Below the pieces are notes generated by a model. That model was not told the origin of the DNA, searched no databases, and saw nothing but the letters and a program-made list of their open reading frames with translations. The translations under genes were made by a program, and so were the position numbers. Positions 1-64,000 of a stretch of 64,000 bases of DNA are shown here, piece by piece (the stretch's first letter is position 1; every line of letters starts with the position of its first letter). The DNA is from Centroscyllium fabricii (Eukaryota): contig JBNRSN020000002.1 in assembly GCA_051313645.2 (NCBI GenBank), positions 348,874,001 to 348,938,000 on the forward strand, written 5' to 3'.

Positions 1-2195
1 AAATTGGTCAGACATGATCTTCCCTTGACAAAGCCATGCTGACTATCCTTGATTAATCCTTGCCTCTCCAAGTGGAGACTAATTCTGTCCCTCAGAATTT
101 TTACCAATAGTTTCCCTACCACTGATGTTAGGCTCACTGGCCTGTAATTTCCTGGTTTATCCCTACTACCCTTCTTGAATAATGGTACTACATTAGCAGT
201 TCTCCAGTCCTCTGGCACATCCCCTGTGGCCAGAGAGGTTCTGAAAATTTGTGTCAGAGCCCCTGCAATCTCCTCCTTTGCCTCACACAGCAGCCTGGGA
301 TACATCTCGTCCGGGCCTGGGGATTTATCCACTTTTAAGCCTGCTAAAACTGCTAGTACCTCCTCCCTCTCGATGCTAATATGTTCAAGCATATCACAGT
401 CCCCCTGCCTGATTTCTATGTCTACATCGTCTTTCTCCATAGTGAGCACAGATGCAAAAAATTCATTTAAAATCCCACCTACATCTTCTGGCTCTATGCA
501 CAGATTGTCACTTTGGTCCCTAATGGGCCCTACTCTTTCTCTAGTTATTCTCTTGCCCTTAATATACTTATAAAACATCTTAGGATTATCCTTTATTTTG
601 CTCGCCAGTGTTATTTCATGGCCCCTCCTCGCTCTCCTAATTTCTTTTTTAAGTATCCCCCTGCACTTTTTATACTCCTCTAGGGCTTCCTCTGTCTTTA
701 GTCCTTTGTATCTGCCAAAAGCCCCCCTTTTTTTCCTAATCCATTTTTGTATATCCCTTGTTGTGAATCCCTCTCCCCATATTACTAGTTTAAAGCCTTT
801 TTCACCTCCCTATTTACCCTTTCCACTGGGACACTGGTCCCATCCGGTTCAGGTGGAGCCTGTCCCATCAGTACAGCTCCTTCCTGTCCCAGTACTGGTG
901 CCAGTGTCCCATGAAAAGGAACCCCTCTTTCCCACACCAGCCCTTTAGCCACATGTTGATTCTCCTGAACTGACAACTTCTATGCTAATTTGCACATGGC
1001 TCTGGCAATAATCCAGAGATTTTTACCCTCGAGGTCCTGCTTTTTAATTTAGCTCCTAACTCCTGATAACCCTTCAGCAGGACCTCCTCCCTGTTCCTAC
1101 CTATGTCGTTTGTTCCAACATGGACCACAACAACTGGATTTACCCCTCCCTTTCCAGATTCCTCTCCAGCCACTTCACGATATCCCTTACTCTGGCACCA
1201 GGTAGGCAACACACCCTTCGGGATTCTCGCTCATGGCTTCAGAGGACACTATATTTCCCTCTTAATTATAGAATCCCCTATCACTATCACATTTCTATTT
1301 TGCTCTTCCCCCACTTGTACAGCCTTCTGAGCCACAGTGCCTTGGTCTGTATTGTGGCTGTCATCCCTGCAGTCATTCTCCTTGTCCTCACAGGTATCGA
1401 GTACATTGTACCTGTTGGACAGGACCAGTGTCTGCAGGACCGCCTTCTCAACCTCTCCTAAATCCCTGCTACCCAGCTCCCTAACAGTCACATCCTCCCA
1501 TTCCTGAACCTGTGCTTTCCTCTGGGGTGTGACTGAATTCTGGATAAAACTATCCAGAAATTCCTCCCCTCCCTTATGTTTCGGAGTGTCTCTAATTCGC
1601 ACTCCATGTCATTGACTCTGAGCCGGAGAGACATTTCCTACAGATGTGGGAATCCGGGACAGTCTCGCTGTTCACAAACTTCCTCATACTACAATCCTGA
1701 CACATAGCCTGCCCTGCCATCTTTAGAATTCTTTATTTATTTACTTGATAACCAGAATTAATTTAATTCATTAAAGTTTTTATTCAAACTATTATTATAG
1801 TTATATTAATCAATTAGTATATCTAGTTGTTATTAAATTAATAAAGTAATAGTTATAGTTCCTCAGTTCTTAGTTTAAACCACTGCCTAGCTAGAGAAAA
1901 ATTGCTGCAATACTCACCAACCAATCACTTAGCTGCTGTCCTGTGATGTCACTCCTTGATTTTTTTGCGCTCTCTCCTCCGCTCTGTCCCCGACCAGGTC
2001 TGCTCTCGCCACTGCTCTCAGCGAGTTTGGGCCTCTCTCCTCCGCTTTTTATTGCCCTGGCTCCGCTCTGTCCCCGACCAGGTCCGCTCTTGCCGCTGCT
2101 CTTGGTGAGTTTGAGCTGCTCTCTCCTCCGCTTTTTATTGCCCTGGCTCCGCTCTGTCCCCGACCAGATCCATTCTTGTCACTGCTCTCGGTCAT
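1..2195 (-). mobile_element. CR1 LINE 5' portion: 5' UTR, degenerate ORF1 (785-1720) and ORF2 fragment lacking the endonuclease domain
   Basis: ORF1 pieces with SGNH/GDSL esterase motifs VIVIGDSII and VVVHVGTNDIG plus an N-terminal Cys cluster; 1-770 is reverse-complement ORF2 (KSPGPD, ANVVP, NYRPVSL motifs). Confidence 0.88.
1965..2190. repeat. Imperfect tandem repeat, about 3 units (GCTCTGTCCCCGACCAG core), in the CR1 5' UTR
   Basis: ctccgctctgtccccgaccag occurs three times (~1977, ~2061, ~2146) with shared ctctcctccgctttttattgccctgg spacers. Confidence 0.85.
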
Positions 2196-3613
2196 TATCA
2201 CAATAAATGCAAGGCTTTCTTTCTAAGGCAGGGCTCAGCTATTAGGCTGCATAGCACCTGGCATCAGCAGCTTTAACTTCAATTCAGAGTAGAATATACC
2301 AACATAACAAAATCTAAAAATGTATTTATCATATTTGGTGCTCAAATATACAGTGGAGGTGTTTGCTTCACTGAAAAGCCAGTGATCTTTCTCCAATCAC
2401 TTCCTTATATCCACTCTTTTGTGGGTATGTATGTTATCCACCAAATTTCCCTCCGATTATCTTCGATCCTTGACATGCATCTTTTGCAATTGAGGGCTGG
2501 TGAGTGATCTGGTCTCAAGCCTTGGCCTGTGCTGTTGATGTGTGATAAAATGGAACAGTTGGTCATTCCTTTGGATTTTTCCATTCCTCAGAGGGATACT
2601 TAATACCTCTTCATAGCAGGACACAGAGACTTAGTGGAGTTGGGGATCAAACTCTCTGCTTACTTCTGCTAGTGCTCTGGGGGAGTGTTTAAACTAAAAT
2701 GGCAGGGGGTTGGGAACCTGAGCAGGGAAACAGAGGAAAGGGAAACAAGGATGAAAGCAAAAGATAAGGAGAAAAACAAAAGTGGCAGTCCGAGAAATCA
2801 ATGGATTAAATCAAACATGGCCACAGTAAATAATAAGTCTAATAGGTCTAAGAGCATTAAAAAAACAAGCCTGAAGGCTTTGTGGCTTAATGCAAGGAGC
2901 ATTTGTAATAAGGTGGATGAATTGGCTGCGCAAATAGAGGTAAACAAATATAATTTGGTTGGGATTACAGAAACATGGCTCAAGGATGGTCAAGGCTGGT
3001 AACTCAACATCCAGGGGTATTAAATATTCAGGAAAGATAGGCAAAAAGGAAAGGGAGGTGGGGTAGGATTACTGGTTAAAGAAGGGATTAACACAATTGT
3101 AAGGAAGGATATTAGCTCTGATGATGTGGAATCTGTATGGGTAGAATTCAGAAATACCAATGGGCAGAAAACATTAGTGGGAGTGGTATATAGACCTCCA
3201 AACTGTAATGAAGAGGTTGGGGATGGCATTAAAAGGGAAATTAAAGAAGCGTGCAATAAGGGCACAGCAGTCATCATGGGTGACTTTAATCTACATATAG
3301 ATTGGGCTAACCAAATTAATAACAATACTGTGGAGGAGGAATTCCTGGAGTGTTTATGGGATGGTTTCCTGGACCAATATGTCGAGGAACCAACCAGAGA
3401 TCAGGCCATCTTAGACTGGGTATTATGTAATGAGAAAGGATTAATTAGCAATCTTGTTGTGAGAGGCCCCTTGGGTCAGAGCGATCATAATATGATCGAA
3501 TTCTTCATTAAGATGGAGAATGAAGTAGTTGACTCAGAGACTAGGGTCCTAAATTTAAATAAAGGAAACTACGATGGTCTGAGGCGAGTGTTGGGTAGGA
3601 TTGATTGGGGAAT

Positions 3614-4957
3614 TGTAGGGGGTTTTCTGGGGTTTGCACAGGATACCTTCGATTAGTCAGCTCGTTCTGACTACCTTCTTGAATGGTTCGAATCACTCGC
3701 CCCCTAGGTCTCGACCCTGGACTTAGATGCAGAGACAGCAATGCAGAGAAAACTCGGGTAGCCAATTGGTTTAATGGTAAAACGTATCTAAAAGTTTATT
3801 GACAAAGAAAACCAAGGATGACAACGATACATGGAGAAAAATACTGGCAATTACACTACAGACGTAAACTTACTTAAACTTAACATGAAATAGGGAAACA
3901 CACGGAACATCGAGGGAAAACAACTACTGCTAATTATCCCCTTAATTCCCACCCCCTAATCCTGACTAGATTGTATTATGAGGGGACAGAAACATGCTCA
4001 CCAATCCAAGGCTTTTGCTCAGTTTAAAACTGCACTTGGGTTTTGGGGTTCATTCTTAGCGCTCTCTGCGCTGCTGTTGTCACGCGGCCTTCGGGTACTG
4101 TAAGGGCGGCGTCCCAGCACAGGTACCTCGAGCTGATGTTTACTGCTTAGCCCCTTTCAGCGATGAAATGGTGTTGCCCCGTCCATCGTCTTCTTCCAGT
4201 CTGTGCTCAGGTGCCGCCGCATGCCCGTCCATCATCTTCTTATCTCTCAGGTGCTGCTGGTGCCGTACCGGTGAAGTCCCCGTCCCGCCTCTCCAGGCCT
4301 GAAATGTCGGCGCACGCCTGTTTGTCTTATTCAGGTACTCCGGGCTGCCTGCCAAGGCCAGGGGGTTAGCGTGGGACAGAGAGGCTGCGAGCTGAGCTGA
4401 AAGAGCGCGAAAAAGCTGAGCTCACGATCACTACCCGGGGACTTCAGTTATACTATCTGAAGCAGTCTTTATCTCCCAGCAAATCAGGTCAGTTCCTTTG
4501 TTTTTTACTTTGGCCTATTTAACAAAGGGGTAATGATTTACTTGGACGGCCGGTAATTGCCGTTACCAGTCGTCAATGACTTGGCTTTGTTAAAACTTGG
4601 TATTGATGGGCTCCTTGAAACTAGATGTATCTCTTAATCGGTTTCCTATTGTCCAAGTAAACACCTCGATGGCCTTTATTTACAGGCCTGAGTACTTTGA
4701 ATCTGTTTTCCCTCACGCATATTAAAATGTCCATCTGGCTCTGAAATGCCAAAACCCTTTTTGCAGACACAGTGGCTCCGGGTCGAATCCACACTTGTGG
4801 GTTGTCTGCAGAAACCAAACTTTAAACTGCAGCAGGCCTTTGCCACGAGGCCCAGTGGCCATTTTGAGTGCCCCTTTTTCCTTTTAAAAGTTCAAAACAG
4901 GGCTCCTTTTGCTCAAAATAATCCTTTGGGAAAAGTGGAAATTTTGTGAATCTCACA
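3614..4957 (-). mobile_element. Long (1344 bp) solo LTR with 4-bp target-site duplication
   Basis: TG...CA termini; GAAT duplicated at 3610-3613 and 4958-4961; removing it restores the CR1 ORF2 sequence. Strand inferred from minus-strand TATAA (~4450) and AATAAA (3795-3800). Confidence 0.8.
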
Positions 4958-6588
4958 GAATGTCACTCAAAGGGTTGACGGTGAATAGGCAATGGCAAAC
5001 ATTTAAAGATCGCATGGATGAACTACAGAATTTGTTCAACCTAGTTTGGCACAAAAATAAAACAAAAAAGGTGACTCAACCGTGGCTAACAAGGGAAATT
5101 AGGGATAACATAAGATCCAAGGGGAGGACATATAAATTGGCCAGAAAAAGCAATAATCCTGAGGATTGGGAGCAGTTTAGGATTCAACAAAGGAGGACAA
5201 AGGGAATAATTAAGAAGGGGAAAATAGAATGAGAGAGTAAGCTTGCAGGAAACATAAAAACTGACTGCAAAAGCTTCTATAGATATATGAAGAGAAAAAG
5301 ATTGGTGAAGTCAAGCGTAGGTCCGTTGCAGTCAGAATCAGGGAAATTTCGAATGGAGAACAAAGAAATGGCAGACCAATTAAATACATACTTTGGTTCT
5401 GTCTTCACAAAGGAGGACACAAATAACCTCCCAGAGATGTCGGGGAACATAGGATCTGATGAAAGGGTGGAACTGAAAGAAATCAGTATTTGTAGGGAAA
5501 TGGTGTTAGGGAAATTGACGGGATTGAAGGCTGATAAATTCCCAGGGCCAGATAATCTACATCCTTGGGTAATTAAGGAAGTGGCCCTAGAAATTGTAGA
5601 TGCATTGCTGATCATCTTCCAACATTCGATGGAATCAGGAACAATACCCATGGATTGGAGGGTATCTAATGTTTACCAACTTTTTTTGAATAGTGGGGTG
5701 AGAGAAAATGGGAAATTACAGACTGGTAAGCCTGACATCGGTAGTGGGGAAAAATGTTAGAGTCCATGATAAAAGATGTAATAGCGGAGCACTTGGAAAA
5801 CAGTGATAAGATCGGACAAACATGGATTCACAAAAGGTAAATCGTGCTTGACTAATCTACTGGAATTTTTTGAGGATGTAACTGGTAAAATAGATAAGGG
5901 AGAACCAGTGGATGTGGTGCATCTGGACTTTCAGAAGGCCTTCGATAAGGTTCTGCATAAGAGATTAGCATGTAAAGTAAAGGCACGTGGGATTGGGGGC
6001 AAGGTATTGACTTGGATAGAGAACTGCTGGGCAGACAGAAAGCAGAGTTGGAATAAACAGGTCTTTTTCCGGATGGCAGGCAGTAACTAGTGGGGTACAG
6101 GGATTGGTCCTTGGACCCCAGCTATTCACAATATATATAAATGATCTGGACATGGGAACTAGATGTAATATCTCCAAATTTACAGGCGACACAAAGCTGG
6201 GTGGGTGTGTGCTGGGAGGATGTCGAGAAACTCCAGGATGATCTGAACATGTTGGGTGATTGGGCAGAAACATGGCAGATGCAATATGACGTCGTTAAAT
6301 GTGAGGTTATCCACTTTGGTGGCAAAAACAGGATGGCAGATTATCTAAATGGCAATAGATTGGGAGAAGGGGAAATGCAACAAGACCTGGGTGTCCTTGT
6401 GCACCAGTCACTGAAGGTAAGCATGCAGGTGCAGCAGGCAGTTAAGGCGGCAAATGGTATGTTGGCCTTCGTAGCGAGAGGGTTTGAATACAGGAACAAG
6501 GATGTCTTGCTGCAGTTGTACAGGGCCTTGGTGAGACCTCATCTTGAGTATTGTGTGCAGTTTTGGTCGCCTTATCTGAGGAAGGATG

Positions 6589-6840
6589 TGGGGTGAACCA
6601 CTGTTGTTGTTATCCACTGTAGTTCACTCTTGCCTGTTGTATGTAACCTGCCTGGGCATGCCTCTGCTGACTCCGCCTCTGGCTCCACCCTCATACCCTG
6701 GTATAAAGGCGACTGCTTTCCAGTCCTCTGGCATTCAGGACCGGTCAACCAGCAGAGGCATGCTCTCGATCATTAGTAAATAAAAGCCTGTTAGTTACTT
6801 ACTTAACTTGAGTCTTTTGATAGTGATTGATTGCGCATCA
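6589..6840 (+). mobile_element. Solo LTR (252 bp) with 5-bp TSD, related to the Gypsy LTR at 45142/49669
   Basis: TG...CA; GGATG duplicated at 6584-6588 and 6841-6845; TATAAA ~6702, AATAAA ~6779; shares AATAAAAGCCT..AGTTAC..AGTCTTTT..ATTGA..CA with the Gypsy LTR. Confidence 0.87.
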
Positions 6841-7989
6841 GGATGTTCTTGCCATGGAGGGAGTTCAGCGAAGATTCACCAGGCTGATACCTGGGGTAGC
6901 AGGAATGACGTATGTGGAGAGATTGGGTCGATTGGGCTATTATACTCGCTGGAGTTTAGAAGAATGAGAGGTGATCTCATTGAAACTTATAAAATTCTGA
7001 CAGGACTGGACAGACTAGATGCAGAAACAATGTTACCGATAGTCGGGGTGTCCAGAACCAGGGGACACAGTCTAAGGATAAAGGGTAGGCCATTTAGGAC
7101 AGAAATGAGGAGGAATTTCTTCACCCATAGAGTGACAAACCTGTGGAAAACTCTACCACAGAAGGCGGTGGAGGCCAGTTCATTAAATATATTCAAGGAG
7201 TTGGATGTATTTCTTAAGGCTAACGGGATCAAGGGGTATGGGGAGAAAGTAGGGACCGGATACTGAATTTGGATGATCAGTCATGATCGCATTAAATGGC
7301 GGAGCAGGCTCGAGGGGCCGAATGGCCTACTCCTGCTCCTAGTTTCTATGCTTGGCGCCCTGGGTTTGTATTGAGATACATTGCATAGCTGTTAACCATT
7401 TTAGAAAAACATTTGAACTTTTATAAGGACAGGTTTATTTTGTTGGTACTTCTTTTGTCAGTTGATGTCAGACAGAAAAACGTGTCCCTTCAAATGAAGT
7501 GACTCTCTCACAAAGACTAAATTTATAACTTAAAACCTTTTGTATGCGGTCAATGAATTATCTCAGGTGCAAGCCAAGCCCTGGAGCTATTGATTTGAGT
7601 AGTAATGCTTCTCATTCTGGTATTTAAACTGGGCCAAAAGTTCACCTGGTTGCACAACATTTGATGTGTAAGGTTAACATTTCAGGAATAAAGCTACCCG
7701 TGACATCTGGATAGCTTTATTACTGTAATGTTGGGTTTGATTTCAGCATCAGTGTGAGAGCTGAAATATTTAAATAAATAAAAAATCCATCCCAAGGAGC
7801 CTAGAATTTCTTGGAGCTGCCAGCAGTCTAATGGCTTCATTAAGATTGGTCAAGATTAACTTGAATGAAGAGAGTCAATTGTTAGTTTGGGGCTTTTATA
7901 TACTAGAGAGAAGGGCAAAAAACTAGCTTACAATCCAATTCAACAAAACAAACAAGTTAGTTTGACCAGGTCTGAAGCAATCCGCATTT

Positions 7990-8130
7990 AATGTTCACTC
8001 TAATTTTTTTGGGGGTGTGCGGTTCATTCAAATTTCTGCGCATGCGTGGTTTTTCTATTCAAAAGCTGGTGACCGCCCTGCGCAGAACCTCCAGACTACT
8101 GTGTGGTTGCGCACATTAACGGAAACATTT
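7990..8130. mobile_element. Possible small hAT-like MITE remnant
   Basis: aatgttcactctaa ... ttaacggaaacatt imperfect TIRs enclosing TGCGCA motifs. Confidence 0.4.
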
Positions 8131-8133
8131 CCC

Positions 8134-8785
8134 TCATTATATATTACACTGAATGTACAGCACAGAAATAGACCATTCAGCCCAACGAGTCTATGTCAGC
8201 TTTTAAGCTCCACATAAGGCTGAGCGGTGACCTAATAGAGGTCTTTAAAATTCTGAAAGGTTTTGATAAGAGTAGTCACAGTGTTTCCACTCCTGGGGAA
8301 GAGCAAACCTAGAGGCCATCAATATAAGATAGTCACCAAGAAATAAAATAGAGAATTCAGAAAAAAATTATTTACCCAGAGAGTGGTGAGAATGTGAAAC
8401 TCTCTGCCACATGGAGTGGTTGAGGCAAATAGTATAGATGTATTAAATGGGAAACTAGATAAGCATGAGGGAGAAGGGAATAGAAGGTTATGCTGATAGG
8501 GCTAAATGAGGAAGGATGGGAGGAGGCTCGAGTGGAGCATAAACGCCAGCATGGACTGGTTGGGCCAAATGATCTGTTTCTGTGCTCTATGTTCTATGTT
8601 ATTCTATGTAGGTCACCCTTCAGCTTTCTCATTTCTAGAGAAAAGAGCCTCAGCCTGTTCAGCCTTGCCTGATAAGTATATCCTCTCAGTTCTGGTATCA
8701 CCATTGTAAATCTCTTTTGCACCCTCTACATCCTTTCTATTATATGGAGACCAGAACTGTGCACAGCACTAAGTGTGGTCGAATG
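8134..8785. mobile_element. CR1 3' fragments in mixed orientation (plus-strand tail ~8217-8610 inside a minus-strand fragment)
   Basis: RGHQYKI, FFTQRVV-type sequence and a ctatg tail on plus; ggagaccagaactgtgcacag on minus. Confidence 0.7.
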
Positions 8786-10246
8786 TATACGTGTGTATAT
8801 ATATATATATATTTTTTAAACTTCTGATCACATAAATTTTGTTATTTTCGGTTTTTGAGGACACCACTTTAGTGTACTACTACCACTGTCAAAATGGCAG
8901 CAGGTACACAGAATTACTACCCATAGTAGGTTTAATTGTAGAATGGAAGTCATGCACGGAAACCTAAACAGCTTTAATGGAAGTTGCAGCCATCAAAATG
9001 AGCGCACAGAACAAATATTCAAGAATCTGGAGTCCGTCAGAAAAAACCCAGAGTGTTGATCTGACAGTCTGCAATATTACAGGATGCTAGGCAACTTTGA
9101 TGCAGGAGTGTGGGAAAGCCAATCTTCACAGGAGTCAGCAGTACAAGTGCCTTGATGTGTCTGGTTTATTTTTGTGTGGTGGGGCTAGGCCATTAGAGGA
9201 TCTGAAAATATCCCAACTGTTCCAGAGCTGAACTTAAGGCAAGTGTGAATTGGATTTTAGATTCAAATAAGTCACAAGTCAATTCACCCATAATTCAGAT
9301 CTACAGAATAGGTATTTATTTCAAAGGAATATTTGAAATAGCCACTGTATTATTTTTGAGGCGCAATTACTTTTTGGGGCCATAGTCAATGAAATCATTT
9401 GAATTATAGTTATAAATGGGGGTGGGGGCAACTAAATCTGAAATAATAGATCAAAGTGCAGGAATTTAAAAAGACCAAAATAGTTTTGTAAAGTTCAGAA
9501 AGCTGAAATGGCTGCTTTGTGTAGCAATACTTGCTGAAGTACAAGGCAGTTTTAAAATTGCTCTTGCCTCATAACAAAGCATTTCTACTCAGAACATAAC
9601 TGTTTCTACATTAGGTATTGCTCTGCTGGGATGAACCAAGTTTTTCCAATTTCCACTACACTCAATATAGCACAATCATTACACAAAGCAGGACTATGCA
9701 TTATGTGAGCAGAAGCATCAGAAAGCATGACTTGTTTGAAACTGACATAACTCATCAGTTTGAATAGAAATTGGCAACATATAATAATAGAAGCTAAAAA
9801 CATAAGACATGATAAGGTGATGATTGTCAAAAGCTGTTGTTTTGTAAAAAGCTTGGACACTACTTTGATGCAAAAATATTGTCATATGTACATGTTGAAT
9901 TTGGAAAGCGATCAGTTTCACCATTACAGGATCACGTTTGCTGCAAAATGTATCGGACTCAGTTCGTGCACCAGCTCCAGTTTCGATTCATCATCAATTA
10001 CATAATCACAAGGAATGAAAAAGAAAACGTATGTTGAAAATATAAGCATACAAGTGCTACCTTGGGTGGAACAAAACTAAGAAAAGATATAGCACTAGGA
10101 AGCCAAAATAATGCAGATTTATTTTGAATATACTGCAGGTTACACTAGGCATCGGTAATGCAACTGAACATGAAAGAGCAAAGATTCTAAGTGCCAATCA
10201 CTGTCACAAACAGCCTTTTAACAGCTTTTTTTAAAATGCAGCAAAG

Positions 10247-10405
10247 NNNNNNNNNNNNNNNNNNNNNNNNNNNNNNNNNNNNNNNNNNNNNNNNNNNNNN
10301 NNNNNNNNNNNNNNNNNNNNNNNNNNNNNNNNNNNNNNNNNNNNNNNNNNNNNNNNNNNNNNNNNNNNNNNNNNNNNNNNNNNNNNNNNNNNNNNNNNNN
10401 NNNNN
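10247..10405. other. Assembly gap (N run) in the probable ZNF827 3' UTR
   Basis: Run of N directly visible; flanks are AT-rich unique sequence downstream of the stop codon. Confidence 0.97.
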
Positions 10406-11026
10406 CCAAAATACTGAAAACAACAATGCTGCATTTTCAAAAACAAAACACTGGAACTCAGTTGTGTGGCTGAAGATGAACTCCAAATATAGTGCAGAGA
10501 TCATTTATAATGCATTGAATGCAAATACGTCAATGTGCCAGTCTAAAGCTTGAAGATGATAAATGCTGAAAACAAAAATCAGCAATGTCATGCATCTTTG
10601 AAAGTGCTAATGGTTGTTGCCAAAATAAATGTGACTGATCACTATCGCGCTGATCAGATTTGGTCAACATACTGCTGCTTTGAAATTAGTAACACTAGGT
10701 AGAAAATGATACTACTGTACTTTAAGTAACACAAAAATGTGCAAGACTAAGCATTGTGCAAAATTCTGCCTCATCACATACTTTTTCTTTTTTTTTTAGC
10801 CTGGGCATTTTTTCAGCCCAGAGTCCAACTACCTCTTTCCAATACTTGGATTTCCATACATTTATGGACATTTAAGTACTTTATATATAATTCAAGCAGC
10901 ACTTATATGAATACAAGAAGCATTTACAGCCACTTCTACACATTCTACTCTTCTACAATAATAAACATTTTTGAAAAAGAAATCTTGTATTGCAGCAATA
11001 ACCACTGTTCACTCTGTGGCTAAAAC

Positions 11027-11834
11027 CTAAACTGTGTTTGCCTGTTCAGTTAGGCCAAGATAGGCCAAGAACGAGCATTTGGGGGAAACAGTATCTGGGG
11101 GTGCTGTTTGCTGCCGAGACGAATGGAATGTAGCTTCACATTTGCTTTGTGGAAAAAGTGTAGTCAGTGGAATAAGGTGTGTGAGATCACAGTTCCTGTA
11201 TTTACTAAGGTGTGCAGAAATACCATTCAATCCAAATAAGCCAAGTGTTGATCCCGTTGCAATTCCATTGTTGCCAGTCACTGACAGTGCAACAGTCTGC
11301 AAAGCCTGCGATGCGGACATAACTGAAAGTGGTGAAAGGAGGTTTCTGGAATTGCTACTGTTAAAGACAGAGTTACTTTCTTTCCCAGTCACAGGCTGGG
11401 CCTTCTTCCCCTCTTCCAGATATTCACCATTCTGATGTTTTTTCACATGGCGGCTGAAGACAAACGGATGTGTGGTTGTGAAGAAGCATTCATCACAGCA
11501 CAGAGTTTGTCTTGGAGAGTGCTTCAGCTTCTTGTGTAGGTTCAGATTGTCTTTGCGCTTGCAGCTGTAACTGCACTGGTCGCAATGGAAAGGACGCTCC
11601 CCTGTGTGAACACGAACATGCTCTATCAGCTTATTGGCCGTCTTGGAGAGATAGCCACACTGGTCGCACTTGTAGTGGTTGCCGAGGCGATGTTCGCGGA
11701 TGTGCATCTCTAGCTCTAGTTGATTCGCTTTAACCACTTGACAGATACGACACTTGAATTCCATTTTGTAGTGTGTCCTTAAATGGCATTCCATGGCTGA
11801 AGGACGGTTTGTGGCATAAATGCAGAATGGGCAC
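11027..11834 (-). CDS. ZNF827: ZNF827 last coding exon (C2H2 zinc-finger cluster plus C-terminal tail)
   Basis: Acceptor CAG|G TGC CCA TTC at 11834; translation CPFCIYATNRPSAMECHLRTHY...HTGERPFHCDQCSYSCKRKDNLNLHKKLKH...SFLAYLGL, stop at 11027. Matches the recalled long C-terminus of ZNF827. Confidence 0.93.
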
Positions 11835-13904
11835 CTGATGGATGTATAATTAGAAACAAAGATGAAATTTAAAACTGAAATTTGATGTTACTACACATTG
11901 CATTATACAGCACTAGCAGGTTTGATACTGCAATATGATTATTGAGAAACAGTGCATCAAGCTACTCAAAAGTATGAGATAATACATCCATTGAAACACT
12001 ATGGAATTGGTTTCAACGTCCATAAATTATTAGATCAGCGGCAAAAGTTCAAAGTAAGTTTTATCTAGAGTGGAGAAAAAAAACATCCTCCAATAAGCCA
12101 TGTTTCAGTAATAAAGTCAGAGACTCTTACTGCTTGGAATGTTTCCAGAACAGGACTAGCAGAGGTTGGTAACATCCATTCCCCTAGCTGACAAACATGC
12201 AGCGCTATCCCTCAACTTATTGGGACTTGTACTTTTACGCTCCTATAGATATGAGACACACATCTATAGAGAGGGCACTACTTCAAGTACTTGCACCTCT
12301 AATCAAAAGCTCCCAACACAATGGTGAGAACAAGTCAAGACATAATTTTATTTAGGAATTTTCAAAATGGCACATTTCAAATGCAACTTAACCCCTTACC
12401 ATTTTCACCAATTAGAATCGTCTTTTTTTTTCAAAAAAAGAGATTCCCTCACCATTATCTCTATTTGTAATGCATTGATTTCAAAATCGTTGCCCTTATT
12501 TACAAATCCCACCATGTCCTTGCTCCACCTTCTGTAACCTCCTCCAGCCCCACTTCCCAGCTTGCACCCTTCACCTTCTGATTCTGGACTATTACTCGTT
12601 TCCCAGCTTCCTTTACTCCTGGTGGTAAAGTGCTCAGGCACCATGGCCCAACATTGTGTAATTCCCTTCCTAAACCCACTTGCCTTGCCATATTTTTCTC
12701 CACCTTCTAAAGCTTCTCAAAACCTAATTCTATGTCCATACCTTTGGTTACCTCCTCTAACTCCTGCCTGGTGAGGTTAGCCCCTCAACGAAGTGCCGTA
12801 GGAAATTCTGCTATGTAAGAAGCCCTATATAAGCATAAATTGTTTATAATTCAGCACTATAATAATTAATTTGGCATACTCTCAAACTGGAATGTGGTTT
12901 CTACATTTCATATAGAAAATTTATGTAAATAAAGGATATACAACGAGGCTTAGTGGTTTACCAAAAAAAGTCTTTACAACTCACCAATGTCACAGTAAAC
13001 CATCAAGTCAAAGTTGTGCATCCGATTTATACCACATCACTTTACAGAAATTGCAACTTCATGGTTCAAAGTATCTGTTCAAATAAATATTTAGAGAAAT
13101 GAATAAGGAGACCAAGGATTTATTAATTTTGGAGATCGGTAGCAGGAAAGACAGATGCATAAAAATAGCCTGGTCAAGGGTATTCCAGCACAAAAGATAG
13201 CTGGTGCAGACAGGTATTGGAGGTATGTGGCAAAGCTTAAGGCATGGACATCACAGGGGCCAGTGGGAGAGTAAGTGATGGAAACAGCAAAGATTGAGGC
13301 AGCAGGCTGGACTAGAAGAGATGGACACAAACAGACACGTCAGAAATAAGTGTCAGGGAATACAGCCAGAGTGGGGAGATATGGGCCTTTAAGACAATAT
13401 TATGAATAGAAAAGGAAAGACAAAGGAAAGAGATTTAAGATTAGAAAAGCTGGAGGTATTTGTGTGTGACTGTTGCAAAATTTAGAGAATGAGAAACTTT
13501 ATAATATTGCTTGCCAGAAGTTCTCAATGTTAATTCATCAATGACCAGAAGTAAAGTGAGAAACTGACAGTTCATAAGGGCAAGCCAAAAAAGTAGTGGG
13601 CAAGATGGGTATTGACTCTGGATACTAAAAGTAGAAAAACATTTCAATCCAGAGTAATATCCTTAATGAGCATAAGAAAGTAATTCATTCATCAGCTCTT
13701 GGCAGGAATAACCAACTGCTCGAGAGTGGTCGAGAGAAGAGGGGCAGATCCAATTCAGTTAACAGACTGCAGAAACTAACACACTACACTTAAACAGAAC
13801 TTGCCATCCAGCATACATCAGACCTGCCCCCATTGTTACTAAAAATATTTAATTTAATACTTTCATTTTTTTCCCTTCCTCTTTAAAAAAAAAAAAAAAA
13901 AAAT

Positions 13905-14255
13905 GTTCTCTCCTTTCTTCCTCTTCCGCTGAAGGTGCTGACTCCATACTGTCCCAAATGGCCATTAATCATATATGAACATTGACAGTGAATGTCGGCG
14001 ACTGGTAGGCACATCACAGTAGAGTCTGATCCTGCTCTTAAGTAGTCCACACGTGCCCATTTTCAGCAAGGGTCACTGCATAATGACCAGGAGAGGGAAT
14101 TCTGGCTAATCTGCCCCTCTAAACCCAGGGGTACGGAGGACAATTGTAGCATCTAGGCTAAAATCGGCTTATTCATTATAAGATGGGGTAGAACCTGGGA
14201 GCTCTCTTTTATAGATGACTCAGCCACTTAATGTATTAGTTAGCTGAGCCACCAA
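13905..14255 (-). mobile_element. LF-SINE-like tRNA-derived SINE (degenerate)
   Basis: Minus strand reads ggtggctcagct...cccaggttct...gctacaattg...ccctggg...cagtgacccttgctgaaa...caggatcag...aatggccatttggg...gagtcagcaccttcag, collinear with the recalled LF-SINE consensus. Confidence 0.65.
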
Positions 14256-14639
14256 AGGAGAACAGTGTTGTTCAGTTTTATAGAAGTTATTTTGCAATGC
14301 ACATCCTTTTAACCAAAATCAAGTTACTTCAGGAAATCAATTCTCTAAAGACTTCAACCACTTGTTGTATAGTTTATATAAATCCAGGCTGTAATATGTC
14401 ATCCGAGGTTGGGGAAGAGAGGAGAAAGAGCGAAGTTAAAACATTATTTAATATTTTATTTAATTAATTTTCATTCTTCCCTTTTTACCAATTTTCACTC
14501 CTTGTTCCTCCTCCCTTGAAGGTGCTCGCTTCTTACTGGAGTAAGGTTCCGAGGATGCCACCTTGTACTGTCCCAAGTGGCCATTCTTGATCCCCCCCAA
14601 GTCACTTACAATTGCACTTTCAAGTTACCAAATGCCGAG

Positions 14640-15660
14640 CCTTTGGCCCTCTATTCGCCACAATACTTGTGCGGTTGTTGATCTGCTTAACCATTCGTTC
14701 TCCTGCACCTTTGATACCTAGGAAAACCTTCATACATCTCCCATTCCAATCACTCCCCCTGGTATGGCTATCTTTGCTCCCTCAAGGCCAAGGGTCACAG
14801 ACTTGAGCATTTCTGGGGCATAACTGATGATTTACCCAACCAGCAACAGATCTTGCTGGAGTCTTGCTCTCCTCTGCCAAATCGCTCACTTCAACCTGGA
14901 GAGCAAAATCCCAGCTGCTTCTTTCCACTACCATTTCTGCAAACCCCTCTCCTCTGCGCCCTCCTTCCTCACCTCCCACAAATACGAGGAGCTCATGGAC
15001 TTGTCAGCAAAATTGAGACCATGCGTTCAGCCATCTCTGCTGCTTTCTCCTCTTCCCCTTGCCCACCAAGCCACACCTCTCCCTCCCCAGGCTTCACCTG
15101 CTCTAGTGCTGAACCTGCATCTTTCTCTAGTTTCTTTCCCATCATTTCCCCTCACAAGCTTATATTGTCCATGAGACTCACCTCCATCTTCTTTGACCCC
15201 ATTCCCACTAAACTGCTGACCACACAACTTCCCATCCTGGCCCTCGTGCTGGCTGATACTGTAAATGGTTCTTTCTCAAGTACTGTCGCCATCCCTTTCA
15301 AAAACTGCTATTATCACCCATCCTTCTAAAAAAAAAACAATCTCGTAACTTCCTCCAGTCTACAACTTTCTCCCCCAAACACTCTGCTCCTTTTACTCTG
15401 GTTTCTTTTGCATTCCCTCCTGCCTTCAGCTGTTTAGGCTCATTGCTCTGAAATTCCCCCCCTAAATCTCTACGCCACCTCCCTCTCCTCCTTTAAGACC
15501 CTCCTTAAAACCCACCTGTTTGACCAAGCTTTTGGTCACCCCTCTTAATATCTCCTTTGTTGGCTTGATGTCCATTTCTGTCTGGTTATGCCTCCGGGAA
15601 GTGCCTCGAGATGTTTTTCTACGTTAGAGGAACTATATAAATGCAAGTTATTGTTATTGC
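14640..15660 (+). mobile_element. L2-type LINE fragments with 3' tail
   Basis: LDPIPTKLL-like motif; tail ...cttaaaacccacctgtttgaccaagcttttgg...ctatataaatgcaagttattg. A similar shorter tail lies at ~12440-12840. Confidence 0.75.
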
Positions 15661-15959
15661 TGTCATCATTGCTTAACCTTTGCAATGCATTCTCAATAAT
15701 AGTCTGCAGTAAAATCTGGACTATATGTAGTTACCCATGACACAGCAGTGTATGGTTCAAAGCACTTAGCAATGGAAACAGTTAATTAAAAAAAAAAAAA
15801 AAAAAAGGGCTTGGTTTCTCAAGAGCAAAGCATCTCTCGATGACAAATGTCACTTAAAGAAAGTTCATCCATATCTCCACTGGGAAGTTCATCGTCCATA
15901 TAGAAACTCTCCACTTCATTCTTTAAATCCTCGTCTAAATTTAGCCTATTTTAGTTACT

Positions 15960-16160
15960 GCAGCAATGCGGTTGCTACAATTGCCCTCTGGGGATGGAGA
16001 AAGAAATTCACCATGGCTCTTACTCCTCTTCATTATCAAGTGAATTCTACTGGAATTTGTATGTATATGGGCGCTAGGTAAGGACAGGATTGGACTCAGC
16101 TGTGATACCGCCCCACCCCATTGTTAGTCCTCCAGTACCTCACTGAAGTGGCCATTCCTT
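15960..16160 (+). mobile_element. LF-SINE-like fragment
   Basis: gctacaattg...gtaaggacaggattggactcagctgtgat...gaagtggcca, homologous to the copy at 13905-14255. Confidence 0.55.
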
Positions 16161-16289
16161 GTGTACAAAATCGCAATTATTGTCAATCATCAGTTTCAGC
16201 TCCAATTTACGGAAACTACTGTTAGTATTTCGACAGATTTGGTGTTAAACTAAACACAACTTTCAACAGTAAGAGGAGCAGATGGTATT

Positions 16290-16525
16290 GAACAAAACAT
16301 AAAATGCTGGAAACTCTCAGCAAGTCAGATAAACTCTGTGAAGAAAGGAAAGAGGCTAGGTTAACATTTGAGGTCTATGATCCTTTGTCAGAACCTAGTC
16401 CTGCCGAAGGGTCATAGACCTGAAACATTAACCTAACCTTTTTCCTTTCACTAAGAATGCTGCCTAACACGCTGAGCGTTTGCAACATTTTCTGTTCTAT
16501 TTCAGATTTCTTGTAGTTTGCTTTT
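16290..16525. mobile_element. Palindromic Penelope-derived repeat with degenerate hammerhead-ribozyme cores
   Basis: Arms aaaatgctggaaactctcagc / gctgagcgtttgcaacatttt and ggttaacatttgaggtctatgatccttt / aagggtcatagacctgaaacattaacc are inverted; core CTGCCGA-AGGGTCATAGACCT-GAAA. Confidence 0.7.
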
Positions 16526-16709
16526 TGTGGTACTGAACAAAACTGGATGAGCTTCTCATTAACATTTTTTAAAATATACTAGAATAAGTTTCTGAAAGCC
16601 AGTATAAATTTAGCTTGCATCAAACCCAAAACTGAAAAAATAATTAGTGCTGATAGTTTCCTAAATGTCAGACCCTGAGAATGGCAGTCTACACCCCAGC
16701 TTTCCTTAC

Positions 16710-16887
16710 TTGAGTCCTCCAGTGGATACGTTATGGCATTTTTTGTGCTCCAACAGTTGCTCTGGTGTTTTCAAAAATTTGTGACAGATGTCACACTCAT
16801 ACATCCTGGTGATGAGGTGGATCTGCAGATGTCGTTCATACATCATCTTTGTTTTACACACAAAGTTACAGAAGATGCACTCAAAAC
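16710..16887 (-). CDS. ZNF827: ZNF827 internal exon (two C2H2 fingers)
   Basis: tag|GT TTT GAG TGC ATC TTC TGT ... GGA GGA CTC AA|gtaag; GFECIFCNFVCKTKMMYERHLQIHLITRMYECDICHKFLKTPEQLLEHKKCH; phases fit both neighbours. Confidence 0.93.
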
Positions 16888-17725
16888 CTAAAGGATTAAC
16901 ACAAGCACCATAATTATAAATCTAAAAATGAAAACATTAGGACAGGGTGGATTTTCAAGTATATATATATTATGCTGGGCATATAGCACGATACTGCTAT
17001 AAATGATACTAGGTTTGATTGACAAGTCCCAATAAAAAACAGTAATTAATTTAGTTATGAGTTATGATCAGCCTCGGTAAGATGGAGGGTGGGAAAAGTA
17101 TGAGCACTACTTCCTTCAACAGCAAAAGTTGCTTTTATATTGGATTCGTTCTGTGCAAGTGCTGTCAACCCCAGACATGCAGGTCTCATGCAGCAGGCAG
17201 CAATCCCAAAATAAACTTGCCAGATTTACCATGATTGACACCGTGCGCCAGGAGCCGGCGTCACTGGCGCAATCTCCCGCAATAGAAAAACACAGAAGCC
17301 TGAATTCGCCATTCAAGAAATCATGGTGTCACATTTTAGGCTCTACGCCACCCCGCTCCACCTCCGCCCCCTCCCCCCCCCCCGCCCCCGCCCCCTTTCT
17401 CAAACATCTTTTATCGTATTTATAGTTTAACAACAGTTTCAGTAAGCAGACTGAGTCTCTTGCAAGCTGAAACCTACACCTGTATACACCGCTGCATATC
17501 TGTCAGTATAATCCAGGTCTAGCAATTAACCCTGAAATGTGGTAAATTGCTTCCTTGAGAATGGGATGCTCACCGCTCTCTCCTGTCACCTGCCAAGGTG
17601 AAAATACCTACATGTTTATTTATAGATAAAGTAATGTGCACAAGCAGAAAGATTGGCAAGATAATAAACAGCACTGTAATCAAACTTGCACTACACAGGA
17701 ACCAGACTGTTTAAAAAAAGACAGT

Positions 17726-18660
17726 GGGGCTGAAACCCCGGGCTACAGTGGCTGTAGGTTAAGTGGCAGGAGATGTCCATCTCGGATCTCTGGCACTGAC
17801 CCTGCCAAAATTCACCGGAGCAGGAGGTGATTCCTTAGTTTAAATACCCCAGGAAGGGGCCTGTGAGACTAGGGACAGGCCTCAAATTCCTGCTTTCTCC
17901 AAGAGACTACAGAGGGGTGTGTTGGGTTGGAGCGGCAGGGGCAACGTAACATTACGGCCCCCCCATCTGAAACATAATTAATGTACTCTTATTTTCCCCT
18001 TCACTGTCACAAAATCTTGTTTCTTCGGGGCTCCATAATTCAATAATAATAATAATTCAACTTTATTGTCATTATACAATGTACAAGTACATGAACAACG
18101 AAATGTGATCTTGCAAGCTCCCAAGAGTCCCGCAAAGCCGCTGCGTCTGTGCGCGCCGCCATTCCATCTTTCCATCATTCCGACAATCTTCAGCCAACCG
18201 CCCCTCCCCGGGGCTCCTTTCGTGACCTTCTGCACCTGGTATTCCCTGGTGGTCACCCCTCCATGTACTAACCAGGCCTGGCTCTGCTTAGCTTCCAAGC
18301 CTTGCCAGTGGCCCTGTCCCTAGTCCCAGGAACAGGCCAAGCCTGGTTTCCCAGGTAGGCTCCATTTCTGTCATTGGATTGGTCTGTACGCTGTGTCTCA
18401 CTCAGTGTACTTGTCCACCAATGCTCTGTCAGGCCAGGGACGAGGAAACACCAGGCCTGGGAATCCCCATCCTCGGTCATGTCACCTCAATGCTACGGAT
18501 CTCGTTTGGGGGAAGGTGGATGCTCCGCCCCTTACAAGACTCCATAGAAACTCCAGGGAAAGGCCGGGGACCCGGGGTATTTGAGTCCCTACCTAATTTG
18601 GGACCCTTCCTGCCGGATATCCGCAGGAGGGCGCAGCAAGGGCCGCAGATTTTCAGCCTC
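17726..18660. mobile_element. Possible GC-rich MITE with a LINE-type tail inserted near 18045
   Basis: Short TIR-like ends GGGGCTGAAA / TTTTCAGCCTC; internal (aat)n-ctttattgtc tail; boundaries uncertain. Confidence 0.35.
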
Positions 18661-20530
18661 GTGTCTATAGTTCTTACAGCTCCTCTCAGTAAATTCTTAG
18701 AAACATGTGGTCTATGGTGGCATAAATGGAGGATTATTCTTAGCGCTCTAATTGCCACATTATAGGTGAAGCAAATAGAAAACGAAAGACCACAGTAAAG
18801 TGCCTGCATTAGAAGAATGTCCTCTGACATTCAGGGAGATTTCTACCTTTATATTATGTGATTTCAGATAATTAAGGTAAATCAAATTTCGGGTTGCTAC
18901 ATCTCTGAAAGGTTTGTGTGAGGACCTCATTGCTCTGTTACAATACATGTAACTGGCTTCTTGCAATCTGATCTGGTCATTATATTCAATAGGAAACATC
19001 TGCCCTAAATGGGTTTACTTTGTTGTTCCAATATGTATTGGGCTATATGAAATTCTGAGTCATTAGAGTAACCCAATATCAGGGCGAAATCACACTGAAG
19101 GAAATGGATGTTTAAGGAAACAGTAAATATGGAGATACTGTTAAAAAGAAAAAAGGCCTCGCACTTATTTGGCACCTTATCGTATCTTTTAGAATTATCT
19201 CCAAGTGCTTTGCATACAATGAATTGCTTTTAAGTGCAGTCACTGTTAGGTAGGCATTTGCTGACAGTAATGCTCCACAAACAGCAATGAGATGCATCAA
19301 CAGTTAACGTCTTTTGATGAGATTGGTTGACATCTCATTTTGCAAGGTGCAAGATGTGTTAAACTGTCAGTATGTTTACTTGAAAAAAAATGGTTGTAAC
19401 ATGAAATAATTGTTACATTGCAGAATAGGCTGCTAAGCTTATTTCTGTCAATGAGATCCAAAGTCTGTGGATGAACTGGATTTGCATCATCTATGCACAT
19501 CTCATCGTAAAGGTTTACCAAGAAATAAACCTCATTGTTCAATCAAAAGTCCTGTTGCTCATCACACCATGCAAGCAATACAATTTATGAACAGGGTATA
19601 TTAACCCCTTGTGAACAAATTGCAGTTTAATTTTTTTAAGCACTGTGTTGTTGCTGGACACCTTGCTGCGTCGTTTGACTTCTGTCTATTATTTAAGCCG
19701 TAAATACATATAGAGAAGTAATTTTGGCCTCTACATATTGGTCTGATAGCATACTGGTCCGGCTATGGGAATGATAGGAAAACATGGTGGACATCCCACA
19801 TATTTTCCAGTGGCCAACATACTGTGATTTAAGAGTTAATCATTAAACTTGGGCACTTTATTCCATGCACAGCATATATATGGATAAAGATTTTGGATCA
19901 TGGGAGATCCGGTCTGTTTATGGAAAATGCTGTCCAGGAATGTGAACACAAGCATGCTGGGGTAAAGCCCAAACACCAATTCTTTTCCATTGAAGTTCAA
20001 ACTATTTCTTTGCAGCAATCAAAATTCTAAGTTTTAATACCTTAGCAGACAAAAAAAAAATCATTTAGACTAGTGGGTTCTGGACACCCAGAATAACCTG
20101 TTTATTTTGACACCTGCAGTAACTGGAAGTTAAACCTCAATGCTTAACAACATGCTGCATTCACTCGCCACCTTTATCGTCATTGATTTTTGAACGAAAG
20201 GTATCTGTGCATCTTTCTTGCAGACTTACGGTTTTCTGTCTTTTATTTAGAAACTTACTGAAAGACAGCCTCTAATTAAATCCTAGCTACTTTTACACCA
20301 TTCTGGCTTGTCATACAGGGTGCAAGCTCGCATTTCAATATTCAGTTGCACAGCACGAAGATAGGTCTCAGGTCTATGAATAAGAAGTACTTCCCCATCG
20401 ACTTGGCTTCCAGTTTAACGGCTAAAGTGGCTCAACATAAGAAGGGAAAAAGAATATAACCGTCTGGATACAGTTATCAACAACATAAAAATCTTCGATT
20501 GGATTCTTGAGACAATAAACACTCCCTCAC

Positions 20531-20794
20531 CTTTCTCTGTTTTTTCCTCAGAACCTGATGTAGATGACCCACTGAATGCCACTGCAGGGTTGAAGGAAGT
20601 GGTTTGCTCTTCGTTGGTGAAGTCAGAGTTGGGGATTTCAGATTCAATGACAGAATCACAAAGTGCTGAAGATGAAGACAATGAAGACGACGACAACGAG
20701 GACGATGATGATGACGACGAAGAAGAGGAGAACATTGGAGCTGCCTTGGATTCACTGCTGGGGCTAAGACAAGAGGGCGTTTGGACTTTCTCAT
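20531..20794 (-). CDS. ZNF827: ZNF827 internal exon (Ser-rich linker)
   Basis: cag|AT GAG AAA GTC ... GAG AAA G|gtgag; ends SEEKTEKG, similar to recalled SEEKPEKG; contains a poly-Ser tract; 264 nt, phase 1-1. Confidence 0.88.
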
Positions 20795-20896
20795 CTGTAG
20801 AAATGTCAAATACAATGATGTTAAGACCCAGGAAAGGTTCTGCCATTAGCTGCCAACATATATTTTTTGACAAGTGTAACCCTAAGCGAAAGTGAT

Positions 20897-21538
20897 AGCT
20901 TAGGGCATACGGGATACTTGCCTTTATTAGCTGCGGCATAGAATATATGAGCAGGGAGGTTATGATGGAGCTGTACAAAATGCTAGTTAGGCCACAGCTG
21001 GAGTACTGTGTGCAGTTCTGGTCGCCACACTATAGGAAGGATGTGATTGCATTGGAGAGAGTGCAGAGGAGATTCACCAGGATGTAACGTGGGCTGGAGC
21101 GCTTCAGCTATGAAGAGAGACTGGACAGGCTGGGGTTGTTTTCCTTGGAGTAGAGAAGAGAAGGCTGAGGGGAGACCTGATTGAGGTGTACAAGATTATG
21201 AGGGGCATAGATAGGGTAGATAGAAAGGAACTTTTCCCCTTAGTAGAGGGGTCAATAACCAGTTTCAAGGTAAGGGGTAGCAGGCTTAGAGGGATTTGAG
21301 GAAATACTTTTTCACTCAGAGGGTGGTTAGAATTTGGAACTCAGTCTGAAAGGGTGGTAGAGGCAGGAACCCTCACAACATTCAAGAAGCATTTAGATGA
21401 GCACTTGAAACGCCATAGCATACAAGGCTACGGACCAAGTGCTGGAAAATGGGATTAGAAGAGACAGGGCTTGATGGCCGATGTGGGACACGATGGGCCG
21501 AAGGGCCTCTTTCTGTGCTGTATAACTCTATGACTCTA
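20897..21538 (+). mobile_element. CR1 3' fragment about 100 bp from a ZNF827 splice acceptor
   Basis: AYGILAFISCGIEY...[13 protein letters not shown] motifs, ends taactctatgactcta; same subfamily as 56120-56755. Confidence 0.9.
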
Positions 21539-21944
21539 ATTTGACATAAAAACATTGGCCATCTACCATTACTTTGGTAGAATAGGTGAACCCCAAGAGA
21601 AATGGTGTAAACGTCTGATAACAGCCATAACATCATTTCTCTGCGATTCTGCTGGTCTCCCACCCAAGTTACATTGGGAGATTAGGAGAATTCCTGCAGA
21701 ATTTCCCGGCAATTTTCTTTATTAATTCGACATTATTAGAAAAGGACAATGAGAACTTGTCTTACATTTGGTTAAAATTGAACTCTAAACTTAAGTAATG
21801 ATTTTTGGGGATTTACATTCACTTACCAGGCTATGGTGTTACTGGATTTAAATGCAATTTAATAGATGTGGCCATGGGAGGAAAATTTATAATGCATACC
21901 AAAACTAGCAGTCACCCGGCACTAAAATTAGCTGCCTTGGTTAC

Positions 21945-22111
21945 CTGCATGTGCTGCATCCACATGTGCTTTCATTTCTGTTTCATCCATGCAGGAAAAG
22001 TTACAGGTACTGCAGCACAACGAAAACATCCATTGCTCCTTATCTACATGTAACGACATGTGGCTGACAAACTGCAGGTTCACCTCAGTCTCAAATCCAC
22101 AAACATGGCAG
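21945..22111 (-). CDS. ZNF827: ZNF827 internal exon
   Basis: cag|C TGC CAT GTT TGT ... CAT GCA G|gtaac; SCHVCGFETEVNLQFVSHMSLHVDKEQWMFSLCC. Confidence 0.93.
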
Positions 22112-22255
22112 CTGGATAGAAAATTAGGCAACATGAAAACTATTGCTTTTCATTTTGTTTCATACATGCACAATATTTTAAATAAAATAACACTGGTCCA
22201 ACATGACACTGAACTACGGTGAATTAATATCCTACAAGACAGTAACAGAAATTAC

Positions 22256-22427
22256 CTGTAGTAATATGGACTGTTCTTACGATCACAACTCTTTGAGGTT
22301 ACAGCAGTAGCTATGTCCTCAGAATCTCCACTCACTAACTTCACTGAATGGATTGTCAAATGCTGGTTTAAGTTCGCTCGACACTTGGCAGCATACGGAC
22401 ACAAGTGACACTTGTACCTTCTTTCTT
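22256..22427 (-). CDS. ZNF827: ZNF827 internal exon
   Basis: cag|AA GAA AGA AGG TAC AAG TGT ... TAC TAC AG|gtaat; ERRYKCHLCPYAAKCRANLNQHLTIHSVKLVS...PYY. Confidence 0.93.
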
Positions 22428-22614
22428 CTGCAAAAATAACAGTTTACAATGGTTAGTTTTTAAACACCCTCACGAGACAACCTGTCAGCTCCTCTACGGG
22501 AAGTTCAAATTTAGAGATAGCTACATTTCCTTTTGTCTCTCATCCAGTTTATAAACATTTTTTTTAATTTAAAAACTTACAAACACTGCACTTGTATTCG
22601 TAACATCTCCTTAC

Positions 22615-22752
22615 CTGTGTGTAAAGAAAGGTGTCGAGACAGTGTCTGTTGCCGGCCAAAAACTTTCCCACAAACCTTACAGGGAAAAAGCTGCTCACAA
22701 AATTTCCACGGCGGGGTTATAGTCCCTGACTCGACAGTTAATTTTCCTGCTT
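22615..22752 (-). CDS. ZNF827: ZNF827 internal exon
   Basis: cag|AA GCA GGA ... CAC ACA G|gtaag; QLFPCKVCGKVFGRQQTLSRHLSLHT. Confidence 0.92.
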
Positions 22753-23276
22753 CTGCAAATGGACAATAGTTCTTATGTAGTCTTTACTTCACAGGCATAA
22801 CAGTGTTTTCAACTATGTTTAGAGTGATATCTGTCTTGTCAGAGAGAGTTAGCTTTGTAGAAAAACCATTGCAAAATTTATTCCGTGTTAATTTTAGTAT
22901 TTTCACCCTCTCCTCTTAACAGCCATATTATACTTTTAGTTAGGAAAGTGAGTGGAGACACTACGAGTTCTACTAAAACTTAACGTCAGTGTTATTCCAC
23001 AGATTGGAAAGCATGATGTGGCAGAACCAGCACCAGTTCTAGACACAGTGGGGCTTGTCCACCTCAATAAATTTCAAAATGGACAAAACCCTTCATGTAT
23101 TTTATATGCATATTTTCCTTCCAAGATTATATAATATGGTCTGCCCTTCCATCAGGATTACATTTGTGGCTCCTTACTATAACCATTTTAAAACAGATAT
23201 ATTTAATGCCTTTGTGAAGAAGGGTAGATTTGGATTGTTGACCCAGGATTTATTTATGTACATTCCGACTGGATAT

Positions 23277-24960
23277 AGAACAACTTGCATTTATATCGTA
23301 CCTTTAACCTAGTAAAACACCCCAAGGCGCTTTCAAACAAAATTTGACACAGTCGTCACATAAGGAGATATCGGCCCAGAAATTCCCGTTATCGCATATC
23401 GGGTTTAAGCTCTGGTGCGGGCGCACCAGAGCGTAAACCCGCAGGAAGGAGCCGGTGCGCACGTTTCAGGACTTCCTGTGCCGCCCAGCAGGGGTGTCAC
23501 TGCTCCCTGCGAGGTCCATCGCAGGGAGCATCACACTACAGGACCGCCCAGACATCCCGATGTTTTTTTTTTGATTTTTCAGCGGACCAAGAGAAGAGAA
23601 ATCAACGCTGGAAAAAAGCAGTCGTTAACACCCGTTTTCATCTGGTAAGTGTATATTTTATTGATTTTAATTGTTGATTTTTCAGGTTTTTAATTGTTGA
23701 TAACTTTAAAGACAGTATTTTTTTAGACCTGTTTGAAGTTAAAAAAAAATTCTGCAAATGTTTATTTTTTCTTTAAAATAGGTTATTTTTGTTAGTTGGG
23801 GTAATGTTTAAAAAATGTGGTGTTTGTAAAATTTTATTTTTGTGTTTAAGTGTCTTTTGAGAATCTCTCCATTCAAAACTCGCACAGATTTCTCTGTGGA
23901 AGTTTTGAACGGAGAATTCCTTCAGCTGGTCTCAAAAGCCACTTCGCAGTAATTACGCCCTTCAGATCTCGCACGGAGCTTTGACAGGCAGGGGTAATGG
24001 GAGTTTCTCTGTGCAAAAAATCAAAAGTGAATATGGGCAATTAAAGTGCGTTAAGCAGCTCTGCACCCGCATGAAAGGCTCCACTGCAATTTCTGGGCCA
24101 TTAAGAAAGCGGACTAAAAGCTTAGTCAAAGAGGTAGGTTTTAAGGAGCCTCTTAAAGGAAGAGAGAGAGGTAGAGAGGTTTAGGGAGGGAAGTCCAGAG
24201 CTTAGAGCCTAGGTAGCTGAAGACACAGCTGTTAATGGTGGAGTGGTTAAAATCGGGAATGCGCAAGAGGCCAGAATTGGAGGAGCGTAGAGATCTCGGA
24301 GGGTTGTAGGGCTGGAGGAGGTTACAGAGAAAGGGAGGGCGAGTCCACAGAGATTTTTTGAAAAGGATGAGAATTTTAAAATTGAGACATTACCTGATCG
24401 GGAGTCAATGTAGGTCAGCGAGCACAGGGGTGATGGGTGAATGGGATTTAGTGCGACTTAGGGGATGTGGGCAGCAGCATTTTGGATGAGCTCGCGTTTA
24501 TGGAGGGTGGAAGATGGGCAGCTGGCCAGGAAAGTGCTGGAATAGTTCAGTCTAGAGGTAACAAAATTATGGATCAGTAGCAGATGAGCTGAGGCAGGGA
24601 CAGAGTCAGGTGATGTTACGGAGGTAGAAGTAGGCAGTCTTGGTGATGAAGTGGATATGTGGTTGGAAGCTCACCTCAGGTTCAAATACGAGACCAAGGT
24701 TGCAAACAGTCTGGTTCAGCCTCAGACAGTTGCCAGTGAGAGGGATGGAGTCGGTGGCTGGGGAACCGAGTTTGTGACGGGGACCAATGCCATTGTCTTC
24801 GGTTTTCCCAATATTTAGTTGGAGGAAATTTCTGCCCATCCAGTACTGGATGTTGGACAAGCAGTCTGACAATTTAGAGCCAGTGGCGGGGTTGACAAAG
24901 ATGCTGGTGAGGTAGTGTACATGTGGAAACTGATGCTGTGTTTTTGGATGATGTAACAGG
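23277..24960 (-). mobile_element. L2 LINE 3' portion interrupted by a MITE
   Basis: WMGRNFLQLNIGKTE, NLGLVFEPEVSF and KTAYFYLRNI motifs; tail aacaacttgcatttatat. Confidence 0.8.
23373..24099. mobile_element. Non-autonomous DNA transposon (MITE), probably Harbinger-type
   Basis: Perfect 12-bp TIRs GGCCCAGAAATT / AATTTCTGGGCC; flanks ATC / ATT; interrupts the L2 tail. Confidence 0.7.
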
Positions 24961-26238
24961 TGGAAAAAAATTAAATACCTCGAACATTCTGATGTGATGG
25001 AGCAAAAACAGTCATTTCAATATTTGGCATACAACTGTTCAGTACGTGCAAATTTAGCAAGAGTTTTACGAAGCATTATGATTTCTCCCCTCTTGTCCTG
25101 AAGGTGCCGACACTGCTGGGGTGCAGATCTATGGGTGCCAATTGCAATCTGGGGTCACGCCCAAGTACTGTTAAGTATTGTTTAAACTTTTCTGCATCAA
25201 TTCAAGATTTATTAAATGGCTATTCTCTTAATTTTGAAGTTTGTTTTAAAAATATGGCTATATTGGCAATTTGATTAGTATCTGGTATTCTAAATTCTCT
25301 GTTGATTTAAATTTTTCAAAAAGATCTATTTGGTTAGGAATGGGAATGAATCAGAGCAGTGCACCCAGCGATAATAAAATATTCCAAAGGAACAGTGATT
25401 CTTGCGTTCATGCAAACAATAAACTTCATCCGCAGGAAGTAACCAGTCAAGATGGATATCTTGATAACCATGAGGTGGTGTTCAATTGACATGGATCGGA
25501 TGACATAACTGAGAACCTATGCAGGATGAGCTTGAGGGATGAATGGCCTTTTTTCATGCATTAGCTTCTTATGTTCCATGCTTAAATTATCTCAGCTTTT
25601 AACTGGATGTCCAATTTCAATGGATGCCATAGCATCTAACATGATACTGCCGTTAGGTCTTTAAGGCTACCAGCATCTAAACAAGAATTTTTTTAAAAGT
25701 CAAGTAGAATAGACCATTTAGCCCATTGAAGCACATCTTTCTAGTATCCCAACGCTCCCAACACAGAATTCTACTGGAAGGATGTCTTCCACCTCGAATG
25801 TGCCGCCACCATCTTTATAGATGACAGGATAGCATATTTCTTGTGAATACTGTAGGTGGACTCCCAGGTGCTTAAAAAAAGAGACTAAAAGTCATTTATT
25901 TTTGTGGGTAAATTGACTAATCCCATGCTGCAGCAGGGAGCCGCATTTAAAGGGAAATTGGATCAGAGCATGGGTGTTCGTGTTGTAGTTGTTTCTCCTA
26001 CCCACACTGCCTTCAAACTCTGGATTGGTGAATTTATTACTTACACCTGCTCATGTGGTTAGTTATTTCCACTTTTTGAAAATCCTATCCATGTATTGTA
26101 TGCAAACATGCAACTTTGAAACAGTATTTTTCCAAAATAAGATTCTTCACAAAAATTAATTAAAAAATATGCAATCAGACATTTAACAACTCCAAAATTA
26201 AAGTCACAGCCAGAACAGAATACTAAACTATCACATAC

Positions 26239-26333
26239 CTTGCGACGGTGGTCTCCCATGAAGATCAGACAAAGGATCTCTCAAGTTTAAAGTGAATGGT
26301 GATTGTCTAAACGCTTCTTCACAAAGGGAAGAA
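26239..26333 (-). CDS. ZNF827: ZNF827 internal exon
   Basis: tag|T TCT TCC CTT ... TCG CAA G|gtatg; SSLCEEAFRQSPFTLNLRDPLSDLHGRPPSQ (FRQSPFT and LHGR recalled as conserved); 95 nt, phase 2-1 fits. Confidence 0.85.
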
Positions 26334-29300
26334 CTAGATCAAAAGGAAAGGAAAACAACTCACTGGTTAACTATTTCTGAAGATTTAAACATGGTCAAAT
26401 TTGCTTATCGAGACACAGAAAAAAAATTACTCATGAAACAGCAATGAAAACATTAGTAACAAGTTCAGAGAAACTGGGTAGTACAGCGACTTAGAAGATG
26501 CTCCTTTTACCACTGGGACCTCAGTATAAATCTAGACCTGACCACAATTATGAATATATTTCACCTGCACTTCAGTGCCATAAGAACATAAGAATTAGGA
26601 GGAGTAGGCTATACGGCCCCCTCGAGCCTGCTCCACCATTCAATAAGATCATGGCTGATCTTCTACCTCAACTCCACTCTCCCGCTCGATCTCCGTATCC
26701 ATTGATTCCCCTGGAGTCCAAAAATCTATCTATCAGGCTTGAATATAGTCAACGATTCAGCATCCACAGCCCTTGGGGTAGAGAATTCCAAATATTCATA
26801 ACCCTGAGTGAAGAAATTCCTTCTCATCTCAGTCTTAAATGGCCGACCCCTTATCCTGAGACTATGACCCCTAGTTCTAGACTCTCCAGCCAAGGGAAAC
26901 AACCTCTCATCATCTACCCCATCAATTCCCCTCAGAATCTAATATGTTTCAATGAGATCATCTCTCATTCTTCTAAACTCCAGAGAGTATCGGCCCAATC
27001 TACTCAATCTCTGCTCAGAGGACAACCCTCTCATCCCAGGAATCGATCTAGTGAACCTTCACTGCATCACCTCTAAGGCAAGTATATCCTTCCTCAGATA
27101 AGGAGTTCAAAACTGCATACAGTACTCCAGGTGTGGTTTCACCAAAGCTCTGTACAATTGTAGTTAGGGTTCCTTAATCTTGTACTCCAACCCCCAGCAA
27201 TAAAAGCCAACGTGCTATTTGCCTTCTGAATTGTTTGCTGTACCCGCGGGCCAACTCTGCGTTTCCTGTAAAAGGACACCTAAATGTTGCTGAATACCAA
27301 CATTTAATAGTTTCTCACTCAATACTCTGTTTTTCTATTCTTCTTACCAAAGTGAATAACCTCACATTTCCCCACATTATACTCCATCTGCCTCCTTATT
27401 GCCCACTCACTTAACCTGTCTATATCCCTTTGCAGGCTCTTTATGTCCTCCTCACAGCTTACTGTCCCACCTAGCTTTGTATCGTTGGCAAACTTGGATA
27501 CATTCCACTAGGTCCCTTCATCTAAGTCATTGTAAATAGCTGTGCCCCAAGCACTGTCCCTTGCAGCACCCCACTAGTTACAGCGTGCCAACCGGAAAAT
27601 GACCCGTTTATCCCTACGCTCGGTTTTCTGTCCGTTAACCAATCTTCTGTCCATGCTAATATATTAGCTCCAACCCCATGAGCCCTTATCTTGTGTAGCA
27701 ACCTTTTATGTGGCACTTTATCGAATGCCTTTTGGAAATCCAAATATGCTACATCCACTGGTTCACTTTATCTACCCTGCTGGTTACATCCTCAAAAAAC
27801 TCTAAATAAAGTTGTTAAACATGATTCCCTTTCATAAACCATGTTGACTCTGCCTAATCATATTATCATTTTCTAAGTGCCCTGTTACCACTTCCTTAAC
27901 AATGGATTCCAGCATTTTCCCAACAACTGATGTCAAGCTAACTGGCCTGTAGTTCCCCATTTTCTCTCCCCCACCTTTCTTGAATAGCGGGGTTATATTT
28001 GTAACCTTCAAATCCACTGGGACCATTCTAGAATCTAGGGAATTTTGGAAGATCAAAACCAATACATCCACTGTCTTTTAGAACCCGAGTATGTAGGCCA
28101 TCATGTCCAGGGGACTTGTCGACTTTTAGACCCATTAGTTTCTCCTTTTTCTCTACTGATCTCAATTACTGTAAGTTCCTCACTCTTATTAGCCCCTTGG
28201 TTCCCCCTACCTTTCGTATACTTTTTGTGTCTTCTACTATGAAGATAGATACAAAATATTTGTTTAAAGTCTATGCCATTTCTAAATTCCCCATTATAAT
28301 TTCTCCTGTCTCAGCTTCTAAGGGACCAACGCTTACTTTTGCTACACTTGTAGAACCTCTCACAATGTTTTTATATTTCTTGCTAGTTCACTCTCCTATT
28401 CTATTTTCTCCATTTTTACCATTTTTGGTCATCCTTTGCTGGTTTCTAAAGCTCTCCCAATCCTCAGGCTTACTACTATTGTTCACAACATTAGAAGCTT
28501 CTTTTTTTAATCCAGTACTATCCTTAACTTCTTTAGTTAGCCACGGATGGATCACTTTTCCCGTGGAATTTTTATTTCTCAATCGAATGTATATTAGTTG
28601 AGAATTTTGGAATATTTCTTTAAATGTTTGCCACTTATCTACCGTCACACCTTTTAATCTAATTTCCCAATCTACCTTAGCCAACTCACCCCATATATGT
28701 AATTGGCTTAATTTAAGTTTAAGATTCTAGTTTCGGACTTAAATATTTCACTCTCAAACCAATGCGAAATTCTATCATATTATGATCACTCTTCCCCAGA
28801 GGATCCTTTACTATGAGATTACTAATGAACCCTGTCTCATTACACAATACAAGATCTAAAATAGCCTGTTCCCTGGTTGGTTCCACGACATATTGTTCTC
28901 AGAAACTGTCTTGAATGCATTCCATGAGCTCGTCCTCTAAACTAGCTTTGCCAATTTGATTTGCCCACCTATATGAAGATTAACGTCCCCCACAATTATT
29001 GTATTACCTTTGTTACAAGCTTGTGTTATTTGTTGACTAATACTGTCCAACAGTATAGCTACTGTTAGGGAGCCTATAAACTAATCCCGCCAGTGTTTTC
29101 TGCCCTTTTTTCTCCACCCATACTGATTCTACTTCCTGATCTTCTGAGCCAAGATCCTTTTTCACTACTGTCTTTATGTCATCCTTTATTACCAGGGCCA
29201 CCACCCTCCTTTTCTAGTCTGCCTGTCTTTTCAAACAGTCAAGTAACCTGTAATATTTAGTTCCCGACCATGGTCACCTTGCAATCACGTCTTTGTAATG

Positions 29301-29859
29301 GCTATTAGATCATACCCATTTATCTTTATTTGTGCCACTAATTTGTCTATCTTGTTACGTATGCTTCGTGCATTCAGATAAAGAGCCTTTAATTTTAACT
29401 TTTCATCATTATTCCCTGCTTTCACCTTATTTGCTGATGCACTATTACTGTTAAACTCTCTATCCTTTTCTGTCACACTCTGCTGACCATTACCCAATTC
29501 GCTACACTGCTCCATTGCCTTGACTTTTCGCTTCAGATTTCTACAGGAAACTCTTGTTTAAGCGGCACCTAAATATCTGGAATTCTCTATTAACCGGCAA
29601 AATTCTCGCTCTGAAAACCACACTTCAATAACCGGCAATGTTGCAGAGTCAGAGTCTCCCGCGGTGGCCGAGTTAGTCAATCGGGGTAGTTCTCCAAATT
29701 GCCACCACTCGGCTTCTTGGCACAGTCGGAAGTCGGAACACCACAAAAACCCTGCAACAGAAGCCTGACTCTCCCGCGCTGCCGGTAGTCTCTTCTGATC
29801 TGCCATTTTACAGGGGTACAGTACGGTGTGTCTCCCATGCTGCTGGTAGTCATTGCATT

Positions 29860-31593
29860 ATGGAAATCCCAAAAGTTGCTCCAAGCAAAAGGGAGAGAGT
29901 GGTGTTAACTTTAAAATAGAAAATCGACATATGCCAACGACTAGAAAGAGAGAAGCATATCAACATTATGAATGAATTCAAAATCGGTTCGTCAACAATC
30001 TACGACATCAAATCGCAGAAGGATAAGCTGCTCAAGTTTTATTCAAGCTCGGAGACATCTAAGAGAGTGTAGAGAAATGGCGTACGCTTCGTAAGCCTAA
30101 GCTTGAAGAGCTGGATACTGTGCTTTATGAGTGATTTTCTCCTTATTCCGATTTCCGGACCCATGCTAATCGAAAAAGCGAAGGATTTCTACGCAAAGAT
30201 GGAGCTCACTGACAAGTGTGCTTTCTCCGAGAGATGGCTAATGTGCTTCAAGGTCCGGCATGGGATACGACTCGATATTTCCGGTGAGAAGAAATCAGCT
30301 GATCACGACGCTGCAGAAGAATACTGCGATTATTTCAATTGGATTGTGCAGCAACATGATTTGTCGCCAGCACAGCTATACAATGCCAATGAAACTGGCT
30401 TATTTTGGAGGTTTTTGCAAGAATCAACGCTTGCTGGGTCTAGTGAGGCTAATGTTTCAGGTTACAAGAAAAATGAAGATCATGTAACTGCTAACATGTG
30501 CGAACGCTGCTGGATCACACCGGGTTAAAACTTCTCGTCATTGGGAAGTATAAAAATCCCAGTGCATTTAAAAATGTGAGGCACTTACCTGTTGATACAA
30601 AGCTCAAAGAAATGCTTGGATGGATAAGGAAATCTTTTCGAATTGGTTCCATCATATTTTTGTTCCATCTGTGAGGGAACATTTCCATAGAATAGGGAAA
30701 CCTGAAGTTAGCAAATGCATTTTATTGCTCGATAATTATAGCGCCCATTCGCATGAATCCGAGTTGGTTTCAGGAAATATTTTCACCATTTACTTGCCAC
30801 CAAATGTAACTTCTCTCATACAACCCATGGACCAGGGCATTATCCAAAATCTCAAGTGTCATTACAAGAAAGACTTCCTATGTAAACTGATAAGCCAAGA
30901 TGACAATATTCACGCATTTCAGAAGGAATACAATCTTAAAGATGCCATCTTTAATGCTGCATGTTCCTGGCACTTGGTGAAAGGTCACACTATGAGACAA
31001 GCCTGGAGCAAATTGTGGCCTTCTGTAATGTTTGCTGAAGGTTCTTCTTCAGAGGAGGAATTTCATGGGTTCAATGTTCGTCCCAAGAGGAGTACAAAAT
31101 GTAAATGGCTGGCATGGTGAAAAATGTAGGCCCAGCAAACCCTCTAGGTCACCTCAGTGAAAGTGATATTGAGCAGTGGGTTGATGCAGATAGAGAAGTT
31201 GCTGTCGTGCATCTGCTAAGTGATGATGAAATAATGGAAATGTTTTGAATCCAAAGAAAGAAAAGGAAAGTGAGATGGAAAGTGAAGAGGATGAGATTTC
31301 TGAAGAGAAGATTTCTTGGGCAAGCTGCAGAAGATTTTGCTTTATTCCTAAAATTTGCTGAAAGCCATTCTTGCTATTCTGCCCAAGAAGTTCTGCTCCT
31401 CCATATTCTGAATTCCACCTTTCTACAAAAAAGGCAAGAGTCCACGAAGCAAGGAGACATCCGGGACATGTTTAGGAAAGCTTCCAAAAGAGCTGAAGCA
31501 ATGGAAGTGCCTGAAGAATCTGTTGAACTGCATGATCCTGATGACCCAGCTGACTTGGAAAGAGTGTACAGTCAACCACAGTACTTTACATAG
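29860..31593 (+). pseudogene. Disrupted pogo/Tigger transposase (Jerky/TIGD-like: CENP-B HTH plus DDE_1)
   Basis: KRERVVLTLK start; [51 protein letters not shown]; several stops and frameshifts. Confidence 0.88.
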
Positions 31594-31987
31594 AAACATA
31601 GAAACTAGGAGGAGTAGGCCATTCGGCCCTTCGAGCCTGCTCCGCCATTCAATGAGATCATGGCTGATCATCCAAACCCAGTACCCCGCCCCTGACCTCT
31701 CCCCATATCCCTCGATCCCTATCGAGCCTGCACCAACACATAACCCACCCTATCACCGTAACACCACATATTCAATCCCCCTAACACTAAGGGTTAATTT
31801 ATCCTGGCCAATCAACCTAACCCGCACATCTTTGGACTGTGGGAGGAAACCGGAGCACCCAGAGGAAACCCACGCAGGCACGGGGAGAATGTACAAACTC
31901 CACACAGATAGTACCCGAGGCTGGATTTGAACCCGGGTCTCCAGTGCTGTGAGACAGCAGTGCTAACCACTGTGCCACCGTGCCACC
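31589..31987 (-). mobile_element. HE1/V-SINE with a CR1-derived replacement 3' tail
   Basis: tRNA-like head ggcacggtggcacagtggttagc...gggttcaaatcc, V-domain tgtgtggagtttgtacattctccccgtg, then CR1 tail ending ttctatgtttctatg. Confidence 0.85.
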
Positions 31988-33129
31988 CATATGGATTACC
32001 CTCAACTGGCAGTACTGTACTTAATCAAGCATCTTCCACCATCTATTTAACACAACATTCTGTAGGTGAGTACCCAATTACTGTATACTGCACATTTCTT
32101 GATTTTTAATTTTTTTTGTTAAAAATAGCCTTGGTAGATAACCCTCTCTGTTATCCGGAAATTTTGATAAACTGGCAACACGCCAGTCCCGTCGTGCCGG
32201 ATAAAAAAAAGTTTCCTGTAAATTTCCCCTCACCTGACACCCCCCCCCCGACCTTTTAGTTTAAAGTCTTGTCTACAGCTCGAGTAATGTGATTCGCCAG
32301 GAGACTGGTCCCAGCCTGGTTTAAGTAGAGCCCGTCCCAACCGAACAGCTCCCTCTTTCCCCAGTACTGGTTCCAGTGCCCCATGAATCAAAACCCCTTC
32401 CTCCCACAGCACTCATTGAGCCATGCATTTAACCCTCTGATCTGCTTATCCCCATGCCAATTTGCGCGTGGCTCAGATAAAATTCCCGACATTACCACCA
32501 TTGGGGTTCTGCTTTTTATTTTTGGACCCTAGCTCCTCAAACACTCTCAGCAGAATCTCATTCATAGTTCTGCTTATATCATTGGTTCCTACGTAGACCA
32601 TGACCTACTGAGTTGCCACAAGTCTGCCCAACAGAGACCCTCACATTTATCTTTGCATTAATCTCCACCGCTTTAAAAAATATATATATTTTTGCCAATT
32701 TACTCTCCTCCTCTTTTGATGGCAAGTACTCCTGCTGTGGTCGGATTTCACAGGCCTCTTCAGTCCTCTGTACCTCACCCTCTCTACTCCAGCCAAGTAC
32801 TCATTCTTCATGCCGGAGCTCTGCCAGCTGGTTATTTGACCATCTGATGCAGCAGGATTGAGCCTTACCCTATCCTCACCAGTCATCTCCACACACACAC
32901 GATCACACTTTACAATGGAGTTACTGGACAACAATCAGAAGATCGAGCCCCCAGACCATTTACCACTTCCAAATACAGGGACACAAGAACCAACTGCAGT
33001 GCCCCTCGGGTTTATGTGGCTCAGCTAGCACACTGCCCATTAATTAAGCGATTGGAAAAAGACAAAACCACCCATTTATGGCCATAACTAAGTAGTTTTT
33101 CTGGTCAGAGTTAAGTAAACGTGAAAGCC

Positions 33130-33705
33130 ACATCTGGGACATGACCTGGAACTGCAACACCGAGGCAATGCTGAAGAAGGCACACCAGCAGCTCTACCCT
33201 CTACGGTGCCTGAGGAAATGCGGCATAAGCACAGTGGCTGGTGAACTTTTACCGCGGCACCATAGAGCGCGTCTTGTCGGGTGGCGTCACTGTGTGGTAT
33301 GGTAACACCACTGCACAGGACAGGAAAGCCAGAGGGTCCTGAGGGCGGCAGAAAAAATTATCGGGTGTGCACTTCCATCCATCGAGGCGATCTTCCAGAC
33401 CAGGCCCGCTCCATCATCAAGGACCCCAATCACCCTGGGCACGATTTGTTCTCCCTCCTGCGGTCCGGCTATCGGTACTGCAGCATCCGAACCAGGACCA
33501 GCAGGTTCAAAAACAGTTTCTACCCACAGGCAGTGCGCCTACTTAACTGCTAACCGCACTCGTTACTTATTTGTTTATTCGCTTATTATTTTTCTATATT
33601 TATACTTGTTTTTTTACTTTTTATACTTATATTGTGGGAGTGAATGGGGAGTAAGCATTCCATTGTACCAGTTACATATGGCAATGAAATTATCTTGAAT
33701 CTTGA
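33130..33705 (+). mobile_element. Rex1/Babar-like LINE 3' fragment
   Basis: KKAHQQLYPLRCLRK, NFYRGTIE and IRTRTSRFKNSFYPQAVRLLN motifs; tail tcttgaatcttga. Confidence 0.75.
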
Positions 33706-35306
33706 GCAAACATTGGAGTATCGTGATAAACTTAGCTGTGTTAAGCATCAAAACCATCAAGTACTCCATCTAGTTACTTTATCAGATTGTCAATCAAATG
33801 CAGGTAAGTTGTATACCACAGTGCAATTTATCAAATTTGATTTGTATGTATACTTGGATAGTTTTTGGAGAACATCAAATGGATACAGGTAGTGCTTGGT
33901 GGAGTTGCTGATGTTATGCCCGATCATTTGTTTCCCTTCCTGGGTCATGCAGAACCTCCAGCAGAGTATTTGGGCAGTTGATGTGCTCCCAGGCCTCCAC
34001 CAGTACCATTCTGAAACTGGGTATGAGGAAGTGCACAAGAGTGGCAGGGTGATAATTCAAGTGTTCTCCCCTTTGTGGAAATGTCTGGCCAGAACAATTG
34101 AGATCAAGAACTCTGCTGTGAATATTGCCTGCCTACCAACCCATGGCATCATTCACTGAGCTCTAATGTGTTGCACCATTATTTTACCACTATTGACCAA
34201 AACTCCTTTAACAAACCTCCTTTCATAAAAGATTATCTCCTACTCAGTGTCACAGCCTCATAACAGCACTAATTTAACAGGAGCCAGATGGAGGCTAGTT
34301 ACCTGGATCACACACGAACTCAACTACTATTAGAAAGCACTGCCAATGCAATCACCCTCCCATACGATTTAATTCTCACATTGTCAGAGTGATTTAGATG
34401 CCTACATACAAATATAGGAATAGAAACAGCGCTGAAGTGAGGTACAGTGCATCTACAAGAGTTCCAGTTCTCACGTATCTGCTCTATCCCAAGGATAAGC
34501 ATCAATTTTCCCTATAAGTCCCTTAAATTTGTAGAGGTTTATAAAAACGTACTTGGAGTGATGGTGTACCTAACCCCAGGACCCTCAATAAAATTGTCTG
34601 CCACAAATAGATTCCTCTAGGATTGTAATCCCAATCTTTGCACCAAATTAATATAATTAACTCTTGCCATTTCTTTTCAAAACGCCTGCAACGAGGGATC
34701 ATTTAGCTAGAATCACCGGATTCTGCAGTTGGGGCCCTGGAGCACCAGACTGGTTATTAAACAAGACTCTCGAGATCACCTCTGTCCTAGGTGGAAGTCG
34801 GATATTCCACACATCTTGCCATGCGGCTCAATTTAAATGCAAAGTTATGCAACATAAGGTTTAAAATCCTCAGCCCTTCTTCCCCTCTCTCTAAATTACC
34901 TCTAACTTTCACAAACATGGTCTTGTCCTTTCTCCTCTACATAACTTTACTGTGCTCCTCTTTAGATTTAAAAAATGTTGCATCGGATGTACAGTGGAAC
35001 CATAGCAAACAAAGAGATACCAGTTGAATTTCAACAAGCTCATCTTGAAAGCATCCAATTTGCAATGGAGGAACAGAGGAATGTTTTGCAATTTAGCCAT
35101 TTCTACTTAACCCTAATAAACACTGGACTGGAGTTTAATTCCAATACAAGCCCCAGGGGTATCCACGTTTACTGACATTTTCCTAGATGATGGTAAAGCG
35201 GTTTTTGGCTTTTCTAAAAAGAGATACGAGTCATTGACATAGAAGCTTACTTCAAGCTCGCTCTTTGCCAGAAGACCCAGGATGCTGGGATCCACCTTAA
35301 CAACTA

Positions 35307-35924
35307 CGGGTTGGGCACCGTTAATCCGGCACCCGAAAAACCGGCAGCTTCAGTCGTCCGGCACAGATTTTCCTGACTGCGCAGACAATTCAAAATGGCC
35401 GCCGTCGGGGCTGGGCTTCCCTTTCACCTAACATATACTCACTGGATCCCGGCTTAGTGACTACCCCAATGCCGATGGTGAATCCCAGGCCCAGAAGATG
35501 AGCTGTTGTGCCAGCCGCCTTTCGCAGGACACGGTACAGCCAAAACTCGGTGCCCGGCTCCGCCATCGCTGCCGGAGGCTCCTGCCTGGCTGCGTGCTGA
35601 CGTCACCACGTTCCGAAGCTGGCGTGCGGTGGCGTCACGTGAGCCGGGCTTGAGCCGCGCATTGGGCCTCAGGCCCGCTGGAGCCGTGCAGCCCGCTCCC
35701 TGATCCGCCATGGGCAGCAGAATCGAGCGTGTCTTGAGTTCCACCTGACCCTTGGGCCGAAAATCACATTCCAGGTACCGGCGAGTGCATGCGCAGACCA
35801 TTTAAAATTTTGCGGCAGCCATTTTGAATGGTCTGCGCATGTGCCGCCGAAGCTTCAATCGGAGTTTTCACTTTTCCGGCACGGGCCTGGTCCCGACCGT
35901 GCCGGGTTAACGGTGCTCAACCTG
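35307..35924. mobile_element. Tigger-like MITE (GC/CpG-rich)
   Basis: 26-bp TIRs CGGGTTGGGCACCGTTAATCCGGCAC / GTGCCGGGTTAACGGTGCTCAACCTG with TA flanks. Confidence 0.85.
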
Positions 35925-36412
35925 TACTGACAAAGATTTGCATTAGTTCAAGAAAGATCGAAGGTGACAAAGGGCTGTCTCCCTGGTTTTTGTTCCTAAC
36001 TGAGAATGCAGAAGGGTACAGTGATGGTTACAATAGAATTAGAATATTTGAATCTCTCTGAAGGATCCTGACACTATACCCTCCAATCTTCAGTGAATAC
36101 TGCCATCCTATCTTATTCAATGCCTTCTCAACATATAGTGAGTACCATTCCAGGATCATTTTATTTTTTATTCTTTTCTGTGAATTTGATCGAATGAGTG
36201 CTTTTAAAAGTTGCCAAATGATAAATCGATAATCATCCTTCCACAACACAGACCTTTCTTTGCATATTATTTTTGGAAATACCTGTACCTACCCCATGGC
36301 CAGTGTTTTCGCTAAGACTCAGCAGAAATACAGAAGACACCTTCCAAGTTCCCTTGTTTCTTTACGCTTAGGATGTCATTACTAATCAACCAAACAGATT
36401 TCAACAAGATGA

Positions 36413-36566
36413 TCATAGAATCCCTACAGTGCAGATAGAGGCCATTTCGGCCCATCGAGCCTACACCGACACATATCCCACCCTATCCCCGTAACCCCAC
36501 ATATTTAATCCCCCTAACACTAAGGGTCAATTTATCCTGGCCAATCAACCTAACCCGCACATCTTT
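36413..36566 (-). mobile_element. HE1 SINE 3' fragment (standard tail)
   Basis: catagaatccctacagtgcagatagaggcc...aacctaacccgcacatcttt, nearly identical to 59540-59700. Confidence 0.8.
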
Positions 36567-36884
36567 GTACAATATCTTACAATAAACCTGGCTCGTCCTA
36601 TCCGTCTCCAAAAACAGTACTCCTGCTCTCTTGTATCTTTCTCCAGCCAGGAGAGCAGACCAGTGAGCCACAGCCAACTTATTTAAATGACACTCAAACT
36701 CACAAAACCATTTTATTGGGACTACTTCTACAGTATTGATCCGCACCCATTAGCAACTGGTTTACAATTAAAGAACAGAAAGAGACTCTCCTTTCATTGA
36801 TTAGGTGTGTATCCAAATCGAAGGCCCATTTTACCACCCAGATAATAAGTACACCTAAATTAAAACAAAAAAAAAGATACTCAC

Positions 36885-36942
36885 CTGTTAGTACCCAACT
36901 CTGAAGTTTCTTTTCCTTGTTCTTGTGCTTTGCTTACTTTTT
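36885..36942 (-). CDS. ZNF827: ZNF827 small internal exon
   Basis: tag|AA AAA GTA AGC AAA ... ACT AAC AG|gtgag; (E)KVSKAQEQGKETSELGTN(S); 58 nt, phase 1-2 fits the next exon. Confidence 0.8.
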
Positions 36943-37139
36943 CTACAAGAGGAGAAAACAGAGCCAAAACATTAAAAATGCAATGCAGCTTTAATATTTC
37001 ACTTAACTTCTTTGATATACGTTTTTTTTTAAATGAAAGGCATGAGGAAATTACAATTTTTTGTTAGTAGGCAGTGACAGATAGGGTTTCTATCACATAT
37101 CAAATCTGAAGAACATCTATATATTTTTAATATCTATTT

Positions 37140-38010
37140 AGGAACATAGGAACAGGAGTAGGTCATTCAGTCTCTGAAGACTTCTGCCATTCAGTTTGAT
37201 CATGGCTGATCTATATCTCAACTCCATTTGCCCACCTTGGCTCCATATCCCTAGATACCCTTACTCAGCAAAACTCTATCAATCTCAGCCTTGAAAATTT
37301 CAACTGTCCCACCATCCACAGACTTGTTGGGGAGTGAGTTCCAGATTTCCACTACCCCTTGCATGAAAAAGTGTTTCCGGATTTCAATTTTAAATGTCCC
37401 AGGTCTTATTTTAAGATTATGCCCTATTCTTCTTGATTTCCCCACCAAAGGAAATACTTTCCTGCTGCCTACCCTATCAAATCCAAAATCTAATTTTAAA
37501 CACCTCAATTAGATCACCCTTCAACCATCTAAACTCAAGGGAATACAAGCTAAGTTTATGCAGCCCACCCTCATAATTTAACCCTTTAAGCCCTGGTATT
37601 ATTCTGGTGAATCTGCACTTTACCCCCTCCAAGGCCAATATATCTTTCCTGAGGTAGTGTGCAAAACTGAATGCAGTACTCCAGCCAGGGTCTGTCCAAG
37701 GCTCTGTACAACGGAAGAATCACTTCCTCAGTTTTTTATTCCATCCCTCTTGAGATAAAGGCCAACATTCCATTAGCCCTTTTGACTACTTTTGTACCTG
37801 TGCATTAGCTTTTAGTGATTTGTGTACATGGATTCCTAAATCCCTTCACTTCTCCACAGCTCAGAGTCTCTCACCATTAAGAAAATATTCGAATTTATCT
37901 TTCTCAGATCCAAAGTGGATGATCTCACACTTACCCATAATTAACTCCATCTGCCTTATTTCTGCTCACTTAGTCTGACTATGTCCCTTTGTAATCTCTT
38001 GCGCCTATGT
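37140..38010 (-). mobile_element. CR1 3' fragment
   Basis: GHNLKIR and RKHFFMQGVVEIWNSLP motifs; tail taggaacatagga. Confidence 0.8.
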
Positions 38011-38175
38011 ATACAACTTCCAATATTTATGAGATATGGATAGTCACATTAAATTTGATTATCCCATTCGGAGAGAATCTCCCAGCTGGTGTGTGTCTCT
38101 GCTCATTTGATTTCTACATGTTGAGTATACACATCTAATGTATAAAATGTCACTTCCAAAAGGTAGATGATCATC

Positions 38176-39216
38176 ACTTGAATACGACCTGTTTAACTTG
38201 CACCTTGGGTAAAAGAATGAATAACAGACACAGCATTAACTGAGTAATATTGAACTTGGACTGGCATCTGCAATGTAAAACTTAAATGCGAGGTTTCCAT
38301 TAACCAGCACGAGTCTACCGCCACATCTGTTGCAATATAGTTGTGTGAGCAGAAGTGAAGGACTAGGAGAATGCTAAATGACTTAAGGCGGGTTATTTGC
38401 CAAGTTCACATAGGTAACAAAATCACTTAGTATTGTTTACACCTGTGCCAGTTAGAAGACAGCTAAGTCAGTTGCGATCGTCACATTAGAGGGTCCCGGA
38501 ACATAGAAACTAGGAGCAGGACATTCGGCCCTTCGAGCCTGCTCCGCCATTCAATGAGATCATGGTTGATCATCCAAACCCAGCACCCCGCCCCTGCCCT
38601 CTCCCCATATCCCTCTCGAGCCTGCATCGACACATATCCCACCCTATCCCCGTAACCCCACATATTTAATCCCCCTAACACTAAGGGTCAATTTATCATG
38701 GCCAATCAACCTAACCCGCACATCTTTGGACTGTGGAGGAAACCGGAGCACCCGGAGGAAACCCACGCAGACACGGGGAGAATGTGCAAACTCCACACAG
38801 ATAGTACCCGAGGCTGGATTTGAACCCGGGTCTCCAGTGCTGTGAGACAACAGTGCTAACCACTGTGCCACCGTGCCGCCCTAGACTCTCGCAGCTTGGC
38901 TTTGTACAATGAATAGATGGGCTCAAGTCAGGTTTCTCAGAAGAAGGGCCTGTTCCTTTGAAGTCCATTTGACAGACAGCTCTGTAGCCAAGGGATGATG
39001 ATTCTGTGGCTAAACACAACAGGATTCTCCTAGTCCTTCACGTCTGCTCACATATTGCAACAGATGTGGCAGTGGACTCATGTGCTCATTAGAGGAAACC
39101 TCACATTTAAGTTTTACATTGCAGATGCCAGTCCAAGTTCAATATTACTCAGTTAATGCTGTGTCTATTATTATTCTTTGTACCTGAGGTGCAAGTTAAA
39201 CAGGTTGTATTCAAGT
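38176..39216. repeat. Long inverted repeat: ~195-bp arms (38176-38372 and 39024-39216) around a ~650-bp spacer
   Basis: For example cagcattaactgagtaatattgaacttggactggcatctgcaatgtaaaacttaaatg versus catttaagttttacattgcagatgccagtccaagttcaatattactcagttaatgctg (exact reverse complement). Confidence 0.92.
38500..38881 (-). mobile_element. HE1/V-SINE with a CR1-derived replacement tail (second copy)
   Basis: Same head, V-domain and tail junction as 31589-31987. Confidence 0.85.
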
Positions 39217-39635
39217 AAAATCTGCTGTACTGCTTTTCCACTATCTACTTTTTACTTGATTTGTAGTTTACAGCCTAAGTTGCATTGTTTGATAAGTGTT
39301 TATTCTTCCACTATCTGAAGACCAATACACAGAGGATTTATGCCAATTCAGTGAACTAATTACAGTAACAAGGCTTTCTGTTTCACCCCAGGCCATGCTA
39401 CATTAGCAGATATTATGTGTATTGTAGGCAGCCACAGCTCTCAGTTCTTTGGTGATGGAAGTAAGAATTTGTTTTGGTAACATTTGACGTAAAGTTGGAT
39501 AATGTAATGTACTTATGTAACAATTGCCATCTGTACTGGGCAATGGATAGGTAGAGTTATTTAAAAATCCAGTCTTTCAACTGCCCTACTAGCTTCCAAT
39601 CCCCTGTACTGTACAGGTAGAGTCCATTACTACTA

Positions 39636-39742
39636 TTTCCTATATTACAATAGTGATTACACTTCAAAAAACTACTTTATTGGCTGTAGGGAGCTTTGGG
39701 ACATCCTGAGGTCGTGAAAGGAACTATATAAATCCAAGTCTA
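39636..39742 (+). mobile_element. DeuSINE/L2-type 3' tail fragment (similar minus-strand copy at ~19160-19295)
   Basis: cacttcaaaaa..tattggctgt..gctttgggacatcctgagg..tgaaagg..ctatataaat; family assignment from recalled consensus. Confidence 0.5.
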
Positions 39743-39884
39743 TTTATTCAATCAAAACTTTAGCTGTTATTTGAGTCACTATGTTGTTTCTCCTTGACAA
39801 CTTTTATAAAAGTTCAAACTGGATTCAAACACCAACCTGTACTACATCTTCAAACATCGAGTTCTAGATCTATTCCTTAGAAAA

Positions 39885-40645
39885 GGGGGGGTGACTTTGG
39901 CGGAAGTGCGGGGAATTGGTGGGTTTCGGGCGTGGCGGGTTCCTGTCCCGCCCGCCCGCCCAAGGGCCCGGGAAGCCCACGCAATTTTAATTTAATTGAG
40001 TTGTTAAATCCCCGCCGGTGGCAGCGGGTGGTAATTAACTCAATCGAGTCAGGCTGTGAGGAGCTTGATTGACAGTTCCAGCACTGGTTGTTGACAGTTC
40101 CCATGGAAACACTCCACTGTGACATCACAGTCGAGTGGAACCAATGGAAAAAGTCAAGTGCTGGTGACTGACAGGTGGGCGGGCGGGCTCCGAATCCTTG
40201 ACAGCTCGCACCGGCTGTGAGGAAATGTGCAAAGCTGAGATTTCTTCGTTTTTGCTCACAGCTGGTGCAGCCACCACAGAGTAATTTACTCCTCTAAGGT
40301 GCTGGAGACATGCCAAGCATTTGGCAGCACGTCCTTCACACCTTGAAGGAGAAAGTAATGACCAGCGCTGTGCTCCCACTGGGTTTCACCCAGCAGGGTT
40401 TAAGGTGACGGGGTTAGGGTGGGAAATGGCTCAAAATGGCTGAGGGCCCTGAAAATGGCATTAAACATGCCAATTAAGGGCCCTTAATGAGGTGACAACC
40501 CATCCCCGCTGGCCGCAAGGTTTCAGGGCGGGGAATCAGGGCGGGGGAAAATGATAAAGCGGTGGGGATCTGGCGGGTTCTTTTGTGCTATTTTGCCGGC
40601 CGAGCCGCCGAAAACCCCGCTTCACGGGGACATGAAATTCCCCCC
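39885..40645. mobile_element. Probable GC-rich MITE
   Basis: Sharp GC/CpG-rich block with GGGGGGTGACTTT / GAAATTCCCCCC imperfect ends and internal inverted ggcggg/cccgcc motifs. Confidence 0.5.
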
Positions 40646-40649
40646 TATG

Positions 40650-41335
40650 AGTCTACATGGGGTAGCGGCACTAAGTAATCTAGGGGTACAGATACACAAA
40701 TCATTAAAAGTAGCATCGTAGATAAACAAAGCACGGAGGTTTATTTCTAGAGAAATATAATTCAAAACCAGAAATGTTAAGCTTGCATAGAACCATGGTT
40801 AGACCACACTTAAAGTACTGTGCACAGTTCTGGTCTCCATATTACAAAGAATTAGAAGCACTGCAGAAGGTGTAAAAAAGATTTACAAGGATGATACCAG
40901 AACTGAGAGGGTACAAATATCTGGAAAGACAGGCTGGGCTCTTTTCTCCAGAAAAGAGAGACACTGAAGGTGACCTGATAAAAGGTCTTTAAAATTATAA
41001 AGGGGTTTGATAGGCTAGACGTAGAGAAAATGTTTCCACTTGTAGGGAGTCTAAAACACGGGGCCATGAATATAAGATAGTCACTAATAAATCCAATAGG
41101 GAATTAATGAGAAATGTCTGTACTCAGAGTGCGGTGAGAATGTGGAACCTGCTATCACATGGAGTGGTTGAGGCAGAAGCATAGATGCATTTAAAGGGAA
41201 GTTAGGTAAATACAAAAGTGAAAAACAAATAGAAAGATGTATTAATAGGAGGAGGCTCATGTTAAGCATAAACACCAGCATGGACCTGTTGGGCCGAATG
41301 ACCTGTTTGTGTTGCAAAGTGTTATGTAATTCTAT
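40650..41335 (+). mobile_element. CR1 3' fragment
   Basis: gttagaccacacttaaagtactgtgcacagttctggtctcca motif; tail gttatgtaattctatg. Confidence 0.75.
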
Positions 41336-41424
41336 GCATTACGTTGCAGTTTTGCCAGAGCAATGGCAAAACTTCTTTTCAGTTGTGGGAAGATTCTCAT
41401 TTGCATATGCTTAGAAATCAAATC

Positions 41425-42395
41425 CTAGAATGGTTACAGCACAGAAGGACGCCATTCAGCCAGTCGAGCCTGTGCCGGCTGTCTGCAAGAGCACTTCACA
41501 GCTAGTTCCACTCTCCTGCCCTTTCCCTGTAGCCCTGCAAATTCTTTCCCCTTCAGGTACTTATCCAACTCCCTTTTGAAAGCCACGATTGAATCAGCCT
41601 CCACAACCCTTTCAGGCAGTGCATTCTAGATCATAAACACTCGCTGCGTAAAAAAGTTTCTCCTCATGTCGCCTTTGGTTCCTCTGCCAATCACCTTAAA
41701 TCGGTGTCCCCTGGTTCACAACCATTCCACCAATGGGAGCAGTTTCTCTCTATCTACTCTGTCTGGACCCCTCATGATTTTGAACACCTCTATCAAATCT
41801 CCTCTCAACCTATTCTGCTCCAAGGAAAACATCCCCAGCTTCTCCAGTCTATCCACATAACTGAAGTCCCTCATCCCTAGAACCATTCTTGTAAATCTTT
41901 TCTGCAAATTTTGAAAGTGTGCCCTGTACACCCAAGTCCAAGTCATTAATATATATCAAGAAAAGCAGTGGTCCGACCCCTGGGGAACCCCACTGTCTAC
42001 CTTCCTCCAGTCCGAAAAACAACCGTTCACCACGACTCTCGGTTTCCTCTCACTTAGCCAATTCCGTATCCATGCTGCCTTGTCCCTTTTATCCCATGGG
42101 CTTCAACTCTGCTGACAAGCTTATTATGTGGCACTTTATCAAATGCCTTTTGGAAGTCCATGTACACCACATCAACCGTGTTGCCCTCATCAATCCTCTC
42201 TGTTACCTCATCAAAAACGCAATTTACCTTTAACAAACCCGTGCTGGCTTTCCTTAATTAATCCACACTTGTGCAAGTGACTTTTTGTCTTGGATTATCA
42301 TTTCTAAAAGCTTTCCCACCACTGAGATTAAACTGACTGGTCTGTAGTTGCTGGGTTTATCCTTGCACCCTTTTTGAACAAGTTGCAGTTCTCCA
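41425..42395 (-). mobile_element. CR1 fragment (internally deleted); related endonuclease-region fragment at ~44100-44600
   Basis: DVVYMDFQKAFDKVPH and RLRGDLIEVFKIM motifs. Confidence 0.8.
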
Positions 42396-44097
42396 GTTAC
42401 GGATGTTTAGTGTAAGGCCCATGCTCTCGTACGCTTTGATGAAGGTGTTGACGATGGTTTGGAGTTCATCCTCAGAGTGTGCGCAGACGCAAGTGTCGTC
42501 TGCATACTGTAATTCGATGAGAGGATGGGACGACTTTGGATCTGGAATGGTGGCGACGGAGGTTGAACAGTTTCCCGTTTGCCCTGTAGATTAGCTCTAC
42601 TCCAGCGGCGAGCTTACTGAGGGTGAGATGGAGCTCTGCAGCCAGGAAGATCGAGAAGAGCATTGGTTGGATGACACAGTCTTGCTTGACCTCGGTCCGT
42701 ACGTGAATTGGGTCTGTGGTGGATCCGTTGGTCAGAAGCACGGCAGGCATGTTGTCGTGAAGCAGGCAGAGGATGGTGACAAACTTTTGAGGGCAGCTGA
42801 ATTTGAGGAGAACACTCTATGATCCCTCATGGTTGACGGTGCCAAAGGCCTTTGTGAGGTCAAAGAAGGTCACGTACAGCGTTTGGTGCCGTTCCCTGCA
42901 TCTCTCTTGTAGTTGACGTGCGGTGAAGATCATGTTCATTGTGCCCCTTAGTGGGTGGAATCCTGCAACTCGGAGGAGCTCTTCAGCCACTGGGAGAAGG
43001 CGATTGAAGAGGATTCTTGCGATGACTTTCCCTGTGACAGACAGCAGGGAGACTCTTCTGTAATTACCGCAATTGGACTCGTCACCTTTCTTGAAGATGG
43101 TCATGATTGTGGCATCTCTGTTATCCCCTGGCATGCTCTCCTCTTTCCAAATAAGAGAAATGAGTTCATGTATTGGCACCAATAGTGCTTCTCCGCCATG
43201 TTTTAGCACCTCGGCGGGGATTCCATCTGCACCTGAAGCCTTCTTGTTCTTCAGTTGTCGGATGGCCTTTTCAGCCTGATGCTGGGCTGAGGTTGTGCTG
43301 AGGTGGTGGCGGGTAGCATGTTGCGGGGTGGAGTTGAGGACACTCGCGTTGAAGACAGAGTCTCAGTTAAGGAGATCTTTGAAGTGCTCCTTCCAGCGGG
43401 CACTGACTGCCTCTGTCCTTGATGAGTACCTCTCCGTTCTAGGCCTGCAGTAGGGTAGGACCTTGGGTGCTTGGGCTGTAGGTGGTCTTGAGTGCGCTAA
43501 AGAATCCACGCACGTCGTGGTTGTCGGCTAGCTGCTGGATCTCCTGCACGTTTTCCACCCACCATCTGTTCTTTAGGTCGCAAGTTTTTTGTTGGACCTC
43601 AGCCTTCAATCTGTAGAACTGCTTTCTTGCTCGAGTTCTGTTGCTGTTTCCAGATCAGGAATGTCTTGCGCTTGCAGCTCATTAGCTCCTGGATCTCCTG
43701 GTCGTTCTCGACGAACCAGTCTTGGTATTTCCTCGTCGAGTGACCGAGCGTCTCTTCACAGGTGCTGATTATGGAGGCCTTGAGGGCAGATCAGGCGCTG
43801 TGGACACTGTCTCTGAATCACTGGGAGTCATCAGGTTGGTTGTGAAGCTCAGGATGAATAGGGCTTTCTTAGCAGGGTCTTGAGTGCTGCAGCATTGATT
43901 TTCCTGCGACATTGCTTTTGTTGCCGCCGCTGTTTTGGGGCTGCGTTGATGGAGATGACAGAGTGGATTAGGCGGTGGTCTGTCCAGCAGTCATCAGCAC
44001 CTGTCATGGCGCAGGTGATACAGATGTCCTTGCGGTCCCTCGCTCGGACGATGACAGTCCAGCAGATGACAGTGCTGGAAGCGAGGGTGTTGCTACT
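42396..44097 (-). mobile_element. RTE-clade LINE fragment
   Basis: IWKEESMPGD.RDATIMTIFKKG, GNYRRVSLLSVTGKVIARIL, MIFTARQLQERCRE and FFDLTKAF motifs typical of RTE RT. Confidence 0.85.
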
Positions 44098-45141
44098 CTA
44101 CAGTTCTTGCACATCTCTGTAATTTCCCTGCAAATTTGCTCCTCTTAACCTTCCCACTAGTTGGTGGCCTATAGAATACACCTAGTACCACCTCTATTGT
44201 TTCTTAACTCTAACCAAATAGATTCTGCCCTTCAGCCCTCCAGGAGATCCTCTCCAGCACTGTAATATTCTCCTTAATCAATACTGTCACTCCACCTCCT
44301 TTCTTTCCTTCCCTATCCTTCCTGAATACCTTGTATCCAGGAATATTTAGTACCCATTCCTGCCGTTTCTGAGCCTGGTCTCAGTTATCGCCACAACATC
44401 ATATTAGCTTATGGCTATTTGTGCCTGCAACTCACTAACCTTGTTCACCACACTTTGTGCGTTTACACACATGCACTGTAAACCTATCTTAGTCTGATCC
44501 CACCTAATACTGTACTATTTCTTATTCTAGTGCTATCCGTCTCTCCCACTCCTTTGTGCACCTTGTTTCTCCTTTCTAATGCTACATCCTGGTGCCCACC
44601 CCCCTGCCAAAGTAGTTTAAATAAATGCAAGAACACATGACTTTTTATATTCCATTCAAACCTTGAAGCCAATTTCATCTGAAAACCATGGACAAGTTGC
44701 CTGGTCACAAGCTCTACTCTTCTGATTTAGCCTTCTCAGGGAGATGAATAACCACAAGTGGAACTTCCAAAACGATAAAGCTTTGCCAAGTTTCTCCCTG
44801 ACCCTAAATGTAGTCCAACAAAACTCCAGAAAATCCGTTCAACATTATAACCTATATTATTCAACTCCAACCAGCTGATGAGTACAAGTAACATTTCCAT
44901 GGCCCAAGCGGCAGTGCAGCGACTGCTCTTTGTACAGTATTCGTCATTTAGTGCTGCAGTGATTACCTTCAGACATATTCAGAGCTAAATCAGAATAGAA
45001 TTTATTTATGTTGATCTATTTATTTCACCATCTACTGCTCTGTGGGTATAAAAACATATTGGCCTGAATCCTCAGAGAGGCTCCCTTTCCACCACCACCG
45101 GAACTTCACCGGAAATGCAGCAGAAACCCTGATAACGCACG

Positions 45142-45414
45142 TGACGTAACGTCAATTGGTCTTAATAAAAGACTGGACGAGTAGCTACCGTAACTAAAGG
45201 CTTTTATTAACTTACTATGGAGCTACCCTCCGAACGAACATCAGAACAGAATGAGGGAGCCTTGGTCAGTCCTCACCTATAAAGGCCTCACCTGGGGGAG
45301 GAGTTAGAGGTGTGGCTGACCTGGCTCCACGACAGTATTACAGGGCTGTGTATCACACACAGCCAATTGTTGGCGACAATAATAGTGGTAATATATACAA
45401 TATGGGTTACCACA
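45142..45414 (-). repeat. 3' LTR
   Basis: Direct repeat of 49669-49941; I count 3 substitutions. Confidence 0.95.
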
Positions 45415-45434
45415 TTCACCCCTTCTTGAAAATT

Positions 45435-48400
45435 TTAAGTCCGGCAGGGTGAATGGACAGAGCAGTTCAATATGAGCCTGTCCGGCGGTCGTGTCAGCCT
45501 GGAGGACCGCCGGGGCTCCGATAAAAGTTCCTCGTGTTCCGTCTTGCTCGAGTCCGGTGGTGATGACAGCGGCTCTGGTGCCGTGATTTCAGATGCTGGT
45601 GGTCTCAAATGGTCCGAGCCATCAGAATGGTGGTCTTGGGCTGGCCACGGCTGGGGCTCTGGAAACCTCGGAGGCCATCGTAGATGTAGAAGGTGTTCTG
45701 GATACTGTGGCTGGGCGGGCTGCTGCCCGACCAGGGGCTCTGCTGCGGTGCTTCCTGCGGGCGCCAGGTCCCTGATGGATACGGTGTCCTCACGCCCTTC
45801 CGGGAACTGTACGTATGCATATTGCGGGTTCGCATGCAGGAGCTGCACCTTGTCCACCAGGGGGTCGGTCTTGTGGCCACGGACGTGTCTCCTAAGGAAG
45901 ACCGGCCCTGGTGTCGTGAGCCATGGAGGAAGAGCTGTCCCCGAAGTCGACTTCCTGGGGAACGAAAAAATCAAGTCATGAGGGGTGGCGTTAGTGGCCG
46001 TACACAGGAGAGAGCGTATAGAATGCAGCGCGTCTGGGAGGACTGCCTGCCAATGGGCCACTGGAAGGCCTCTGGACTTCAGAGCCAGGGTGACCGCCTT
46101 CCAGATGATCCCATTCTCCCTGGCCTTTCCCCCGGGGGTTATAACTGGTCGTTCTGCTCGTGGCAACCCCTTTCTGGAGCAGAAACTGACGCAGTTCATC
46201 GCTCATGAACGATGCCCCCCGGTCGCTATGGATGTAGCTGGGGAGACCGAAAATGGCGAACAGCGTGGTGAAGTGTTTTATCACCGTTGCGCTTGTCATA
46301 TCTGCGCAGGGGAAGGCGAAGGGGAAGCGGGAGAACTCATCTACGACCGTGAGGAAGTATGAGTTGCGGTCGGTGGTGGGGAGGGGGCCTTTGAAGTCCA
46401 CGCTGAGACGTTCAAAGGGGCGGGTGGCCTTGATGAGGTGCACAGTGTCTGGCCGGAAAAATTGGGGTTTGCACTCGGCGCAAACAGGGCACTCTCGGGT
46501 CATAGCCTTGATCTCCGTGATGGAGTAGGGGAGGCTACGGGATCTAACGAAGTGGGCGAGTCTGGTGACACCCGGGTGGCAAAGGTGGTCGTGGAGGTCC
46601 TTCAGCCGGTCTAGCTGGGCACTGGCGCACGTTCCCCTGGACAGTGCGTCCGGGGGTTCATCGAGTTTACCTGGTCGGTAAAGAATGTCGTACTCGTAAG
46701 TCGAGAGTTCGATCCGCCACCGCAGGATCTTATCATTCTTGATCTTACCCTTCTGTTTATTATTAAACAAACGCCACCGACCGCTGGTCGGTGAGAAGGG
46801 TAAAACGCTTACCGGCCAGGTAATGACGCCAGTAGCGCACGGCCTCCACGATGGCCTGGGCCTCCTTTTCCACTGCAGAGTGGCGAGTTTCGGGTCCCTG
46901 TAGGGTGCGGGAGAAAAACGCTACGGGCCTGCCTGCCTGATTCAGGGTGGCAGCAAGGGCAAAGTCCGAAGCGTCGCTCTCCACCTGGAAGGGAATGGAT
47001 TCATCAACAGCGAGCATGGTCGCCTTGATGATGTCTTCCTTTATCCGGGCGAATGCCGTTTGTGCTTCTACCGAAAGGGGGAAGACGGCAGCCTTGAGGA
47101 GTGGTCTAGCCTTGTCCGCGAACTGTGGGACCCATTGTGCGTAGTAGGAGAAAAATCCTAAGCATCTCAAGGCTTTGGGGTTGTGAGGTAGGGGCAGTTC
47201 TTGAAGGGGGCGCATAAGCTGTGGGTCGGGGCCGAGGACCCCGTTCTCCACCACGTATCCGAGGATGGCGAGCCGGTCTGTATTAAAGACACATTTGTCT
47301 TTGTTATACGTGAGGTCCAGCTTATCCGCCGTGTCAAGGAATTTGGCCAGATTGGCATCGTGGTCCTGCTGGTCGCGGCCGCAGATGGTCACGTTGTCCA
47401 GGTAAGGGAAAGTGGCCCGCAACTCGTTCTGGTCAACCATGCGGTCCATCTCCCGTTGGAACACTGACACTCCGTTGGTCACGCCGAAGGGGACCCGCAG
47501 GAAGTGGTAGAGCCGACCGTTTGCCTCGAAGGCGGTGTACGGGCGGTCGGCTTTCCGGATCGGGAGTTGGTGATACGCCGACTTAAGGTCGATCGTGGAG
47601 AACACCTTATATTGGGCGATCTGATTAACCATTTCCGAGATGCGGGGGAGGGGGTAGGCATCGAGCCCGGTGTAGCGGTTGATAGTCTGGCTGTAATCGA
47701 TAACCAGCCGCTGTTTCTCGCTAGACTTCACCAATACTACCTGGGCCCGCCAGGGGCTGGTGCTGGCTTCAATTATCCCCTCCTTCAGCATACGCCCGAC
47801 CTCCGACCTGATAAACGTGCGATCCCCCACACTGTACCGCCGACTCTTTGTAGCAATAGGTTTGCACTTGGGGTCGAGGTTGGTGAACAGTGAGGGGGGG
47901 TCGATTTTCAGGGTGGAGAGGCCGCAGGCTGGGCTCCGCTTTGGGAAGCGACTGTCCCGGCTACTGACGGTGAGGGGGGGCAAGGTCCCGCCGAACTCCA
48001 TTGTCACGCTCTTGAGGTGGCACTGGAAATCCAGACCTAGTAAGGCTGGGGCACACAACTGCTTGAGGGTGTACAATTTAAAATTACGGTACACGCACAC
48101 CTTGACTGTGAGCGTGACGGAGCAGTAGCCGGTGACGTCCGCGGTGTGGGACTGTGAAGCAAGGGAGACTTGGTAGCTCGTGGGCAGGATCTGCAGTCCG
48201 CAGCGCTGCACTGTATCGGGGTGCACAAAACTCTCCGTGCTTCCAGTGTCAAACAGGCAATCGATAATATGGCCGTTTATTTTAATTGGCATTATCGAAT
48301 TTGACAGGGTGTGTGGCCTATCCTGGTCCACTTTGGGTATGGCTGAGGCCGACGTGTGCTTTTGTGTGTGGGGGCCCCTTGCTGGTTGGGGCTGTACACA

Positions 48401-48517
48401 AAATGGCGGCGCCCCTGGCTCGCACATGGTGGGGCCCTGGGGACAAAATGGCGCCGCCGAGGGGTCGCACATGGCGGGCCGCTGGAGACAAGATGGCGGC
48501 GCCGGGGGGTCGCACAT
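45435..48517 (-). pseudogene. Pol (protease, RT, RNase H, integrase) broken by frameshifts at ~46768 and ~46122
   Basis: LFDTGS protease; PFGVTN and YLDN in RT; ESDASD RNase H; HDHLCH...CPVC, VDFKGP, VDEFSRF and IHSDRG in integrase, spread over ORFs 46763-48517, 45991-46770 and 45435-46199. Confidence 0.9.
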
Positions 48518-49643
48518 GGTGGGCCGCTGAAGGCGCCCGTGGTTCGCACGCGGCTGACCGCTGTGAGCGCGCTGGCGGCGCCCGTGGTTCGCACACAGCG
48601 GGCCGCGGTGACTGGGTTGGCGGTGCCCGTGGTTCGCACGCAGCGAGCCGCGGTGGTTGGTTTGGCGGTGCCCGTGATTCGCACGCAGCCGGCCGTGTTG
48701 GGTCTGCTGCTGGCGTTGGGGGGTCGCGCTTGGCCGGCCGTTGCCGCATCGGGGTGGGAGATGGGGGCGCTTTCCTTCTACCCCCGGACCGTCGCTGGAT
48801 CGCGCTGCTATTGCAGCTTACCTGAGGTCTGACGGAGTTTTCACAGGCTGCGCTGTTGTACCTGGAGTTGGGCGCTGCTGGTGCTGATCTGCAGGCCTTT
48901 GCATAGTGTCCCTTTTTGGAGCACCTCTCACAGGTCGCGGTCCTTGCTGGGCATCTCGCTCGCGGGTGCAGTCCCTGGCCGCAGAAATAGCACCGTTTGT
49001 CCTTTGCGGGTGTCGCAGCCATCGAGGGGGTCTCGACCCGTTGTGGTGCTGCCCAGGCCTGGGCCCGTTGTGGCGCGGCCCACATGTCGTAGGCCTGCGG
49101 GTTTGTGCCGCTGTACGCCTGCAGTTTATTGCGTGCTCCTTCAACGGAGTTAGCTATGGCGATCGCCTCCTCAAGAGTCAAAGAGTCCTTTTCGAGCAGC
49201 CGCTGGTGGGCTTCCACGCACCTCAGGCCAGTTACATACGCGTCTCGGACGAGGAGGTTCGCCTCCTCTTCTGCTGTCCGGGCTTGGCAGCCACAGACCC
49301 GTACCAGGGCCTGGAGCGCTTGCTCAAACTGTTCATTGGTCTCACCCGGTAGTTGTGGTCTGGTAGCGAGCACATGTCTGGCGTAGACCGAATGGACCGG
49401 GCGCTCGTAGCATTTCCTCAGCTTTTCCACTGCCCCTGGGTAGGTTTTGGCGTCTCGGATGAGGGAGAATACTCGGCTGGAGATCCTAGACCGGAGAACC
49501 TGCAACTTGTTCCCGTCGGTTGTAGCCTTGGCGGCGTCCATGTCGGCCTCCAGGAGACCGAACCAGTGTTCGAACGTGGTGGCGGCGGCTGGGGCCTGTG
49601 GACTGATATCCAGCTTTTCTGGCTTTACCGCACCGCTCTCCAT
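48318..49643 (-). CDS. Gag with two zinc-knuckle motifs (C-terminal end probably a frameshift product)
   Basis: 441-aa ORF with CYFCGQGLHPRARC and CERCSKKGHYAKAC. Confidence 0.85.
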   Translation of the reverse strand: MESGAVKPEKLDISPQAPAAATTFEHWFGLLEADMDAAKATTDGNKLQVLRSRISSRVFSLIRDAKTYPGAVEKLRKCYERPVHSVYARHVLATRPQLPGETNEQFEQALQALVRVCGCQARTAEEEANLLVRDAYVTGLRCVEAHQRLLEKDSLTLEEAIAIANSVEGARNKLQAYSGTNPQAYDMWAAPQRAQAWAAPQRVETPSMAATPAKDKRCYFCGQGLHPRARCPARTATCERCSKKGHYAKACRSAPAAPNSRYNSAACENSVRPQVSCNSSAIQRRSGGRRKAPPSPTPMRQRPAKRDPPTPAADPTRPAACESRAPPNQPPRLAACEPRAPPTQSPRPAVCEPRAPPARSQRSAACEPRAPSAAHHVRPPGAAILSPAARHVRPLGGAILSPGPHHVRARGAAILCTAPTSKGPPHTKAHVGLSHTQSGPG

Positions 49644-49668
49644 TTAAAAAATTTTAAGTTAATAAAAT

Positions 49669-49941
49669 TGACGTAACGTCAATTGGTCTTAATAAAAGAC
49701 TGGACGAGTAGTTACCGTAACTGAAGGCTTTTATTAACTTACTATGGAGCTACCCTCCGAACGAACATCAGAACAGAATGAGGGAGCCTCGGTCAGTCCT
49801 CACCTATAAAGGCCTCACCTGGGGGAGGAGTTAGAGGTGTGGCTGACCTGGCTCCACGACAGTATTACAGGGCTGTGTATCACACACAGCCAATTGTTGG
49901 CGACAATAATAGTGGTAATATATACAATATGGGTTACCACA
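49669..49941 (-). repeat. 5' LTR
   Basis: Direct repeat of 45142-45414; followed by a 25-nt leader and the gag ATG at 49643. Confidence 0.95.
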
Positions 49942-51068
49942 GCACGTAAATCAATTTTCCATTGCACACCCGCTGAAGTTATGGTGTAGAAGTGGGAGCA
50001 GCTCCGAGGAAATTAAGTATTTTATTTTGCACGTGCACGCTACAGCTTCTATCCAATATAAAAGGCAGCTGAAGTTAAATAACTTGCTTCTGTCTACATT
50101 ATTCATTTTAACGACTTGGATATGCTTCCTCCCAGTTATTTTCAATTCAAATTTTTCAATTCAAGTTTTGTCATTGCAGAGTACGAGTACAATACAACGA
50201 AACGAAGACTCGCTGCTCCCGAGAGTAGTGCAAATAAGTTACATATAATTGCATACAGTAAAGTACTTTTCAGGTGTGCAGGTACTGGAGTTTTTTTTTC
50301 CTCAATCAACATTATAATAAACTTGGAGTTAATAAATTTTTCCTCAATCAACATTATAATAAACGTAAGGCCACTATCCCCCCACCCCTCCATACAATAA
50401 AAATACAAGTTAAGTTTCTTTGCTATAAGAAAAACCCATTCTTAGTCAATTCGTACCCCATAAGGGCAGCTGCTACTACTTACATTTTCATCACTCCCAC
50501 CCAGAGGGACACTCTATGCGTTATAAACAATTCTGCTAATGATTACAAGCTTTTCAATTTAAAATTGTGGTCCGTAATACTGGCTGCTTCTTCTGATGCC
50601 ATAGAAACTGTCCCATTTGCATTGTTACGTGCTTTCTACAGCAACTGGATGCACTTTTAACCTTGCATGCATGTTTGGCGCCTCAGTCTGAGCAGCAATC
50701 TTTACATTGCACCACCTGCTGTGAAATTACCAGGCAATATAATACAGTACCCAGAACCTGAGCCGGTATTGTTGAACTACCAGCTGGAGTTATTCAGAAA
50801 TATAAATGCACTACTAAAGATAAGCGTTCTTCGACCATAACACATTTCTATCAATCTTTTCCTCAGACGAGCCAGAAGGGCTGAGTAATTATATAGGTCA
50901 AAAGTTCAGCAGGCATTTCCCCAGTAGCGTAATGGATAAAGAGGACAGCAATAAGCCATAAGGAATACCACAGTCAATTCGTAGCCGGTGCCAAGTTAAC
51001 TGGTTTCAGCCAGGGCAGCAGTTCAGTTGTTACAACTGGCCTCAACAAGACTTATTTATCCACATATA

Positions 51069-51417
51069 CAGGAAACTCTTTGATATCCGGCACCGACAGG
51101 ACCGGCGTGTTGCCAGTTTATCAAAATTTCCGGATAACGGAGAGGGTTATCTACCAAGGCTATTTTTAACAAAGAAAAATTTAAAAAAACAAGAAATGTG
51201 CATTATACAGTAATTGGGTACTCACCTACAGAATGTTGTGTTAAATGGATGTGGATTGTGGCAATTTGGAGAACTACCCCCACTGATTAACTCAGTCACC
51301 ACAGGAGACTCGGACTCGGCAACATTGCTGGCTATTGAGGTGTTGTTCTCAGATGAGAATTTTGCCCTTTAATAGAGAATTCTGGATATTTAGGCGCCGG
51401 TTAAACAAGAGTTCCTG
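51069..51417 (-). mobile_element. MITE: internal-deletion derivative of the Tigger at 29544-32218
   Basis: Reverse complement of both ends of that element (e.g. gttgccagtttatcaaaatttccggataac and agagaattctggatatttaggcgcc); TA flanks. Confidence 0.9.
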
Positions 51418-51786
51418 TACAAAGTATACCTCTTTGTCCTGAGGATACTAAGTAGCTGGGGAACAGTCCTTGGCCTAGATTGGGGCCTCTTTGTCTAAAT
51501 GAGCCTCTCAGCAAGGGATGCAAGAACAAGGAATCCTGGATGTCAAGTGATATATGAGAATGGATTAAGAAAAAAAGGGAGGCTTTTGGCAGATACAAAG
51601 GACTAAAGACAAAGGAAGCCCTAGAGGAGTATAAAAAGTGCAGGGGGGGGTAATTAAAAAAGAAATGAGGAGAGCGAGAAGGGGCCATGAAATAACACTG
51701 GCGAGCAAAATAAAGGAAAATCCTAAGGTGTTTTATAAGTATATTAAGGGCAAGAGGAAAACCAGGGAAATAGTAGGGCCCATTAG

Positions 51787-54700
51787 TACTAATGAGTACA
51801 GGAACCGTAAGATAGAGCAGCTTAATTCGTGGCTAAGAGATTGGTGTAGGAGGGAGGGTTTCAGCTTTTTGGACAATTGGTCTTACTTCTGTGGAAGGTG
51901 GAACCTCTACATGCAGGACGGATTGCACCTGAACCAGAAGGGGACCAATATCCTTGCGGGAAGGTTTGCTAGCCGGGTTGGGGTGGGTTTAAACTAATTT
52001 GGCAGGGGGAGGGGACCCAGATGGAAGGTATAATGGATAGGGGAACACAACCTAATAAAGGAAAGCAGACTAGACAGCAAAACAAGGTAGTTTTAGGACA
52101 GAGAATGAAAGGCATATACTTTAACGCAAGGAGCCTGACTAACAAAGTGGATGAGTTAAAGGTATTGGTTGACTCATGGGAATATGATATAGTAGCTATC
52201 ACGGAGACGTGGCTGAAAGAGGGGCAAGAATGGCAGCTAAACATTCCGGGGTATAGAATTTTCAGGCGGGACAGGGACAAGGGTAAAAGGGGAGGGGGGG
52301 TAGCGATACTGATTAAGGATTCAATCACAGCCATTAGGCGGGTCGACCTAATGGACGAATCCTCAAACGAGGCACTATGGGTGGAGGTAAAAAATAAAAA
52401 AGGGGGGGGCACCTTACTGGGAGTATATTATAGACCACCAAACAGTAAAGGGGAGGTAGAGGATAAGATATGTGAACAAATCACGAAGATAAGTGAAAAT
52501 AATAAAGTAACAATACTAGGGGACTTTAATTTCCCCAATATCAACTGGGAGAATCAAAGTGTGCGGGGCACGGATGGTTCAGCATTCTTACAATGCAGCC
52601 AAGATAATTTTTTGAAACAATATGTTGGGTCACCTACAAGGGGGGGGGCGGTACTAGACCTAATACTTGGGAACGAGGACGGGCAGATAGAGGAGGTAAC
52701 AGTGGGGGAGCACTTCGGGGATAGCGACCACAATTCAGTTAGTTTCAAAATTGTAATGGAGAAAGATAAAAATGGACCAGGGGTAAAAATACTAAACTGG
52801 GGGAAGGCGGATTTCAATAAAATTAGGAACGATGTAACCGCAGTAGATTGGGGCCATCTCCTCAGAGGAAGATCTGCATCAGAGCAGTGGGAGGCCTTCA
52901 GAGGGGAAGTCGGGAAGATACAGGAGGAACATGTTCCTGCAAAAATTAAGGGTGGGGGAGACAAACAAAGGGAACCTTGGATGTCTAGGGATATATGTAA
53001 ATTAATGAAGAAAAAAAGGGGGGCTTTTAATGAATATAAACGGCTAAAAACTGAGGAGGCACTAGGGGAGTATAAGAAATATAGGGGGGATTTAAAGAAG
53101 GAGATAAGAAAAGCCAAGAGAGGTCATGAGATTACAATGGCCGGTAAAATCAAGGATAACCCTAAGGCATTTTATAGTTATATAAAAAACAAAAGGATCA
53201 CGAGGGAAAGGGTGGGGCCCATTAAAGACGATAGCGGAAAGCTGTGCGTCGAGCCCGAGGAGGTGGGGGAGGTACTAAATGAATTCTTCTCTTCAGTATT
53301 CACAAGAGAGAGGGACGATACCGACATCGAAATCGGACAGAATGTAGGGGGGGTAATTGAGGATATTACCATTACAAGGGAAGAAGTTCTAGAAATCTTG
53401 GGAGGCTTAAAGGTGGACAAATCACCAGGGCCGGACGCAATGTTCCCCAGGCTGCTGTTCGAGGCCAGGGAGGAGCTTGCGGGTCCCCTGTCTCAAATCT
53501 TCAGGACCTCTCTCGCGTCAGGGGATGTACCTGAGGACTGGAGAACGGCTAATGTAGTACCCCTGTTTAAAAAGGGTAGTAGGGACAAACCGGGCAACTA
53601 CAGGCCAATCAGTCTTACATCTGTAGTGGGGAAAGTAATGGAAAAAATTCTGAGGGATAAAATCAGTTCGCATTTGGACAACCAAGGTCTAATAAGAGAC
53701 AGTCAGCATGGCTTCGTCAAAGGTAAGTCGTGCCTGACCAATCTGTTGGAATTCTTTGAGGAGGTAACAAAGAGGGTGGATGAAGGGAGTACTGTGGACG
53801 TAGTGTATATGGACTTTAGCAAAGCTTTTGATAAAGTCCCACATAGGAGACTAATAACAAAGGTTAGAGCGCACGGGATACAGGGTAACTTGGCACAGTG
53901 GATCGAAAATTGGCTGGGGGATAGGAGACAAAGGGTAATGGTAGAGGGCTGCTTCTGTGACTGGAAACCAGTAACCAGTGGCGTCCCCCAAGGATCGGTT
54001 TTGGGACCCTTACTGTTTCTAGTATACATCAACGATTTGGATATGGGAGTAGGGGGTACGATCAGCAAATTCGCTGATGATACGAAAATCGGAAGGGTGG
54101 TAAACAACGATGAGGATAGTAAGGGGCTTCAGGAGGATATAGATATAATGGTTAATTGGGCAGAAAAATGGCAAATGGAGTTCAACCCAGAGAAATGCGA
54201 GGTCATACAATTCGGTAGACCAAATGGGGTAAGGGAATATACCATGAACAACAAAACGTTAAATAGGACCGAGGAACAGAGGGACCTGGGGGTACAGGTG
54301 CACAGCTCCCTGAAGGTTGCTGGACACGTTAACAAGGTAGTTAAGAAGGCATACGGAATTCTCGCCTTTATTAACCAGGGCATAGTATACAAAAGTAGGG
54401 AGGTAATGTTAAACTTGTATAACACACTGGTGAGACCTCAGCTGGAGTACTGTGTGCAGTTCTGGTCACCGCACTACAGGAAGGATGTGGCTGCCCTGGA
54501 GAGGGTGCAGAGAAGGTTTACCAGGATGATACCTGGTCTGGGGGACCTGTGCTACGAGGAAAGGCTGGACAGGCTGGGGTTGTTTGCCTTGGAGAAGAGA
54601 AGGTGGAGGGGTGACATGATTGAGGTGTACAAGATCATGAGGGGACACGATAGGGTAGACAAAGGTGCATTGTTTCCCCTGGTGGGAGAGTCAAGCACTA

Positions 54701-54994
54701 GGGGACATAGATTCAAGATCAGGGGGGGGAGGTTTAGGGGGGAGGTAAGGAGAAATTTCTTTACCCAGAGGGTGGTGGAAGACTGGAACTCCCTGCCTGT
54801 GAGGGTGGTGGAGGCAGGAACCATCACAACATTTAAAAAATACTTGGACCAGCACATGAAGGACCATAACATACAGGGTTATGGGCCAGGTGCGGGCAAC
54901 TGGGGTTAGTACAGTGAGGAGTTTTTCTGGGCCGGTGCGGACTGGATGGGCCGAATGGCCCTTATCCGCACTGTAAAATTTCTATGATTCTATG
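51787..54994 (+). mobile_element. Young 5'-truncated CR1 LINE (end of ORF1, intact ORF2, (ATTCTATG)n tail)
   Basis: ATTAG duplicated at 51782-51786 and 54995-54999; ORF1 end DGLHLN...GLN*; canonical CR1 8-nt tail. Confidence 0.92.
52021..54909 (+). CDS. CR1 ORF2: APE endonuclease plus reverse transcriptase, uninterrupted 962 aa
   Basis: FNARSL, ITETWL, GDFN, SDH (endonuclease); DFSKAFDKV, QGSVLGP, FADD (RT). Confidence 0.95.
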   Translation: MEGIMDRGTQPNKGKQTRQQNKVVLGQRMKGIYFNARSLTNKVDELKVLVDSWEYDIVAITETWLKEGQEWQLNIPGYRIFRRDRDKGKRGGGVAILIKDSITAIRRVDLMDESSNEALWVEVKNKKGGGTLLGVYYRPPNSKGEVEDKICEQITKISENNKVTILGDFNFPNINWENQSVRGTDGSAFLQCSQDNFLKQYVGSPTRGGAVLDLILGNEDGQIEEVTVGEHFGDSDHNSVSFKIVMEKDKNGPGVKILNWGKADFNKIRNDVTAVDWGHLLRGRSASEQWEAFRGEVGKIQEEHVPAKIKGGGDKQREPWMSRDICKLMKKKRGAFNEYKRLKTEEALGEYKKYRGDLKKEIRKAKRGHEITMAGKIKDNPKAFYSYIKNKRITRERVGPIKDDSGKLCVEPEEVGEVLNEFFSSVFTRERDDTDIEIGQNVGGVIEDITITREEVLEILGGLKVDKSPGPDAMFPRLLFEAREELAGPLSQIFRTSLASGDVPEDWRTANVVPLFKKGSRDKPGNYRPISLTSVVGKVMEKILRDKISSHLDNQGLIRDSQHGFVKGKSCLTNLLEFFEEVTKRVDEGSTVDVVYMDFSKAFDKVPHRRLITKVRAHGIQGNLAQWIENWLGDRRQRVMVEGCFCDWKPVTSGVPQGSVLGPLLFLVYINDLDMGVGGTISKFADDTKIGRVVNNDEDSKGLQEDIDIMVNWAEKWQMEFNPEKCEVIQFGRPNGVREYTMNNKTLNRTEEQRDLGVQVHSSLKVAGHVNKVVKKAYGILAFINQGIVYKSREVMLNLYNTLVRPQLEYCVQFWSPHYRKDVAALERVQRRFTRMIPGLGDLCYEERLDRLGLFALEKRRWRGDMIEVYKIMRGHDRVDKGALFPLVGESSTRGHRFKIRGGRFRGEVRRNFFTQRVVEDWNSLPVRVVEAGTITTFKKYLDQHMKDHNIQGYGPGAGNWG

Positions 54995-56909
54995 ATTAGG
55001 GACCAAAGTGGCAATCTGTGTGTAGAGCCAGAGGATGTAGGTGGGGTTTTAATTGAATATTTTGCATCTGTGTTCACTATGGAGCAGGACGATATAAACA
55101 CAGAAATCAGGCAGAGGGACTGTGATTTTCTTGAACAAATTAGTATTGAAAGGGAGGAGGTACTAGCGGTTTTAGCAGGCTTAAAAGTGGATAAATCCCC
55201 AGGCCCAGACAAGATGTATCCCAGGCTGCTGTGTGAGGCAAAGGAGGAGATTGCAGGGGCTCTGACACAAATTTTCAGAACCTCTCTGGTCACAGGGGAT
55301 GTACTGGAGGACTGGAGAACAGCGAACGTAGTACCATTATTCAAAAAGGGTCGCAGGGATAAACCGTGGAACTATAGGCCAGTGAGCCTAACATCAGTGG
55401 TAGGAAAATTATTGGAAAAAATTCTGGGGGACAGAATTAGTCTCCACTTGGAGAGGCAAGGATTAATCAAGGATAGTCAGCATGGCAATGTCAAGGGAAG
55501 ATCATGTCTAACCAATTTGATTGAATTTTGAGAGGGGGTGACTAGGCATGTGGATGAGGGTAATGCAATGGATGTGGTATACATGGATTTCAGTAAGGCT
55601 TTTGATAAAGTCCCGCATAGGAGACTGGTCAAGAAGGTAAGAGCCCATGGGATCCAGGGCACCTTGGCACAGTGGATACAAAACAGGCTTAGTGGCAGGA
55701 GGCAGAGGGTGATGGTCGAAGGTTGTTTTTGTGACTGGAAGCCTGTGTCCAGCAGGGTACCGCAGGGACCGGTACTGGGTCCCTTGCTGTTTGTAGTCTA
55801 CATTAATGATTTGGATATGAATGTAAAAGGTATGATTAGTAAGTTCACAGACACGAAAATTGGTGGAGTGGTAAATAGCGAGGAGGGAAGCCTCAGTCTG
55901 CAGAACGATATAGATGAGTTGGTCAGATAGGTAGAACAGTGGCAGATGGAATTTAATCATGAAAAGTGTGAGGTGATGCATTTTGGGAGGACTAACAAGG
56001 CAAGGGAATAAACAATGAATGGTAAGACCCTAAGAAAGACAGAGGATCAGAGGGACCTTGGTGTGCATGTACATAGATCCCTGAAGGCAGCAAGACAGAT
56101 AGATAAGGTGGTTAAAAAGGCATATGGGATACTTGCCTTCAATAGCCGAGGCATAGAATATAAGAGCAGGGAGGTTATGATGGAGCTGTACAAAGCTCTA
56201 GTTAGGCCACAGCTGGAATAGTGTGTGCAGTTCTGATTGCCACACTATTGGGAGGATGTGATTGCTTTGGAGAGGGTGCAGAGGAGATTCACCAGAATGT
56301 TACCTGGGCTGGAGCGCTTCAGCTATGAAGACTGGACAGGCTGGGGTTGTTTTCCTTGGAGCAGAGAAGGCTGAGGGGGGACCTGATTGAGGTGCACAAA
56401 ATTATGAAGGGCATAGATAGGGTAGATAGAAAGGAACTTTTTCCCTTAATAGAGGGGTCAATAACCAGGGGGCATAGTTTCAAGGTAAGGGGCAGGAAGT
56501 TTGGGGGGGATTTGAGGAGGAACTTTTTCACCCAGAGGGTGGTTGGAGTCTGGAACTCGCTGCCTGAAAGGGTGGTGGAGGCAGGAACCCTCAGAACATT
56601 TAAGAGGCATTTGGATGAGCACTTGAGATGCCTAAATATACAAGGCTACGGACCAAGTGCTGGAAAATGGGATTAGAATAGAAAGGGTTTGATGGCCGGC
56701 GCGGACACGATGGGCCGAAGGGCCTCTTTCCGTGCTGTATTACTCTATGACTCTAAGGTGATAGCTGCTCCTCTGATGATTCAGATGGTTCAGGCAGTGC
56801 GTAATTAATGGGAAGGTTCCAGGTTTGATTCCCACAGACTGTGTGGAGTTAATGAATCTCAGCCAGGGAATATATCGGTCAACCTCAGACCAGAAGAAGG
56901 GACATGGAG

Positions 56910-57249
56910 TGACAATGGCCCAATGGCGAGGTCAAAACAAGCAAGGCAGGGATCCGAGAAACCAGGAGAATAATGCACAATAAAAAGGCTGGGACGCTAG
57001 ACACGGAGGTACGAAGACAAACTGGCACCTGAGAGAGGGAAACACACAGCCTCAATACACTAAGGAGGTAATGAGGAACAGGTGAAACTGATCAGGGCGG
57101 GGCAGATGATCACACAGGGCTGGAAACACACAAGGGCAGGAAGCAAGTCTCTGAAATGAGAGGTGAGGTGTGTGATACAAAATAAAACAGGAAATAAATG
57201 AACAACAATAATGAAAACATAACTTAGGAAGCAGGACGGGACATGACAG
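56910..57249 (-). mobile_element. Probable LTR fragment of fish-Gypsy type
   Basis: Minus strand starts TGTCATGTCCCGTCCTG and has cacctgttcctcatt / tgtgtgtttccct motifs recalled from fish Gypsy LTRs; no clear TSD, left boundary uncertain. Confidence 0.45.
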
Positions 57250-57439
57250 TTCCATGATGTATTGTTCTAAGAAACTGTCTCGAATGGAGGGAGGTGTGGA
57301 TGGGATGAACATTGAATCTAATTGTGTTCATACACAATTCAGTAGAAGTCACTGGATAGTGATCGGTTGTCAAAAGCCTGGCCAATTTTCCACTCCCTAA
57401 CTCAAGGAGTAAGGCAACCAATTGTCGTGCCCCTCATAT

Positions 57440-57772
57440 GAAATAGGAGCAGGAGTAAGCCATCTGGCCCTTTGAGCCTGCTCCGCCATTCAATAAGATC
57501 ATGGCTGATCTTCTACCTCATCTCCACTTTCCAGCATTATCCACATATCCCTTGATTCCCTTAATATTCAAAAATCTATCGATCTCTGTCTTGAATATAC
57601 ACAATGACTGAGCCTTCACAGCCCTTTGGGGTAGAGAATTCTAAAGATTCACCACCCTCTGAGTGCAGAAATTTCTCATTTCAGTCCTAAATGGTCCACC
57701 CCTTATTCTGAGACTGTGACCCTTGGTTCTAGACTCCCCAACCAAGGGAAACATCCTACCTGCATCTACCCA
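57440..57772 (-). mobile_element. CR1 3' fragment
   Basis: GHSLRIRGGPFRTEMRNFCTQRVVNL plus tail. Confidence 0.8.
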
Positions 57773-57900
57773 TAATGTGGAGGTGCCGGTGTTGGACTGG
57801 GGTGGACAAATGCAAGAAGTCATACAACACCAGATTATAGTCCAACAGTTTTATTTTAAAATCACAAGCTTTCGGAGCTTCTGCCCCTTCGTCAGATGAA
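57773..57900 (-). mobile_element. Penelope-like element terminal (pLTR) fragment
   Basis: Hammerhead core followed by AATAAA and the ...ccagtccaacaccggcacctccacat end recalled for shark Penelope repeats. Confidence 0.65.
57860..57900 (-). ncRNA. Minimal hammerhead ribozyme motif
   Basis: Minus strand CUGACGA-A-GGGGC-AGAA-GCUCC-GAAA-GCUU: both conserved core boxes, a 5-bp stem II and a palindromic AAGCUU. Activity untested. Confidence 0.55.
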
Positions 57901-58089
57901 AGAGAGACTGACTTAAAGAACGCACATGTGTGATGGAGAGAAATCTGATATCTCCCACATCTCACCTCAGTAGAGCTAGACACACAAAGGCTTATTAACA
58001 TATTTTAAGTGTTTCATTTAAACATAGCATATATAGAGAGAGATAACAATGTGGTCTCTCCAGTTGTTTTACATCACACCTGTAGACCA

Positions 58090-59535
58090 AATGTAGGAAA
58101 ATGGGATTAGAATAGACAGGGCTTGATGGCCGGTGCGGACGCGATGGGCCGAAGGGCCTCTTTCTGTGCTGTATAACTCTGAGGATATAACTGGTAGAAT
58201 AGATATGGGAGAACCAGTGGATGTGGTGTATTTGGACTTTCAGAAGGTTTTCAATAAGGTCCCACCTAAGAGATTAACGTGCAAAGTTAAAGCACACGGG
58301 ATTGGGGGTAAGTACTGTCTTGGATAGAGAACTGGTTGGCAGACAGGAAGCAAAGAGTTGGAATAAACGGGTCTTTTTCCGAGTGGTAGGCAGTGACTAG
58401 TGGGGTACCGCAGGGATCGGTGCTAGGACCCCAGCTATTCACAATATATATATTAATGATCTAGCCTAGGGAACTATATGTAGTATCTCCAAGTTTGTAG
58501 ACGACACAAAGCTGGGTAGGCGTGTGTGCTGTGAGGAGGATGCAGCGAAACTCCAGTATGATTTGGACAGGTTGGGTGATTGGGCAGATGCAGTATAATG
58601 TGGATAAATGCGAGGTTATCCACTTTGGTGTCAAAAACAGGAAGGCATATTATTAGTAGAACGGCAATAGATTAGGAAAAGGGGAAGTGCAACGAGACCT
58701 GGGTGTCCTTGTGCACCAGTCACTGAAGGTAAGCATGCAGGTGCAGCAGGCAGTTAAGAAGGCAAATGGTATGTTGGCCTGCATAGCGAGAGGATTCGAG
58801 TACAGGACCAAGGATGTCTTGCTGCAGTTGTACAGGGTCTTGGTGAACCACAGCTTGAGTATTGTGTGCAGTTTAGTTCACCTTATCTGAGGAAGGATGT
58901 TCTTGCCATGGAGGGCGTGCAGCAAAGATTCACCAGACTGATACCTGGGATGGCAGGAATGACATATGAAGAGAGATTGGGTTGATTAGGCTTATATTTG
59001 CTAGAGTTTAGAAGAATGAGAGGGGATCTCATTGAAATTTATAAAATTTTAACAGGACTAGACAGACTAGATGCAGGAAGGATGTTCCCGATGGCGGGGG
59101 AGTCCAGAACCAGGGGTCACAGTCTAAGGATAAGGGGTAAGCCATTTAGGACTGAGATGAGGAGGAATTTCTTCACCCAGAGAGTGGTGAACCTGTGGAA
59201 TTCTCTACCACAGAAGGCAGTTGAGGCCAATTCATTAAATATATTCAAGAAGGAATTAGATATATTCTGAAGGCTAAAGGGATCAAGGGATATGGGGAGA
59301 AAGCAGGGACAGGGTACTGAATTTGGATGATCAGCCATGATCTCATTAAATGGCGGAGCAGGTTCGAGGGGCCGAATGGCTCCTATCTTCTATGTTTCTG
59401 TCCTCATAGGACAATCCCCCCATCGGTGAACCTTTGTTGCACTTCCTCTATGGCAAGTATATCCTTCCTTTGGTAAGGAGACCAAAACTGTACACAATAC
59501 TCCAGGTGTGGTCTCTCCAGGGCCCTATATATGTG
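58090..59535 (+). mobile_element. CR1 cluster: short tail (58090-58180), ORF2 3' half with tail (58180-59400), small minus-strand piece to 59535
   Basis: DVVYLDFQKVFNKVP, QRDLGVLVH and RRNFFTQRVVNLWNSLP; same subfamily as 2679-7350. Confidence 0.88.
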
Positions 59536-59539
59536 CACT

Positions 59540-59853
59540 CATAGAATCATAGAATCCCTACAGTGCAGATAGAGGCCATTTCGGCCTATCGAGCCTGCAC
59601 CGACACATATCCCACCCTATCCCCGTAACCCCACATATTTAATCGCCCTAACACCAAGGGTCAATTTATCATGGCCAATCAACCTAACCCGCACATCTTT
59701 GGAGTGTGGGAGGAAACCGGAGCACCCGGACGAAACCCACGCAGACACGGGGAGAATGTGCGAACTCCACACAGATAGTCACCCGAGGCCGGATTCGAAC
59801 CCGGGCCCCTGGCACTGTGAGGCAACAGTGCTAACCACTATGCCACCGTGCCG
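59540..59853 (-). mobile_element. HE1/V-SINE, full length, standard tail
   Basis: A-box tggcatagtggtt, B-box ggttcgaatcc, V-domain, tail gattctatgattctatg. Confidence 0.88.
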
Positions 59854-59861
59854 CTCGAGCC

Positions 59862-60015
59862 TAGGTCAGCTAACGGAGCACAGACCCGGCCACCGTGCCG
59901 CCCTCCAGCACAGGTCAGCTGACTGAGCACAGACCCGGAACCAAAGCTGGGACCTTCTCGGTCTGTATGGCTCAGCTACTCTCTGCTTAAAGTCAGTGAA
60001 TTTTTGGGGGAAGCT
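59862..60015 (-). mobile_element. LF-SINE-like 5' head fragment
   Basis: Minus strand ctgagccatacagaccgagaaggtcccag...ggtctgtgctcagtcagctgacc matches the recalled LF-SINE head. Confidence 0.6.
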
Positions 60016-61014
60016 GGACTGACTGAGGGTTTGAATGAAATACGGCAGAATTTTGATTCATGGACAACAGAGTTTCAAAATCAGCTGGACTGGTTGGAGC
60101 TGTATTTCAACATGAACATCAATGATGATTAAAAAAATGTGACAGTTCCTGACTGTGAAGAGCTGTTGAATGCATGCGTTGACTGACTTGCCTACTTTGG
60201 ATTAGAGGATGTTTGTTAAACGTCAAGAAGTTAATATAGTCAAGATTTTCCAAACAATGTAACCCATTTATTTAAGTTGAAATGGCATACCTCCGGCATT
60301 AAATCAGAAAATCTAGACTTGTGTGCCCAAAACTAACATTACTGAACATTAGAAGTTGGTGACTTGTAATTGACTTGAACGTGATTGCTGACCACGCAGC
60401 TAATTTTCTAAAAATTTGGGTCTTTCCTAAATGATAAAGTTTGGGACAAGCTGAGTCAATCCAAATCAGAAACCTTTAAGATCAGTGTTTAATGTTTTAA
60501 AGAATGCATATCCCACTTACATGGGCTTTATTTAACAGCTCTAATGTTTCACAAAGATCCCTAGCTATAGAAGAAGCACTGCCTTTCGAACTGACAAAGA
60601 GAAGGAATCACAGCACATAAGTAGAAAAAGTATGTCTGCACAGAGTGAAAATGAAAACAGAAAAAGATCATATTACAAAACTCTGTTTTCACAGTAGTAG
60701 AATAAATCAAAAACCTACAAGAGTCAGCAGCAAGATAGCTGTGGAAAACAAGGAAATTAATTCTAAAAAGTATGTACAAAATTGGCTAAATGCACTGCTT
60801 GCATGGAATACGTAGTGAAAGAAATGGAGATTGAAAAAAAAAATCAAACATAAAGGAGGTAGAGACTATTCAAGAAGACATTTTGGCATAACTATCAGGA
60901 AGCCACTAAGGAATTTGAAAATCTTTACAGCACGTTAGGGTGCTCATCAGTGCGGTGTCTATAATTTTTGAACAGCCATGTTAGAAACAAAATTGTGGAG
61001 TCAGAGTTATATTA

Positions 61015-61295
61015 GTCTTTTACATTGAATTTACAGCACAATACAGACCATTTGGCCCAACAAGTCTCTGCTGGTTTTTATGCTCCACACGAGTCTCCTC
61101 CTATCGCTCTTCATCTCACCCCATTCACCTTATCCTTCTATTCCTTTCTCCCCCGTAATTATCTAGCTTTCCCTGAAATGCATCTATGCTAATCGCCTTC
61201 AACTACTCCATCTAGTAGCAAATTCTATATTCTAACCACTCTGAATAAAAAAAGTTTCTTCTGAATTAATTATTGGATTTATTCGTGACGGTCTT
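61015..61295 (-). mobile_element. CR1 3' tail fragment
   Basis: Homologous to the 3' UTR type at 8330-8600 and 41090-41330. Confidence 0.6.
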
Positions 61296-61776
61296 AGATT
61301 TATTAATTGTTAATTTAGTAATGACACATACACTTCTGAAACAGATTTGCTGCTTTTACATTATTACTATGCCACTAACTACATCATGTGGGTCTCATGC
61401 AGCCAGTGGCAACCGCAACCTAAACACACCAGATTGTTGTTTTTTGACCAGTCGCCAAGAAGGCCCTTTTTCTTAAACTGGATTTTCTCGATTGCTGCCA
61501 GTCTTCCTGAGTCCAGTGAACACACTGTCCGACTGTGGTGTAAATCCCTGTAATGATGTAATGTAGGGTAAGACACTGTGTCCCCAGTTCATGAAACTTG
61601 TCCCCGAATAGACTAGAGCTATATTCATTGGAATATATGCATATCATACTGTCAGACATAATCAGTGTTTCAGATCAATAGATTAAACAGTGTTATTGTA
61701 TTATTTCTAAATGGTGTCTGAATGCGCTTCAATAGTGTATTTCAATAATAAGCACATTTGTTTTGCATTTGTAGTA

Positions 61777-61811
<35 letters not shown>

Positions 61812-61812
61812 T

Positions 61813-61847
<35 letters not shown>

Positions 61848-63092
61848 CATCCTGGCTACTTTGCTGTGCTTCTACCCTGTGTGAATTTGGTTTAGAAAAT
61901 ATGGTCACCCTAGTGTAATGAGACTTCATGCAGACGTGCAAGCCCAAAATGTTACAGCAAGTTTGCACATGCACAGATTACTAAATTTCATTCTGCAGCC
62001 AGTTCACACAGAAACCGAGTACACTATTCAAATGTAAATACAGGAGAATGGTGCACTTGGGTTGCTCTCCAGATGCCCAGGCTGAAATTAAAAGGAAGCT
62101 TTTGGTAAAAGGGGCATACAGAGAAAGGACAGGTCCTAGAACAAGAATTCATGTTAATTGTAGAAGTGGAGAAGTACCCAGTTCCGAGGTCACGATTTGT
62201 TTGTTAAACCTACAGGTCAACCAGAGTTCACTTAAGATCGGCCTATTCCATGCGTAACAGTTCTAATAACCATTCACACACATACATAGATGAGTTATTA
62301 CAATGGATTCCCCTATGGAGTACTCTGGCCCCTGTCATATTTCAAGTGATGATGGAGCCAGTTCTACAAGGACTCAGGTAATTTGTTGCCTTGATAGTAT
62401 TCCAGCAACAGAAATTAGTGAGCAGAAGCACCAGCAGCAGCTAGAAAGGGTGGTGCACAACTTATAAAACATGACCTGAGGTTACACAAAGATAAATGGA
62501 TTTTTTTTCCAGAACCTAGTTACATAGGGGACAGTGAGGTCAGTTACAGGTCAGATAGCACTCTGAAGCAGTGCCACAATAATATAAAGCTACTCAGCAT
62601 CCTATCCACCTTTGATCATACTAGACACATTTAGCAGACCACTAAGTGTTACACTCAACAACTCAATTTCCAGGACTTCGTAACTGTTAACCCTTTGACA
62701 TTGACCCTTTTTGACACCTACTTAGCCTATTTAATACACTGCCAACACTCTCTTCCTCTCCTCCACCCACAAAAAAACACCAAACCTCAATGAAACGCAA
62801 GTAAAAGGAGCCACAAAAATGAACAGAAAATGCTGGGTAAATTGAAGCCTAGGCTTTCCAGTTTTATCTCACTAGTTTCTTGGCAGATCTGGGACAAAAG
62901 GGACTAGAAATGTGTGGAGGGACACATTCTACCAATGTCCCTGCCTCTTCCCCTCCCTTTCCCCACAGTTTCAGAAGAGCAATCTTGACATCAAATGCGT
63001 CTATCCATGTGTATGTGGGTGGGTGCATGCAAATCTGCAATGGTTCCCTCCATTTGCAGTGCTCCAACGCTGGATGTTGGGACCACCCATTA

Positions 63093-63780
63093 AGCCCCGC
63101 TTTCACCGAGGGCTACGAATATCCCGAATCGTCCCGAATCGAAATTCGTGGCGATTCGGCAAAAAATGAAAAAATTCGTGGTGGATTCGGGAGGAGCTAC
63201 GAATCTGGTACGAATTGATTACGAATTATTCGTGCCGAATGTCAAGAATGGTTTAAGAAACAAGTACGAATTCAAAGAATCAGGTAAGAATTTAACGAAT
63301 AAGGTACGACTCACTTACGAATGTGCCGAATTACTGTACGAATCCACTACGACCGATTTGTACTTGATTCGTACTACATTCAGGACATTCGTGCCTGTTT
63401 CGTGATGTATTCGGCGTGGGTCCACGAATTTGAGGGAGTCACGAATGCCCAAGAATAGGCCAGAATGCAGAAGAAGCGATTACGAAGCGGTTACGAACGA
63501 TAAGAAAGGGTTACGAACGATAAGAAAGGTTCACGAAGTGTTTACGAATCATTCACGAATTGGACATTCGTTAACCCTCCCACGAAAGTTTTTGACAAGC
63601 AAAAACTTTCGTGCCAAATTAACGAAATCACGCGAACTCACGCGAACTGTACGAATGTCTACGAATCAACTACGAATCAACTACGAATCGTTTACGAATT
63701 GCAAGAATTATCTACGAACCGGACAAATTTCAGATTCGGGACGATTCGGGATTTTCGTAGCCTCCAGTGAAAGCGGGGCT
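63093..63780. mobile_element. PIF/Harbinger non-autonomous element with dense ACGAA motifs
   Basis: TIRs AGCCCCGCTTTCAC / GTGAAAGCGGGGCT extending to ~48 bp; TTA TSD at 63090-63092 and 63781-63783. Confidence 0.9.
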
Positions 63781-64000
63781 TTAGGCCTGGCATTCAGATG
63801 TCATTTTAGGGGAATTTGGACCAAATTGAGAAGAGGGCCCTGTGCAAGTCCTTACAGAACACCGATGAGCACAGGCCCCAGTAAGAAAAAAATGGGTCCA
63901 CAAGCAGTGCACTGGCTGTTCTAGGCCGGGTTTTTCCTTCAGACTGGTGCAATCTCATAGCTGGAAATAAAGCCAGGGTCAAGAAGCATTTCAGGGGTGG

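Follow-up and report, generated by a model that had tools for sequence, protein, structure and literature searches.

A putative self-derived primer in an abundant chromodomain-less Ty3/Gypsy clade of Centroscyllium fabricii

Introduction

To our knowledge, self-primed reverse transcription has been proven only for the Tf1 retrotransposon, and elsewhere it has been predicted from complementarity. The Tf1 primer is the first 11 nt of the element RNA, freed by RNase H (PMC7175516; bioRxiv 2022.12.06.519325), and in ca. 50% of Tf1 cDNA the primer site persists as a single-stranded copy that is able to direct insertion by homology (PMC11042837; this and the other publications are cited here from those portions of their text that were available to us). 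Since Tf1 cDNA retains this copy, copying of a primer is established chemistry. Self-priming has also been predicted for plant elements, namely Tcn1 (Gypsy) and TAR/Houba/Osr-1 (Copia), which carry a complement of at least 10 nt situated 0-5 nt after the 5' LTR, so self-priming appears to have arisen more than once (PMC6317226). In the available portions of that paper, neither a long primer nor a link to the poly(A) hexamer is reported, and fossil primer copies are not described either. For bivalve TRIMs, self-priming was raised as an open possibility (PMC6934838).

The non-chromodomain Gypsy elements of metazoans, among them Mag A/B/C, Cigr-1, CsRN1 and MolGy1-16, have a wide range of animal hosts (PMC6238403, PMC8556966), and primer sites go unmentioned for these clades in the main texts of the two papers (0 matches to PBS or primer). 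In the literature searched, which comprised few subscription journals and no Repbase reports, the available portions mention self-priming only for Tf1/sushi, Tcn1, TAR/Houba/Osr-1 and, possibly, bivalve TRIMs.

Here, we analyze an element of Centroscyllium fabricii that, like Tf1 and Tf2 of Schizosaccharomyces pombe, Tj1, and Tf1/sushi elements, belongs to Ty3/Gypsy, lacks a tRNA site, and carries a complement of its own R segment directly after the 5' LTR (PMC7175516, PMC4600332).

Results

Anatomy of the element

The window, i.e., the whole stretch of 64,000 nt that was analyzed (contig JBNRSN020000002.1, positions 348,874,001 to 348,938,000), contains on its minus strand a 4.8-kb Ty3/Gypsy LTR retrotransposon with the following parts, the ends and repeats being read from the sequence:

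49942..49946, minus strand: upstream copy of the 5-bp target-site duplication, CGTGC
49669..49941, minus strand: 5' LTR, 273 nt, TG...CA ends
49644..49668, minus strand: leader, 25 nt, without TGG; ATG at 49643
48318..49643, minus strand: Gag frame with two CCHC knuckles (residues 218 and 238)
46763..48817, minus strand: protease, reverse transcriptase (YLDN) and RNase H frame
45435..46920, minus strand: integrase region, two frames, no chromodomain match
45415..45427, minus strand: polypurine tract (PPT), immediately 5' of the 3' LTR
45142..45414, minus strand: 3' LTR, 273 nt, 3 differences from the 5' LTR
45137..45141, minus strand: downstream copy of the 5-bp target-site duplication, CGTGC

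The TG...CA LTRs, the short target duplication and the PPT are features of Ty3/Gypsy membership; the domain order (protease, reverse transcriptase, RNase H, integrase) is that of Gypsy, and the reverse transcriptase (RT) is nearest to Ty3 among solved structures. Judged by the three differences between its LTRs, the insertion is young. The coding region of the window copy is broken and spread over four frames, and other copies of the family have one long frame. Three acidic motifs of RNase H are present. A scan of the four frames (E<=0.1) did not find a chromodomain. The two-knuckle Gag, the YLDN motif and the missing chromodomain had all been listed in the preliminary description of this locus, as had the 25-nt leader that is followed by ATG and lacks a TGG site, and the sequence agrees on each of these points.

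Seven imperfect 45-nt repeats were observed at window positions 48408-48756, between the Gag knuckles and the protease; this insert makes the polyprotein longer (ca. 1,400 aa, versus ca. 1,200 aa in invertebrate relatives). Elsewhere in the window, positions 51973-54909 hold a 978-aa open frame of a LINE-type element, with endonuclease and RT motifs recognized by eye, and several broken LINE-type copies adjoin it.

A duplex between leader and LTR

The following features surround the 5' end of the element:

49655..49667, minus strand: predicted primer-binding site, 13 nt, one A (49668) past the LTR end; complement of the element's own R segment
49729..49741, minus strand: LTR arm of the duplex, 13 nt, exact reverse complement of 49667-49655
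49730..49735, minus strand: AATAAA within the duplex arm; the 3' LTR copy is at 45208-45203
49689..49698, minus strand: second complement of the hexamer region, 10 nt, in U5; present in both LTRs
49666..49684, minus strand: hairpin of 8 bp at the U5 end, adjoining the primer site; 6 bp in the predicted fold

No TGG-type tRNA site was found in the leader, and the window is without a tRNA gene. The perfect 13-nt complement, including AATAAA and beginning one A past the LTR end, is exactly as first described. The second, 10-nt complement in U5 (49698-49689) had been overlooked; it is found in some subfamilies only, without a counterpart in others, and may be a competing fold or a downstream poly(A) element. 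At loci L146, L151, L161, L190 and L196, it was observed to track the type of the hexamer (AATAAA or ATTAAA).

The fold of the window copy was no better than that of shuffled sequence (z -0.91; 28 of 200 shuffles were as good). Thus, one AT-rich copy is weak proof, and the case rests on comparison. Folding predicts that the 5' duplex is local and forms with a probability of ca. 0.9, and it places the U5-end hairpin beside the duplex, a prediction that may be compared with the 'pretzel' three-duplex fold of Tf1/sushi.

Covariation across relatives

To sample the genome, 80 evenly spaced 10-kb stretches were taken, which yielded 43 gag starts; 37 were anchored and 6 were dropped (four at 23-27% identity, taken as other clades, one with a hexamer deletion, and one without a recognizable LTR end). 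Perfect pairing over at least 12 nt was found in 33 of the 37 randomly sampled relatives. Across all 37, Watson-Crick pairs occupied 472 of 481 cells, G·U pairs none, and 22 distinct 13-mers were present, each tied to its own LTR; therefore, no single tRNA can match the leaders. When the 38 distinct pairs were scored by position, pairing was seen in 34-38 of them at positions 1-13, and dropped to 16 of 38 at position 14. A leader paired with its own partner at 8.39 of the nine variable positions (5-13), compared to 5.35 for shuffled partners (maximum 6.05 in 5000 shuffles), with three mis-anchored rows (L068, L070, L096) included; the G·U cells in this set come from the mis-anchored rows only, and these do pair when read at the right place, with one mismatch in L068. 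In a 15-sequence alignment, 7 of 13 pairs had changed on both sides and none on one side only, and 0 of 500 shuffles scored as high; such counts of two-sided change are inflated by relatedness, and slid controls collapse.

Among 82 loci from metagenomes and viral contigs, 54 with enough flank were examined (28 were left out), and 36 of the 54 were without an LTR pair. The duplex was present in 17 of the 18 metagenome elements with a readable LTR pair, being perfect over 13-17 nt in 12 and having 1-3 mismatches in 5; seven elements of this set come from one assembly, and two are near-identical. Viral contigs yielded two distant loci only. A different LTR pair without the duplex was seen beside a Pol fragment of the clade (L098:3239-3470), and possibly belongs to a nested element.

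The last bases of the duplex are ...TAAA(A), and in nearly all cases the next three are GCC, GCT or ACC. Of the 38 distinct pairs, 32 carry AATAAA or ATTAAA as the hexamer and 5 carry GTTAAA or TTTAAA. The duplex loop in the clade measures 37-65 nt (17 nt in one case). We conclude that the 13-nt leader/LTR complement is clade-wide, and that the 13-bp Watson-Crick match between R and the leader is kept across families despite different letters. The two segments co-vary, as the preliminary description had proposed to check, and the complementarity has been retained, not lost, in related families of the genome and of the metagenomes.

Predicted RNA start and primer geometry

Upstream of the duplex arm, the 5' LTR contains motifs that suggest where the RNA may begin:

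49805..49810, minus strand: TATA-like box, 29 nt upstream of the predicted start; motif only
49776..49781, minus strand: initiator-like TCATTC; the A at 49779 is the predicted +1, where fossil primer copies stop; motif
49729..49779, minus strand: putative self-primer, ca. 51 nt, from +1 to the end of the A run; from junctions and motifs, 3' end +/- one base

The initiator motif is described as TCAKTY (PMC3601003). In most relatives, 50-53 nt separate an initiator A from the duplex end downstream, and in many a TATA-type motif is found 82-86 nt upstream of that end. By these motifs, the paired segment begins ca. 38 nt downstream of the predicted start. The geometry had been equated with that of Tf1/sushi elements, an equation that does not hold if the start is as predicted, as Tf1 is primed by the first 11 nt of its RNA. 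A start 38 nt upstream of the pairing means that the self-primer, if used, has a long 5' tail; were such a primer over-copied by plus-strand DNA, the expected product would be a junction that reads U5, A, leader, and the reverse complement of upstream R.

A search for LTR-LTR junctions gave 239 matches; among the 100 listed, the spacers were mixed, which leaves a margin of one base at the 3' end of the putative primer. Many of the tandem LTR junctions among the matches listed have no spacer, and in a recurring class the spacer is the 3' part of the PPT. The PPT-derived spacers suggest that copies of the PPT primer stay at the DNA end, as in Tf1.

Fossil junctions in the genome

The predicted over-copy junction of the window family was found in 14 exact matches (control, 0), and a wider pattern returned 713 matches (control, 0). 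Ordinary clade leaders number at least 92,681 in the 7.2-Gb genome, counted with a pattern that is comparable but not identical. We read 104 junctions, i.e., the 14 exact matches and the first 90 of the wider listing, found with a search pattern that is blind to tails shorter than ca. 22-28 nt. Of these, 13 end at the initiator A, 4 end one base further, and 26 end at positions -25 to -3, which places 43 ends within the predicted R. One junction ends at +4, and the one found at +2 is a long copy that has suffered an internal deletion. The long junctions behave differently: 54 reach the LTR start (9 continue into the PPT and the internal region), and 2 stop just short of it. Between the initiator region and the LTR start, only 3 ends were found in 130 nt.

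Not all 13 ends at position 0 arose independently, since 11 of them use two acceptor sites in gag. When shared acceptors were merged, 34 ends remained in 27 nt versus 3 in 130 nt (p 5e-23), and 8 of the 34, at 8 distinct acceptors, lay at 0 or +1 (p 0.003), the windows for both statistics having been chosen after the ends were seen. The copies that share acceptors differ mutually in the inverted segment, and 10 of 11 match their own LTR with 0-2 mismatches; the eleventh has lost the matching part of its LTR. The sequence of ordinary gag at the two recurrent acceptors is GAAC and GGAT. Ordinary gag thus does not have the last base of the junction, which must come from the copied segment, and the end is not an artefact of microhomology.

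Among the 44 short junctions, 39 follow an LTR in the 5' position, as is expected of a misdirected second strand transfer, 1 follows the PPT, and 4 are without the LTR start. The long palindromes are flanked by a 5-bp duplication at both ends in 21 of 42 cases checked, and are often partly deleted (33 of 60 lack the LTR start). With 56 of 104 junctions running deep into U3, for which the 5' RNA fragment alone offers no template, a second step (fold-back or re-annealing) or another source of primer is required.

Palindromic mini-elements, in which an LTR and a single A are followed by the LTR portion between its start and the hexamer in reverse complement, were observed at L176, L175, L164, L168, L238, L247, L250 and other loci. 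They resemble inverted-repeat DNA elements, and their origin is an LTR retrotransposon. As a separate observation, stretches of ca. 1.3 kb upstream of 5' LTRs (flanks of L002-L060) contained 13 clade LTRs in 66 kb, 9 of them in the opposite orientation, versus ca. 7 expected, which is a weak hint that clade insertions cluster near 5' LTRs.

A second family group and the chromodomain control

In a second family group, 136 junction matches were obtained (control, 1), of which 30 were read and 3 proved to be ordinary leaders. Of the remaining 27 junctions, 5 end at the initiator (4 of these at a different motif, TCAGTC), 5 end inside R, 3 end past the initiator but short of the TATA region, and 14 extend beyond TATA. 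The second group thus shows the same peak with a softer edge, and partly repeats the first result.

Chromodomain elements (sushi-type, YMDD) are abundant in the same genome (e.g., loci L354-L358, L360, L364 and L366). They carry an 11-nt self-complement ca. 29 nt after TATA, which varies in step with the primer site; the arms are ca. 400 nt apart, with a loop of 410-460 nt. A control search gave 5 junction matches against a background of at least 5,683 ordinary leaders, and comprised one true fold-back to the LTR start and four variants of the leader; its patterns covered three chromodomain families only and were not matched to the test pattern, and the comparison is confounded by the longer loop. 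Short over-copies are not expected from a primer that has no tail, and the chromodomain control was as predicted, within the limit set by the loop. Elements of the same genome that have a TGG site, which we take to be CsRN1-like from the start of their LTR and their primer-binding site, differ from the window element in having no self-complement above 8 nt and form a group apart.

The poly(A) signal

In HIV-1, AAUAAA is held in a stem of the 5' LTR, the poly(A) hairpin, and a tRNA serves as the primer. The present element is like HIV-1 in having AAUAAA in a 5' LTR stem, and unlike it in that the partner strand is the primer site itself. Folding predicts pairing of the hexamer at 0.56-0.98 per base in the 5' LTR versus 0.02-0.5 in the 3' LTR. 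A search for poly(A) fossils led to 8 distinct places, 6 of which were unrelated to the element and 2 of which were usable retrocopies of relatives, one (L378) ending 15-17 nt and the other (L373) 10-12 nt past the duplex end. The two polyadenylated retrocopies show that the hexamer is used, and a cut after it would leave 10-17 nt of R to be used in the first strand transfer.

The duplex nevertheless persists in relatives whose paired hexamer is non-canonical: 5 of 38 pairs have GTTAAA or TTTAAA, and at locus L063 the duplex hexamer is non-canonical while AATAAA lies outside the duplex. Occlusion of the poly(A) signal is therefore not the general purpose of the pairing. The occlusion switch that had been suggested for this locus survives as a folding prediction, but not as an explanation for the whole clade. 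As an added benefit beside priming, hiding of the 5' signal is possible on the folding model, if somewhat doubtful.

Clade placement and hosts

Among named proteins, the nearest belong to sharks and rays, and relatives that are 46-62% identical occur in corals, a mussel, a sea cucumber, a tunicate, nematodes and arthropods. The chromodomain profile PF00385 was found in 0 of 120 long relatives, and is present in other elements of the same genome. Two CCHC knuckles are a trait of Mag-type Gag that the window Gag shares. The clade may carry an already published name, for which Cigr-1 (one ORF, short LTRs) is presumably a lead.

In an unrooted RT tree of 72 rows (of 135, after thinning at 88%), which contains none of the named references Tf1, sushi, Mag and Cigr-1, the window element falls in a 63-row clade (100/100) that is separate from the genome's chromodomain elements, from TGG-type elements and from the other Gypsy elements. 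When the clade was constrained to stand beside the chromodomain elements, p-AU was 0.22, and the sister position was not rejected. Of the proposal that the element represents an independent self-priming lineage unlike Tf1/sushi, the absence of a chromodomain, the separate RT clade, and self-priming outside the sampled Tf1/sushi elements (by covariation and junctions) hold; independence, with a sister position left unrejected, does not follow.

Discussion

The element most likely works like Tf1, but fails two defining features of Tf1/sushi, the chromodomain and a primer made of the first ca. 11 nt. It is like Tf1 in that a copy of the primer would be kept at the cDNA end (PMC11042837), which is inferred here from genomic junctions. 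Unlike in Tf1, the 13 paired nucleotides would lie at the 3' end of a putative 51-nt fragment that ends at the poly(A) hexamer. Further differences from Tf1/sushi are the loop, which spans 37-65 nt (one 17 nt) whereas chromodomain elements of this genome have loops of 410-460 nt, the lack of a chromodomain, and an RT that stands apart from theirs.

We propose that a 5'-terminal RNA fragment of ca. 51 nt, ending at AAUAAA, probably primes minus-strand synthesis and is occasionally over-copied. Judging from motifs and fossil stops, the initiator A, 38 nt ahead of the paired segment, would be where transcription starts. The element's RNase H would then, by analogy with Tf1, cut at the duplex end in the conserved context A|RCC, producing a 3' end aimed at U5, and the first strand transfer would rely on the 10-17 nt of R that lie between this cut and the site of polyadenylation. 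Plus-strand strong-stop DNA would copy the primer while it is still joined to the minus strand, a process suggested by its end products. In the usual case, 13 nt of the primer would be copied and the primer site would be rewritten from R, which would produce perfect covariation without G·U pairs. In ca. 1 of 130 copies, the 5' tail of the primer may be copied too, and the DNA would then have joined an internal site by microhomology; alternatively, over-copying may have run through U3, and the palindromic product may have been inserted with duplication of 5 bp. A side benefit could be that the 5' poly(A) signal is hidden.

That some form of self-derived primer is used appears very probable on the sequence evidence; what varies is its form. 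A second cut could trim the self-primer to ca. 13 nt, in which case the long fossils would be strong-stop DNA that annealed to the 5' R of a second RNA and ran to the cap. The same stop at the RNA start would result, the sharp 13-nt limit of the duplex would fit, and the primer would be nearer in length to that of Tf1. The extra cut this requires has left no sign in the sequence, however, and we regard the trimmed primer as unlikely, parsimony alone disfavouring it. It is quite unlikely that the primer comes from the 3' R, through pairing of the RNA ends, a cut in 3' R after the A run, and priming by the long upstream RNA. Such a primer would readily yield the 54 junctions through U3, including the 9 that enter the PPT and the internal region, and the 5-bp duplication in 21 of 42 would be expected if a second, PPT-primed end were made; left unexplained are the 43 ends in R, the 17 at the initiator, and the mere 3 in the next 130 nt, and the 5' duplex is predicted to be local with a probability of ca. 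0.9.

Two readings would remove the primer from the duplex or from the junctions altogether. If the duplex mainly hid the 5' poly(A) signal and the primer were something else, e.g., a tRNA fragment, one would understand why folding predicts a paired hexamer in the 5' LTR and a largely free one in the 3' LTR, why 32 of 38 pairs contain AATAAA or ATTAAA, and why two retrocopies use the hexamer. Hiding as the main function is nevertheless highly improbable. The duplex hexamer is non-canonical in 5 of 38 pairs, and the AATAAA of L063 is not in the duplex at all; G·U pairs, which would be acceptable in a regulatory hairpin, occur in 0 of 481 cells; one tRNA cannot match 22 different leaders; and neither the fixed one-base spacing from the LTR end nor the fossil junctions would be explained. 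The junctions could also be palindromes formed at the DNA level by template switching of replication at the inverted repeat, and hence uninformative on the primer: any 13-bp inverted repeat can fold back, and 33 of 60 long palindromes lack the LTR start. We consider this very improbable, since DNA has no boundary at the initiator A and 21 of 42 long palindromes have the 5-bp duplication at both ends; the 11-bp repeats of chromodomain elements give 1 in 5,683, a control weakened by the ca. 400 nt between their arms.

A broader picture can be put forward tentatively, that of a pan-animal clade with self-priming independent of Tf1/sushi, a capped primer of ca. 51 nt, a duplex that also silences the 5' poly(A) signal, two-U3 palindromes inserted by integrase, and a base-exact fossil map of the start. 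What is new here is the putative long primer, as mapped, and its palindromic by-products. A very abundant animal clade would thus show a different primer design, with copies of the primer held by the genome itself. The fossil junctions turn a prediction of self-priming into a mapped claim about where the primer would start, how long it would be, and where it would end. Searching for over-copied primers would be a general method for other groups in which self-priming is predicted, and may bear on how often retroelements dropped tRNA priming.
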